From the NCBI GenBank assembly GCA_035693765.1, contig DASSGC010000144.1:1-41872 (forward strand): DNA of 41,872 nt. Reading direction: 5' to 3'. The notes below the pieces were generated by a model. That model saw nothing but the letters and a program-made list of their open reading frames with translations. It ran no database searches and was not told where the DNA came from. Every line of letters starts with the position of its first letter. The stretch's first letter is position 1. Below, piece by piece: positions 1 to 41,872 of the stretch. A program made the translations under genes and the position numbers. The stretch comes from Acidimicrobiales bacterium (GTDB lineage Bacteria > Actinomycetota > Acidimicrobiia > Acidimicrobiales > VFJN01).

Positions 1-810
1 GGGGTCGCCGGGGTCGCCGCCGTGGTCGCCGTCGTGGTGGTGGGGGTCGCCGGGGTCGTCGTCGTGGTCGTGGGGGTCGTCGGGATCGTCGTCGTGGTCG
101 CCGGGGTCGTGCCCGCCACGCGCCGCCTGCCCGCGTCGGCCGCCGCCATGGTCGTGGGCCGCGGCCGAGCCACCCCCGCCGCCGTGGTCGCCGCCGCCGT
201 GACCGTCGCCCGCCGCGCCGCCGTGCGCGCCGTCGCCGTCGTCATCATGGTCGCCCGCCGTGGCCCCGTGATCGTGCCCGCCGCCGTCTCCGGGCCCGTG
301 CGCTGCGGCGGACTCGCCCAGCCCGTGGCCGTGGTCGCCCCCGGTGTGGTCGTGGTCGCCCGTCGCCACCATCGCCGCCAGCACCAGGGCGGCGGCGGTC
401 ACGGCCCCCGGTACCTGCGCCGGTCGCCTGGCGCCGACCGGGTCGCTCCGGCCCGACAGCCACCACGCCGCGCCCCCGAGCGTCACGCCGGCCAGCACCG
501 CCGCCACGGTGTCGGCGAAGCCGGGCGGCTCCGCCGCCTCCAGGCCGGTGACGAACCCGATGCCGCTCACCTTCGCCAGCGCCCATCCGGTCAGCCCGAC
601 CCAGCCGAGCGCGACCCCGGCCCAGGCCAGGGGCCGGGACGCACGCGCCCGCAGCGCGGCGGCCCCCCATCCCCCCTGGAGCACCGCCAGGACGGCGAAC
701 ATCACCGCCGCCGGCGGGTGCTCGCCGTGGGCGCCGGCCGCCGTGGCGTGGATGGCCCCCGCCCCCAGCGACGCGACCGCCGCCGTGCGCATCTCCCGCA
801 TCGTGGTCAT
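1..810 (-). CDS. Partial CDS (3' end runs off the window start): polytopic membrane protein with an extremely His/Asp/Gly-rich C-terminal tail
   Basis: My own minus-strand translation from the ATG at 808-810 reads MTTMREMRTAAVASLGAGAIHATAAGAHGEH..., followed by hydrophobic segments. It then reads ...TGDHDHTGGDHGHGLGE...GDHDDDGDGAHGG...HDPGDHDDDPDDPHDHDDDPGDPHHHDGDHGGDPGDP. The frame stays open to position 1 (270 codons). It is absent from the ORF track because no stop lies in the window. The listed + ORF 22..1242 (poly-Val/Ala/Arg) is its antisense shadow. Confidence 0.55.
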   Translation of the reverse strand, partial: MTTMREMRTAAVASLGAGAIHATAAGAHGEHPPAAVMFAVLAVLQGGWGAAALRARASRPLAWAGVALGWVGLTGWALAKVSGIGFVTGLEAAEPPGFADTVAAVLAGVTLGGAAWWLSGRSDPVGARRPAQVPGAVTAAALVLAAMVATGDHDHTGGDHGHGLGESAAAHGPGDGGGHDHGATAGDHDDDGDGAHGGAAGDGHGGGDHGGGGGSAAAHDHGGGRRGQAARGGHDPGDHDDDPDDPHDHDDDPGDPHHHDGDHGGDPGDP

Positions 811-905
811 GTACGGCTAACGCGTAGCGGCGGCGGTCGGTTCACGGCGCGGCCGAGTCGTAACCAAGCCGTCAGACCAGGTCGCCCGACCGGGCGGCGC
901 GGCGC

Positions 906-2405
906 TCAGACGCCGATGCGGCGCCAGGGGCCCCAGATGGCGAAGGTGAGACCCCGGCTGGCCTGGATGTTCACGAACAGCGTGTGCCCGTCGGGGCTGA
1001 AGGTCGCGCCGGCGAACTCGTCGTTCGACCGGTCGGCGCCGGTCGACGACGTCAGCCGGTTGAGGGCGATGGGGAACAGCTCCCCCCGGGGCGACAGGCC
1101 CCGGATGAAGTTGTCGTTCACGTTGTCCTCGCACACCACGAGGGTGCCGTGGGGGCTGGTGCACACGTTGTCGGGGAAGTCGAGCACGTCGGGGCCGGGC
1201 GACTGGTACAGCAGCCGCAGGCGCTCGGAGCGGGTGTCGTAGCCCCAGATCTGCCCGGTGCCGTTGCCGAACCCGCCGACGGTGTCGCTGGGTCCGGGCT
1301 CGGCGGGGCCGCCGCCCTGCGTCGAGGTGAAGTAGACGACGCCCTTGTGGAAGGCGGCCCCCTCCAGCCGCGAGAACCACGCGGCCCCCTGGGCCCGGCC
1401 CTGGTCGCCGACGTAGCTGATCGCGGCGTTGTTGCCGGTGGGGGCCGTCTCGCCCGGGGTGTACGGGAAGCTCGGCGCCGGGTCGTCGATGTCGACCCAC
1501 GTGACCCGGTAGGTGGCGCGGTCGGGCTGGGTGGCCGCCAGGTCGGCGTTGGGGGTGCCGGTGACGGCCAGCATCTGGAGGCGGCCGGTGGGGGGGATGT
1601 GGCCGGCCGCCCGGGCGTCCTCGTCGGGCAGGTAGCGGTAGAAGCCCGACGGGAACCCGAAGTTGTCCTCGGTCTGGTACAGCACGCCGTGCCGGTGGTC
1701 GAAGGCGACCGCCTCGTGGGCGAACCGGCCGGCGCCGGTGATCGGCTCGCGGTTCGACTGGCCGCCTGCGGGCCCCTCGAACAGGAAGCCGTGCGGCCGG
1801 GTGAGCGGGATGTTCGAGACACCGGTGAAGTCGGGCCCCACGTCGGGGCCGTTGACCGTCTCCTCGCACGAGACCCACGACCCCCACGGCATGGGGCCGC
1901 CCGAGCAGTTCATCTGGGTGCCGTTCAGGCTCGTGAAGGCGTGGACGACCTCGCCGAAGGGCGTCACCACGATGGTGGTCGTGCCGCCGCCCGCCATGGC
2001 GTCGTAGGCCTGCGACGCGTCGCCGAAGGGGGGAACGGGGTTGTTCACCTCGTGGTTGCGGACGAGCGTGTAGTTGCCGTCCGGCCCGGCGAAGGCGGCC
2101 ATGCCGTCGTGGCGGCCCGGCAGCGCGGTGCCGTCGTCGAGGGTCACGGCCTGCTCGGTGTCGTGGAACGACCGGTAGGCGAACCCCGGCGGGAGCCACA
2201 GCCGCACCTTGCCGTCGCGCAGGTCGGCCACCGGGCCGAGCTCGGGCACGGGCGTCGCGGCCGCCGGCCCGGCGAGGAACCCGGCGAACGGCCCGGCCAG
2301 GGTGGCACCCCCCACGGCGGCCGCCGATCCCCCAAGGAACCGTCGCCGGTCGATGCGTGCTCCCGGCCCTGCCGCGCGCCCGGTGGTGCTCGCCGATCCG
2401 CTCAT
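906..2405 (-). CDS. phoX: Tat-exported PhoX-like (DUF839) phosphatase
   Basis: ORF 906..2447. It has a twin-arginine signal (RIDRRRFLGGSAAAVGGATLAG) followed by beta-propeller-type DUF839/PhoX sequence (NCSGGPMPWGSWVSCEE, FSPDGHTLFVNIQ). I prefer the ATG at 2405, which has GGGGGA about 8 nt upstream, over the GTG at 2447. Confidence 0.85.
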   Translation of the reverse strand: MSGSASTTGRAAGPGARIDRRRFLGGSAAAVGGATLAGPFAGFLAGPAAATPVPELGPVADLRDGKVRLWLPPGFAYRSFHDTEQAVTLDDGTALPGRHDGMAAFAGPDGNYTLVRNHEVNNPVPPFGDASQAYDAMAGGGTTTIVVTPFGEVVHAFTSLNGTQMNCSGGPMPWGSWVSCEETVNGPDVGPDFTGVSNIPLTRPHGFLFEGPAGGQSNREPITGAGRFAHEAVAFDHRHGVLYQTEDNFGFPSGFYRYLPDEDARAAGHIPPTGRLQMLAVTGTPNADLAATQPDRATYRVTWVDIDDPAPSFPYTPGETAPTGNNAAISYVGDQGRAQGAAWFSRLEGAAFHKGVVYFTSTQGGGPAEPGPSDTVGGFGNGTGQIWGYDTRSERLRLLYQSPGPDVLDFPDNVCTSPHGTLVVCEDNVNDNFIRGLSPRGELFPIALNRLTSSTGADRSNDEFAGATFSPDGHTLFVNIQASRGLTFAIWGPWRRIGV

Positions 2406-2506
2406 GTCGCCGTCCCCCTGGTCGTCCCGATCGACAGATCGTGGCACGTCGGGCGCCGCGGGTCGGCGAAAAGTCCATCGACCGGGCGGATCGCCGCCCG
2501 GACGCG

Positions 2507-2541
2507 CACGAGGGGCCGGCCCGCAGGACCGGCCCCTCGTG
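2507..2541 (-). terminator. GC-rich hairpin downstream of hppA
   Basis: CACGAGGGGCCGG-cccgcagga-CCGGCCCCTCGTG, a 13-bp perfect stem. It lies about 25 nt past the hppA stop (2566) and before the phoX start region. There is no clear U-tract, as is common in high-GC actinobacteria. Confidence 0.5.
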
Positions 2542-2565
2542 TCGTGCGCTACCTGTGGTGCGGGC

Positions 2566-5001
<2,436 letters not shown>

Positions 5002-5028
5002 GATCGTGCATCTCCCCCTTGTGGGATC

Positions 5029-5745
5029 TCAGCTTGCTCTGTCTGCTTCGTGCTGCGGCTCGGCCACCCCGGCAGGGGGGAGGATCGTCCGCGTGACGTA
5101 CACCTGGCGGGCGACCCGCTGCCCGATGGTGCGGGTCTTGCCGTCGATCTCGACGACCAGCGGGCCGTCGAAGGGGTGCTTCTCGAGCACGGCCACCGCG
5201 ACCCCGGGCACGACGCCCAGGGTCCCGAGGAACGAGAGGATCTCGGCGTCGGTCGATCCCGACACCGCCACCTCGGCCACGTCACCGGGCTCGAGGTCGT
5301 ACAGCTCGGGCGTGTTGGGGAGGTCCGCGGCCTGCGGCTGCGGGATCGGGAACCCGTGCGGGCACGTCTCCGGCCGGTGCAGCGCCACGTACAGCCGGTC
5401 GGTCACCTCGTCGGGCAGGTCGTGCTCGAACGCGACGGCCAGCTCGTCCGCCTCGTTCCAGGCGTAGCCGAGCATGTCGGCCAGGAACCGCTCGACGATG
5501 CGGTGGCGGCGGATGGCGGAGATCGCCGCCCGCCGTCCCGTGTCGGTGAAGGTGACGCCCTGGTAGGGCCGATGGTCGACGAGGCCGCGGTCGGCGAGAC
5601 GCTTGACCAGCGTGGTCACCGTGCCGGGCGACAGTCCCAGCCGCTCGGCCAGGGTGCCGGTGTGGGCCTCCGAACCGTCGCGGGTGAAGCGGTAGATGGC
5701 CTTGAGGGCCTCGCGCTCGGACTTCGTGAACTCCGTGAGCTGCAT
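5029..5745 (-). CDS. DtxR/IdeR/MntR-family metal-dependent transcriptional regulator with C-terminal FeoA/SH3-like domain
   Basis: Starting from the ATG at 5745 the protein reads MQLTEFTKSEREALKAIYRF... HTGTLAERLGLSPGTVTTLVKRLADRGLV (wHTH). It continues with RRHRIVERFLADMLG...FEHDLPDEV (metal and dimerisation helix) and then a FeoA-like tail. It sits 27 bp upstream of hppA on the same strand. Confidence 0.9.
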   Translation of the reverse strand: MQLTEFTKSEREALKAIYRFTRDGSEAHTGTLAERLGLSPGTVTTLVKRLADRGLVDHRPYQGVTFTDTGRRAAISAIRRHRIVERFLADMLGYAWNEADELAVAFEHDLPDEVTDRLYVALHRPETCPHGFPIPQPQAADLPNTPELYDLEPGDVAEVAVSGSTDAEILSFLGTLGVVPGVAVAVLEKHPFDGPLVVEIDGKTRTIGQRVARQVYVTRTILPPAGVAEPQHEADRAS

Positions 5746-5855
5746 ACAGGGTTTGGCTCTCCCAAAACCCGACCTTCGGGCATTGCGATCCGCCTGATTA
5801 CCACGGCCGGCAACTCGCCCCCAAACCCGCGCTGTGCCAGACTGCGGGTCCACTG

Positions 5856-5874
5856 ATCTGACGGCGCGTCAGAT
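5856..5874. promoter_or_regulatory. 19-bp palindromic operator candidate ATCTGAC-N5-GTCAGAT (site 1)
   Basis: Sequence ATCTGACggcgcGTCAGAT lies in the divergent region between the DtxR-like gene and the DUF35/thiolase operon. The same half-sites and spacing recur at 10314-10332. Confidence 0.55.
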
Positions 5875-5880
5875 GTTGGT

Positions 5881-5915
5881 GTCGGATTCGCGTCGGATTT
5901 CGGTGTCGGATTTCG
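5881..5915. repeat. Three direct repeats GTCGGAT(T)TCG spaced 11 and 13 bp
   Basis: gtcggattcg (5881), gtcggatttcg (5892) and gtcggatttcg (5905). They lie immediately after the palindrome, about 50-85 nt upstream of the DUF35 start. Confidence 0.7.
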
Positions 5916-5965
5916 TGTCTGAGCGTGCCGGGTCCGAGGCGGCCGGTGCCGGGAGGGTCACACAC

Positions 5966-6436
5966 ATGGCGAGCACCACCACGAGGGGTCCCGTCCCGGC
6001 CGTCGACGGCTGGTTCACCACCGGCGACGAGCCCGCCCTCCTCGGCACCCGCTGCAGGTCCTGCGGCTCCGTCTTCTTCCCCCGGGAGGAGGCGTTCTGC
6101 CGCAACCCCGGCTGCGCGGGCGAGGCGTTCGACGAGGTGCCGCTGTCGCGCCGGGGGGTCGTGTGGTCGTACACCGACGCCCGCTACCAGCCGCCGCCCC
6201 CGTACCTCCCGGCCACCGATCCCTACGAGCCCTTCGCCCTGGCCGCCGTCGAGCTGGAGGCGGAGGGCCTCGTCGTGCTCGGCCAGGTCGCCGGCGGCTA
6301 CGGCGTCGACGACCTGACCGTCGGCGCCCCGGTCGAGCTGGTGGTCGAGCCGCTCTACACCGGCGAGGACGGCACCGTCCGCACGATCTGGCGGTGGAAG
6401 CCGCTCACGCCCGCCGCCGGGGAGGCCGCCACATGA
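5966..6436 (+). CDS. DUF35 Zn-ribbon/OB-fold protein (thiolase/Ltp partner)
   Basis: ATG at 5966 is preceded by GGGAGGG. It has a C-x2-C...C-x4-C ribbon (CRSCGSVFFPREEAFCRNPGC) and then an OB-fold-like region. Its stop overlaps the next start (ATGA at 6433-6436). Confidence 0.85.
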   Translation: MASTTTRGPVPAVDGWFTTGDEPALLGTRCRSCGSVFFPREEAFCRNPGCAGEAFDEVPLSRRGVVWSYTDARYQPPPPYLPATDPYEPFALAAVELEAEGLVVLGQVAGGYGVDDLTVGAPVELVVEPLYTGEDGTVRTIWRWKPLTPAAGEAAT

Positions 6437-7620
6437 GCAACGACGTCGCCGTCGTCGGGGTGGGGATGCACCCCTGGGGCAAGTGGGGCCGCCCCTTCCA
6501 GGCCTACGGCATCGCGGCCGCCCGGTCCGCGCTGGCCGACGCCGGGCTCGACTGGACCGACGTCCAGCTCGTGGTGGGCGGCGAGACCGTCCGCAACGGC
6601 TACGCCGGCTACGTCGCCGGCGCCACCTTCGCCCAGGCACTCGGGTGGAACGGTGCCCGGGTCGCCACGGCCTACGCCGCCTGCGCCACCGGCGCCCAGG
6701 CGCTCGACACCGCTCGGGCCCGCATCCTGGCCGGCATGTGCGACGTCGCCCTGGTGGTCGGGGCCGACACGACGCCCAAGGGGTTCCTCGCCCCCAACGC
6801 GGGCGAGCGCTGGGACGACCCCGACTGGCTGCGGTTCCGCCTGCTCGGCATGACCAACCCGGCGTACTTCGCCCTCTACGCGCGGCGGCGCATCGACCTG
6901 CACGGCGCCACCCCGGCCGACTTCGCGGCGGTGAAGGTCAAGAACGCCCGCCATGGCCTGGCCAACCCCTACGCCCGCTACCGCAAGGCGGTGACGCTCG
7001 ACGAGGTGCTGGCCTCGCCGGTGGTCGCCGATCCGCTGCACCTGCTCGACATCTGCGCCACGTCCGACGGCGGCGCCGCGGTGGTGCTCACCTCCACCGC
7101 CTTCGCCCGCCGCCGGGGCCTGCACGCCCTGCGGCTCCGGGCCGTGGCCACCGTCGCCCCCTCGTTCCCCAACACCGTGATCGAGATGCCGAACTTCGCC
7201 ACCGACTCATCGGTGGCGGTGGCACCCGGCGACCGGACGTTCCGCGACTCGATCGGCGCCGCCGCCTACGAGGAGGCCGGGCTGGGCCCGGAGGACGTGT
7301 CGCTGGCCGAGGTGTACGACCTGTCGACCGCGCTGGAGCTCGACTGGTACGAGAACCTCGGCCTGTGCAAGCCGGGCGACGCCGAGGCGGTGCTGCGCTC
7401 GGGTGACACGACGCTCGGCGGCCGCGTGCCGGTCAACCCGTCCGGCGGTCTCGCCTGCTTCGGCGAGGCCGTGCCCGCCCAGGCGCTGGCCCAGGTGTGC
7501 GAGGTGGCCTGGCAGCTCCGGGGCCAGGCCGACGGCCGCCAGGTCGCGGGTGCCCGCGTGGGCATCACCGCCAACCAGGGCCTCTTCGGCCACGGCAGCT
7601 CGGTCATCCTCTCGATCTGA
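6433..7620 (+). CDS. Thiolase-fold lipid-transfer protein (SCP-x/Ltp type)
   Basis: MSNDVAVVGVGMHPWGKW..., with a Cys-containing AACATGAQAL motif and a C-terminal NPSGGLACFGEAVPAQAL. It is translationally coupled to the DUF35 gene. Confidence 0.9.
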   Translation: MSNDVAVVGVGMHPWGKWGRPFQAYGIAAARSALADAGLDWTDVQLVVGGETVRNGYAGYVAGATFAQALGWNGARVATAYAACATGAQALDTARARILAGMCDVALVVGADTTPKGFLAPNAGERWDDPDWLRFRLLGMTNPAYFALYARRRIDLHGATPADFAAVKVKNARHGLANPYARYRKAVTLDEVLASPVVADPLHLLDICATSDGGAAVVLTSTAFARRRGLHALRLRAVATVAPSFPNTVIEMPNFATDSSVAVAPGDRTFRDSIGAAAYEEAGLGPEDVSLAEVYDLSTALELDWYENLGLCKPGDAEAVLRSGDTTLGGRVPVNPSGGLACFGEAVPAQALAQVCEVAWQLRGQADGRQVAGARVGITANQGLFGHGSSVILSI

Positions 7621-7634
7621 CGGTGGGCGGGGTC

Positions 7635-7768
7635 AGAGGCCGAGCGGATGGGGCGCTCGCCACGGCCTACGCGTGGGGATTTGGGATGGAAGCACCAGCT
7701 CGACAGCTCGGCCGACCGGCAACGCAGCACGGTGACACGCGCCGGCGTGACCCATCCGCTCATGTTCT
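7635..7768. repeat. Structured 134-bp repeat, copy 1 (candidate ncRNA or REP/MITE-like element)
   Basis: It aligns without gaps to 41605-41738 with 8 mismatches (manual alignment). An 11-bp closing stem pairs GAGCGGATGGG (7642-7652) with CCCATCCGCTC (7751-7761). Internal hairpins lie at 7660-7676, 7693-7734 and 7737-7749. It fills the convergent gap between the thiolase stop (7620) and the MaoC stop (7768). Confidence 0.8.
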
Positions 7769-8232
7769 CAGGCCAGCCAGCGGCTGAGCGACTCGACCAC
7801 GCAGGCGGGCTTGTCGCCCCCCTCCACCTCCATCGTGACCCGGATGGTGGTCTGCACCCCGCCCGGCACGTCGTCGCAGGCCACCAGCTCGGCCCTTCCC
7901 CGCACCCGGCTGCCGACGGGCACCGGCGCCGGGAAGCGAACCCTGCCGGTCCCGTAGTTGACGCCGAGCGAGATGCCCCGCACCTCGACGAGCTGGGGCA
8001 GCACCAGGTTGGACAGCGCGAGCGTCAGGTAGCCGTGCGCGATGGGTCCGCCATAGGGGCTCTCGGCGCGGGCCCGGTCGACGTCGACGTGGATCCACTG
8101 GTGGTCGCCGGTGGCCTCGGCGAACTGGTCCACCTGCGCCTGCGTGACCTCGAACCAGTCGCTGGTGCCGAGCTCGCGGCCGGGCTCGGCGGCGCGCAGC
8201 TCGTCGAGCGATGCGAACACGGTCTGTGCCAT
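7768..8232 (-). CDS. MaoC-like (R)-specific enoyl-CoA hydratase/dehydratase
   Basis: 154 aa hot-dog fold: FAEATGDHQWIHVDVDRARAESPYGGPIAHGYLTLAL. Confidence 0.9.
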   Translation of the reverse strand: MAQTVFASLDELRAAEPGRELGTSDWFEVTQAQVDQFAEATGDHQWIHVDVDRARAESPYGGPIAHGYLTLALSNLVLPQLVEVRGISLGVNYGTGRVRFPAPVPVGSRVRGRAELVACDDVPGGVQTTIRVTMEVEGGDKPACVVESLSRWLA

Positions 8233-8242
8233 CGGTCCCCTC

Positions 8243-9070
8243 TCACGGGTGCTGGGAGCTGACGCTCACGACCTCGCCGGTCATGTAGGTCGAGTAGTCG
8301 CTGGCCAGGAACGCGATCACGGTGGCGACCTCCCACGGTTCGGCGGGGCGGCCGAACGCCTCGCGCTGCGACAGCTCGGCCAGCAGCTCGTCGGTCGTGA
8401 CCTTGGCCAGGAAGGGGTGCATCGCCAGGCTGGGGGCCACCGCGTTGACCCGCACGCCGTGCGGCGCCGCCTCGGCGGCCGCGCTGCGGGTCAGGGCCAT
8501 GACGCCCGCCTTGGCCGCGGCGTAGTGGGCCTGGCCGGCCTGCGCCCGCCAGCCGAGCACCGAGGCGTTGTTGACGATGACGCCGGCGCCCTGCGGGCAC
8601 ATGATCCGCAGCGCCGCCCGGACGCAGCGCAGCGTGCCCGTGAGGGTCACGTCGACGACCCGGGCCCACTGCTCGTCGGTCATCTCGACGATGTCGGCCG
8701 TGCCGCCGAGGCCGGCGTTGTTCACCACCACGTCGAGCCGCCCGTGCGCGTCCCGGGCCGCCGCGAACAGGGCCTGCACCTGGTCCTCGTCGGTGACGTC
8801 GCAGGGCACGGCCAGCGGCGCCGGGCCGGGGCTGCCGTCGGCGCGGGCGACGCCGGTCAGCGCCGCCGCCGTCTCGCCGAGCCGCCGCTCGTGCGCGTCG
8901 GACACCACGACCGTCGCGCCCTCGGCCAGCAGCCGCCGGGCGGTGGCCGAGCCGATGCCGGTGCCGGCGGCCGCGGTCACCACGGCGACCTTCCCGGCCA
9001 GCAGGTCGTGGCCCGCGGGCTCGACGGGCACGGGCGGCGGTGGCGGTGCCGGTGGCGGTGCGGCGCTCAC
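8243..9070 (-). CDS. Short-chain dehydrogenase/reductase (SDR)
   Basis: GTG at 9070 overlaps the ACAD stop (GTGA). Motifs are GKVAVVTAAAGTGIGSA (Rossmann), NNAG and a YAAAKAG catalytic Tyr/Lys. The 693-aa track ORF 8243..10324 is this gene plus an upstream shadow. Confidence 0.9.
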   Translation of the reverse strand: MSAAPPPAPPPPPVPVEPAGHDLLAGKVAVVTAAAGTGIGSATARRLLAEGATVVVSDAHERRLGETAAALTGVARADGSPGPAPLAVPCDVTDEDQVQALFAAARDAHGRLDVVVNNAGLGGTADIVEMTDEQWARVVDVTLTGTLRCVRAALRIMCPQGAGVIVNNASVLGWRAQAGQAHYAAAKAGVMALTRSAAAEAAPHGVRVNAVAPSLAMHPFLAKVTTDELLAELSQREAFGRPAEPWEVATVIAFLASDYSTYMTGEVVSVSSQHP

Positions 9071-10302
9071 GTCGGCTCCTCCGTGCGGGCGGCGGCCGCG
9101 GGTGGCGCCGGCTCCTTCGGCAGGCCCAGCGCCCGCTCGCCGATGATGGTCCGCTGGATCTGGTTCGACCCGCCGTAGATCGTGTCGGCCCGGCTGAACA
9201 GGAACAGCCGTTGCAGCGGATCGGGGTCGTAGCCGGCGGGGTCGCCGGCCGGCGCCTCGCCGCACACGGTGGCGCCCGCGCCGAGCACGTCCATGGCCAG
9301 CTCGCCGAGGCCACGGTGGAAGGTGCCCCAGTAGAGCTTGCCGATCAGCGCCTCCCGCCGGAGCGTCCCCGACTCGCTGCCGGCGAGCGTCCGGAGGGCG
9401 TTGAGCCGCATGATCTCCAGCCCGATGTGGGCCCGGGCCAGCCGCTGGCGCACCACGGGGTCGGCGGCGGCGCCGTTGCGCCGGGCAAGGGCGACGATGG
9501 CGTCGAGCTCGTTGCGGAAGTTGAGCTGCTGGCCGAGCGTCGAGGCGCCGCGCTCGAAGGCGAGCGTGCCCATCGCCACCCGCCAGCCGTCGCCCTCGCC
9601 GCCGACGATGTCGCCGGCCGCGGCCCGCGCCCCGTCGAAGAACACCTCGTTGAACTCGCTGTCGCCGGTGAGCTGGACGATGGGCCGGATGTCGACGCCG
9701 GGCTGGCGCATGGGCACCAGCAGGTACGAGATGCCCTTGTGCTTCGACCCGGGATGGCGGGAGGTGCGGGCCAGCACGAAGCACCAGTCGGCCCAGTGGG
9801 CGAGCGAGGTCCACACCTTCTGGCCGTGGATCGCCCAGCCGTCGCCGTCGCGCTCGGCGCGGGTGGCGATGTTGGCCAGGTCGCTGCCGGCGTTCGGCTC
9901 CGAGTACCCCTGGCACCACAGCTCGGTGCCGGCCACGATCGGCGGGAGGAAGCGCCGCTGCTGCTCCGGGGTGCCGAAGGCGATGACGGTCGGGCCCAGC
10001 AGCCCCTCGCCGATCTGCCCGAGCCGGCCGGGCGCCCGGGCCCGGGCGTACTCCTCGTGGTAGATGACGTGCCGGCGCAGCGACAGTCCCCGGCCGCCGT
10101 GCTCCTCCGGCCAGCCGACGCAGGTCCACCCGTGGGCGCCGAGGTGGCGCTCCCAGGCCAGCCGCTCCTCGAACAGGGCGTGCTCGTCGCCCGGCCCGCC
10201 CCGCCCGCGCACGTCGGCGAAGTCGCCCGCCAGGCTGTCGGCCAGGAAGCTGCGCACCTCCTCCCGGAACGACCGGTCGTCCGCGCTCTCCCGCAGGTCC
10301 AC
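9067..10302 (-). CDS. Acyl-CoA dehydrogenase
   Basis: 411 aa with GTG start. Typical FadE sequence: WCQGYSEPNAGSDLANIATRAERDGDGWAIHGQKVWTS...IYGGSNQIQRTIIGERALGLP. Confidence 0.93.
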   Translation of the reverse strand: MDLRESADDRSFREEVRSFLADSLAGDFADVRGRGGPGDEHALFEERLAWERHLGAHGWTCVGWPEEHGGRGLSLRRHVIYHEEYARARAPGRLGQIGEGLLGPTVIAFGTPEQQRRFLPPIVAGTELWCQGYSEPNAGSDLANIATRAERDGDGWAIHGQKVWTSLAHWADWCFVLARTSRHPGSKHKGISYLLVPMRQPGVDIRPIVQLTGDSEFNEVFFDGARAAAGDIVGGEGDGWRVAMGTLAFERGASTLGQQLNFRNELDAIVALARRNGAAADPVVRQRLARAHIGLEIMRLNALRTLAGSESGTLRREALIGKLYWGTFHRGLGELAMDVLGAGATVCGEAPAGDPAGYDPDPLQRLFLFSRADTIYGGSNQIQRTIIGERALGLPKEPAPPAAAARTEEPT

Positions 10303-10313
10303 GCGCCGAACCT

Positions 10314-10332
10314 ATCTGACACACCGTCAGAA
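10314..10332. promoter_or_regulatory. 19-bp palindromic operator candidate ATCTGAC-N5-GTCAGAA (site 2)
   Basis: ATCTGACacaccGTCAGAA lies 12-30 nt upstream of the ACAD GTG start (10302). It has the same half-sites and spacing as 5856-5874. Confidence 0.55.
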
Positions 10333-10404
10333 ATCGACCCGGTTCGGCCGTCCGGCCCCTCGGGCGGCGGCCGCCCGATGGTCTGCCGTAGCCTCGTCGG
10401 CACG

Positions 10405-11577
10405 ATGGCCGAGCGCGTCCCCTACCTGACCAGCCGCCTCCAGGGGTTCGGCACCACGATCTTCGCCGAGATGTCCGCGCTCGCCACCCGCACCGGCGCG
10501 GTGAACCTCGGCCAGGGGTTCCCCGACTACGACGGCCCGGCCGCGGTGCTCGACGCGGCGGTGGAGGCCATCCGCTCGGGGCACAACCAGTACCCGCCGG
10601 GCCGGGGGCTGCCCGTCCTGCGGGAGGCCGTCGCCCGCCACCAGCGGCGGTGGTACGGGCTGGCCTACGATCCGGACACCGAGGTCCTCGTCACCGCGGG
10701 GGCGACCGAGGCCATCGCCGCCGCCTGCCTCGCCCTGTGCGAGCCCGGCGACGAGGTCGTCGTCCTGGAGCCCACCTACGACAGCTACCAGGCGTCCATC
10801 GCCATGGCCGGGGCGACGCCGGTGTTCGTCCGGCTGGCGCCCCCGGGCTACCGGCTCGACGCCGCCGCGCTGCGGGCCGCCGTCACGCCCCGCACCCGCC
10901 TGCTGCTGGTCAACTCGCCCCACAACCCCACGGGGACGGTGCTCGACCGCGACGAGCTGGCCGCCGTCGCCGCCCTGGCCGTCGAGCACGACCTGATCGT
11001 CGTGACCGACGAGGTGTACGAGCACCTGGTCTTCGACGGCCACGCCCACGTGCCGCTGGCGACGCTGCCGGGCATGCGCGAGCGGACCGTGACGGTCTCG
11101 TCGGGCGGCAAGACCTTCAGCACCACGGGCTGGAAGATCGGCTGGGTGTGCGCCCCGGCGGCGCTGGTCGACGCCGTGACGACGGTCAAGCAGTTCCTCA
11201 CGTACGTGAACGGCGCGCCGTTCCAGCCGGCCATCGCCGCGGGGCTCGACCTGCCCGACGACGTCTTCGCCGGCCTGGCCGCCGGCCTGGCCGCCCAGCG
11301 CGACCTGCTCTGCGCCGGCCTCGACGCCGCCGGCTTCACCGTGTTCCGCCCCCAGGGGACCTACTTCGTCACCGTCGACATCCGGCCGTTGCGGCCCGAC
11401 GGCGACGGCATGGCCTTCTGCCGCGAGCTGCCCGACCGGTGCGGCGTGGTCGCCGTCCCCAACCAGGTCTTCTACGCCGACCCCGCGGCCGGGCGCCACC
11501 TGGTCCGGTTCTCGTTCGCCAAGCGGCCCGAGGTGCTGGAGGACGCGGTCGCCCGGCTCGGCAGGCTGGCGCCGTGA
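10405..11577 (+). CDS. Class-I PLP aminotransferase (glutamine transaminase K / YbdL / MtnE-like)
   Basis: MAERVPYLTSRLQGFGTTIFAEMSALA...NLGQGFPDYDGP...LLLVNSPHNPTGTVL...SSGGKTFSTTGWKIGW (PLP-Lys motif). Confidence 0.92.
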   Translation: MAERVPYLTSRLQGFGTTIFAEMSALATRTGAVNLGQGFPDYDGPAAVLDAAVEAIRSGHNQYPPGRGLPVLREAVARHQRRWYGLAYDPDTEVLVTAGATEAIAAACLALCEPGDEVVVLEPTYDSYQASIAMAGATPVFVRLAPPGYRLDAAALRAAVTPRTRLLLVNSPHNPTGTVLDRDELAAVAALAVEHDLIVVTDEVYEHLVFDGHAHVPLATLPGMRERTVTVSSGGKTFSTTGWKIGWVCAPAALVDAVTTVKQFLTYVNGAPFQPAIAAGLDLPDDVFAGLAAGLAAQRDLLCAGLDAAGFTVFRPQGTYFVTVDIRPLRPDGDGMAFCRELPDRCGVVAVPNQVFYADPAAGRHLVRFSFAKRPEVLEDAVARLGRLAP

Positions 11578-12398
11578 GGGTCGCCGTCGTCCAGCACGAC
11601 ATCGTCTGGGAGGACCGGGCCGCCAACTTCGACCGGCTCGCGCCGCAGGTCGAGGCGGCCGCCGGGGCGGGCGCCCGGCTGGTGCTCCTGTCGGAGACGT
11701 TCTCGACCGGGTTCTCGATGCACACCGAGCGGACCGCCGAGCCGGAGGGCGGCCCCTCCTCCGAGTTCCTCCGGGCCCGGGCCCGGGAGCACGACGTCTG
11801 GATCGGCGGCTCGTGCCCCGAGGTGCGGGTGCCCGGCGACCCGCCGCACAACACCTTCGTGCTGGCCGGGCCGGACGGCACCGTGCATCGCTACCGCAAG
11901 GTCCACCGCTTCGGCTACGGCGGCGAGGACAAGAAGTTCGCAGCCGGGTCCGAGCGGGTGACGGTCACGGTCGACGGCCTCCGGGTGACCCTCTTCGTCT
12001 GCTACGACCTGCGGTTCGCCGACGACTGGTGGGCCGTCGCGGGCGACACCGACGCCTACCTCTGCGTGGCCAACTGGCCGTCGGCCCGCCGCCGGCACTG
12101 GCAGGCGCTGCTGGTGGCCCGGGCCATCGAGAACCAGGCCTACGTCGTGGCCTGCAACCGGGTGGGCGGCGGCGGCAAGCTCGACTACGCGGGCGACAGC
12201 ATGATCGTCGACCCGCTGGGCGAGGTGCTGGCGTCCGGCGCCGGCACCGAGGCGCTGCTGGTGGCCGACGTCGACCCCGCCGTCGTGGCGGGGGTGCGGG
12301 CGGAGTTCCCGTTCCTCGCCGACCGGAACGTCGACCGGACCGTCGACCGGATCGCCGACCGGACCGTCGACCGGACCGCCGACCCCACCGGTCGCTGA
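11574..12398 (+). CDS. Carbon-nitrogen hydrolase family protein (omega-amidase / Nit2 / YafV-like)
   Basis: GTG at 11574 overlaps the aminotransferase stop (GTGA). The sequence reads VRVAVVQHDIVWEDRAANF...LLSETFSTGF...VCYDLRFADDW (Glu-Lys-Cys triad context). The C-terminus is a DRxV repeat tail. Confidence 0.9.
   Translation: MRVAVVQHDIVWEDRAANFDRLAPQVEAAAGAGARLVLLSETFSTGFSMHTERTAEPEGGPSSEFLRARAREHDVWIGGSCPEVRVPGDPPHNTFVLAGPDGTVHRYRKVHRFGYGGEDKKFAAGSERVTVTVDGLRVTLFVCYDLRFADDWWAVAGDTDAYLCVANWPSARRRHWQALLVARAIENQAYVVACNRVGGGGKLDYAGDSMIVDPLGEVLASGAGTEALLVADVDPAVVAGVRAEFPFLADRNVDRTVDRIADRTVDRTADPTGR
12321..12392 (+). repeat. Six tandem 12-nt repeats (GACCGGACCGTC-like) encoding DRNV-DRTV-DRIA-DRTV-DRTA-DPTG
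   Basis: Read directly from the sequence. They are in frame at the 3' end of the C-N hydrolase gene. Confidence 0.9.
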
Positions 12399-12483
12399 AG
12401 GAAAGTGGTCGTACAGCATCCATCCTCGTTCAAAGACATGCCAGGCCTCGGAAACGGTTCCGGACCGTCCTAGCCTTCCCGGC

Positions 12484-14442
12484 ATGCGGTACAGCGGCGC
12501 TCCGGCAGCAGGCGGCATGGGCCCGCGCGGCTCGCTGCTCGGCGCCGACCCGGCCACGCTCGGCGACGCCCGGTTCCGCGGCGCGCTGGCCCGCCGCGTG
12601 TGGGCCTTCGCCCGGCCCTACCGGTGGCTGCTGGCGGGCTACGCCGCCCTCATCGTGGGCCAGGCGCTGGTCGGGCTCGCCCCGCCGCTGCTGTTCCGGC
12701 AGATCATCGACGAGGCGATCCCCGCGAAGGACCGCGGGCTGCTCCACCTGCTGGCCGGCGTGGCGGTGGTCACGGCCCTGGTCAGCGCCGTGCTCGCCGT
12801 CGGCGACCGCTACTGGTCGGCCCGCATCGGCGAGGGTGTCATCTACGACCTCCGGGTGGCCGTGTTCCGGCACGTCCAGCGGATGCCGATCGCCTTCTTC
12901 ACCCGCACGCAGACCGGCGCGCTGACCAGCCGCCTCAACTCCGACGTCATCGGCGCCCAGCGGGCGCTGACCGGCACCATCGGCACCGTGGCCTCCAACG
13001 CGGTCACGCTGGTCACCGTCGTGGCCGCCATGGCCGCCCTGGAGTGGCGGCTGACCGTGCTCTCCCTGATCGTGCTGCCCGCGTTCATCGTGCCCGCCAA
13101 GCGGGTCGGGCGCCGCCTGCAGGCCGTCACCCGCGAGCAGATGGACCTCAACGCCTCGCTCAACACCACCATGACCGAGCGCTTCAACGTGTCGGGCGCG
13201 CTGCTCGTGAAGCTGTTCGGCCGGGCGGCCGACGAGGAGCGGAGCTTCGCCGGACGGGCCGACGGCGTGCGCCGCACCGGCATCCGGGCCGCGCTCTACG
13301 GCCGCACGTTCTTCATCGCCCTGGGGCTCGTCGGCGCCGTCGGCACCGCCGCCGTCTACTGGATCGGTGGCCTGCAGGTGCTGTCGGAGGACATGTCGCT
13401 CGGCACCCTCGTCGCCATGGCGGCGTTCGTGGGCCGGCTGTACGGCCCGCTGACCTCCCTGACCAACGCGCGGGTCGACCTGATGAGCGCCCTCGTCTCG
13501 TTCGACCGGGTGTTCGAGGTGCTCGACGCGCCGACGCCGCTGGTCGACGCGCCGGGCGCCGTCGACCTCGGCCGCCCGCAGGGCCGCATCGAGCTGGACG
13601 GCGTGCGGTTCACCTACCCCGACCGGCCGATCATCCCAACCCTCGAGCTCGACCCCAACGTCGGCGCGCCGATCGCCCGGCGCGACGGCACGGCGGGCGA
13701 CGAAGGTACGCCGGGCGGGGCTCGCGAGGTGCTCCACGGCGTGTCGGCCACCATCGAGCCGGGCCAGCTCGTCGCCCTGGTCGGCCCGTCCGGCGGGGGC
13801 AAGACGACGCTGTCGATGCTCGTGCCGCGGCTCTACGACGTGACCGAGGGCGCCGTCCGGGTCGACGGTCACGACGTGCGCGACCTCACGCAGGACTCGC
13901 TGCACGACGCCATCGGCGTCGTCGTCCAGGACCCGCACCTGTTCCACGACACCATCGGCAACAACCTCCGCTACGCCCGCCCCGACGCCACGCCGGCCGA
14001 GGTCGAGGCCGCGGCTCGGGCGGCCCGGATCCACGGCGTGATCGCCCGGCTCCCCGACGGCTACGACACGGTGGTGGGCGAGCGGGGCTACCGCCTCTCC
14101 GGGGGCGAGAAGCAGCGGGTGGCGATCGCCCGCATGCTGCTCAAGGACCCGGCGATCGTCATCCTCGACGAGGCCACCAGCCACCTCGACAGCGAGAACG
14201 AGGCCGCGATCCAGCGGGCCCTGGCCGATGCCCTCGCCGGGCGGACCAGCATCGTCATCGCCCACCGGCTGTCGACCATCACGGCGGCAGACCAGATCCT
14301 GGTGGTCGACGACGGCCGGGTGGTCGAGCGGGGCCGGCACGCCGACCTCCTGGCCGCCGGCGGGCTGTACGCGGACCTCTACCGCACCCTCGTGCGCGAG
14401 GACGTCGGCCCCGCAGCCGCCGCGGTCGCCCTCGACGTCTGA
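12484..14442 (+). CDS. ABC exporter, fused permease/ATPase (MsbA/MdlB type)
   Basis: 652 aa. Six TM helices are followed by Walker A GPSGGGKTT, signature LSGGEKQRVAIAR and Walker B IVILDEATS. Confidence 0.93.
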   Translation: MRYSGAPAAGGMGPRGSLLGADPATLGDARFRGALARRVWAFARPYRWLLAGYAALIVGQALVGLAPPLLFRQIIDEAIPAKDRGLLHLLAGVAVVTALVSAVLAVGDRYWSARIGEGVIYDLRVAVFRHVQRMPIAFFTRTQTGALTSRLNSDVIGAQRALTGTIGTVASNAVTLVTVVAAMAALEWRLTVLSLIVLPAFIVPAKRVGRRLQAVTREQMDLNASLNTTMTERFNVSGALLVKLFGRAADEERSFAGRADGVRRTGIRAALYGRTFFIALGLVGAVGTAAVYWIGGLQVLSEDMSLGTLVAMAAFVGRLYGPLTSLTNARVDLMSALVSFDRVFEVLDAPTPLVDAPGAVDLGRPQGRIELDGVRFTYPDRPIIPTLELDPNVGAPIARRDGTAGDEGTPGGAREVLHGVSATIEPGQLVALVGPSGGGKTTLSMLVPRLYDVTEGAVRVDGHDVRDLTQDSLHDAIGVVVQDPHLFHDTIGNNLRYARPDATPAEVEAAARAARIHGVIARLPDGYDTVVGERGYRLSGGEKQRVAIARMLLKDPAIVILDEATSHLDSENEAAIQRALADALAGRTSIVIAHRLSTITAADQILVVDDGRVVERGRHADLLAAGGLYADLYRTLVREDVGPAAAAVALDV

Positions 14443-14621
14443 CGAGCCCGCCGATGCAAGGTCCCGGACGCCGCTGCCACAGCATCGACCCGCATGCCCA
14501 CCGGCGTGATGACAGCGATGACGCGACCGTGCTCGGTGACCTCGAGGCTGTGGCCGGCCTTCACCCTTGCGAGGTGTCGACTGGTGTGGTGACTCAACTC
14601 TCTGACGCCTACGGACGGCAT
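14379..14621 (-). CDS. Phd/YefM-family type II antitoxin, orphan and probably C-terminally degenerate
   Basis: From the ATG at 14621 the protein reads MPSVGVRELSHHTSRHLARVKAGHSLEVTEHGRVIAVITPVG, a typical Phd/YefM N-terminal domain. The last 21 codons run antisense through the ABC transporter 3' end. No toxin ORF follows. Confidence 0.55.
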   Translation of the reverse strand: MPSVGVRELSHHTSRHLARVKAGHSLEVTEHGRVIAVITPVGMRVDAVAAASGTLHRRARQTSRATAAAAGPTSSRTRVR

Positions 14622-14628
14622 GGGAAGA

Positions 14629-14650
14629 TGTAACAACAATTGTGTCTACA
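14629..14650. promoter_or_regulatory. AT-rich imperfect palindrome just upstream of the antitoxin start
   Basis: tgtaacaACAATTGTgtctaca, with a perfect ACAATTGT core at 14636-14643. It is the lowest-GC spot in this part of the window. Confidence 0.4.
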
Positions 14651-14675
14651 TTTGGCCCGTAGGGACGGGGCGCGG

Positions 14676-15434
14676 TCAGGCCGGCGCGTGCGACTTGAGG
14701 AAGGCGATGTCGTCCTTGCGGCCCTCGTCCGCGGTCTCGCAGATCACCGGGGCGGCCGCCGTGTTGACCACGGCCACCAGCAGGTCGGGGTCGATCTCGC
14801 CGGCGCCCAGGTTGGCGTGGCGGTCGCGGCCCGACCCGTGCCCGTCCTTCGAGTCGTTGCAGTGCACCAGGTCGATGCGCCCCGTGATGCCGAGGAGGCG
14901 CTCGACCGCGTCGACGAGCGCCTCGCCGGCCGCCCAGGCGTGGCAGGTGTCGAGGCAGAACCCGATGCCCGTGTCGCCGATGTGCTCCCACAGCCGGGCG
15001 ATGGTGTCGAAGTGGCGGGCCATGGCGTGGTCGCCGCCCGCGGTGTTCTCGAGGTAGATCGGGACCTCGGTCTCGACGGTGTCGAGGCCCTTGCGCCAGC
15101 GGGCGAACCCGGCCCCGGGCTCGTCGTCCTCGGTGACGTGGCCGCCGTGGACGATCACGGCCTGCGCGCCGATCTCGGCCGCGGCGTCGCACGTCTGCTG
15201 GAGGATCTTGCGCGACGGGATGCGGATCTTGTTGTTCGGCGACGCCAGGTTCACCAGGTAGGGCGCGTGCACGTAGATGGGCGTGGACGAGGCCCTGAGG
15301 GCCTCGGCGTCCTCCCGCGGCTTGGGCTTGCGCCAGCTCTGCGGGTCGCCGAGGAAGATCTGGACGATGTCGGCGCCCTCGGCGGCCGCGCTGGCGAGCG
15401 GGTCGGACGGGGGAACATGCGATCCGATGAGCAC
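14676..15434 (-). CDS. nfo: Endonuclease IV (AP endonuclease family 2)
   Basis: 252 aa with GTG start. Sequence includes IGSHV...[13 protein letters not shown]...IVHGG...YLENTAG...[12 protein letters not shown]...HCNDSKD. Confidence 0.93.
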
Positions 15435-15480
15435 GCCCCCACCCTACGCCCGGACCGGCCGAACTTGCGCCCCGGCGCTG

Positions 15481-15497
15481 ATACCCCGTTAGGGTAT
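15481..15497. promoter_or_regulatory. CsoR-type operator ATACCC-cgtta-GGGTAT
   Basis: The palindrome lies 5 nt upstream of the csoR GTG. It matches the GC-rich TACCC...GGGTA type of CsoR operators as I recall them. Confidence 0.6.
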
Positions 15498-15501
15498 ACA
15501 T

Positions 15502-15783
15502 GTGGCTGGCTACACGATGACGAAGGACGACTACCTCAAGCGCCTGCGCCGGATCGAAGGCCAGGTCCGGGGCCTCCAGCGGATGGTGGAGGGTGACACG
15601 TACTGCATCGACGTCCTGACCCAGATCTCGGCGGTGACCAGCGCGCTCCAGAGCGTCGCGGTCGGCCTGCTCGACGAGCACCTGCACCACTGCGTCACCG
15701 ACGCCGTCGCCGCCGGCGCACCGGACGCCGAGGCGAAGGTCAGCGAGGCCACCCGGGCCATCGAGCGCCTGGTCAAGAGTTGA
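15502..15783 (+). CDS. csoR: CsoR-family copper-sensing repressor
   Basis: [36 protein letters not shown]...[10 protein letters not shown] gives the C-H-C Cu(I) ligand pattern. An alternative ATG start is at 15517. Confidence 0.92.
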
Positions 15784-18182
15784 CCACCCGGCACGTCGAT
15801 CTGGCCATCGACGGCATGACCTGTGCCTCGTGCGCGGCCCGCATCGAGCGCACGCTCAACGGGATCGACGGCGTCGAGGCCACGGTCAACTACGTCACCG
15901 AGCGAGCCAGCGTCGACTTCGACGGCGACGCCGTCGAGGCCGAGCGCCTGGTCACGGCCGTCGAGAAGCTCGGCTACAGGGTGGGCGAGCGGCCCGCCAC
16001 CGGGGCGACACTCACGCCTCCGGCCGTCGCCGCTCCCGTCCCGGAGCAGGTCGGGCCGCCGGCCCGGGTCGAGGGGCTCCAGGTCGGCGGGCTCCGCTCC
16101 CGCCGGCCGGTCGAGGCCCCGGCGGAGGCCGGGACGGAGGCCCCGGCGGTCGAGCCGGCGGCGGCGCGCACGGCCGCCCGCGGCGAGGCCCGCCCGGGCG
16201 CGCTCCGCGCGATGGCCGAGGACCCGCTCGGTCAGCGGCTGCTGTGGTCGCTCGTGCTCGGCGTGCCGGTCGTGGCGATGGCCATGGTGCCGGCGCTCCA
16301 GTTCGACGAGTGGATGTGGCTCAGCTTCGCGCTCGCCTCGCCGGTGGCGCTGTGGGGCGCGTGGCCGTTCCATCGGGCCGCCCTCGTCAACCTGCGCCAC
16401 GGGGCCACGACGATGGACACGCTCGTGTCGGTGGGGGTGAGCGCCGCGTACGGCTGGTCGATCTACGCCCTCTTCTGGGGACACGCCGGGATGCCGGGCA
16501 TGACCCACGACTTCACGCTCGCCGCCGGGTCCGGCGACGCCGCCAGCCAGATCTACCTGGAGGTGGCGGCCGGCGTCCCGATCTTCATCCTGGCCGGCCG
16601 CTATGCCGAGGCACGCGCCAAGCGGCGGGCGGGCGCGGCCATCTCTGCGCTCCTCGACCTCGGGGCGAAGGACGTCAGCCTGCTCGGGCCCGACGGCCGT
16701 GAGCGCCGCCGACCGGTCGACGACCTGGCGGTGGGGATGCGCTTCGTCGTCCGGCCGGGGGAGAAGATCGCCACCGACGGCGTGGTGGTGGAGGGTGCGT
16801 CGGCCGTCGACCGGTCGCTGCTGACGGGCGAGAGCGCGCCGGTCGAGGTCGGGCCGGGCGACGCGGTGGCGGGCGCCACCGTCAACGCCGGGGGCCGGCT
16901 GGTGGTGGAGGCGACCGGCGTCGGCGCCGACACCGCGCTGGCCCACATCGCCCGGCTGGTCGAGCAGGCCCAGACGGGGAAGGCGCCCGTGCAGCGGCTG
17001 GCCGACCGCATCTCCGCGTGGTTCGTGCCGGCCGTCATCGTGCTGGCGGCCGCCACGCTCGGCGCCTGGCTGGCGACCGGCCACGCCGGGACCGAGGCGT
17101 TCGCCGCCGCGGTGGCGGTGCTGATCATCGCCTGCCCGTGCGCCCTGGGCCTGGCGACGCCGACGGCGCTGATGGTGGGCACGGGCCGGGGCGCCCAGCT
17201 CGGGGTGCTGATCCGGGGGCCCGAGGTGCTGGAGTCGACCCGGGCGGTCGACACCGTCGTCCTCGACAAGACCGGCACGGTCACCACCGGCACGATGCGC
17301 CTGGTCGGCGTGACGGCTGCGCCGGGGACCGGCGAGGCGACGGCGCTGCGCCGGGCCGGCGCCCTGGAGGCCGCGTCCGAGCACCCGATCGCCCGTGCGG
17401 TCGCCGCCGGGGCGGAGGAGCGGGTCGGCGCGCTGCCGCGGGTCGACCGGTTCCGCAGCCTGGCCGGGCTCGGCGTCGAGGGCACCGTCGACGGCCTGGA
17501 CGTGGTGGTGGGCCGGCCCACGCTGCTCGCCGACCGGGGCCTGTCCGTCCCGCCGCCGCTGTCCGAGGCGCTGGCCGCGGCGGAGGCGGCGGGGACCACC
17601 GCGGTGGTCGTCGGCTGGGACGGTGCCGCCCGGGCCGTGCTCGGTGTGGCCGACGAGGTCAAGCCCACCAGCGCCGCGGCCGTCGCCGAGCTGCGGGCGC
17701 TGGGCCTGACCCCGCTGCTGCTCACCGGCGACAATGCCGCAACGGCGCGCACGGTGGCGGAGGCCGTCGGCATCGACCGGGTCGAGGCCGACGTGCTGCC
17801 CGGCGACAAGGTGGCGGTGGTGCGCCGGCTGCAGGACGAGGGCCGGGTCGTCGCCGTGGTCGGCGACGGCGTGAACGACGCTGCGGCGCTGGCGCAGGCC
17901 GATCTCGGCCTGGCCATGGGCACGGGCACCGACGTGGCCATCGAGGCCGGCGACATCACGCTCGTCAGCGGCGACCTCACCGCCGCCCCCCGGGCGGTCC
18001 GGCTGGCCCGCCGCACCCTGCGCACGATCGAGGGCAACCTGTTCTGGGCGTTCGCCTACAACGTCGCCGCCGTGCCGGTGGCGGCGGCCGGCCTGCTCAA
18101 CCCCATGCTGGCCGGCCTGGCGATGGCGTGCTCAAGCGTGTTCGTGGTGACGAACAGCCTGCGGCTGCGCCACTTCCGCTGA
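15780..18182 (+). CDS. copA: Cu(I)-exporting P1B-type ATPase
   Basis: TTG start overlaps the csoR stop (TTGA). Motifs are HMA domain [15 protein letters not shown] ([13 protein letters not shown]), DKTGTVT and [11 protein letters not shown] Pro/Ala/Glu-rich linker of about 100 aa separates the HMA domain from the TM core. Confidence 0.95.
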
Positions 18183-18452
18183 CAGCCGCCGCTCGACCCA
18201 CAGGGCACCGAGCGGGACGACCGCCGCCACGATCACGGTGGCGGTGGTCGTCGGGGTCCAGCCGAGGCGCGGTCGCACGGCGACGGCCAGCGCCAGGTAG
18301 GCGAGGAACACGAGGCCGTGGGCCAGGCCGCAGACGAACACCGGCGCCGCCCGCGCGCCGAGCACGTGCCGGGACGCGGACGCGGCCAGCAGCACGAGGT
18401 ACGTGGCGGCCTCGACGAGGGCCGCCGCCCGGAACCAACCGACGGTGCTCAC
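18132..18452 (-). CDS. DUF3817-like small membrane protein
   Basis: [16 protein letters not shown]...[16 protein letters not shown]...[11 protein letters not shown] fits the DUF3817 pattern. It overlaps the copA 3' end convergently by 51 nt. Confidence 0.65.
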
Positions 18453-18654
18453 CAGGGTCTTCCCCCCGCCCCGCCGCGCTGCCGGTGGACGTCACCGGGA
18501 ACGGGGCCGCCGCACGGTAGCGCCGATCGCGCCGGGCCCTGCCGGTTCGGCACCGGCCGTAGTGGGTAGGTGACCAGATGTCAGCGGTCGCGGAGCCGGT
18601 CGCACCCTGTCGCCGTCCGGCGTCCAGGGGCCGCACGGACCGGAGGAGGACCGC

Positions 18655-19218
18655 ATGGCCACCACCTCACCAGACCGCCCGGTCGCCATGGCCGCGCTGC
18701 ACGACGCGAAGCGCCCCGTCACGATCGTGGCCGGCCCGTACGGGCACCCGTTCCACCCGATCCTGGTCACCGTCCCCATCGGCGCGTGGGTCGTGAGCAT
18801 CGTCTTCGACCTCGCCTCGCGCTGGTCGGGTGAGCCCGAGGTGTTCGTGAAGGGGTCGTTCTGGCTCATCGCTGCCGGCATCGTCGGCGCCCTCGCGGCC
18901 GCCGTGTTCGGCCTGCTCGACCTGCTCGCCATCTCGCGCGCCACGCCGGCCTTCCGGACCGGGCTCGCCCACATGGCCCTCAACGTGACGGTGGTCGCCC
19001 TGTTCGCCGTCTCGTTCGCGCTCCGCCGCGACCACCTCGACGAGGGTGACGTCACGGTCGCGGCCTTCGCCTGCTCGGCGGCGGCGCTGGTCCTGCTCGG
19101 CGTGTCGGGGTGGCTGGGCGGCAAGCTCGCCTACCGCTACGGCGTGCGGGTGGCCGACGAGTCGGCCCAGGTCGAGGGCTACGACACCGAGCGCCACGGG
19201 CGTGCGGGCCGCCGGTGA
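18655..19218 (+). CDS. DUF2231-like membrane protein
   Basis: HPFHPILVTVPIGAWVVSIVFDL, plus four TM helices. Confidence 0.75.
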   Translation: MATTSPDRPVAMAALHDAKRPVTIVAGPYGHPFHPILVTVPIGAWVVSIVFDLASRWSGEPEVFVKGSFWLIAAGIVGALAAAVFGLLDLLAISRATPAFRTGLAHMALNVTVVALFAVSFALRRDHLDEGDVTVAAFACSAAALVLLGVSGWLGGKLAYRYGVRVADESAQVEGYDTERHGRAGRR

Positions 19219-19295
19219 GCCCGCCCGGGTGGTGGGCCACGCGGCGCGCTGCACCGCCGTTCGGTCCCGGGCGGCGGCCAGGTCGTGCCGAGCCG

Positions 19296-21377
19296 TCACG
19301 CCGCCGCGGGCAGCTCGACCACGAAGCGGGAGCCCGTGCCGTCCGGGCGCTCGTAGCGCAGCGTGCCGCCCATGGCCTGGACGAGCCGGCTGCTGATCGC
19401 CAACCCGAGGCCCGCGCCCTCGTCGCGGCGGCCCGGTCCCCGCACGAACGGCTCGAACAGCGACCCCTCGATGGCCGGGTCGACCCCCGGTCCGTCGTCC
19501 GACACCGCCACGGCCACGCGCCTGCCCTCCCGCCAGGCGTCGATCTGCACGTGCGCGCCGCCGTGGCGATGGGCGTTGCCGATGAGGTTGGTGAGGATCT
19601 GCCCCAGCGACAGCTCGTCGGCCAGTGCGGTGGTGCCCGCGGGCACGTGGCAGGTGACCGTGTGGCCCGGCGGCGTCGGGCAGGTGGCGAGGGCGTGGTC
19701 CACCACGCGCTGCACGTCGACCGGCTCGGCCGCCAGGTCGGGCCCGCCGTGCTCCAGCGACGACAGGTCGAGCAGCCGGGTGACGAGCCGCTGGAGGTGG
19801 TCGGTGCTGCCGGCCACGATGTCGAGGAGCTGCTGCTCCTTTGGGTCGTCCAGGCCGCGGGCCGCGAGCGCGCCGACGGCCATGACCAGCGACGCCACCG
19901 GCGTGCGCAGCTCGTGCGCGGCCCGCGCCACGAACACGGCCCGGGCCTCGTCGAGGCGTTGATGCGCCGTGTCCATCTCCGTGCGCTCCAGGGCGCGCCC
20001 GAGCTGGGTGGCGATGTCGACGAGCACCGACAGGACGCCGTCGTCCCGGGGGCGCGGCTCGTCCGAGAACAGCTCGAGCACGCCCCGCGCCGTGGCGCCC
20101 ACCATGATCGGCACGCCGACGTAGGCCCGCAGCGGTGCGGGCGGGGGGTTGGCCACCCGTGCGATGTCGGTGGCCGTGAGCAGGTCCTCCACCCACGCGG
20201 GGCGGGCCGAGGCCACGACGCGCCCCGCGAGCCCCGCTCCGGAGGCGAGCGCGGTCGGCGCCATCCAGTCCGGGAACCAGCCGAAGCGCTCGGGATCGGC
20301 GACGTGACATGCGCCGCCGGGCCGAAGCTGGCCGTCCTCCGACAGGAGGAGCGCATCGCCGAGCGGCCAGTCCTCGGCCGTGCCGACCGCGTCGAGCGTG
20401 CGGTCGATGGCCGCCGTGAGGTCGGGAGCCTCGTTGATCGCCGTCGTCGCCCGGTGCAGCAGGGCGAGCAGGTCGCGTTGCTTGGCGAGCTGGGTCTGCG
20501 ACCGCACGCGGTCGCTGACGTCCCGGAAGATCACCGACGCCCGCAGCTCGCCGTCGGGCGTGGTGAAGATCGTCGAGGTGATGTCGGCGATGAACACCTC
20601 GCCGTCGCCGCGCCGCATCGGCAGGGCGGCGCGGGCGCTGCCCCGGGCGGCGCGCAGCCCGACCGCGGCCTTGGTGGAGGGGTCGTCGGGGAGGAGCCCG
20701 GAGCGGCCGCGGCGGCAGATCTCGGCCTCGGAGAGCTGGAGGATCGTGCAGGCTGCCGGGTTCGCCCCGAGGACCCTGCCGTCCGGGGTGGTCAGCAGCA
20801 CGCCGTCGAGGCTGTGCCGGAAGATCGCCTCGTACTCGGTCGGCCCGATGCTCCGGGGCAGGCGCCTGGTCTCGGCGAGCGCGAGGGCGGCGCGCTCGGC
20901 CAGCGCTTCCAGCGCCATGACGTCCTCGTCGCCGTAGGGCGCCGGGGAGACGGTGCGGACGACTCCCAGGGTCCCGACCAGATCGCCGAACGCCACCATC
21001 GGCACGACCGCCAGGGCGCGCAGGGGATGGCGTTCGAGGAATCGCAGCGTGTGGGGCGTGCCGGCGGCGGCCAGTTCGTCGACGTCGATGTGCGACAGCA
21101 CGGCCGGCTCGCGGCGGGCGGCGACTGCGCCGGCGACGCCCTCGCCGACCTGGTAGGGCTCCGAGGCGAGCACCGCCCGCATGAACTCCCGCACCTCGGG
21201 GTCTCGGTGGTGGACGGCCGCCGGTTCGAGCGTCCGGCCGTCGGCCGACACGGTGGTCAGCACGCTCGCCTCGCCCACCACCTCCGCCGCCCGGCGGGCG
21301 ATCAGCTCCAGCACGTGGTGCACGTCGTCGCCCGCGGCCACGAGCTCGTCCCAGAACGAGGAGAGACCGTGCGGCAT
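19296..21377 (-). CDS. Soluble GAF-PAS-GAF sensor histidine kinase
   Basis: ATG at 21377 with AAGGA upstream. There are two GAF-like regions and a PAS (YEAIFRHSLDGVLLTTPDGRVLGANPAA). H-box is FVARAAHELRTP, N-box LTNLIGNAHRH and G-box DDGPGV...GAGLGLAI. No TM helices, and no response regulator is adjacent. Confidence 0.9.
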   Translation of the reverse strand: MPHGLSSFWDELVAAGDDVHHVLELIARRAAEVVGEASVLTTVSADGRTLEPAAVHHRDPEVREFMRAVLASEPYQVGEGVAGAVAARREPAVLSHIDVDELAAAGTPHTLRFLERHPLRALAVVPMVAFGDLVGTLGVVRTVSPAPYGDEDVMALEALAERAALALAETRRLPRSIGPTEYEAIFRHSLDGVLLTTPDGRVLGANPAACTILQLSEAEICRRGRSGLLPDDPSTKAAVGLRAARGSARAALPMRRGDGEVFIADITSTIFTTPDGELRASVIFRDVSDRVRSQTQLAKQRDLLALLHRATTAINEAPDLTAAIDRTLDAVGTAEDWPLGDALLLSEDGQLRPGGACHVADPERFGWFPDWMAPTALASGAGLAGRVVASARPAWVEDLLTATDIARVANPPPAPLRAYVGVPIMVGATARGVLELFSDEPRPRDDGVLSVLVDIATQLGRALERTEMDTAHQRLDEARAVFVARAAHELRTPVASLVMAVGALAARGLDDPKEQQLLDIVAGSTDHLQRLVTRLLDLSSLEHGGPDLAAEPVDVQRVVDHALATCPTPPGHTVTCHVPAGTTALADELSLGQILTNLIGNAHRHGGAHVQIDAWREGRRVAVAVSDDGPGVDPAIEGSLFEPFVRGPGRRDEGAGLGLAISSRLVQAMGGTLRYERPDGTGSRFVVELPAAA

Positions 21378-21493
21378 CGGCGACGTCCTTCGTGCGAGCT
21401 GGGGGACTGCCCGTACCTGCATCATCCTGGCCCGATGATCACCGGGCGCCAACACGGCCGGTAGGGCCACAGGTCCCCGGCCGTGCGGCCGCG

Positions 21494-22098
21494 CTACCCG
21501 GATCGCCGCCGGGTACCGGGTGGCCGGGCGTCGCGCCAGGGCGGGCGGGCGAGCGTGCGTGGTCCCCAGAGGACGCCGACCAGCACGGCGGCCACGAGCA
21601 GGAAGGGGGCCGTCAGGGCCGGGTCGTAGTCGTCCCCAGGGTTGGGGAAGACCTGCCAGGAGACGTTGAAGCTGGCGTGGAAGAGCGCCTGGCCGAACAC
21701 GCTGCCGCCGGGAGGGTCAGCAGGTGCAGGCCGGGCCTGGAGTGCGGGCGGTCGAGCACCACCACGGCGCCGTAGGAAAGGGCGAACACCGCCGGCATCA
21801 GGCCCAGGATGGCGAGGTACCAGCGCCGGTCGGTGATGCGCCGCGCGTCCACCGACCGCGTCAACAGCGCCCTGACACCGTCGGCGCCCTCCTGCCGGTG
21901 CACGACGATCGACGCCGCGACCACCGGGCACAGGAACGCCACGGCGCCGACCGGCAGGCCGGGCAGCAGCTCACCGCCGGCGAGCCAGCCGACGGCCCAC
22001 AGCGGCAGCGACAGGCCGAGCAGCACGAGGACGTAGGGGAGCAGCGGCCGGTCGTGCCGGGTGGTCGGCCCTGCCGGAGGCGCGTCCTCGGAGCGCAT
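21494..22098 (-). pseudogene. CPBP (CAAX/Abi-type) intramembrane protease remnant, frameshifted with an internal deletion
   Basis: The N-terminal part (from ATG 22098) reads ...PLLPYVLVLLGLSLPLWAVGW...RRITDRRWYLAILGLMPAVFALSYG...LHLLTLP in one frame. The C-terminal part reads PPGGSVFGQALFHASFNVSWQVFPNPGDDYDPALT... in another frame (ORF 21494..21931). The junction is near 21705-21720. The EExxxR and FxxxH motif region expected between them is absent. Confidence 0.6.
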
Positions 22099-22472
22099 GG
22101 CGCCACGACTGTGCAGACCCGGGTCCGGGCGCACCAGGGCACTTCGGCCCGATTCCCCACGCGCCGGGTAGGCGACCAGGTCGTCACCATTGCCCCCAAC
22201 CACGACGGCCATTTGGTGACCAGCCAACGCGCCCGCGTCATCGACGTGGACCACCACGCCCGGTCCTCACGCTGCTGACCGACAACGGCCGGCAGGTGTT
22301 CCTCGCTGGCGAGCCGATGGACGCTGAGCACCTCGATCACGGCTAGGCCCTCACCGTCCACGGCGAACAAGGCGCCACCTCCGACCGCGTCCGCTACCTC
22401 GCCGAATGCGGCGGTCGACAACTCGTCCACGTCGCCCTCTCCCGTGCCCGCCACCCCTGTAGCGTTCCGCTC

Positions 22473-22763
22473 ATGCTCGTCGCGTTCGCGATCACCCCGC
22501 TCGGCGTCGGCGAGGACGTCGGCCGCCAGGTCGCCGAGTCCATTCGGATCGTCCGTGAGAGTGGCCTCCCCAACCACACCGACTCGATGTTCACGACGAT
22601 CGAGGGTGAGTGGGACGAGGTCATGGACGTCATCCGCCGGGCATGCGAGGCAGTCGAAGCCCCCCGGGTGGGTCTCACCCTGAAGGCCGATATCCGGCCC
22701 GGTGTGACCGACGCGATCACGTCGAAGGTTGAGACGGTCGAGCGTTACCTGAGCGACGGCTGA
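22473..22763 (+). CDS. MTH1187/YkoF-family (UPF0045) thiamine-binding-like protein
   Basis: [32 protein letters not shown]...[19 protein letters not shown]. Confidence 0.85.
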
Positions 22764-24079
22764 GCGAGCCAGCGTTCGAGGTCCCGGCCGGCCGGGTCGC
22801 CGGCCACCCGGGCGACGAGTCGGCCGTGCTCGGTGAAGATCGGCGCCCTGTGCTCATCGGGGAGGTCGGCGAGGGTCCGCTGGGCCAGGTCGCATGCGGC
22901 CGCGGTATCCCCGGCGGCCACCAGGCACAGCGCCCGGTCTAGGGCCATGAGGGTCGTGTCCCCTACCGCGTCGGGTGGGTAGGCGTCGATGGCCCGGTCC
23001 TGTGCGGCGAACGCCGCCTCGAGTGCAAACCGGTCAGGCCGCCGGCGGGCCGCCTCGGACAGCGCGCGTGACTCGTAGAACGCCAGGCGCCGCTCGGAGA
23101 AGCCGAACACGGTTCTGTCGTCGCCGTCCATGCGCTCGAACGCTGCTCGGGCGCCGTGGCGGCTCTGCTCGCTGCCGGCGAGGTCGCCGAGCTGCGCGAG
23201 CGCAACGGCCTCCAACGCAAGTGCCAAGGCGCTGACCGGCCCTCTGTCCCCGGCCGCTGCATGAACAGCACCGCCAGCAAGGCGAGCCGCCTCGGCGGCG
23301 TCCCCGAAGTAGAGATAGAGCGTCGCCCGGAACGCGGACAGGTGCGCACCAAGCGGCGGGGCCTCAGCCTCGACGGCGGCGCTGAACCCGACCCGGAGCC
23401 ATGCTCGGGCCGCCACCACCTGGCCCAGCACCATCAGCTCGACACCGATCAGGGCGGCAAGCTGGCTCGTGAACCGGTTGAGATGGCGCAGCACGGCGAC
23501 CGGCTGCCGGTCGGCCGCCAGGCGTTGTAGGTCGCCCATGTCGGCGATCAGCCGATCGAGCATCGGCGCGGGCGGCGCGGTCACGCACTCGCCGGCTCGA
23601 TGGTCGATCAGGTCGCCGATGTCGTCGAGCACCGCGGCAGTCGCGGTGCCGCGGGTCAAGGTGCTCTCGGTGGCGGCCCGGACCCGCTCGACCTCGTCCA
23701 GCTCCGCAGGAGCCCGTTCAACTCTCTGCGGCGGGTCGCCATCATGCGCCTCGTCGTGCTCGCGGTAGCCGCGGCGGTCGGCGAGGACGTCGGCAAGGTC
23801 GCACGAGTACATCTCGGCGAGCTTGTCGAACACGTCAAGTGGGGGCGTGTGGCGCCCGGTCTCCCAGCCACTGAAGTCCTTGTACGACTTCGGCAGCTCG
23901 GACCAACGCCGGGTCCACTCCTTGGCCGCGTCGTGCTGGCTCCACCCATGCGCGTGACGCAGCGCGGCCAGGGCACCGAGACCGAACCGCTCGCGCAGCA
24001 CTTGGGCGATCTCCGCCCTGGTCTTGCCCTTGGCTCGCAGATGGGCAGCGAGGAATGCCCACTCCTGCCTCGCGCTCAC
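22745..24079 (-). CDS. XRE-family HTH regulator with long helical (TPR-like) C-terminal domain
   Basis: N-terminal HTH ([37 protein letters not shown]). About 300 aa of Ala/Leu-rich helical repeats follow. Confidence 0.85.
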
Positions 24080-24319
24080 CCTTCAGACCGTAGCCCGCCT
24101 TGTAGGAACAACTGACGCCTGGACTGCGTGTTCAACGCAGAGCAGGTACACCATTCAGCGCGGTAGATCCCGAGGGCGATCCATCGGAACCTCAAACCCG
24201 ATGGGCATAGACGCGAACGAGAGCCCGCCGAGGCATCGGGCCAGCACTGGCGAGACGGCGCTCAGGTCGTCTCGACGTAGGCCGAGGATTTCCGAGTGGG
24301 AGTCCTCGGAGGACCAGGC

Positions 24320-25180
24320 ATGACCGGCGACGAGCGCGACTACGCCAAGTTTTGTGAGTGGCCTGAGATCGATACGACGGCAGCGAACGCGGCCCGCGTC
24401 TACGACGCGTTCTTGGGTGGCACGGCGCACTTCGAAGTGGACCGGATCGCGGCGGAACACGCGGCGGCGGTGCATCCGGGCGGGATGGACACGGTACGGG
24501 CGTCGGTCCGCAGCAACCGGGCGTTCCTGGTCCGCTTGGTCCGCTGGCTGGCCCACGAGGCCGGGATAGGTCAGTTCCTCGACATCGGCTCGGGCATCCC
24601 CAACGGCACGAACGTCCACGCCGCTGCCCAGCAGGTAGCGCCGAGGGCGCGGGTGGTCTACGTCGACTGCGATCCCGTCGTGCTGGCTCACGCTCACCAG
24701 CTGCTGGGGAGCAGCACCAGCGACGGTGCAGTGGTGTACCTGCCGGGTGATCTACGTGACCCTGACCTGATCCTCGATCGGGCCGGGGAGACACTCGACC
24801 TCGACGGACCCGTCGCGGTGCTATTGATCGGCATCCTGCATTTCTTGCCCGACGCCGACGGCGACCAGGACCCCTATCGGATCGTTCGCTACCTCATCGA
24901 CGTGGTGGCCCCGGGTTCGTATCTCGCGGTGTGTCACCTGGCCCGCGACATCCACCCCGCGGAGATGGCCGAGGTGGCCCGGCGGATGAACGAAGCCACC
25001 GCCGAGACCTGGGCGCTGCGCAACCGCGACGAGATCCGCGGGTTCTTCGCCGGGCTCGATCTGGTCGACCCCGGGGTGGTGCAGGTCGACCAGTGGCATC
25101 CCGACGACCAGCCCCCGCCGGTCCTGCCACCGGAGGGCCGCACGAACCCGTTGTGGGTTGGGGTGGGTCGGAAGCCGTGA
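24320..25180 (+). CDS. SAM-dependent methyltransferase, DUF574 (Methyltransf_19) family
   Basis: ATG at 24320 with GGAGGA upstream. Sequence includes IDTTAANAARVYDAFLGGTAHFEVDR...FLDIGSGIP...VVYVDCDPVV. Confidence 0.9.
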   Translation: MTGDERDYAKFCEWPEIDTTAANAARVYDAFLGGTAHFEVDRIAAEHAAAVHPGGMDTVRASVRSNRAFLVRLVRWLAHEAGIGQFLDIGSGIPNGTNVHAAAQQVAPRARVVYVDCDPVVLAHAHQLLGSSTSDGAVVYLPGDLRDPDLILDRAGETLDLDGPVAVLLIGILHFLPDADGDQDPYRIVRYLIDVVAPGSYLAVCHLARDIHPAEMAEVARRMNEATAETWALRNRDEIRGFFAGLDLVDPGVVQVDQWHPDDQPPPVLPPEGRTNPLWVGVGRKP

Positions 25181-25379
25181 GCCTCGAAGCGCTGGCCGCC
25201 GAGTTGCCTGCGCACGGCGAGACCGGCCCTGCTCCTGCCTCGGCGACGACCCCTCAGGGCGGGAACCGAACGCCGGAATCGTTGGGCCCTGGTGCTGGTC
25301 CAGGCTGCGGAGCGGGTGAGGATCGATCCCGAGGAGAGCTTTGTTGACTGCGCGGTTCCCCACCGGCCCGCCGATCAGG

Positions 25380-25565
25380 TCACGCGGGTGCCGTCGCTGC
25401 CGGCCGGTTCGGTGCCGGTGACGCGGGTGCCGTCGGTCCCCGTGCCGGTGACAACGTGCCGTCGGTGCCTGTGCCGTCGTCGGCCTGCGCCGCCGCTCCG
25501 AGGGAGAGGAGCGTCGCCACCACGGCGACGAGGCCGGCGGCGATCAGTCGTGCTCTCCGGTTCAT
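25380..25565 (-). CDS. Small secreted Gly/Thr/Asp/Pro-rich peptide (61 aa)
   Basis: ATG at 25565 with GGGAGGA 6 nt upstream. A Sec-type signal MNRRARLIAAGLVAVVATLLSLGAAAQA is followed by DDGTGTDGTLSPARGPTAPASPAPNRPAATAPA. The underlying DNA is internally repetitive. Confidence 0.5.
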   Translation of the reverse strand: MNRRARLIAAGLVAVVATLLSLGAAAQADDGTGTDGTLSPARGPTAPASPAPNRPAATAPA

Positions 25566-25791
25566 GTGCGTTCCTCCCGAAGGTCGTTGCGCCGACGAGT
25601 GTCGGCGCAGGGGGTCAGCAAGTCGAGGCAAGGCACCGGCAACTGACCGGCAACTCCCGGCCCGGGCGCCGATGCCGTGGTCCTGGTCGGCGGCGATGGC
25701 TTCCAGGATCACCGCGACGGCCTGTCCCCCCGCTGGATCGTCCGTCATCACGACGCTCAGGCGACGCTTGGGCGTGCCAGCACGACTGCGT

Positions 25792-25980
25792 TTACGGACT
25801 GTCGTCTGAGACGGAGAGCCGCCGCTTCAACAGAACGATGGGGTGCACCCAGCGCCACCCCACGCCCCACGATGACACCATCGCCACGGCTTCCCACCCC
25901 TCGCGACCCAGCCGGTTGAGGTCCTTGATGTCCTTCTGCGGCTTCGCGAGGTCGAAGGTCATGTACTCCCATTCCTGCAT
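25792..25980 (-). CDS. DUF4177-like small protein
   Basis: MQEWEYMTFDLAKPQKDIKDLNRLGREGWEAVAMV. Local GC is lower than in the surroundings. Confidence 0.7.
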   Translation of the reverse strand: MQEWEYMTFDLAKPQKDIKDLNRLGREGWEAVAMVSSWGVGWRWVHPIVLLKRRLSVSDDSP

Positions 25981-26120
25981 GTCCCCGTTGTAACCCACCC
26001 GATTCTCCTCCTCTACCGCAGGTGGTCGCCCCGAGGTCCGGATCAGCTTCGACGTCGGCGAGCGCGTGCGCGTGGTGCCGAGGACGTTGTGGGTCGCGTC
26101 GGCGGCGTGGCTACATCACG

Positions 26121-27002
26121 TCATGGTCGTCGGAGCGCGTGTCGGAGCGTGGTCGGGGTGTGGCCGGTCTCTCTGCGGATCACCCGGCACAGGTGGCTCT
26201 GGTCGGTGAACCCGACGTCTGCGGCCAGGTCGGCCAGGCGGTCGTCCCCGCCGGCGAGTCGTTCGAGCGCGGCGCGGACGCGGAGCCGCATGCGGTGGCG
26301 GGCGATGGTGTGGCCGGTGCCGGCGTGGAAGGTGCGGCTGAGGTGGTGGGGGGAGGCGCCGAGCGCGCGGGCGAGGTCGACCAGCGAGAAGCCGGGGTCG
26401 GCTGCGAGGGCCTCCCGGGCGGCGTCGACCAGGGCCCGGCGGGCGCGGACGGTGGCCGGGCGGCCGGATCTGACTCGGACGGCGTCCACCTCGGCCAGGG
26501 CGGCTGTGGCCAAGGCGAGGGTGCGTTCGTGGGTCTCGGCCGGGTCGTCGCCGCGGTGCGCCGCGGCGAGCAGGTGGCGGTGCTCGAGGTCGATGCCCGG
26601 CGAGCTGGTGATCGGGTGGGACGGGAGCGTGGGGTCGTCGCCCCAGATCGACCCCAGCAGGCTGGGTTCGAACCGGATCGAGGTGCAGTCGTCCCCGTGC
26701 GGGTGAGGGTGGTCGTAGCGCTGTTCGTCGCCGGGGTTGATGCAGTAGATCCGGGTCGGGTCGAGCAGGTGGTCGGTACCGGCGACCCAGCGGACGAAGC
26801 AGCCCCGGCGCACGAACACGATGGCGTGGTGCGCGGGTTCGTCGATGGCGCCGCGGCCGGGGGGCTGCCGGCAGGTCACGTCGGTGATCGCCACGCCATC
26901 CTCGTCGAACAGCCGGTGACCGCTCAGCACGGTCCGATGCTCGCCGGACCGCGCACGGATGTCCAAGACGGCGGCGGGCGGGGCGAGCAGGCTGGCGCCC
27001 AT
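26121..27002 (-). CDS. AraC-family transcriptional regulator
   Basis: Cupin-like N-terminus. The C-terminal double HTH reads LVDLARALGASPHHLSRTFHAGTGHTIARHRMRLRV...ADVGFTDQSHLCRVIRRETGHTP. Confidence 0.9.
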   Translation of the reverse strand: MGASLLAPPAAVLDIRARSGEHRTVLSGHRLFDEDGVAITDVTCRQPPGRGAIDEPAHHAIVFVRRGCFVRWVAGTDHLLDPTRIYCINPGDEQRYDHPHPHGDDCTSIRFEPSLLGSIWGDDPTLPSHPITSSPGIDLEHRHLLAAAHRGDDPAETHERTLALATAALAEVDAVRVRSGRPATVRARRALVDAAREALAADPGFSLVDLARALGASPHHLSRTFHAGTGHTIARHRMRLRVRAALERLAGGDDRLADLAADVGFTDQSHLCRVIRRETGHTPTTLRHALRRP

Positions 27003-28029
27003 GACGGAGAACCGCCGTGTCGCTGTCTACGGGGCCTCCGGCCTGACGGGGGGTTTCGTGGTGTCCGACCTGCTCGGGCGGGGTTGGGAGCCGGTGCTGT
27101 CGGGCCGTGACGGCGCCAAGCTCGAGGCCGTCGCCGCGGCGAACGGCGGGGAGCTCGATGTGCGGCCCGCGCCGGTCGGCGACCCGGCAGCGCTCGATCG
27201 GGCGTTGGCCGGCGTGGCGGCCGTCGTGAACTGCGCCGGGCCGTTCGCGGTGACCGCGGGCCCTGTGATCGAGGCCGCGCTGCGGGCGGGTGTCCCGTAC
27301 CTGGACGTGGCCGCCGAGATCGAGGCGGTCGCCGACACGTTCGCCGGCTACGACGAGGCGGCGACGCGGGCCGGTGTCGTGATCGTGCCGGCCGTCGCGT
27401 TCTATGGCGGCCTGGGTGACCTGTTGGCCACGGCTGCGGTGGGGGGCTGGCAGGGGGCCGACGAGATCTGCATCGCCTACGCCCTCGACGGCTGGCGACC
27501 CACCGTCGGCACCCGGGCGGCCGGCCGCGTGTCGGCCGAGCGTCGCGGTGGGCGACGCATCGTCTACTCGCAGGGCCGGCTCGAGCACCGGACCGGCGAC
27601 GCGCCGGTCATCGACTGGGACTTCCCCGACCCGGTCGGCCGCCTGCGGGTCCGGGCCGAGTTCACGATGGCCGACAGCGTCACCATCCCCCGCCACCTCG
27701 CGACGCCGGAGCTGCGGACGTACATGAGCACCGCCGCGGTCCGCGACCTCGGCGACCCGGATGCCGAGCTGCGCCCCTCGGACGACCACGACGGGCGCGC
27801 CGCGCAGCAGTTCCTCGTCGAGGTCGTCGCCCGCCGGGGCGCCCAGGAGCGCCGGGCCGTCGCCCGGGGCCGCGACATCTATGGCATCAGCGGCACCCTG
27901 GCGGTCGAAGCGGCCAGGCGCGTGGTGCACGGCGACGTCGCGTGCACCGGGGTCGTCAGCGCCGGTCAAGCCTTCGACGCCGCGGATCTCCTCGGCGCCC
28001 TCCCCTTGGAGGACCTCTCGGTCCGCTGA
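27001..28029 (+). CDS. Saccharopine-dehydrogenase-like NAD(P)-binding oxidoreductase
   Basis: MTENRRVAVYGASGLTGGFV (Rossmann)...VVNCAGPF...YLDV. Confidence 0.88.
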   Translation: MTENRRVAVYGASGLTGGFVVSDLLGRGWEPVLSGRDGAKLEAVAAANGGELDVRPAPVGDPAALDRALAGVAAVVNCAGPFAVTAGPVIEAALRAGVPYLDVAAEIEAVADTFAGYDEAATRAGVVIVPAVAFYGGLGDLLATAAVGGWQGADEICIAYALDGWRPTVGTRAAGRVSAERRGGRRIVYSQGRLEHRTGDAPVIDWDFPDPVGRLRVRAEFTMADSVTIPRHLATPELRTYMSTAAVRDLGDPDAELRPSDDHDGRAAQQFLVEVVARRGAQERRAVARGRDIYGISGTLAVEAARRVVHGDVACTGVVSAGQAFDAADLLGALPLEDLSVR

Positions 28030-28074
28030 CCCGCCGTGGGCCCCCGCCGCAGCCGCGCCCCTAGCCTGCACGTC

Positions 28075-28662
28075 ATGGCGGAGGCGGGCTGGTACCCAGA
28101 CGAGCAGGACGCCGCGCTGCTGCGGTGGTGGGACGGGCAGCAGTGGACCGGGCACGTCCGCGACGCCCGACCTGACCCGCCACCGCAGGACGCCGCGGCG
28201 GCGGCCCCCGGCCGGCGTGCGGGCGGGAAGGTCTCGACGGTCGTCGCGGTCCTGCTCGTGGCGCTGATCTGGCCGGGGTTCCCGCTGGTGATGCTCGGCG
28301 GCGGGCTGTACATCCTCAACGTGCAGCGGTCCGGCACGCCCGCGGAGGCCACGGTCACCGAGTGCCACCGCGTCACCCGCCGGAGCACCGTGTGCAACGG
28401 CACGTGGACGGTCGGCGACCTCGCCGCCGGCGGCACCGTCGTCCAGGGGACGATCGAGGGCGCCAACCGCGACGACGTGGGCGAGACCCTCGACGTCCGG
28501 GTGTCGGGCGATCGTGCGTACACGAGGTCGCTGCGGCTGCCCGTCGTCCTCATCGGCTTCGCCGCCGTGCTCCTCGCGCTGCCCCTCTTCAGCAGGGGGA
28601 AGCCGTGGATCCAGATCGTGCGCCGCCAACCTGCCGGCACCGGTCCCGAGCGCCCGGGGTGA
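28075..28662 (+). CDS. DUF2510 N-terminal domain fused to a two-TM DUF3592-like module
   Basis: MAEAGWYPDEQDAALLRWWDGQQWTGHV, a TM helix, a beta-rich segment (TVTECHRVTRRSTVCNGTWTVGD...LDVRVSGDRAY) and a second TM helix. Confidence 0.8.
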   Translation: MAEAGWYPDEQDAALLRWWDGQQWTGHVRDARPDPPPQDAAAAAPGRRAGGKVSTVVAVLLVALIWPGFPLVMLGGGLYILNVQRSGTPAEATVTECHRVTRRSTVCNGTWTVGDLAAGGTVVQGTIEGANRDDVGETLDVRVSGDRAYTRSLRLPVVLIGFAAVLLALPLFSRGKPWIQIVRRQPAGTGPERPG

Positions 28663-28683
28663 GCGGGCGGCGGTCCACCGGCC

Positions 28684-28738
28684 GCCGGGGCGCGGGTGCC
28701 GGGGCGCGGGGCCGGGGCGCGGGTGCCGGGCGGCGGGT
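28684..28738. repeat. About 4 tandem copies of GCCGGGGCGCGGGT (G-run-rich on the + strand)
   Basis: Read directly from the sequence. It fills the convergent gap between the two DUF2510 genes. Confidence 0.7.
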
Positions 28739-29460
28739 CAGGAACCGCCCGAGAACCGGGCGACGACGAACGGCAGCAGCACGATGTTCCACTGCAGCCG
28801 GGACGACAGCAGTTTCCGCTGGGGCTTCCCCGCACGTCCGTGGGTGAGCACGCAGAGCGCACCGCCGCTGTCGACCTCGGTGCCGGTGATCTCGGTCCAC
28901 GGGACGACCTTCGCGAACCGCCCGCTGTGCCTGAGCCCCTCGGGGCTGACGACGATGCCGCCGAACGTGACCGAGCCCCCGGCGGCGACCGTGGCGACCG
29001 CCTGGTCGACGATCCGCCGGCACGCGGTCGCCGTCAGCAGGTCGACGAGCCCCGTCCAGGCCGCGCGGAGCTCCTCGATCCGCTCGTCGGTCGACCCGCT
29101 GTCGAAGGTGAACTTGTCGGTCGTGTCGCCCTGGCCCAGCTTCATGCTGAACTTGGTGCCCCAGTAGGAGCCGTTGACCCAGCGGGCGACGCTCTCGAAG
29201 GCGACCCGGTCGACGGCGTCGAGGGCGAACGTGTGGCTCTTGGACGGATCCGGCCTGACGAACGCGATCCGGTCGCCGTCGGCGACGACCTCGAGACCCT
29301 TGACGGCCACGCGCACGAGGGTCGCGGCCTGCACCGCGCCGGTGTCGGGCGGTGGTGCGGGCCGGTCAGCGGCACGCACGTGTTCCGTCCACCGCTCGCC
29401 GTCCCACCACCGCAGCACGCCCGCGTCGTCCCCGTCCGGATACCAGCCTGCTTCCGCCAT
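28738..29460 (-). CDS. DUF2510 N-terminal domain protein with soluble PH-like C-terminal region
   Basis: From the ATG at 29460: MAEAGWYPDGDDAGVLRWWDGERWTEHV. This N-terminus is nearly identical to that of the convergent neighbour. Confidence 0.8.
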   Translation of the reverse strand: MAEAGWYPDGDDAGVLRWWDGERWTEHVRAADRPAPPPDTGAVQAATLVRVAVKGLEVVADGDRIAFVRPDPSKSHTFALDAVDRVAFESVARWVNGSYWGTKFSMKLGQGDTTDKFTFDSGSTDERIEELRAAWTGLVDLLTATACRRIVDQAVATVAAGGSVTFGGIVVSPEGLRHSGRFAKVVPWTEITGTEVDSGGALCVLTHGRAGKPQRKLLSSRLQWNIVLLPFVVARFSGGS

Positions 29461-29570
29461 GGCGCCAACGCTAGGGCCACACCGGCCGGTTCTACCGTCA
29501 CCCTCGGCAGGGTGCGCGACCACGCACCGAGGTCACGCGCCCGGCCCGGCCGGTCCACCGGGCGAGCGGA

Positions 29571-29834
29571 CTAGCGCGTCGGCAGACCGAACATCTCCGG
29601 CCAGGCGACGACGATGCCGATCGCGGCGGCCGCGAGCAGCGCGCCGACCGGCCAGGCCGCGACCGCGACGTAGGCCGCCATCACGAGCACGGGGAGCCAC
29701 GTCCAGTGGCGGGCCACGAGCTCGGCCGCCGCCGGGTGGCGCCGCCCGAGCACGGCGACCGCGGCGACGCGCGCGGCGAAGGCGATGACGACGAGGGCCA
29801 GGAGCAGGGCCACGCCGACCGCGAAGGCAGGCAC
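29571..29834 (-). CDS. Small hydrophobic membrane protein (87 aa)
   Basis: GC at third codon positions is very high throughout. There are 3 predicted TM helices and I recognise no family. Confidence 0.55.
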   Translation of the reverse strand: MPAFAVGVALLLALVVIAFAARVAAVAVLGRRHPAAAELVARHWTWLPVLVMAAYVAVAAWPVGALLAAAAIGIVVAWPEMFGLPTR

Positions 29835-29986
29835 GGCGCCAGTCTACGGAGCGCCGGTCGCCGAGGTCGTCGCCCGGCCGCCGCGGCCGGTCGGGCTCTC
29901 GGGTGAGCGGCGATGACGCCGAGACCGGCCCGGGGCCGACCGGGCGGAGCCGGACAGGGTCGCGCCGACCAGCGACGTGTCCCGGC

Positions 29987-30955
29987 TCACCCGGAGCCAG
30001 GACGACTGCCGGCGGCCCGGCGGTAGCGGTCCGCGAGCCGGTCGAACGCCTGGGCGAGCTCGGGGTTGTCGAGCACGTCGACGTCGACGTCCAGCAGCCC
30101 GAGGTAGAGCGCCAGCATGTGCGGTGTGTCCGATCCCACCTCCGCCACGCAGCTCCCTGCGTCGACGGGCTCGACCGCCACCGCGAGCGGTAGCTGCCGG
30201 GCGACCTGCTCGGCCGGGGCGCGGATCAGGACCCGGGCCCGGTAGCGCCAGGTTGCCGCACCGACGCCGCGCTGCACGAGGGCCGCCACGTCGTCGTCCG
30301 GGAGCCGGCGGGGGGTGAACCTCGGCCCGGTGGATCGGGGGCGCGAGAGCCGGTCCACGCGGAAGGTCCGCCAGCCGGCCCGGTCGGTGTCCCAGGCGAC
30401 GAGGTACCAGCGGCGGCCCCAGCTCACCAGCCGGTGCGGCTCGGCGGCCCGGCGGCCGGTGGGTCCGTCGTGGGTGGTGTAGTCGAACCGGAGTTGCTCG
30501 TTGGCCCGGATCGCCGTGGCGATCACGGTCAGGACCTCGGCGTCGACGGTGGGCCCGGCGCCCGGAAGGGTGACCGTGGCGCCGTGCACCGCACCGACCC
30601 GGTGCCGCAGCCGGGACGGCAGCACCTGTTCCAGCTTGGCCAGGGCCCGGACCGAGCTCTCCTCGATCCCGGCCACGGTGCCCCCGGCGCAGCTCCGCAG
30701 CCCGATCGCGACCGCCACCGCCTCGTCGTCGTCCAGCAGCAGCGGGGGCAGCGCCGCCCCGGCGCCGAGCCGGTAGCCGCCGGCGACGCCCGGTGTCGCG
30801 TGCACGGGGTAGCCCAGGTTGCGCAGGCGCGTGATGTCCGCGCGGACCGTCCGGGTGGTCACGCCGAGCCGCTCCGCCAGGGCCGGCCCGGTCCAGCCGG
30901 GGCGCGCCTGGAGCAGGGAGAGCAGCCGGAGCAGCCGTGCGGAGGTTGTCAGCAT
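29987..30955 (-). CDS. YafY-family HTH-WYL-WCX transcriptional regulator
   Basis: From the ATG at 30955: MLTTSARLLRLLSLLQARPGWTGPALAERLGVTTRTVRADITRLRNLGYPV. The WYL core reads PHRLVSWGRRWYLVAWDTDRAGWRTFRVDRL. Confidence 0.9.
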   Translation of the reverse strand: MLTTSARLLRLLSLLQARPGWTGPALAERLGVTTRTVRADITRLRNLGYPVHATPGVAGGYRLGAGAALPPLLLDDDEAVAVAIGLRSCAGGTVAGIEESSVRALAKLEQVLPSRLRHRVGAVHGATVTLPGAGPTVDAEVLTVIATAIRANEQLRFDYTTHDGPTGRRAAEPHRLVSWGRRWYLVAWDTDRAGWRTFRVDRLSRPRSTGPRFTPRRLPDDDVAALVQRGVGAATWRYRARVLIRAPAEQVARQLPLAVAVEPVDAGSCVAEVGSDTPHMLALYLGLLDVDVDVLDNPELAQAFDRLADRYRRAAGSRPGSG

Positions 30956-30974
30956 GGCGGAAGTCTCGCAGCGG

Positions 30975-30997
30975 TTGCGGAAGGGGACGTTCCGCAA
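30975..30997. promoter_or_regulatory. Operator candidate TTGCGGAA-N7-TTCCGCAA (proximal to the WYL regulator)
   Basis: Perfect 8-bp arms, 19 nt from the regulator start codon. Confidence 0.6.
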
Positions 30998-31111
30998 GCC
31001 CGCACGGCCGGAGAATCTCGGGACCGCGGACAACCGGTCGGCGGCCTCAGGTGTCAGGGGTGTGATGACACGCATGACGAGTGAAGATCCGCGCCCGGGA
31101 GCTCCCGCACA

Positions 31112-31134
31112 TCGCGGAACGATCCCTTCCGCAA
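31112..31134. promoter_or_regulatory. Operator candidate TCGCGGAA-N7-TTCCGCAA (proximal to the epoxide hydrolase)
   Basis: Same motif and spacing as 30975-30997, 20 nt from the hydrolase ATG. Confidence 0.6.
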
Positions 31135-31154
31135 CGGTTCCTACGGTCGGTGCC

Positions 31155-32342
31155 ATGACGCACGACACCCGTGATCCGAACGCCATCCGCCCGTTCCGCA
31201 TCGACGTCCCGGAGTCGGCGGTGGACGACCTGCGGCGCCGGCTGGCCGACACCCGGTGGCCCGACGACGCGCCGGGCGACCCCGCAGCCGCGGGCTGGGA
31301 GCGCGGCGTCCCGGCCGGCTACCTGCGGGACCTCGCGGACTACTGGCAGTCCTCGTACGACTGGCGCGCCCAGGAGGCCGGGCTCAACTCCTGCGACCAG
31401 TTCACGACCGAGATCGACGGCCAGACCATCCACTTCCTGCACGTGCGGTCGCCGGAGCCGGATGCGCTGCCGTTGCTGATCACGCACGGGTACCCGAGCT
31501 CGGTGGTCGAGTTCGCCGAGCTGGTCGGCCCCCTCACCGATCCGCGGTCCGCCGGCGGCGACCCCGCCGAGGCCTTCCACGTGGTGGTGCCGTCGCTGCC
31601 CGGGTTCGGGTTCTCGACCCCGGTGCGCGACACCGGCTGGGAGCTGGGCCGGACCACCGCGGCGTTCGCCGAGCTCATGCGGCGGCTCGGCTACGACCGG
31701 TACGGCGCGCACGGCGGCGACATCGGCGCCGGGATCACGGGCCGGTTGGGCGCCACCGAGCCCGACCACGTCGTCGGCACCCACGTCGTGAGCGACCCGG
31801 GGTCGCTCGGCCTCGCCGGTGAGCACATCCCGGTGCCCGACGACCTCACCGAGGCCGAGCAGGCCCGGCTGCAGCAGGCCCGCGACGCCTGGACGGCCGA
31901 GCGCGGCTACCTCGACCTGCAGTCGCACCGGCCGCAGACGATCGGGTTCGCCCTCACCGACTCGCCGGTCGGCCAGCTCGCCTGGATCACCGAGAAGTTC
32001 CAGACCTGGACCAACCCCGCGGCGGCCACCCCCGACGAGGCGGTCGGTCGCGACCGGCTGCTGACGAACGTCAGCCTCTACTGGTTCACCCGCACCGGGG
32101 CGACGGCCGCCCAGTTCCTCTACGAGACCGCCCACTCCGGGCTGGACTGGGTTGCGCCGTCGGGCGTCCCCGCCGGCTGGGCCGTGTTCAACACCGACCC
32201 GCTGCTGCGGCGCGTCCTCGATCCTGACCACCGGATCGAGCACTGGTCCGAGTTCGCCGAAGGCGGGCACTTCGCGGGCATGGAGGCGCCGGACCTGCTG
32301 GTCGGCGACCTGCGAGCGTTCTTCCGTAGCGTCAGGGCATGA
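31155..32342 (+). CDS. Epoxide hydrolase (microsomal-type, EHN N-terminal domain + alpha/beta hydrolase)
   Basis: IRPFRIDVPESAVDDLRRRLADTRWPD..., HGYP oxyanion motif (LLITHGYPSS) and nucleophile elbow GAHGGDIGAG. Confidence 0.92.
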   Translation: MTHDTRDPNAIRPFRIDVPESAVDDLRRRLADTRWPDDAPGDPAAAGWERGVPAGYLRDLADYWQSSYDWRAQEAGLNSCDQFTTEIDGQTIHFLHVRSPEPDALPLLITHGYPSSVVEFAELVGPLTDPRSAGGDPAEAFHVVVPSLPGFGFSTPVRDTGWELGRTTAAFAELMRRLGYDRYGAHGGDIGAGITGRLGATEPDHVVGTHVVSDPGSLGLAGEHIPVPDDLTEAEQARLQQARDAWTAERGYLDLQSHRPQTIGFALTDSPVGQLAWITEKFQTWTNPAAATPDEAVGRDRLLTNVSLYWFTRTGATAAQFLYETAHSGLDWVAPSGVPAGWAVFNTDPLLRRVLDPDHRIEHWSEFAEGGHFAGMEAPDLLVGDLRAFFRSVRA

Positions 32343-33442
32343 CCCGGTTGCCGGTGCTCGGGCAGCGTGCGCTCAACCGGGCGCTGCTCGGGCGGCAGCA
32401 CCTGCTCCGGCGGGCCGCCATGCCCGCGGTCGAGATGATCGAGCACCTCGTCGGCCTGCAGGCGCAGGCGCCGCTGGCGCCCTATGTCGGGCTGTGGAGC
32501 CGGTTGGGCGGCTTCGACGCGGACGAGCTGGCCGGCCTGGCCACGTCGCGCCAGGTCGTACGCGCCTCGCTGATGCGCAACACCGTCCACCTGGTCAGCG
32601 CCCCTGACTGCCTGGCGATCCGCCCGCTGGTGCAACCGGTCGTGTCGCAGGGGTTCGCCGGCCACTTCGGTCGGGCGATGGGCGGTGTCGACGTCGAGGC
32701 GGTGGTGGCGGCCGGGCGGGAGCTGCTCGAACAGGAGTCGAGGACGCGGGCGCAGCTCCGCGAGCTGCTCGGCGCGCGCTGGCCGGACACGGACGCGGAC
32801 GCGCTCGCGTACGCCGTCAGCCATCTGGTGCCCGCCGCGCACGTGACGCCGCGCGGCGTGTGGGGCCGGACGGGCCCCGCGGCGCTGACGACGATCGAGT
32901 CCTGGCTCGGCCGGCCGCTCGAGCCCCGGCCGTCGATCGACGAGCTGGTGCGGCGGTACCTGCGCGCCTTCGGGCCCGCGACGGTGATGGACGTCCAGGC
33001 GTGGTGCGGGCTCACCCGGCTGCGCGAGGTCGTCGAGCGGGTGGGCCTGCGTGCGTACGTCGACGCCGCCGGCCACGACCTCTACGACGTCGCCGACGGG
33101 CCGCTGCCGGATCCCGAGACACCGGCACCGGTGCGGTTCCTGCCCGAGTACGACAACGTGCTGCTGTCCCACGCCGACCGCACCCGGGTGATCCCGGACG
33201 GCCGGCCGGTACCGCTCCCGCCCGGCAACGGCGCCTCGGCGGGCACGGTCCTGGTCGACGGTGTCTTCGCCGCGACGTGGCGTGTCCGTCGCCAGCGCCG
33301 GTCCGCCGCGCTGACCGTCGAGCCGTTCGCCGGGCTCTCGACGGCGGCCCACGCGGAGCTCGTCGACGAGGGCGGCCGGCTGCTCTCCTTCGTGGCTCCC
33401 GATGCCGAGGCGGGCGACGTGCGCGTGGTCGCGGCGGCGTAG
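32339..33442 (+). CDS. Winged-helix YcaQ/AlkZ-family (HTH_42, DUF1006) DNA glycosylase, AlkZ-like QxQ subtype
   Basis: ATG overlaps the hydrolase stop (ATGA). The sequence reads NRALLGRQHLLRR...MIEHLVGLQAQAPLAPYVGLWSRL, with Q41-A42-Q43 at nt 32459-32467. VRASLMRNTVHLV and YLRAFGPATVMDVQAWCGL are typical of the family. Confidence 0.85.
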   Translation: MTRLPVLGQRALNRALLGRQHLLRRAAMPAVEMIEHLVGLQAQAPLAPYVGLWSRLGGFDADELAGLATSRQVVRASLMRNTVHLVSAPDCLAIRPLVQPVVSQGFAGHFGRAMGGVDVEAVVAAGRELLEQESRTRAQLRELLGARWPDTDADALAYAVSHLVPAAHVTPRGVWGRTGPAALTTIESWLGRPLEPRPSIDELVRRYLRAFGPATVMDVQAWCGLTRLREVVERVGLRAYVDAAGHDLYDVADGPLPDPETPAPVRFLPEYDNVLLSHADRTRVIPDGRPVPLPPGNGASAGTVLVDGVFAATWRVRRQRRSAALTVEPFAGLSTAAHAELVDEGGRLLSFVAPDAEAGDVRVVAAA

Positions 33443-33540
33443 CCCGGGCCCGGTCGCCCGGGCGCCCGGGATCCGGTTGCGGATGGTGGACGGACCCCGC
33501 AGGTCAGGGATCGCGGCGACGTCACGGGTGCCGGCGGGGG

Positions 33541-33810
33541 TCAGAACCTCGCGGTGTCCGGCATCTCGCCCGGCACTGTCACGGCGTCGCCGATGTCGGC
33601 GATGGCGCGGAGCGCCTGTCCGAGAGCGATCGGCCACGTGGCCAGGAGGAGGACGATCGGCCCGCCGAACAGCAGCACACCGGCGGTCTCCCAGCCCCCC
33701 TCGACCGAGATGGCCCACGATATGACGCCGAACCCCGCAGAGACGACGCCGACCACGCCGAGCAACATCAGCACCAAGGACCAGGTGCGCAACGTCTTGT
33801 AACGAGACAT
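33541..33810 (-). CDS. Small membrane protein (89 aa)
   Basis: AAGGGAGAG RBS upstream of the ATG at 33810. Two to three TM helices, and I recognise no family. Confidence 0.6.
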   Translation of the reverse strand: MSRYKTLRTWSLVLMLLGVVGVVSAGFGVISWAISVEGGWETAGVLLFGGPIVLLLATWPIALGQALRAIADIGDAVTVPGEMPDTARF

Positions 33811-33955
33811 CTGCTCTCCCTTCTGCCGTTCCCGGCTGCAGACCCGCCACGGACGACACCGTCATCGACGTCGACGGCGTCCCCGACCGTAGGGGTGGAC
33901 CTCATGCGGGGCGTCACCCCGGGAGGGTGACGTCGCACGGCGGGCGCGCAACGAC

Positions 33956-33990
33956 GTCAGGGCCCACCCGCGACGCGGGTGGGCCCTGAC
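33956..33990. terminator. Perfect 17-bp-arm hairpin
   Basis: GTCAGGGCCCACCCGCG-a-CGCGGGTGGGCCCTGAC lies 13 nt past the stop (34003) of the PLDc_N/SHOCT gene. Confidence 0.6.
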
Positions 33991-34002
33991 GGGTTGGCCA
34001 GG

Positions 34003-34398
34003 TCACGCGGCGATCTTGGCCTTCATGTGCTGGAACTCCTCGTCGGTGATGACACCGTCGGCCCGCAGCGTGGCGAGCTTGGCCAGCTGGTCGACCTCGC
34101 TCGTGGGCGATGTGGCGGCCTCCTGGACGTACTGCCGGAACGCTTCGTCGCGACGGCGAGCGTCCTCGATGGCATGCTCGCTCATCTTGCCGCCGCGAGC
34201 GATCAGGTACACGAACACACCGAGGTACGGGAAGACGATCACGAAGACCGACCAGGCGGCCTTCGCCCATCCGGACAGCTCATGGCTCCTGAAGATGTCG
34301 GCGAAGACCGCGAACAGCAGCCAGACCCAGATGACGAACAGGGTGAAGTAGAGCATCGACAGGAAGACCTGACCGGTGCCAAATTCTGCAAAGAACAT
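34003..34398 (-). CDS. PLDc_N (PLD-nuclease N-terminal) membrane domain fused to a SHOCT domain
   Basis: ATG at 34398 with AAAGGAG upstream. The sequence reads LFVIWVWLLFAVFADIFRSHELSGWAKAAWSVFVIVFPYLGVFVYLIARGGK. The C-terminal SHOCT reads LAKLATLRADGVITDEEFQHMKAKI. Confidence 0.85.
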   Translation of the reverse strand: MFFAEFGTGQVFLSMLYFTLFVIWVWLLFAVFADIFRSHELSGWAKAAWSVFVIVFPYLGVFVYLIARGGKMSEHAIEDARRRDEAFRQYVQEAATSPTSEVDQLAKLATLRADGVITDEEFQHMKAKIAA

Positions 34399-34736
34399 CT
34401 CATGCTCCTTTGGACTGGTCGATGGGGCGCACAGCACCCCTTCTAGGCGGAGTGTCTGCCGCGCCCGAACAGCCTGCGAGGGTCCTTCGGCAAGTTCCGG
34501 CAGGGTCGTGATGCCCCTGCGACGCCGGGCCCGGACGCGCCGTAGGCGAACGGCGGGGCCGTGCGCGGATCTTCTCGCCGAGATCATCCGCGCGGGGTGA
34601 GGCCGCGGCGGCGGAATTCCTGCACGGTGGGCCCCGAGCGCGTCGACGAGGAGGTCGGGAGCCCTATGGACGATGCCCACACACCCCGCGGGTCGCTCGG
34701 CCCGGGTGACGGTGCGCCCGGCCCGGAGCAGCACCG

Positions 34737-36122
34737 GTGACGACGTCCGCGGCCGAAGATGCCGCCGACGAGGTCGCGCGCCTCCGTGCGGAACGGGACG
34801 CGCTGCGGGCCGAGGTCGACAGCATGAGACGGAAGGAACGGCAGGGAGGTTGGTGGCGGCGGACCGTCGCCGCCCTGCTGGTGGCCCTCGCGTGTGTCGT
34901 GCTCGTGGCCGCGGTCGTCGGCATCTGGGCCCGCCGCAACTTCCTCGACACCGATCGCTTCGTCGACCGGGCCGGGCCGCTGATCGAGGAGCCGGCCGTG
35001 CAGCAGGCGCTGGCGGCGCGGCTGACCGAGCAGGTGATGACGCTGGTCGATCCGGAGGCCTTGTTCCAGGAGGCGCTGCCCGAGCGCGGTCAGATCCTCG
35101 CGGGGCCCCTGGCGGGCGCCGTGGAGGGCTTCATCGGGGATCAGGTCGAGACCTTCATGGCCTCGGAGGCGTTCGAGCGGCTGTGGGTGGGTGCCCTGGA
35201 GGTGGCGCACGGCACCGCGGTGAAGGTGCTGCGCGACGAGAGCGAGGTGGTGACCACGGAGGGCGGGCAGGTCACGTTGAACCTGCTGCCGATCATCAAC
35301 GCCGTGCTGGCGGAGATCACGGCCCAATCGCCCGAGATCCTCGGCCGGGAGGTCGACCTGCCCGACGTGACGGTCGAGGAGATCCCGGAGGCGGCGATCT
35401 CCCGCCTGGAGGACGCGCTGGGTGTCGAGCTCGGCGACGACTTCGGCCAGTTCACCGTCTACGACGAGGGCAAGCTCACCGCCGCCCAGGACGCGATCAG
35501 CCTGTTCGACCGTCTCGTCGTCCTGCTCCTGCCGCTGGGCGTCGTCCTCGCCGCGCTGGCGCTGTGGCTGTCGCGCCGGCGCCGGCGCACCCTGCTCCAG
35601 CTCGCCGGCGGTCTCGCGCTGGGCATGGTCCTGATCCGGCGGGTCGGGTTCCGGCTGCAGGACGAGATCGCGACCCTGCCACCGCGGCCCCAGGGACAGC
35701 GGTCGGCGAGCCTGGCGGCCGAGGCGTTCCTCCAACCGCTCACCACGTTCGGGGGCTGGGTGCTGGCCGGGGCGGCCGTCGTCGCGGCCGTGGCCGTGCT
35801 CACCGGCAACTACCCGTGGGTCGTGACGCTGCGGCGCCGTGCCGGTGTGGTGTGGGGGCAGGCAATCGCGGCGACCGGGGAGCGCGCCCGCGACGAGGCG
35901 ACGGTGGCGTGGATCACGGACCACCGCGACCCGCTCCTCGCCGCCGGCGGGGCCGTGGCGCTGGTGATCCTGTGGGCCGCCGATCTGTCCTGGTGGGGAC
36001 TGTTCGTGGTCTTCGCCCTGATCGCGGCGTACGAGGTGGTGGTGTACCGGATCGGCACGCCGCCGGAGGCGCCACCCGAGACACCGCCGCACCCGACCAC
36101 CGGGACGACCACGCCGGGATGA
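34737..36122 (+). CDS. Large membrane protein of unknown function (coiled-coil N-terminus, TM, about 230-aa loop domain, C-terminal TM bundle)
   Basis: 461 aa with GTG start. Codon bias is consistently high-GC3. I recognise no family. Confidence 0.7.
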   Translation: MTTSAAEDAADEVARLRAERDALRAEVDSMRRKERQGGWWRRTVAALLVALACVVLVAAVVGIWARRNFLDTDRFVDRAGPLIEEPAVQQALAARLTEQVMTLVDPEALFQEALPERGQILAGPLAGAVEGFIGDQVETFMASEAFERLWVGALEVAHGTAVKVLRDESEVVTTEGGQVTLNLLPIINAVLAEITAQSPEILGREVDLPDVTVEEIPEAAISRLEDALGVELGDDFGQFTVYDEGKLTAAQDAISLFDRLVVLLLPLGVVLAALALWLSRRRRRTLLQLAGGLALGMVLIRRVGFRLQDEIATLPPRPQGQRSASLAAEAFLQPLTTFGGWVLAGAAVVAAVAVLTGNYPWVVTLRRRAGVVWGQAIAATGERARDEATVAWITDHRDPLLAAGGAVALVILWAADLSWWGLFVVFALIAAYEVVVYRIGTPPEAPPETPPHPTTGTTTPG

Positions 36123-36150
36123 CCCCGATCCGTGACGAAGGAGACGACTG

Positions 36151-36600
36151 ATGACTGACATCGACATCGACGAGCTCGGTCCCATCGACTACGCCGTCAT
36201 CGAGTTCCCGGCCGACCGGCAACCGGACGGCTCCGCGTTGCCGCTCCTGTGGGACCTGGTCGACCGGGGGATCATCCGCCTGCTCGACCTGGCGTTCGTC
36301 CGCAAGGAGGCCGACGGCTCGATCGTCGGGATCGACATCGCGGATGTGGGGTTCGGGGGAGACCTCGACGTGACGCTGTTCGCCGAGGCGTCCTCCGGCC
36401 TGGTCGACAAGGACGACCTCGACGAGGCCGCGTCCGCCCTGGAGCCGGGATGCTCGGCGGCCGTCCTCGTCTACGAGAACACGTGGGCGGCACCGTTCGC
36501 GGTCGCCCTGCGGCGCAACGGCGCCCAGCTCGTGGCCGGAGGCCGCGTTCCGGTGCAGGCCATCCTCGCCACGCTCGACGCGCTCGATACCGAAGCCTGA
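36151..36600 (+). CDS. DUF6325-like protein
   Basis: LGPIDYAVIEFPAD...IIRLLDLAFVRKEADGSIVGIDI...LEPGCSAAVLVYENTWAAPFAVALRRNGAQLVAGGRVP matches my memory of DUF6325. That family is usually followed by a SHOCT gene. Confidence 0.75.
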   Translation: MTDIDIDELGPIDYAVIEFPADRQPDGSALPLLWDLVDRGIIRLLDLAFVRKEADGSIVGIDIADVGFGGDLDVTLFAEASSGLVDKDDLDEAASALEPGCSAAVLVYENTWAAPFAVALRRNGAQLVAGGRVPVQAILATLDALDTEA

Positions 36601-36623
36601 CCGAACCGACAGGAGGACGACCC

Positions 36624-36923
36624 ATGCCCGGACTCATCCGAGGAGTCGCTCGTACCGCCGTCGTCGCGGGCACCGCGACCGCCGTGTCGAACCGCGTCTC
36701 GCGGCGGCAGGGCAACCGGTGGGCGGCCCAGCAGCAGCCCACCTACGCGGAGCCCGCCTATGCGGAGCCCGCCTACGCGCCGCCGCCCCCGAGTGCCCCC
36801 ACACCCGGAGCGGGGGGCACCGACCGCATCGCCGCGTTGAAGGACCTTGCCGACCTCAAGGCGCAGGGCGTCCTGACCGACGCCGAGTTCGAAGCGGAGA
36901 AGGCCAAAATCCTCGCGTCGTGA
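36624..36923 (+). CDS. SHOCT-domain protein
   Basis: AGGAGGA RBS. It has a PTYAEPAYAEPAYAPPPP linker and a C-terminal IAALKDLADLKAQGVLTDAEFEAEKAKIL. Confidence 0.8.
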   Translation: MPGLIRGVARTAVVAGTATAVSNRVSRRQGNRWAAQQQPTYAEPAYAEPAYAPPPPSAPTPGAGGTDRIAALKDLADLKAQGVLTDAEFEAEKAKILAS

Positions 36924-36992
36924 CCGCCGTCCCGCGCGCATCCTCGCCTCCTGGCCGTCGATGCCGCGGCGGCGCGAACTACCGTTCGGGGC

Positions 36993-37265
36993 GTGGGGAT
37001 CAGGGAGCGATTGACGGCGACCGCGCAGCCCTTCCTGGAACCGGGTGACGTCGTCCTGCAGGCCTTCCGGGCCGGGCCCAGGATGGCCAGCGGCCGGAAG
37101 TCGCCCGTCGTGCACATCGTCGTGGGCACGCAGGACGCCATCGTCATCCTCAGCACCAGCATGTGGTCGACGCGCAGGGCCAAGTCCCTGCTCGTCCGGT
37201 TGCCGAGGTCGACGACACCGATCTCCCTGCACCTCGGCGAGCTGCGCATCGGCGGCATGCGCTAG
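36993..37265 (+). CDS. Hypothetical protein (90 aa), possibly truncated
   Basis: QPFLEPGDVVLQAFRAGP...VVGTQDAIVILSTS...RAKSLLVRLPRST resembles small actinobacterial PH-like proteins that are normally longer. It ends at a TAG, and the frame stays open for 19 more codons after that. Confidence 0.4.
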   Translation: MGIRERLTATAQPFLEPGDVVLQAFRAGPRMASGRKSPVVHIVVGTQDAIVILSTSMWSTRRAKSLLVRLPRSTTPISLHLGELRIGGMR

Positions 37266-37411
37266 GTGGTCAACGGCACGTCGGCACACCCCCAGGCCCG
37301 CGAGTTGGTGAACGTCGACTAGCGCACCTCGTACCCCACTTGGCCGGAACAGGATCGGGTGCTCGCGGGTTTCCGATCGTGACCGCGCGTCGCTGGAACG
37401 AGGAAGAGCCG

Positions 37412-38779
<1,368 letters not shown>

Positions 38780-38859
38780 GCAGCTCACCGTCGCCCGGTT
38801 GCGCCGCTGGGCCGAGGCGCTGGTGTCGTGACCGAGTCGGTGTCGGCCGAGGCAGCATC

Positions 38860-38885
38860 GGTCACAACGGGCCGCGCCGATCGTC
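38860..38885 (+). promoter_or_regulatory. ECF-type promoter candidate GGTCACA-N15-CGTC
   Basis: The -10-like CGTC ends 10 nt before the NTF2-like ATG (38896). No SD sequence is present, which implies a leaderless or near-leaderless mRNA. Confidence 0.4.
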
Positions 38886-38895
38886 CAATAGAGAC

Positions 38896-39273
38896 ATGAC
38901 CACGACTGACACCGACCTGTCGACCCCTGAGGCGCTCATGCGGACCTTCTCCGCCCGCCTGAACGCCGGCGACCTCGACGGCCTCGTCGCGCTGTACGAG
39001 CTCGATGCCGTCTTCGAACCGCAGCCCGGCCTCGTCGTCCACGGCCGGGCCGCCATCCGGGACGCGCTCGACCAGCTCCTCGCGCTCGGCCCGACGATCA
39101 CCGCCGACACCGTCCAGGTGCTGGCGGCCGGCGACCTCGCGCTCGTCGTCAACGAGTGGGCGATGGCCGGCACGGCCCCGGATGGGACGGTGATACGCCA
39201 GGGCGGCCGCAGCGCGGATGTCGTCCGACGTCAGCCCGACGGCCGATGGCTCGTCGTCGTGGACAAGCCGTGA
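38896..39273 (+). CDS. NTF2/SnoaL-like (DUF4440 / YybH-like) small protein
   Basis: ALMRTFSARLNAGDLDGLVALYELDAVF...GRSADVVRRQPDGRWLVVVDKP. Confidence 0.85.
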   Translation: MTTTDTDLSTPEALMRTFSARLNAGDLDGLVALYELDAVFEPQPGLVVHGRAAIRDALDQLLALGPTITADTVQVLAAGDLALVVNEWAMAGTAPDGTVIRQGGRSADVVRRQPDGRWLVVVDKP

Positions 39274-40100
39274 GCGCCGAAGCCGGCGACCTCGCCACGC
39301 TCGTCGACCGCGCGCAGCGAGGAGACGGCCGGGCGGTCGAAGCGGTGTTGGCCGCGGTGCGCGACGACGTCCACCGTCTCGCACTGCGGATGACGGGTTG
39401 CCCGGACGACGCGCTCGACGCGACGCAGGAGATCCTGGTGAAGGTCCTCACCCGCCTGTCGACGTTCACCGGCGAGGCGGCGTTCCCCACCTGGGTCCAC
39501 CGCGTGACCACGAACCACCTGCTCGACCGCAGGCACAGCGCGGTCGAGCGGCTCGAGCACACCTTCGGCACGTTCGCGGACGATCTCCACGACGGGCTCA
39601 CGCCGGTGGCGCCGAACGCCGGCCCGGAGCTGGACCTGCTCGCCCGTGAGGTCAAGCACGGCTGCACGCTCGCCCTGCTCTGCTGCCTCGACCGTGAGGC
39701 ACGGGTCGCCTACGTGCTCGGCGAGGTGTTCAGCGTGTCGTCCACCGAGGGTGCGTGGATCTGCGAGACGACCGAGGCCGCCTACCGCAAGCGGCTGTCC
39801 CGGGCCCGGGCCGCCGTGCGGGCGTTCGTCAGCGAGCACTGCGGGCTCATCGCCCCGACCCTGGCCCGCTGCCACTGCCGCAAGCGCGTGCCCGCCGCGG
39901 TCCGGCTCGGCCGGGTCGACCCTGCGGTCGTCGAGCACGCGTCAGCCGGCGACGTCGAGGACGCCGTCGCCGAGATGGAGGCGCTGTACGACACCGCCGG
40001 ACTGCTGCGCAGCGTGCCTGATGCCATCGCGCCCGACGAGGTCGCCGTCAGGATCCGGTCGCTGCTCGACTCGGGCCGCTACCGGCTCATCAGCCCATGA
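39270..40100 (+). CDS. ECF sigma-70 family factor with about 90-aa Cys-containing C-terminal extension (paralog 1)
   Basis: GTG overlaps the upstream stop (GTGA). Region 2 reads DATQEILVKVLTRLSTFTGEAAFPTWVHRVTTNHLLD. Region 4 reads REARVAYVLGEVFSVSSTEGAWICETTEAAYRKRLSRARAAV. The extension begins HCGLIAPTLARCHCRKR. Confidence 0.9.
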   Translation: MSAEAGDLATLVDRAQRGDGRAVEAVLAAVRDDVHRLALRMTGCPDDALDATQEILVKVLTRLSTFTGEAAFPTWVHRVTTNHLLDRRHSAVERLEHTFGTFADDLHDGLTPVAPNAGPELDLLAREVKHGCTLALLCCLDREARVAYVLGEVFSVSSTEGAWICETTEAAYRKRLSRARAAVRAFVSEHCGLIAPTLARCHCRKRVPAAVRLGRVDPAVVEHASAGDVEDAVAEMEALYDTAGLLRSVPDAIAPDEVAVRIRSLLDSGRYRLISP

Positions 40101-40264
40101 AGGACTGGGCGGCGGCCTGCTGGATGGCCACCGGCGAGCGGGGCGAGGGCGTCGCCGAGCCCGCGCGTGAACCGGCGTCGGGGGAACTCGGGCCACGCCG
40201 TGGTCAGCTCGCGTGCGAGGTGGCCGGCGAGCGTGACGGAGATCTCGTCCTTGACGTCGGCCAT
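40079..40264 (-). pseudogene. 61-codon ORF coupled to the sigma paralog 2 stop (TGATG), likely the N-terminal remnant of a lost gene
   Basis: MADVKDEISVTLAGHLARELTTAWPEFPRRRFTRGLGDALAPL... has strong GC3 bias for about 45 codons. The bias then collapses, and the ORF ends inside the 3' end of the convergent sigma gene. Confidence 0.3.
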
Positions 40265-41136
40265 CAGTCGGTGGTGAGCAGCTCGGGGTAGCGCTCCTGG
40301 AGGTCGTCCCAGAGGCTCGCGGGTGCGGCGAAGCGGTCGAACCGGTAGAGGTCGCCGATGGCCATGACGTCGTCGAGCTGGCGGGCGAGCGGTTCGATCC
40401 ACACCCGCACCTCTTGGCGGGGGTGGCGGGCCAGCGGGAGGTGGTCGCGGCGGACGATGCCGGCGCGCTCGCCGGCGGCGATCTGGCGGCCGCAGCGGCA
40501 GGGGCCGGCCGGGTCGACCAGGCCGCAGCGGTCGTCGATGACGTGGCGGAGCGTGCGGCGGGCGCGGGCCACGCGCTGGCGGAACGCGGCGCGGGTGCAC
40601 TCGAGGATCTCGGCGCCCTCGACGTCGGTGAGCCCGACGACGTCCGCGAGCAGGTACGCGGCCCGCTGGGGGCGGGGGAGGCACAGCAGCATCCCGTAGG
40701 TGCAGCTGATGCGGACCTCCTCGCACAGCAACCGGTACTCGGCCTCGTCGATCGTCGTGTCGATGTCGCCCATGCCGGCATCGAGGAGCGCCGCGAACCG
40801 CTCGGCTCCCTGCACCGACGACTCGACGATCCGCTTCCGGGTCCGCAGCAGGCTGCGGGTCGCGACGGTGTACGCCCAGGTCGTGAACTTCGATCGTCCC
40901 TCGAACGTGCCGAGCCGGGTCACGATGCGGATGAGGATCTCCTGGCAGGCGTCCTGGGCGTCGTCGGGGTCGCCGAGGAACCGCAACGCGAGGCGGTACA
41001 TCGGGTGTTGCAGCTCGCGCACCAGCGCCGAGAGGGCGCCGCGGTCACCGTCGGCGGCCCGCTGTGCGAGCTCGTCGACGGTGAGGTCGCCATTGCGGCG
41101 GTGCGCCGCCATGTCTTTGCGGTGGTGCGCCGTCAT
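40264..41136 (-). CDS. ECF sigma-70 family factor with Cys-containing C-terminal extension (paralog 2)
   Basis: ATG at 41136 overlaps the upstream stop (ATGA). Region 2 reads DACQEILIRIVTRLGTFEGRSKFTTWAYTVATRSLL. Region 4 reads QRAAYLLADVVGLTDVEGAEILECTRAAFRQRVARARRTL. The extension begins RCGLVDPAGPCRCGRQ. Confidence 0.9.
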   Translation of the reverse strand: MTAHHRKDMAAHRRNGDLTVDELAQRAADGDRGALSALVRELQHPMYRLALRFLGDPDDAQDACQEILIRIVTRLGTFEGRSKFTTWAYTVATRSLLRTRKRIVESSVQGAERFAALLDAGMGDIDTTIDEAEYRLLCEEVRISCTYGMLLCLPRPQRAAYLLADVVGLTDVEGAEILECTRAAFRQRVARARRTLRHVIDDRCGLVDPAGPCRCGRQIAAGERAGIVRRDHLPLARHPRQEVRVWIEPLARQLDDVMAIGDLYRFDRFAAPASLWDDLQERYPELLTTD

Positions 41137-41432
41137 GCCGCTCCGGTGATGATCTCGCCCCGGCCCACCTGCTCGGCGCCTTCGAGCAGCGCGTGCATCC
41201 TTCCGACGGCGTCGAACGTCGCCGCGTGCTGCATCAACCGCTCCTCGCCGTCCGGGACGCTCCACCGCAGCACGTCGAGCCACGTGCCGTCCTCCAGGCG
41301 GACCAGATCGGCACCGAGGAGCTCGGGGCACAAGCCCTGCGCCTCGGCGATCGCCTCGGGGCGTACCTCCAGCAACCGCTCGACGTTGCCCTCCGGAACC
41401 CGGGCCCGCCACACCTGTAGGTATTCGGCCAT
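41133..41432 (-). CDS. ABM/Dabb-like (antibiotic biosynthesis monooxygenase fold) small protein
   Basis: GAGGAGGA RBS. MAEYLQVWRARVPEGNVERLLEVRPEAIAEAQGLCPELLGADLVRLEDGTWLDVLRWSVPDGEE. Confidence 0.7.
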   Translation of the reverse strand: MAEYLQVWRARVPEGNVERLLEVRPEAIAEAQGLCPELLGADLVRLEDGTWLDVLRWSVPDGEERLMQHAATFDAVGRMHALLEGAEQVGRGEIITGAA

Positions 41433-41487
41433 CGACGTCCTCCTCAGCCCTGAGGCGCGGCGCATCTCGCCGCCCGTGAAGATGAGA

Positions 41488-41512
41488 GACATCGCACCCG
41501 GCGAGTGTGACA
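41488..41512 (-). promoter_or_regulatory. ECF-type promoter candidate TGTCACA-N14-TGTC
   Basis: Read on the minus strand, about 56 nt upstream of the ABM-like ATG. The -35 element is the same as at 38860. Confidence 0.4.
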
Positions 41513-41604
41513 GCCGATCCGCCGTGGAGCGCTCCCTCGGCGACCGAGGTCTGGGCGCCCATGGGCCGCGCCAGCCTGCGCGACCTCGGGCACCGCATCG
41601 AGTA

Positions 41605-41738
41605 AGAGGCCGAGCGGATAGGGCGCTCGCCACGGCCTACGCGTGGGGATTTGGCGTGGAAGCACCAGCTCCACAGCTCGGCCGACCGGCAAGGCAGCAC
41701 GGTGACACGCGCCAGCGTGACCTATCCGCTCAAGTTCT
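41605..41738. repeat. Structured 134-bp repeat, copy 2
   Basis: Direct-orientation copy of 7635-7768 at an offset of 33970 bp. The closing stem is GAGCGGATAGG / CCTATCCGCTC. Confidence 0.8.
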
Positions 41739-41806
41739 ACGTGGGCCCTCGCCCCGGAGACGTCGCCGACGTCGCACACGTCGCTGCGCCACGACGGGAC
41801 GGGACA

Positions 41807-41872
41807 TCAGACCCCGTCGGTGGTGACGTCGGTGGTGACGTCGGTGGTGACGTCGTGAGCGGCCGATCGCCC
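41807..41872 (-). CDS. 3' end of a minus-strand gene entering from beyond the window (only 21 codons visible)
   Basis: ...HDVTTDVTTDVTTDGV-stop, with TGA at 41807-41809. It is encoded by 12-nt tandem repeats and is too short to identify. Confidence 0.3.
   Translation of the reverse strand, partial: GRSAAHDVTTDVTTDVTTDGV
41815..41858. repeat. About 3.5 tandem copies of GGTGGTGACGTC
   Basis: Read directly from the sequence. Confidence 0.85.

Follow-up and report, generated by a model that had tools for sequence, protein, structure and literature searches.

Introduction

The window described here (the whole stretch of DNA that was analyzed, 41,872 nt) carries two copies of a repeat, at 7635-7768 and 41605-41738, which can be drawn as a closed structure of several helices. 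The initial annotation noticed that the few differences between the copies seem to respect this fold and ascribed them to selection on a folded RNA, or on a folded single-stranded DNA such as a REP/IS200-type hairpin. The question raised by the locus is whether the repeat is kept by selection on such a fold or is a mobile element whose ends pair with each other. We consider, with a probability of about 0.87, that both copies are non-autonomous MITEs of a GC-rich family of ~130-135 nt which has spread through the Acidimicrobiia. This family is previously undescribed and belongs to a known type of element.

The Two Copies and Their Boundaries

Alignment of 7600-7800 with 41570-41770 gave a single gap-free block in which 8 of 134 positions differ (7650, 7685, 7686, 7702, 7723, 7744, 7753 and 7763 in copy 1 numbering), which confirms the manual alignment of the initial annotation. 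A repeat search of the window listed the two as a 137-nt pair with 93% identity; neither this search nor the family profile found a third copy in the 41,872 nt. A 94%-identical pair of 134-mers within 42 kb is far above chance. The repeat is real, but its limits had been drawn slightly too wide, as the natural unit is 132 nt long, that is, 7636-7767 in copy 1, where it lies between TCA triplets, and 41606-41737 in copy 2. Named according to the MITE explanation, the features are as follows.

7633-7635, no strand: left target-site duplication of copy 1, TCA; the identical triplet stands on both sides
7636-7767, plus strand: probable MITE copy 1, 132 nt, window-type subfamily; the nhmmer family profile matches 7636-7766, E = 2.5e-22
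7636-7652, plus strand: left terminal inverted repeat of copy 1, GAGGCC-GAGCGGATGGG; the 11-nt core, 7642-7652, is the 5' arm of the stem P1
7751-7767, plus strand: right terminal inverted repeat of copy 1, CCCATCCGCTC-ATGTTC; the core, 7751-7761, is the 3' arm of P1
7768-7770, no strand: right target-site duplication of copy 1, TCA; it doubles as the TGA stop of the minus-strand MaoC-family gene
41603-41605, no strand: left flanking triplet of copy 2, TAA
41606-41737, plus strand: probable MITE copy 2, 132 nt; nhmmer family profile, E = 1.3e-23
41606-41622, plus strand: left terminal inverted repeat of copy 2, GAGGCC-GAGCGGATAGG
41721-41737, plus strand: right terminal inverted repeat of copy 2, CCTATCCGCTC-AAGTTC
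41738-41740, no strand: right flanking triplet of copy 2, TAC; one base off the left TAA

Because the triplets of copy 2 mismatch at one base, its duplication is read as decayed. In both window copies an 11-bp perfect core lies within arms of ~17 bp. The ...GTTCT end of the window copies also suggested an attC-like site, which was rejected by inspection, the family consensus being ...GGTCC and the GTTRRRY core being absent.

Two other repetitive stretches were seen in the window. Overlapping repeats with 9- and 12-nt spacing (TCGCCGGGGTCG / TCGTCGTGGTCG-like) occupy 5-111 at the start of the contig, and a tandem 12-nt repeat (CCGTCGACCGGA-like, ~5 units) at 12316-12384 lies within a long plus-strand ORF, 12205-14442, where it probably encodes a short peptide repeat.

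A Repeat Family in the Acidimicrobiia

The initial annotation had proposed to count further copies in related genomes. A family scan for GAGCGGATNGG, then 90-110 nt, then CCNATCCGCTC was run on one genome per species and gave at least 89 loci; since this pattern prescribed 10 of 11 core positions on either arm, the conservation of the inverted repeats among them is partly built in. About half of the listed loci were chance matches in unrelated taxa, and at least 37 were true homologous copies as judged by BLAST and an nhmmer profile. Such copies are repeated within single metagenome-assembled genomes (MAGs), with at least 17 in MFD09267.bin.1.232, at least 11 in bin.1.261 and at least 4 in bin.2.210, and among the matches listed a single copy each was present in five other MAGs, of which one is labelled Solirubrobacterales and the other four Acidimicrobiia or Acidimicrobiales. 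The 37 copies from the scan, the two window copies and one copy on a metagenome contig (L097) make up a collection of 40, almost all from Acidimicrobiia/Acidimicrobiales MAGs. The host of the window fits this range, since homologues of the MaoC-family protein encoded beside copy 1 carry Acidimicrobiales source names; an exact-protein look-up found no database record identical to that protein. The contig L097 was the only one returned by a metagenome scan for the window-type subfamily with a 23-mer from 7662-7684, so this subfamily is represented by three collected copies.

The copies are 125-136 nt in length and 67% G+C, with a non-coding interior of ~98 nt, and six-frame translation of the subfamily consensus sequences gave no recognizable protein. 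They fall into three subfamilies, A, B and the window type, which have common ends and different interiors. The median identity between subfamilies is 67% for A and B, 68% for the window type and A, and 62% for the window type and B, as against 88-90% within a subfamily, and copies at separate loci of one MAG are 96-98.5% identical, which points to recent spread.

The best-scoring subfamily-A copy (L048:1179-1311) is in a MAG, CAWKFQ01, whose label, Solirubrobacterales, puts it in another actinobacterial class than the remaining hosts, which suggests horizontal spread or an error in binning or labelling. In addition, three copies of another repeat (L019:406-527, L069:568-689 and L073:3037-3158) were found in the Rhabdothermincola MAG CAZGEF01. 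This repeat is close in size to the units of the window family, with 122 nt between the outer core ends. Each of its ends carries the 11-nt core GAGCGGATAGG, its flanks are TNA-like, and its interior has no evident similarity to the window family. The same core around a different interior is expected if a transposase recognizes the ends only, and the repeat may represent another MITE family, which depends on the transposase of the window family or on a relative of this enzyme. Furthermore, the Pirellulaceae MAG CAZVBC01 has a 129-nt element in two copies (L008:605-733 and L046:6626-6754), whose inverted repeats extend over at least 27 bp. Between the ends of this element (GAGCGGATGGGCGCTCGCC...) and the window-type end (GAGCGGATGGGGCGCTCGCC), 19 of 20 positions are identical despite a host from a different phylum; the resemblance may be a coincidence or reflect an IS end with a wide distribution. 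The 11-nt core around unrelated interiors in other lineages, together with this Pirellulaceae match, might mark a widespread undescribed IS clade, though with a low probability.

Terminal Inverted Repeats, Target Triplets and Insertion

All copies end in imperfect terminal inverted repeats of ~17 bp, which consist of six variable outer bases and the core GAGCGGAT-N-GG. The outer bases are GAGGCC or GGAGCC on the left and, read as the complement, GGACCT on the right. Immediately outside the element there is T-N-A on both sides, the wider context usually being C|TNA|G. The flanking triplets are identical in 13 of 35 copies, as against 5.3 expected by permutation (p = 0.0007), and wherever the middle base is informative the repeat of the triplet is direct (TTA/TTA, TAA/TAA, TCA/TCA, TGA/TGA) and never inverted. 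The other 22 pairs differ by at least one base; these mismatches fit decay of the duplication, yet for each copy taken singly, copy 2 included, they make the case weaker. At L029:3422-3692, two members of different subfamilies stand head to head with only a shared TGA triplet between them, and the flanking target triplet of one copy appears to have served as the insertion site of the other.

The window element is absent from orthologous loci. It is missing in L090-L095, whose flanks are 88-89% identical and whose MaoC-family protein is ~90% identical, and in L096; the spacer is 59 nt in L090-L095, and the spacers of L090-L095 and L096 are unrelated to the window element. Similarly, L041 has a copy at a locus where the orthologous L056 has none, and between L055 and L034 the difference is reciprocal, each being occupied at one site that is free of the element in the other. 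No clean empty site, with one TNA, is seen in any of these four comparisons, as the spacers have diverged.

These ends and flanks bear directly on the second proposal of the initial annotation, that is, a REP/BIME-like or IS200/IS605-derived palindrome which a Y1 transposase (RAYT/TnpA) would move in the form of folded single-stranded DNA. The element agrees with it in being extragenic, present in many copies and able to form a hairpin, and the idea of a mobile repeat which folds as DNA comes close to the truth. The REP/IS200 type is another matter, because Y1 transposases are not known to make a target-site duplication and recognize subterminal hairpins instead of terminal inverted repeats. 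The family, by contrast, has ends of 17-bp inverted repeats together with a 3-bp direct TNA duplication, and a unit of 132 nt in place of a palindrome of 20-40 nt, without clustered arrays except for the one nested pair. A Y1-mobilized origin is hardly credible on these grounds.

The MITE explanation would instead involve a DDE transposase supplied in trans. Such an enzyme would bind the two inverted repeats and excise or copy the element, and insertion at TNA with a 3-bp staggered cut would then generate the 3-bp direct duplication. Since the parent IS was not found, we infer the identity of this transposase from the target and the length of the duplication, which are characteristic of the IS1031 group, and of part of the IS427 group, in the IS5 family. 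Provided that the elements are MITEs, an IS of the IS1031/IS427 type is somewhat favoured as their partner.

The search for the parent IS covered several kinds of sequence. Where the collected loci had inverted core pairs 0.6-3.5 kb apart, these were chance matches inside genes (e.g., L078 7033/7847). Two approximate IS5-type probes, which are not database sequences, had no tblastn match in ~0.75 Mb of collected loci, and the long repeats common to loci of one MAG were only syntenic genes, with no parent IS among them. Viral contigs scanned for GCCGAGCGGATAGG gave 120 loci, all of them chance 14-mers, with no nhmmer match to the family and no convincing inverted pair. The best matches in a plasmid BLAST in distant mode, 41 nt in Azospirillum, were set aside as chance, being unrelated non-repeat sequence without a matching inverted repeat.

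Is the Element a Folded RNA?

In the fold proposed by the initial annotation, an 11-bp closing stem, P1 (GAGCGGATGGG at 7642-7652 with CCCATCCGCTC at 7751-7761), encloses a CCACG/CGTGG hairpin, a long interrupted hairpin and a CACG/CGTG hairpin. P1 is indeed present in both copies and closes the MFE fold on either strand. With z-scores of -2.0 to -3.5, the folds of the window copies surpass those of shuffled sequence to a moderate degree only. If the copies were paralogous genes for a structured non-coding RNA (a cis-regulatory 3'-UTR element or an sRNA) whose multi-helix fold is under purifying selection, the closed folds would be accounted for, and so would two of the eight inter-copy differences, which fall on P1 partners. 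A transposable element whose terminal inverted repeats form P1 is, however, the better explanation of this stem, and most of the other evidence also speaks against the RNA.

The element has no match to any Rfam family, a comparison which the initial annotation had recommended: at gathering scores there was none in the whole window, and at E <= 10 only the chance matches CRISPR-DR28, mir-1896, sX13 and isrO appeared in 7550-7850, with 10.7-16.7 bits, far below gathering. RNAalifold on an alignment of 39 copies keeps P1 and six short-range pairs, with a covariation term of -0.19 kcal/mol. With RIBOSUM scoring it returned large "covariance" terms on both strands, which were disregarded because that score also rewards conserved pairs. 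Across the 39 aligned copies, 97% of the P1 cells are paired, a value inflated by the search pattern, which fixed P1. The corresponding values for the interior are 43% for the CCACG/CGTGG hairpin, 56% for the outer seven pairs and 26% for the innermost two pairs of the long hairpin, and 32% for the CACG/CGTG hairpin. With only 26-56% of their cells paired across the family, the interior helices do not hold as a conserved fold.

Moreover, substitutions are not depleted at predicted paired positions in subfamilies A and B: on the consensus fold, subfamily A has 1.38 substitutions per paired position and 0.79 per unpaired position, and in B the two are about equal. Among the changed pairs of subfamily A on the plus strand, 55 are broken, 25 are kept as wobble pairs and none is compensated. 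In the metagenome copy of the window type, L097, changes without compensation break the long hairpin at three pairs, two of them in CACC/GGTG and the third at C7701-G7724, and the last hairpin has a deletion. Therefore, the further copies break the fold without compensation, the very pattern which the initial annotation had set against its own reading, and the copies added to the original two contradict the claim of selection on a folded RNA as the source of the differences.

The two apparently compensatory changes also lose their force when the family is considered. G7702>C and C7723>G become partners only if C7725 is bulged, and the two positions form a standard pair in just 3 of 36 copies. 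G7650>A and C7753>T do affect exact P1 partners. Nevertheless, this pair is the N of the core (position 9 of the terminal inverted repeat), which is A-T in 28 of the 39 copies; in the 11 that vary, two are compensated (G-C in the window and C-G in L047), one is a wobble and eight are unpaired. Uncompensated core changes occur as well in L078b, L029b and L097, which were found without constraining the core. On the other side, the family together with L097 includes all four Watson-Crick pairs at position 9 (A-T, G-C, C-G and T-A), which can be counted in favour of the RNA. The matched G-C and A-T in P1 are most likely variation at the single tolerant repeat position and not selection on an RNA helix. 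The difference most likely arose by descent from source copies with matched ends or by correction between the arms.

The competing hairpin CGAGCG/CGCTCG (7641-7659), from which the initial annotation had conceived a switch, occurs in the Pirellulaceae elements as well as in the window-type copies, and subfamilies A and B lack it, so it is no conserved feature of the family. An RNA gene would in addition leave the flanking duplications and the presence/absence polymorphism unexplained, and together with the gene context described below this makes a structured non-coding RNA highly improbable. A caution of more general use follows from this example: two "compensatory" differences between the copies of a repeat are not evidence of RNA structure when the stem consists of terminal inverted repeats.

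Genes around the Copies and Stop Codons

Copy 1 occupies the whole spacer between two convergent genes, which lie outside the element.

6433-7620, plus strand: thiolase-like gene (Thiolase_C_1, 6.5e-31); its stop codon is 15 nt before copy 1
7768-8232, minus strand: MaoC-family dehydratase gene (MaoC_dehydratas, 1.9e-24); its stop is the right TCA triplet

Copy 2 lies 173 nt upstream of a minus-strand ORF, 41133-41432, and is also downstream of a minus-strand gene with an apparent end near 41808. To the right of copy 2, at 41820-41856, GGTGGTGACGTC occurs three times and reads on the minus strand as a repeated D-V-T-T at the apparent C-terminus of the gene ending near 41808.

A stop codon is abutted by 19-20 of the 40 copies, and most copies are downstream of at least one gene. 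Where a stop is abutted, the neighbouring gene enters the element at its 5' end in 12 cases and at its 3' end in 9, so that the orientation relative to genes has no strand preference, and an RNA with a consistent transcribed strand is not indicated. Scanning of 7500-7900, which covers copy 1 and its surroundings, detected no site resembling a promoter or a terminator, which is a further point against an RNA gene there. The targeting of stop codons as a special property of the element was considered and rejected: in 15 convergent spacers, 10 copies are at stops as against 8.6 expected from the availability of TNA, which accounts for the observation. About half of the copies are on stop codons because TNA sites in the short spacers of 73%-GC genomes are mostly stops.

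It is conceivable that the host has co-opted these MITEs, a long GC-rich hairpin of the inverted repeats in read-through transcripts serving to terminate transcription in both directions, to be cut by RNase III or to stabilize the mRNA. Such a role would add to the MITE explanation and not replace it, and Correia and ERIC elements behave in this way. The position of most copies downstream of genes, often directly at the stop and often in the spacer of a convergent pair, and a hairpin which forms on either strand are compatible with it, and effects of this kind are documented for MITEs (PMC10969869). The abutment of stops does not, however, exceed the prediction from TNA, neither a U-tract nor a terminator-like site is present, and orthologous spacers do without the element; co-option is thus unlikely. 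A more elaborate proposal is that the two arms are actively kept complementary, by hairpin or cruciform correction or by selection on the hairpin, and that the element with its hairpin at the stop codon constitutes, for convergent genes of the Acidimicrobiia, a mobile, orientation-independent 3'-end module for termination or stabilization. Active complementarity would explain the four Watson-Crick pairs at position 9; we regard the proposal as a whole as quite unlikely.

Significance of the Family

The Acidimicrobiia are abundant in soil and water and have been little studied. The family provides annotators with a repeat model (boundaries, core and TNA target), with which fewer hairpins should be mistaken for riboswitches or sRNAs. 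It also marks recent transposition in these genomes, and it points to an active IS5-like transposase which is still to be found.

Comparison with Known Systems

REP/BIME elements, which are associated with RAYT, resemble the window family in being extragenic, palindromic and multi-copy and in their frequent location between convergent genes. They differ in that REPs are units of 20-40 nt without terminal inverted repeats or target duplication, whereas the window unit of 132 nt has both. In eukaryotes, the Tourist-like MITEs of PIF/Harbinger make a 3-bp duplication of TNA (TTA/TAA) at a C-TNA-G-like palindromic target by means of an IS5-related transposase. Because their hosts are eukaryotes and they have no sequence in common with the window family, this is an analogy only.

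Closer to hand are the IS1031 and IS427 groups. The IS1031 group of the IS5 family has the target 5'-TNA-3' and an exclusive 3-bp direct repeat (PMC12016507), and ISLxx6 of the actinobacterium Leifsonia, an IS5-family element related to IS1237, has a three-nucleotide insertion site (PMC2516522). The window family agrees with these groups (ISLrh; IS1237 and ISLxx6 of Leifsonia) in the TNA target, the 3-bp repeat and ends beginning with GA or GG. Unlike these autonomous elements of 850-900 bp with a DDE transposase, the window element has no transposase. The repeat of the window family, GAGGCCGAGCGGATAGG, does not match that of ISLrh, GAACCTGTCTAGTATCT, the only IS1031-group repeat compared, and the link therefore consists of the target and the duplication only.

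Prokaryotic MITEs are less than 500 bp in length, have terminal inverted repeats of ~4-30 bp and direct repeats which decay with age, and give hairpin-forming transcripts; the 2024 review from which this description is taken does not include the Acidimicrobiia in its list of hosts (PMC10969869). The window family stands apart from them in its 67% G+C, as MITEs are typically AT-rich, in a sequence unrelated to those of the prokaryotic families compared, and in a partner IS which was not found. In other respects it is much like Correia of Neisseria, Chunjie of Geobacter, Nezha of cyanobacteria and QMITE1/2 of Coxiella: the elements are of ~130 nt, with terminal inverted repeats and without coding capacity, they are flanked by a short, decaying target-site duplication, they form a stable hairpin as a single strand and occur in tens of dispersed intergenic copies, and they include subfamilies with divergent interiors as well as nested insertions.

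Follow-up and report, generated by a model that had tools for sequence, protein, structure and literature searches.

Why do a WYL-type regulator, an epoxide hydrolase and a putative DNA glycosylase lie side by side in the stretch of DNA analysed here (41.9 kb, hereafter the window)? We propose, with a probability of roughly 0.5, that they form a self-contained, stress-inducible detoxification-and-repair cassette. A sequence-only reading of the locus had named the three genes, and Pfam domains bore out each identity:

29987..30955, minus strand: WYL regulator gene, encoding an HTH-WYL-WCX transcription factor of 322 aa, a SiwR-like single chain
31155..32342, plus strand: EH gene, encoding an EHN-type (microsomal-like) alpha/beta epoxide hydrolase of 395 aa
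32339..33442, plus strand: AlkZ-like gene, encoding a putative DNA glycosylase (HTH_42, PF06224) of 367 aa with a Q41-A42-Q43 motif

The stop codon of EH and the start codon of the AlkZ-like gene share four nucleotides (GCATGACC). This confirms the ATGA overlap noticed earlier and indicates that the AlkZ-like gene is translationally coupled to EH. No PKS, NRPS or other biosynthetic-cluster gene turned up in Pfam scans of 30 other ORFs of the window, which upholds the earlier impression that biosynthetic genes are missing. The neighbours of the cassette in the window are housekeeping or unknown genes.

The match of the putative glycosylase to PF06224 covers the whole profile (positions 1-329 of 329, E 9.4e-81). 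Its motif, previously assigned to the Q-phi-Q type, lies in the context HLVGLQAQAP and does align with the QAQ of AlkZ (5uuj), as well as with LQID in YcaQ from E. coli; both glutamines, Q41 and Q43, occur without exception in 80/80 family members. By the (Q/H)-phi-Q catalytic motif of AZLs (Bradley et al. 2022), the protein would be classified among them. Membership of the YQL subfamily (YcaQ/AlkX) was rejected, the motif being QAQ instead of Q-phi-D and the similarity to YcaQ low (hhalign probability 0.5%; BLASTP E 0.018 over 38 residues); the family profile matched neither YcaQ nor AlkX. AZL2 was rejected as well, the sequence reading Q-A-Q-A where H-phi-(S/T)(D/E) is expected. The AlphaFold model (pLDDT 76.8, the region of the catalytic loop, residues 42-50, being of low confidence) is predicted to adopt the C-shaped AlkZ fold with its three winged-helix motifs. 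Its best Foldseek matches in the PDB were AlkZ 5uuj (E 3e-11, moderate TM of 0.54) and AlkX/YcaQ 9zd6 (E 3.6e-9), the Lhr C-terminal domain also being among the top matches.

At the sequence level the protein shares about 18% identity with AlkZ (phmmer E 0.02; family profile E 1.9e-14), and a very long branch leads to AlkZ in a tree where AlkZ and E. coli YcaQ were the only references. The family is widespread, including Chloroflexota MAGs and many soil metagenomes, and its clade is tightly conserved, with 51-70% identity across Actinomycetota, Chloroflexota and others. This conservation and the lack of a BGC in the window depart from the usual AZL traits, high variability and residence in or near BGCs, which hold for the subfamily as tendencies rather than strict requirements. 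As judged from these comparisons, the glycosylase is a member of a tightly conserved clade with an AlkZ-type motif, remote from AlkZ itself. The specificity for azinomycin-type compounds or interstrand crosslinks that had been suggested is unsupported, because the protein is so remote from AlkZ and belongs to a clade unlike the variable, BGC-linked Streptomyces AZLs.

The hydrolase, whose start was set from homologues at the ATG at 31155, combines an EHN domain (PF06441, E 1.4e-39) with an alpha/beta-hydrolase domain (PF00561). Each of its catalytic residues is retained by at least 97% of 61 homologues: H111-G112-x-P114 (HGxP), the Asp nucleophile within G187-x-D189-x-G191 (GxDxG), the ring-opening Y252 and the catalytic H372. 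These features identify it by sequence as an EHN-type epoxide hydrolase. Its closest solved relatives are the actinomycete epoxide hydrolases 5f4z and 4i19 (E~1e-117), which we take to come from enediyne producers. EHN hydrolases accept many epoxides, and therefore the substrate of EH could be non-genotoxic.

The regulator ORF was originally called at 29987..31252 on the minus strand; alignment of 14 orthologues (67-80% identity) moved its start to MLTTSARLL. The protein comprises HTH_11 (7-62), WYL (140-205) and WCX (236-310) domains, and its best sequence matches in the PDB were PafB (E 6e-14) and PafC (E 3e-10), followed by CapW and other WYL proteins. Residues W195, R196, T197, F198, R199, D201 and R202 are invariant in the 14 orthologues, forming the motif WRTFRxDR (WRTFRVDR in the window). 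By position and spacing, R196, R199 and R202 probably correspond to R204 and R207, through which SiwR senses ssDNA. The likeness to damage-sensing WYL factors that had been put forward gains substance, since domain architecture, palindromic operator and divergent target all match SiwR (PMC10693628). The analogy with the phage-defence regulators CapW and BrxR was not supported: PADLOC returned generic WYL matches only, EH and the AlkZ-like protein match no PADLOC defence model, and neither BREX, CBASS nor any other phage-defence system adjoins the cassette.

Comparative sequence analysis revealed predicted control elements in the divergent intergenic region:

30962..30967, minus strand: regulator -10-like hexamer, minus-strand GAGACT, 6 nt ahead of the regulator start codon, read from sequence
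30975..30997, no strand: operator O1, TTGCGGAA-GGGGACG-TTCCGCAA, a perfect 8-nt inverted repeat (I8) with a 7-nt spacer
31112..31134, no strand: operator O2, TCGCGGAA-CGATCCC-TTCCGCAA, on the EH promoter (direct repeat D1, inverted repeat I1)
31142..31147, plus strand: -10 hexamer of the EH/AlkZ-like operon, TACGGT, 7 nt past O2 and 7 nt ahead of the ATG

The short distance of each hexamer from its start codon (6 nt for the regulator, 7 nt for EH) implies leaderless mRNAs, and no canonical -35/-10 (sigma-70-type) promoter was recognised at the EH/AlkZ-like operon. The spacing of O1 and O2 is 137 bp, or about 13 helical turns, and they are the only two matches to GCGGAA-N5-9-TTCCGC in the window; no match to the O1 palindrome is expected in shuffles. 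The predicted operator core common to the divergent genes is GGA(A/C)-N7-(G/T)TCC, with the extended form TTGCGGAAG-N5-CTTCCGCAA. Homologous palindromes were found at all triad loci, and the core was present in 91/103 regulator loci, 23-24 nt from the regulator start in 79/91 and with a TANNNT at a distance of exactly 11 nt in 85/91. The geometry of the regulator -10 recurs in other loci (AGGATG in Kribbella, for example), and regulator-EH pairs devoid of the glycosylase bear the same predicted operator. At three loci (L025, L027 and L059) operator and -10 stand directly 5' of an AlkZ-like gene, with no regulator near. The relaxed RecA-NDp pattern TGTCRG-N9-11-TANNNT was absent from the window and from the regions upstream of AlkZ-like genes without EH. 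This conserved palindrome, predicted to be an operator and placed with rigid spacing between the divergent genes, is one of the new points of our analysis.

The initial reading had staked itself on the pairing being conserved elsewhere, and it is. EH lies directly 5' of the AlkZ-like gene in 27/80 genomes carrying this glycosylase subfamily, most of which show a -4 overlap, and 25 of those 27 also have the divergent regulator (Kribbella, Amycolatopsis, Microbispora and one Chloroflexota MAG), so that the triad spans several families. The arrangement is not due to chance, because independent genomes repeat this gene order and, for the most part, the 4-nt overlap as well; flanking genes vary between genera while the cassette is constant. 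The three-gene module as first described stood only in part: the EH/AlkZ-like coupling is conserved, but the core unit is the regulator-EH pair and the glycosylase a facultative addition, present in 7/31 regulator-anchored loci and missing from 24/31 regulator-EH loci, among them that of the closest relative of the window regulator (L083). Since this AlkZ-like subfamily is also found in unrelated contexts in 53/80 genomes, its coupling is facultative. Its partners other than EH are an aldo-keto reductase, a LysE exporter, a MerB-like protein, MFS and MarR. In some Kribbella species (L006, L010 and L052) the same chromosomal site holds the glycosylase but not the regulator-EH pair, and in Nonomuraea turkmeniaca EH is deleted and the glycosylase retained.

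Close paralogues of the regulator are paired with MFS pumps, DinB-like genes, bleomycin-resistance-type VOC genes, sometimes followed by an AlkZ-like gene (L144 and L150), or with an AlkZ-like gene alone, directly divergent from the regulator (L132). The AlkZ-like gene has been recruited repeatedly into the cassettes of this regulator family, with EH as its 5' partner in separate regulator clades. These loci show a modular exchange of cargo (EH, MFS pump, DinB-like, VOC and AlkZ-like) among close regulator paralogues. Such paralogues would control other toxin-resistance genes, which fits a theme of genotoxin or xenobiotic defence; MFS pump, DinB-like and VOC genes are resistance classes reported beside AZL genes in BGCs (PMC9040887).

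Among characterised systems, the closest analogue appears to be mycobacterial SiwR, an ssDNA-triggered activator (MSMEG_1359 of M. smegmatis, with dinS, msmeg_1357-56), compared here by its published description (PMC10693628). SiwR is a homodimer that binds a 19-bp palindrome between -35 and -10, with a GGA at -26; it binds ssDNA via WYL arginines and is activated by zeocin, H2O2 and MMC (PMC10693628). Both regulators are single HTH-WYL-WCX chains of about 320 aa, divergent from a small operon, with conserved, probably equivalent WYL arginines and similarly placed domains (13-65, 146-215 and 245-320 in SiwR), and the predicted operator of the window likewise lies just 5' of the -10 with a conserved GGA near -26. 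Close paralogues sharing 53-57% identity with the window regulator are, like SiwR orthologues, paired with DinB/DinB_2 or glyoxalase-like genes. Unlike SiwR, whose cargo belongs to the DinB superfamily, the regulator of the window faces an EHN epoxide hydrolase and an AlkZ-like gene, DinB occurring only with those paralogues; the window also holds two operator copies, and ssDNA binding and activation would be carried over from SiwR by analogy. PafBC is another WYL-family, ssDNA-triggered activator binding at -26. It differs in being a heterodimer whose two genes stand in tandem, in its large regulon and in the asymmetric RecA-NDp motif, whereas the window has one regulator gene and a symmetric palindrome in place of that motif.

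The glycosylase resembles AZLs (AlkZ, HedH4, TxnU2/LldU5; PMC9040887, PMC8934636, PMC7367128) in its predicted PF06224 fold, best matched by 5uuj, and shares with AlkZ, besides the invariant Q-phi-Q aligned to the catalytic QAQ, MRxTxHL, GPA and other residues. Low identity to AlkZ, a conserved clade, a location outside BGCs and an adjacent WYL regulator set it apart from AZLs, which in Streptomyces are variable and BGC-enriched (PMC9040887). A two-layered defence, warhead hydrolysis followed by glycosylase removal of the remaining adducts, has a precedent in YtkR7 and YtkR2 of the yatakemycin cluster (PMC5684135). The families are unrelated, however (a GyrI-like cyclopropyl hydrolase and an AlkD-like glycosylase there, EHN and HTH_42 here), the YtkR warhead is a cyclopropane and not an epoxide, and YtkR7 and YtkR2 sit inside the producer BGC whereas the present cassette stands alone. 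The layout of a translationally coupled two-gene operon is established for the present system only.

We propose the following mechanism. The regulator would bind as a homodimer to one type of palindromic operator, with the GGA(A/C)-N7-(G/T)TCC core, placed between two back-to-back, mostly leaderless promoters that lack a -35 element, and spanning each from about -42 to -20. On the model of SiwR and PafBC, ssDNA arising from DNA damage would bind the WYL domain, and the ssDNA-bound regulator would activate its own gene and the divergent operon; from these parallels we infer both the signal and activation rather than repression. EH would then disarm a DNA-alkylating compound by opening its epoxide warhead before DNA is reached, epoxide genotoxins being its presumed substrates. 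The glycosylase, added in this lineage, may excise the remaining bulky N7-alkylguanine adducts or crosslinks, an activity and lesion specificity that we likewise infer. AZL enzymes remove the adducts of TXNA and LL-D49194, which arise from epoxide warheads (PMC8934636).

The facultative presence of the glycosylase invites another explanation, somewhat unlikely in our view, that the locus serves to detoxify electrophiles or xenobiotics in general and has no dedicated connection with DNA. EH would hydrolyse epoxides from the environment or from metabolism (alkene or aromatic oxides, lipid epoxides), the WYL protein would sense a small molecule or general stress, and the AlkZ-like gene would be a loosely associated passenger gaining from co-induction. 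That the widespread unit is the regulator-EH pair, that the other partners of the AlkZ-like subfamily are heterogeneous and that WYL domains can bind ligands besides ssDNA (PMC10693628) are all consistent with it. Against it speak the repeated entry of the AlkZ-like gene into cassettes in different configurations (EH+AlkZ, VOC+AlkZ, AlkZ alone) and its apparent translational coupling; the invariance of WRTFRxDR, probably equivalent to R204/R207 of SiwR, and the resemblance of the DinB-coupled paralogues to the SiwR system, whose inducer is genotoxic stress, also argue for a link to DNA damage.

With unchanged roles for the cargo, the regulator could also be a repressor-type WYL switch as in CapW and BrxR, blocking both promoters until released by ssDNA or another ligand. 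The palindrome does span the would-be -35 region of both divergent promoters, a pair of operators at a distance of 137 bp could favour looping or strengthen repression, and CapW is described in PMC11662680 as a wHTH-WYL-WCX repressor sensing ssDNA. We nevertheless regard this switch as unlikely: there is no recognisable -35 hexamer or sigma-70-type promoter, the proximal half-site, at about -28 to -20, coincides with the -26 element of the activators SiwR and PafBC, and PADLOC yielded only generic WYL matches, with no defence-system context. Very improbable, finally, is a remnant of BGC self-resistance protecting a producer from its own epoxide genotoxin, like AlkZ, HedH4 and TxnU. The AZL-type Q-phi-Q motif and the similarity of EH to 5f4z and 4i19, enzymes of presumed enediyne producers, would suit such an origin. 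They are outweighed by the absence of biosynthetic genes from the window, by flanks that differ between genera around a constant cassette, and by the high conservation and wide distribution of the family, unlike variable BGC-embedded AZLs (PMC9040887).

We therefore retain the inducible detoxification-and-repair cassette as our reading of the locus. The locus has the appearance of an autonomous defence against toxins that alkylate DNA, because the layout of a damage-sensing-type regulator facing an operon for epoxide hydrolysis and putative adduct removal recurs with one predicted operator in many soil bacteria.

At this locus the sequence-only reading had placed a WYL regulator divergent from a coupled epoxide hydrolase (EH) and AlkZ-like glycosylase. 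An ORF listing, Pfam searches and comparison with the PDB confirmed the identities of the three genes:

29987-30955 (-), regulator: HTH_11 (residues 7-62), WYL (140-205, E 1.2e-22) and WCX (236-310) domains by Pfam
31155-32342 (+), EH: start ATG at 31155 set by homologues; EHN domain (E 1.4e-39) and alpha/beta-hydrolase core
32339-33442 (+), AlkZ-like gene: PF06224 over the entire profile, E 9.4e-81

The regulator gene was taken as 29987-30955 rather than as a longer ORF reaching 31252, because an alignment of 14 orthologues (67-80% identity) sets the protein start at MLTTSARLL; the WRTFRVDR motif was invariant in the same alignment. EH matched two solved actinomycete epoxide hydrolases in the PDB, 5f4z and 4i19, with E~1e-117. 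Its HGxP oxyanion residues (H111, G112, P114), GxDxG nucleophile D189, Y252 and GGHF histidine H372 are kept in at least 97% of 61 homologues. The AlkZ-like ATG overlaps the EH stop codon (GCATGACC), in agreement with the coupling by overlap that had been claimed. NCBIfam gave no informative family for the regulator, EH or the AlkZ-like protein, and no Rfam match was found in window positions 29500-34000 (E≤0.1). Just upstream of the cassette are two convergent paralogous DUF2510 genes, at 28036-28662 (+) and 28738-29460 (-), both of whose products start ...AEAGWYPD. A 252-aa AP_endonuc_2 protein (xylose isomerase-like TIM barrel), possibly an endonuclease IV-type AP endonuclease, is encoded at 14676-15434 (-), 17 kb from the cassette and without linkage to it.

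The HTH_42 subfamilies are distinguished by their motifs: Q-phi-D in YQL, (Q/H)-phi-Q in AZL and H-phi-(S/T)(D/E) in AZL2 (Bradley et al., PMC9040887). The AlkZ-like protein contains Q41-A42-Q43, which aligned with the catalytic QAQ of AlkZ and with LQID of E. coli YcaQ; its motif places the protein with the AZL type, and the Q-phi-Q assignment made from the sequence holds. Q41 and Q43 were invariant in all 80 glycosylase relatives compared, as were R80, T82, H84, L85, R172, G212-P213-A214, R266, D272 and W314, which are common to AlkZ. A profile built from 20 relatives had AlkZ (5uuj, E 1.9e-14) as its sole match in the PDB, the AlkX/YcaQ chains giving no match at E≤1. E. coli YcaQ was essentially unalignable with the family, with a non-significant hhalign result. 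The relationship to AlkZ is remote (18% identity, phmmer E 0.02): the single protein gave no phmmer match in the PDB at E≤0.01, and AlkZ was reached with the family profile only. By structure, the AlphaFold model (pLDDT 76.8, pTM 0.64, with low confidence at residues 42-50) came closest to AlkZ (E 3e-11, TM 0.54), and next to AlkX/YcaQ 9zd6 and the Lhr C-terminal domain. The relatives form a tight clade, 51-70% identical over Kribbella, Amycolatopsis, Solirubrobacterales, Chloroflexota, Pyxidicoccus and other groups; a sequence look-up for the exact protein yielded one 1.4-kb Logan contig only, too short to show further gene context.

The sequence-only reading hung on the pairing being conserved in other genomes, as it proved to be in a glycosylase-anchored set of 80 genome loci. 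Their gene content was read by tblastn and by a home-made gene call in which ORF overlap was judged on the C-terminal 65% of each ORF. EH lies directly upstream of the glycosylase in 27 of the 80, with the regulator divergent in 25, and the gap between the two genes is -4 nt in most of the 27. Such loci occur in Kribbella, two Amycolatopsis lineages, a Kribbellaceae MAG, Microbispora, Nonomuraea, and Limnocylindria and Chloroflexia MAGs; since the flanking genes vary between genera, the cassette is an autonomous unit. By neighbour joining, glycosylases from triad-bearing loci (regulator, EH and AlkZ-like gene) fall together in a single region of the clade, and there are losses within Kribbella. 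Three Kribbella species (L006, L010, L052) retain the glycosylase and its synteny but lack regulator and EH. In Nonomuraea turkmeniaca (L027, 5826-5996), EH is cut to a 34-codon remnant, the regulator gene is gone, and operator, -10 hexamer and glycosylase are kept. This remnant fuses an N-terminal IQPF..DVDDL to a C-terminal ..RAYFGGLT* and still overlaps the AlkZ-like start codon. Other layouts were also seen. A Chloroflexia MAG (L075, 3284-5745) carries two tandem EH genes followed by the AlkZ-like gene, with no regulator, and the Nonomuraea locus L060 (4871-5992 and 11857-13029) has EH-AlkZ and, some 6 kb further downstream, another regulator-EH pair. In EH-less loci (L046, L068, L070, L069, L081, L041, L044, L045) a varied same-strand gene is directly upstream of the glycosylase: aldo-keto reductase or LysE exporter (each with a -4 overlap), MerB-like, MFS transporter, MarR or YjbR.

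When the regulator-EH intergenic regions were aligned, every triad locus proved to share a palindrome, TTGCGGAAG-N5-CTTCCGCAA. The pattern GCGGAA-N5-9-TTCCGC occurs at the homologous position in 23 triad loci and matches the window twice; both matches fall between regulator and EH, where shuffled sequence gives an expectation of 0 matches to the pattern in the window. The two sites are operators predicted by sequence comparison:

30975-30997, predicted operator O1
31112-31134, predicted operator O2

O1 and O2 are 137 bp apart (about 13 helical turns), and every other locus examined has one operator. Operator geometry was measured in 103 loci with sufficient upstream sequence. Of these, 91 have a core GGA(A/C/T)-N7-(A/G/T)TCC no more than 70 nt from the regulator start, 79 of the 91 at a distance of 23-24 nt, and in 85 a TANNNT hexamer is found exactly 11 nt from the core on the cargo side. 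In the window, Kribbella and Amycolatopsis, 6-7 nt separate this -10 from the cargo start codon and a mirror-image nAnnnT hexamer lies 6 nt before the regulator start, which predicts leaderless mRNAs on both sides. A scan of window positions 29800-33700 found no -35 element, no consensus sigma-70 promoter and no intrinsic terminator. The window intergenic region is unusually long (199 bp, holding O1 and O2), and the EH frame is open throughout the insert; the spacer is 35-50 bp in leaderless Kribbella, Amycolatopsis and Kribbellaceae loci. In Microbispora, a Limnocylindria MAG and related soil-metagenome contigs (L030, L049, L094, L104, L131, L098, L102, L118), a conserved 5' UTR, GTGAGCACAAGA...GACAAGGAGA, spans about 70 nt between -10 and EH start and includes a Shine-Dalgarno sequence; it replaces the leaderless layout. 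An operator half-site, CGTTCCGCA, is also present inside the EH coding region at 31192-31200 and in most EH genes, probably by coincidence, as it encodes a conserved P-F-R-I motif.

The regulator family was surveyed in 84 regulator-anchored loci (80 from metagenomes and 4 from genomes), 73 of them informative. The four genome orthologues (Thermomonospora, Allorhizocola, Micromonospora and a MAG; 68-79% identity) are all divergent from an EHN hydrolase and have the same operator. No glycosylase follows EH in three of them, and the Allorhizocola contig ends too near EH to tell. Overall, EH was the cargo in 44 of the 73 informative loci; where sequence beyond EH was readable, a glycosylase followed in 7 of 31 loci and was absent from 24. 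For the remaining 29 regulators (53-65% identity) the divergent gene is of another kind: MFS efflux pumps (14), DinB/DinB_2 proteins (8), glyoxalase/bleomycin-resistance VOC proteins (3, with an AlkZ-like gene next in 2), an AlkZ-like gene directly (1, metagenome locus L132) and no identified partner (3). The operator core and spacing are common to the loci with other cargo, and three loci have operator and -10 directly upstream of the glycosylase with no regulator nearby. In the regulator tree cargo type is clade-specific, EH-only and EH+glycosylase loci are interleaved, and the nearest relative of the window regulator (L083) lacks the glycosylase. The cassette is thus modular: since most regulator-EH loci lack the glycosylase and the two kinds are interleaved, the regulator-EH pair is the core module. 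These comparisons indicate that the glycosylase was recruited repeatedly into cassettes of the regulator family. In metagenome loci L144 (43-1487) and L150 (2-1426) it sits behind a 123-aa glyoxalase/bleomycin-resistance-like gene without EH, and in L132 (746-1916) it is directly divergent from a paralogous WYL regulator, again without EH.

In Mycobacterium smegmatis, SiwR is a homodimeric HTH-WYL-WCX factor encoded beside a DinB-type operon; its operator is a 19-bp imperfect palindrome between -35 and -10, with a required GGA element at -26 (PMC10693628). It binds ssDNA through WYL arginines and activates on zeocin, H2O2 and mitomycin C, and some orthologues adjoin glyoxalase-like genes (PMC10693628). 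In the features compared, namely its architecture, the kind and placement of its operator and its divergent arrangement, the window regulator resembles SiwR (MSMEG_1359). In contrast, the heterodimer and RecA-NDp motif of PafBC are absent from the window system, and no such motif was found across the window or upstream of EH-less AlkZ-like genes. The proposed analogy with CapW and BrxR was not supported: the locus lacks their defence-system context, and PADLOC gave generic WYL models only, which led us to reject a role in phage defence.

An inducible, stand-alone cassette for detoxification and repair is the model with the best support. The sequence-only observation is confirmed and its interpretation partly supported: genes, coupling, conservation, operator and modularity are shown, whereas we infer the signal, the direction of control and the substrates as follows. 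The SiwR-like regulator would probably be triggered by ssDNA arising from DNA damage and would probably activate a promoter that has no -35 element; the EH product would neutralise an electrophile, and in the window lineage the coupled AZL-type glycosylase would remove the resulting adducts. One main rival assigns EH a general xenobiotic role, to which the glycosylase would be a loosely linked addition; the other is repressor-type control by the regulator. Inside genotoxin gene clusters, AlkZ-like glycosylases are known to confer self-resistance. Here a self-resistance remnant of a biosynthetic gene cluster (BGC) is unlikely, and this reading was rejected: the window holds no biosynthetic genes, as had been noted from its sequence, and the flanks differ from genus to genus. 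Whereas Streptomyces AZLs are variable and BGC-enriched, the window clade is conserved. Azinomycin B and hedamycin bear epoxide warheads. Trioxacarcin A and LL-D49194, whose adducts are removed by AZL enzymes, alkylate guanine N7 via epoxides (PMC8934636). A precedent for the pairing is the yatakemycin cluster, in which YtkR7 hydrolyses the warhead and YtkR2 is a glycosylase (PMC5684135).

To our knowledge, SiwR-type WYL regulators are known for one cargo only, DinB-like genes. In the literature searched we found no paper joining AlkZ-like proteins or WYL regulators with epoxide hydrolases, and no relevant paper on AlkZ together with WYL. New here are a SiwR-type WYL cassette with a new cargo and an AZL-type glycosylase in a regulated, non-BGC context. 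The locus joins two fields, those of AlkZ-like glycosylases and of SiwR-type WYL regulators. The cargo classes of the regulator family are the resistance gene classes reported around AZL genes inside BGCs (PMC9040887). More broadly, soil Actinomycetota and some Chloroflexota may possess a DNA-damage-induced modular resistome against their neighbours' genotoxins, a proposal to which we give roughly one chance in three. One SiwR-like family, acting at GGA(A/C)-N7-(G/T)TCC placed 11 nt from TANNNT, would then control interchangeable cargo: EH, bleomycin-resistance-type VOC, DinB-like, MFS pump and AlkZ-like proteins. The sequence-defined operator predicts the regulon, and with the cargo catalogue could serve to mine soil-bacterial resistance genes and, indirectly, the genotoxins that they counter. 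In EH the locus offers a chemically coherent partner for the glycosylase, and it provides a testable model of inducible two-layer epoxide-alkylator defence in non-producers. If the modular resistome exists, the EH-AlkZ-like operon would be a two-layer immunity against exogenous epoxide alkylators, combining warhead hydrolysis with adduct excision, and would give 'orphan' AZL glycosylases their first regulatory and ecological role outside biosynthetic clusters.
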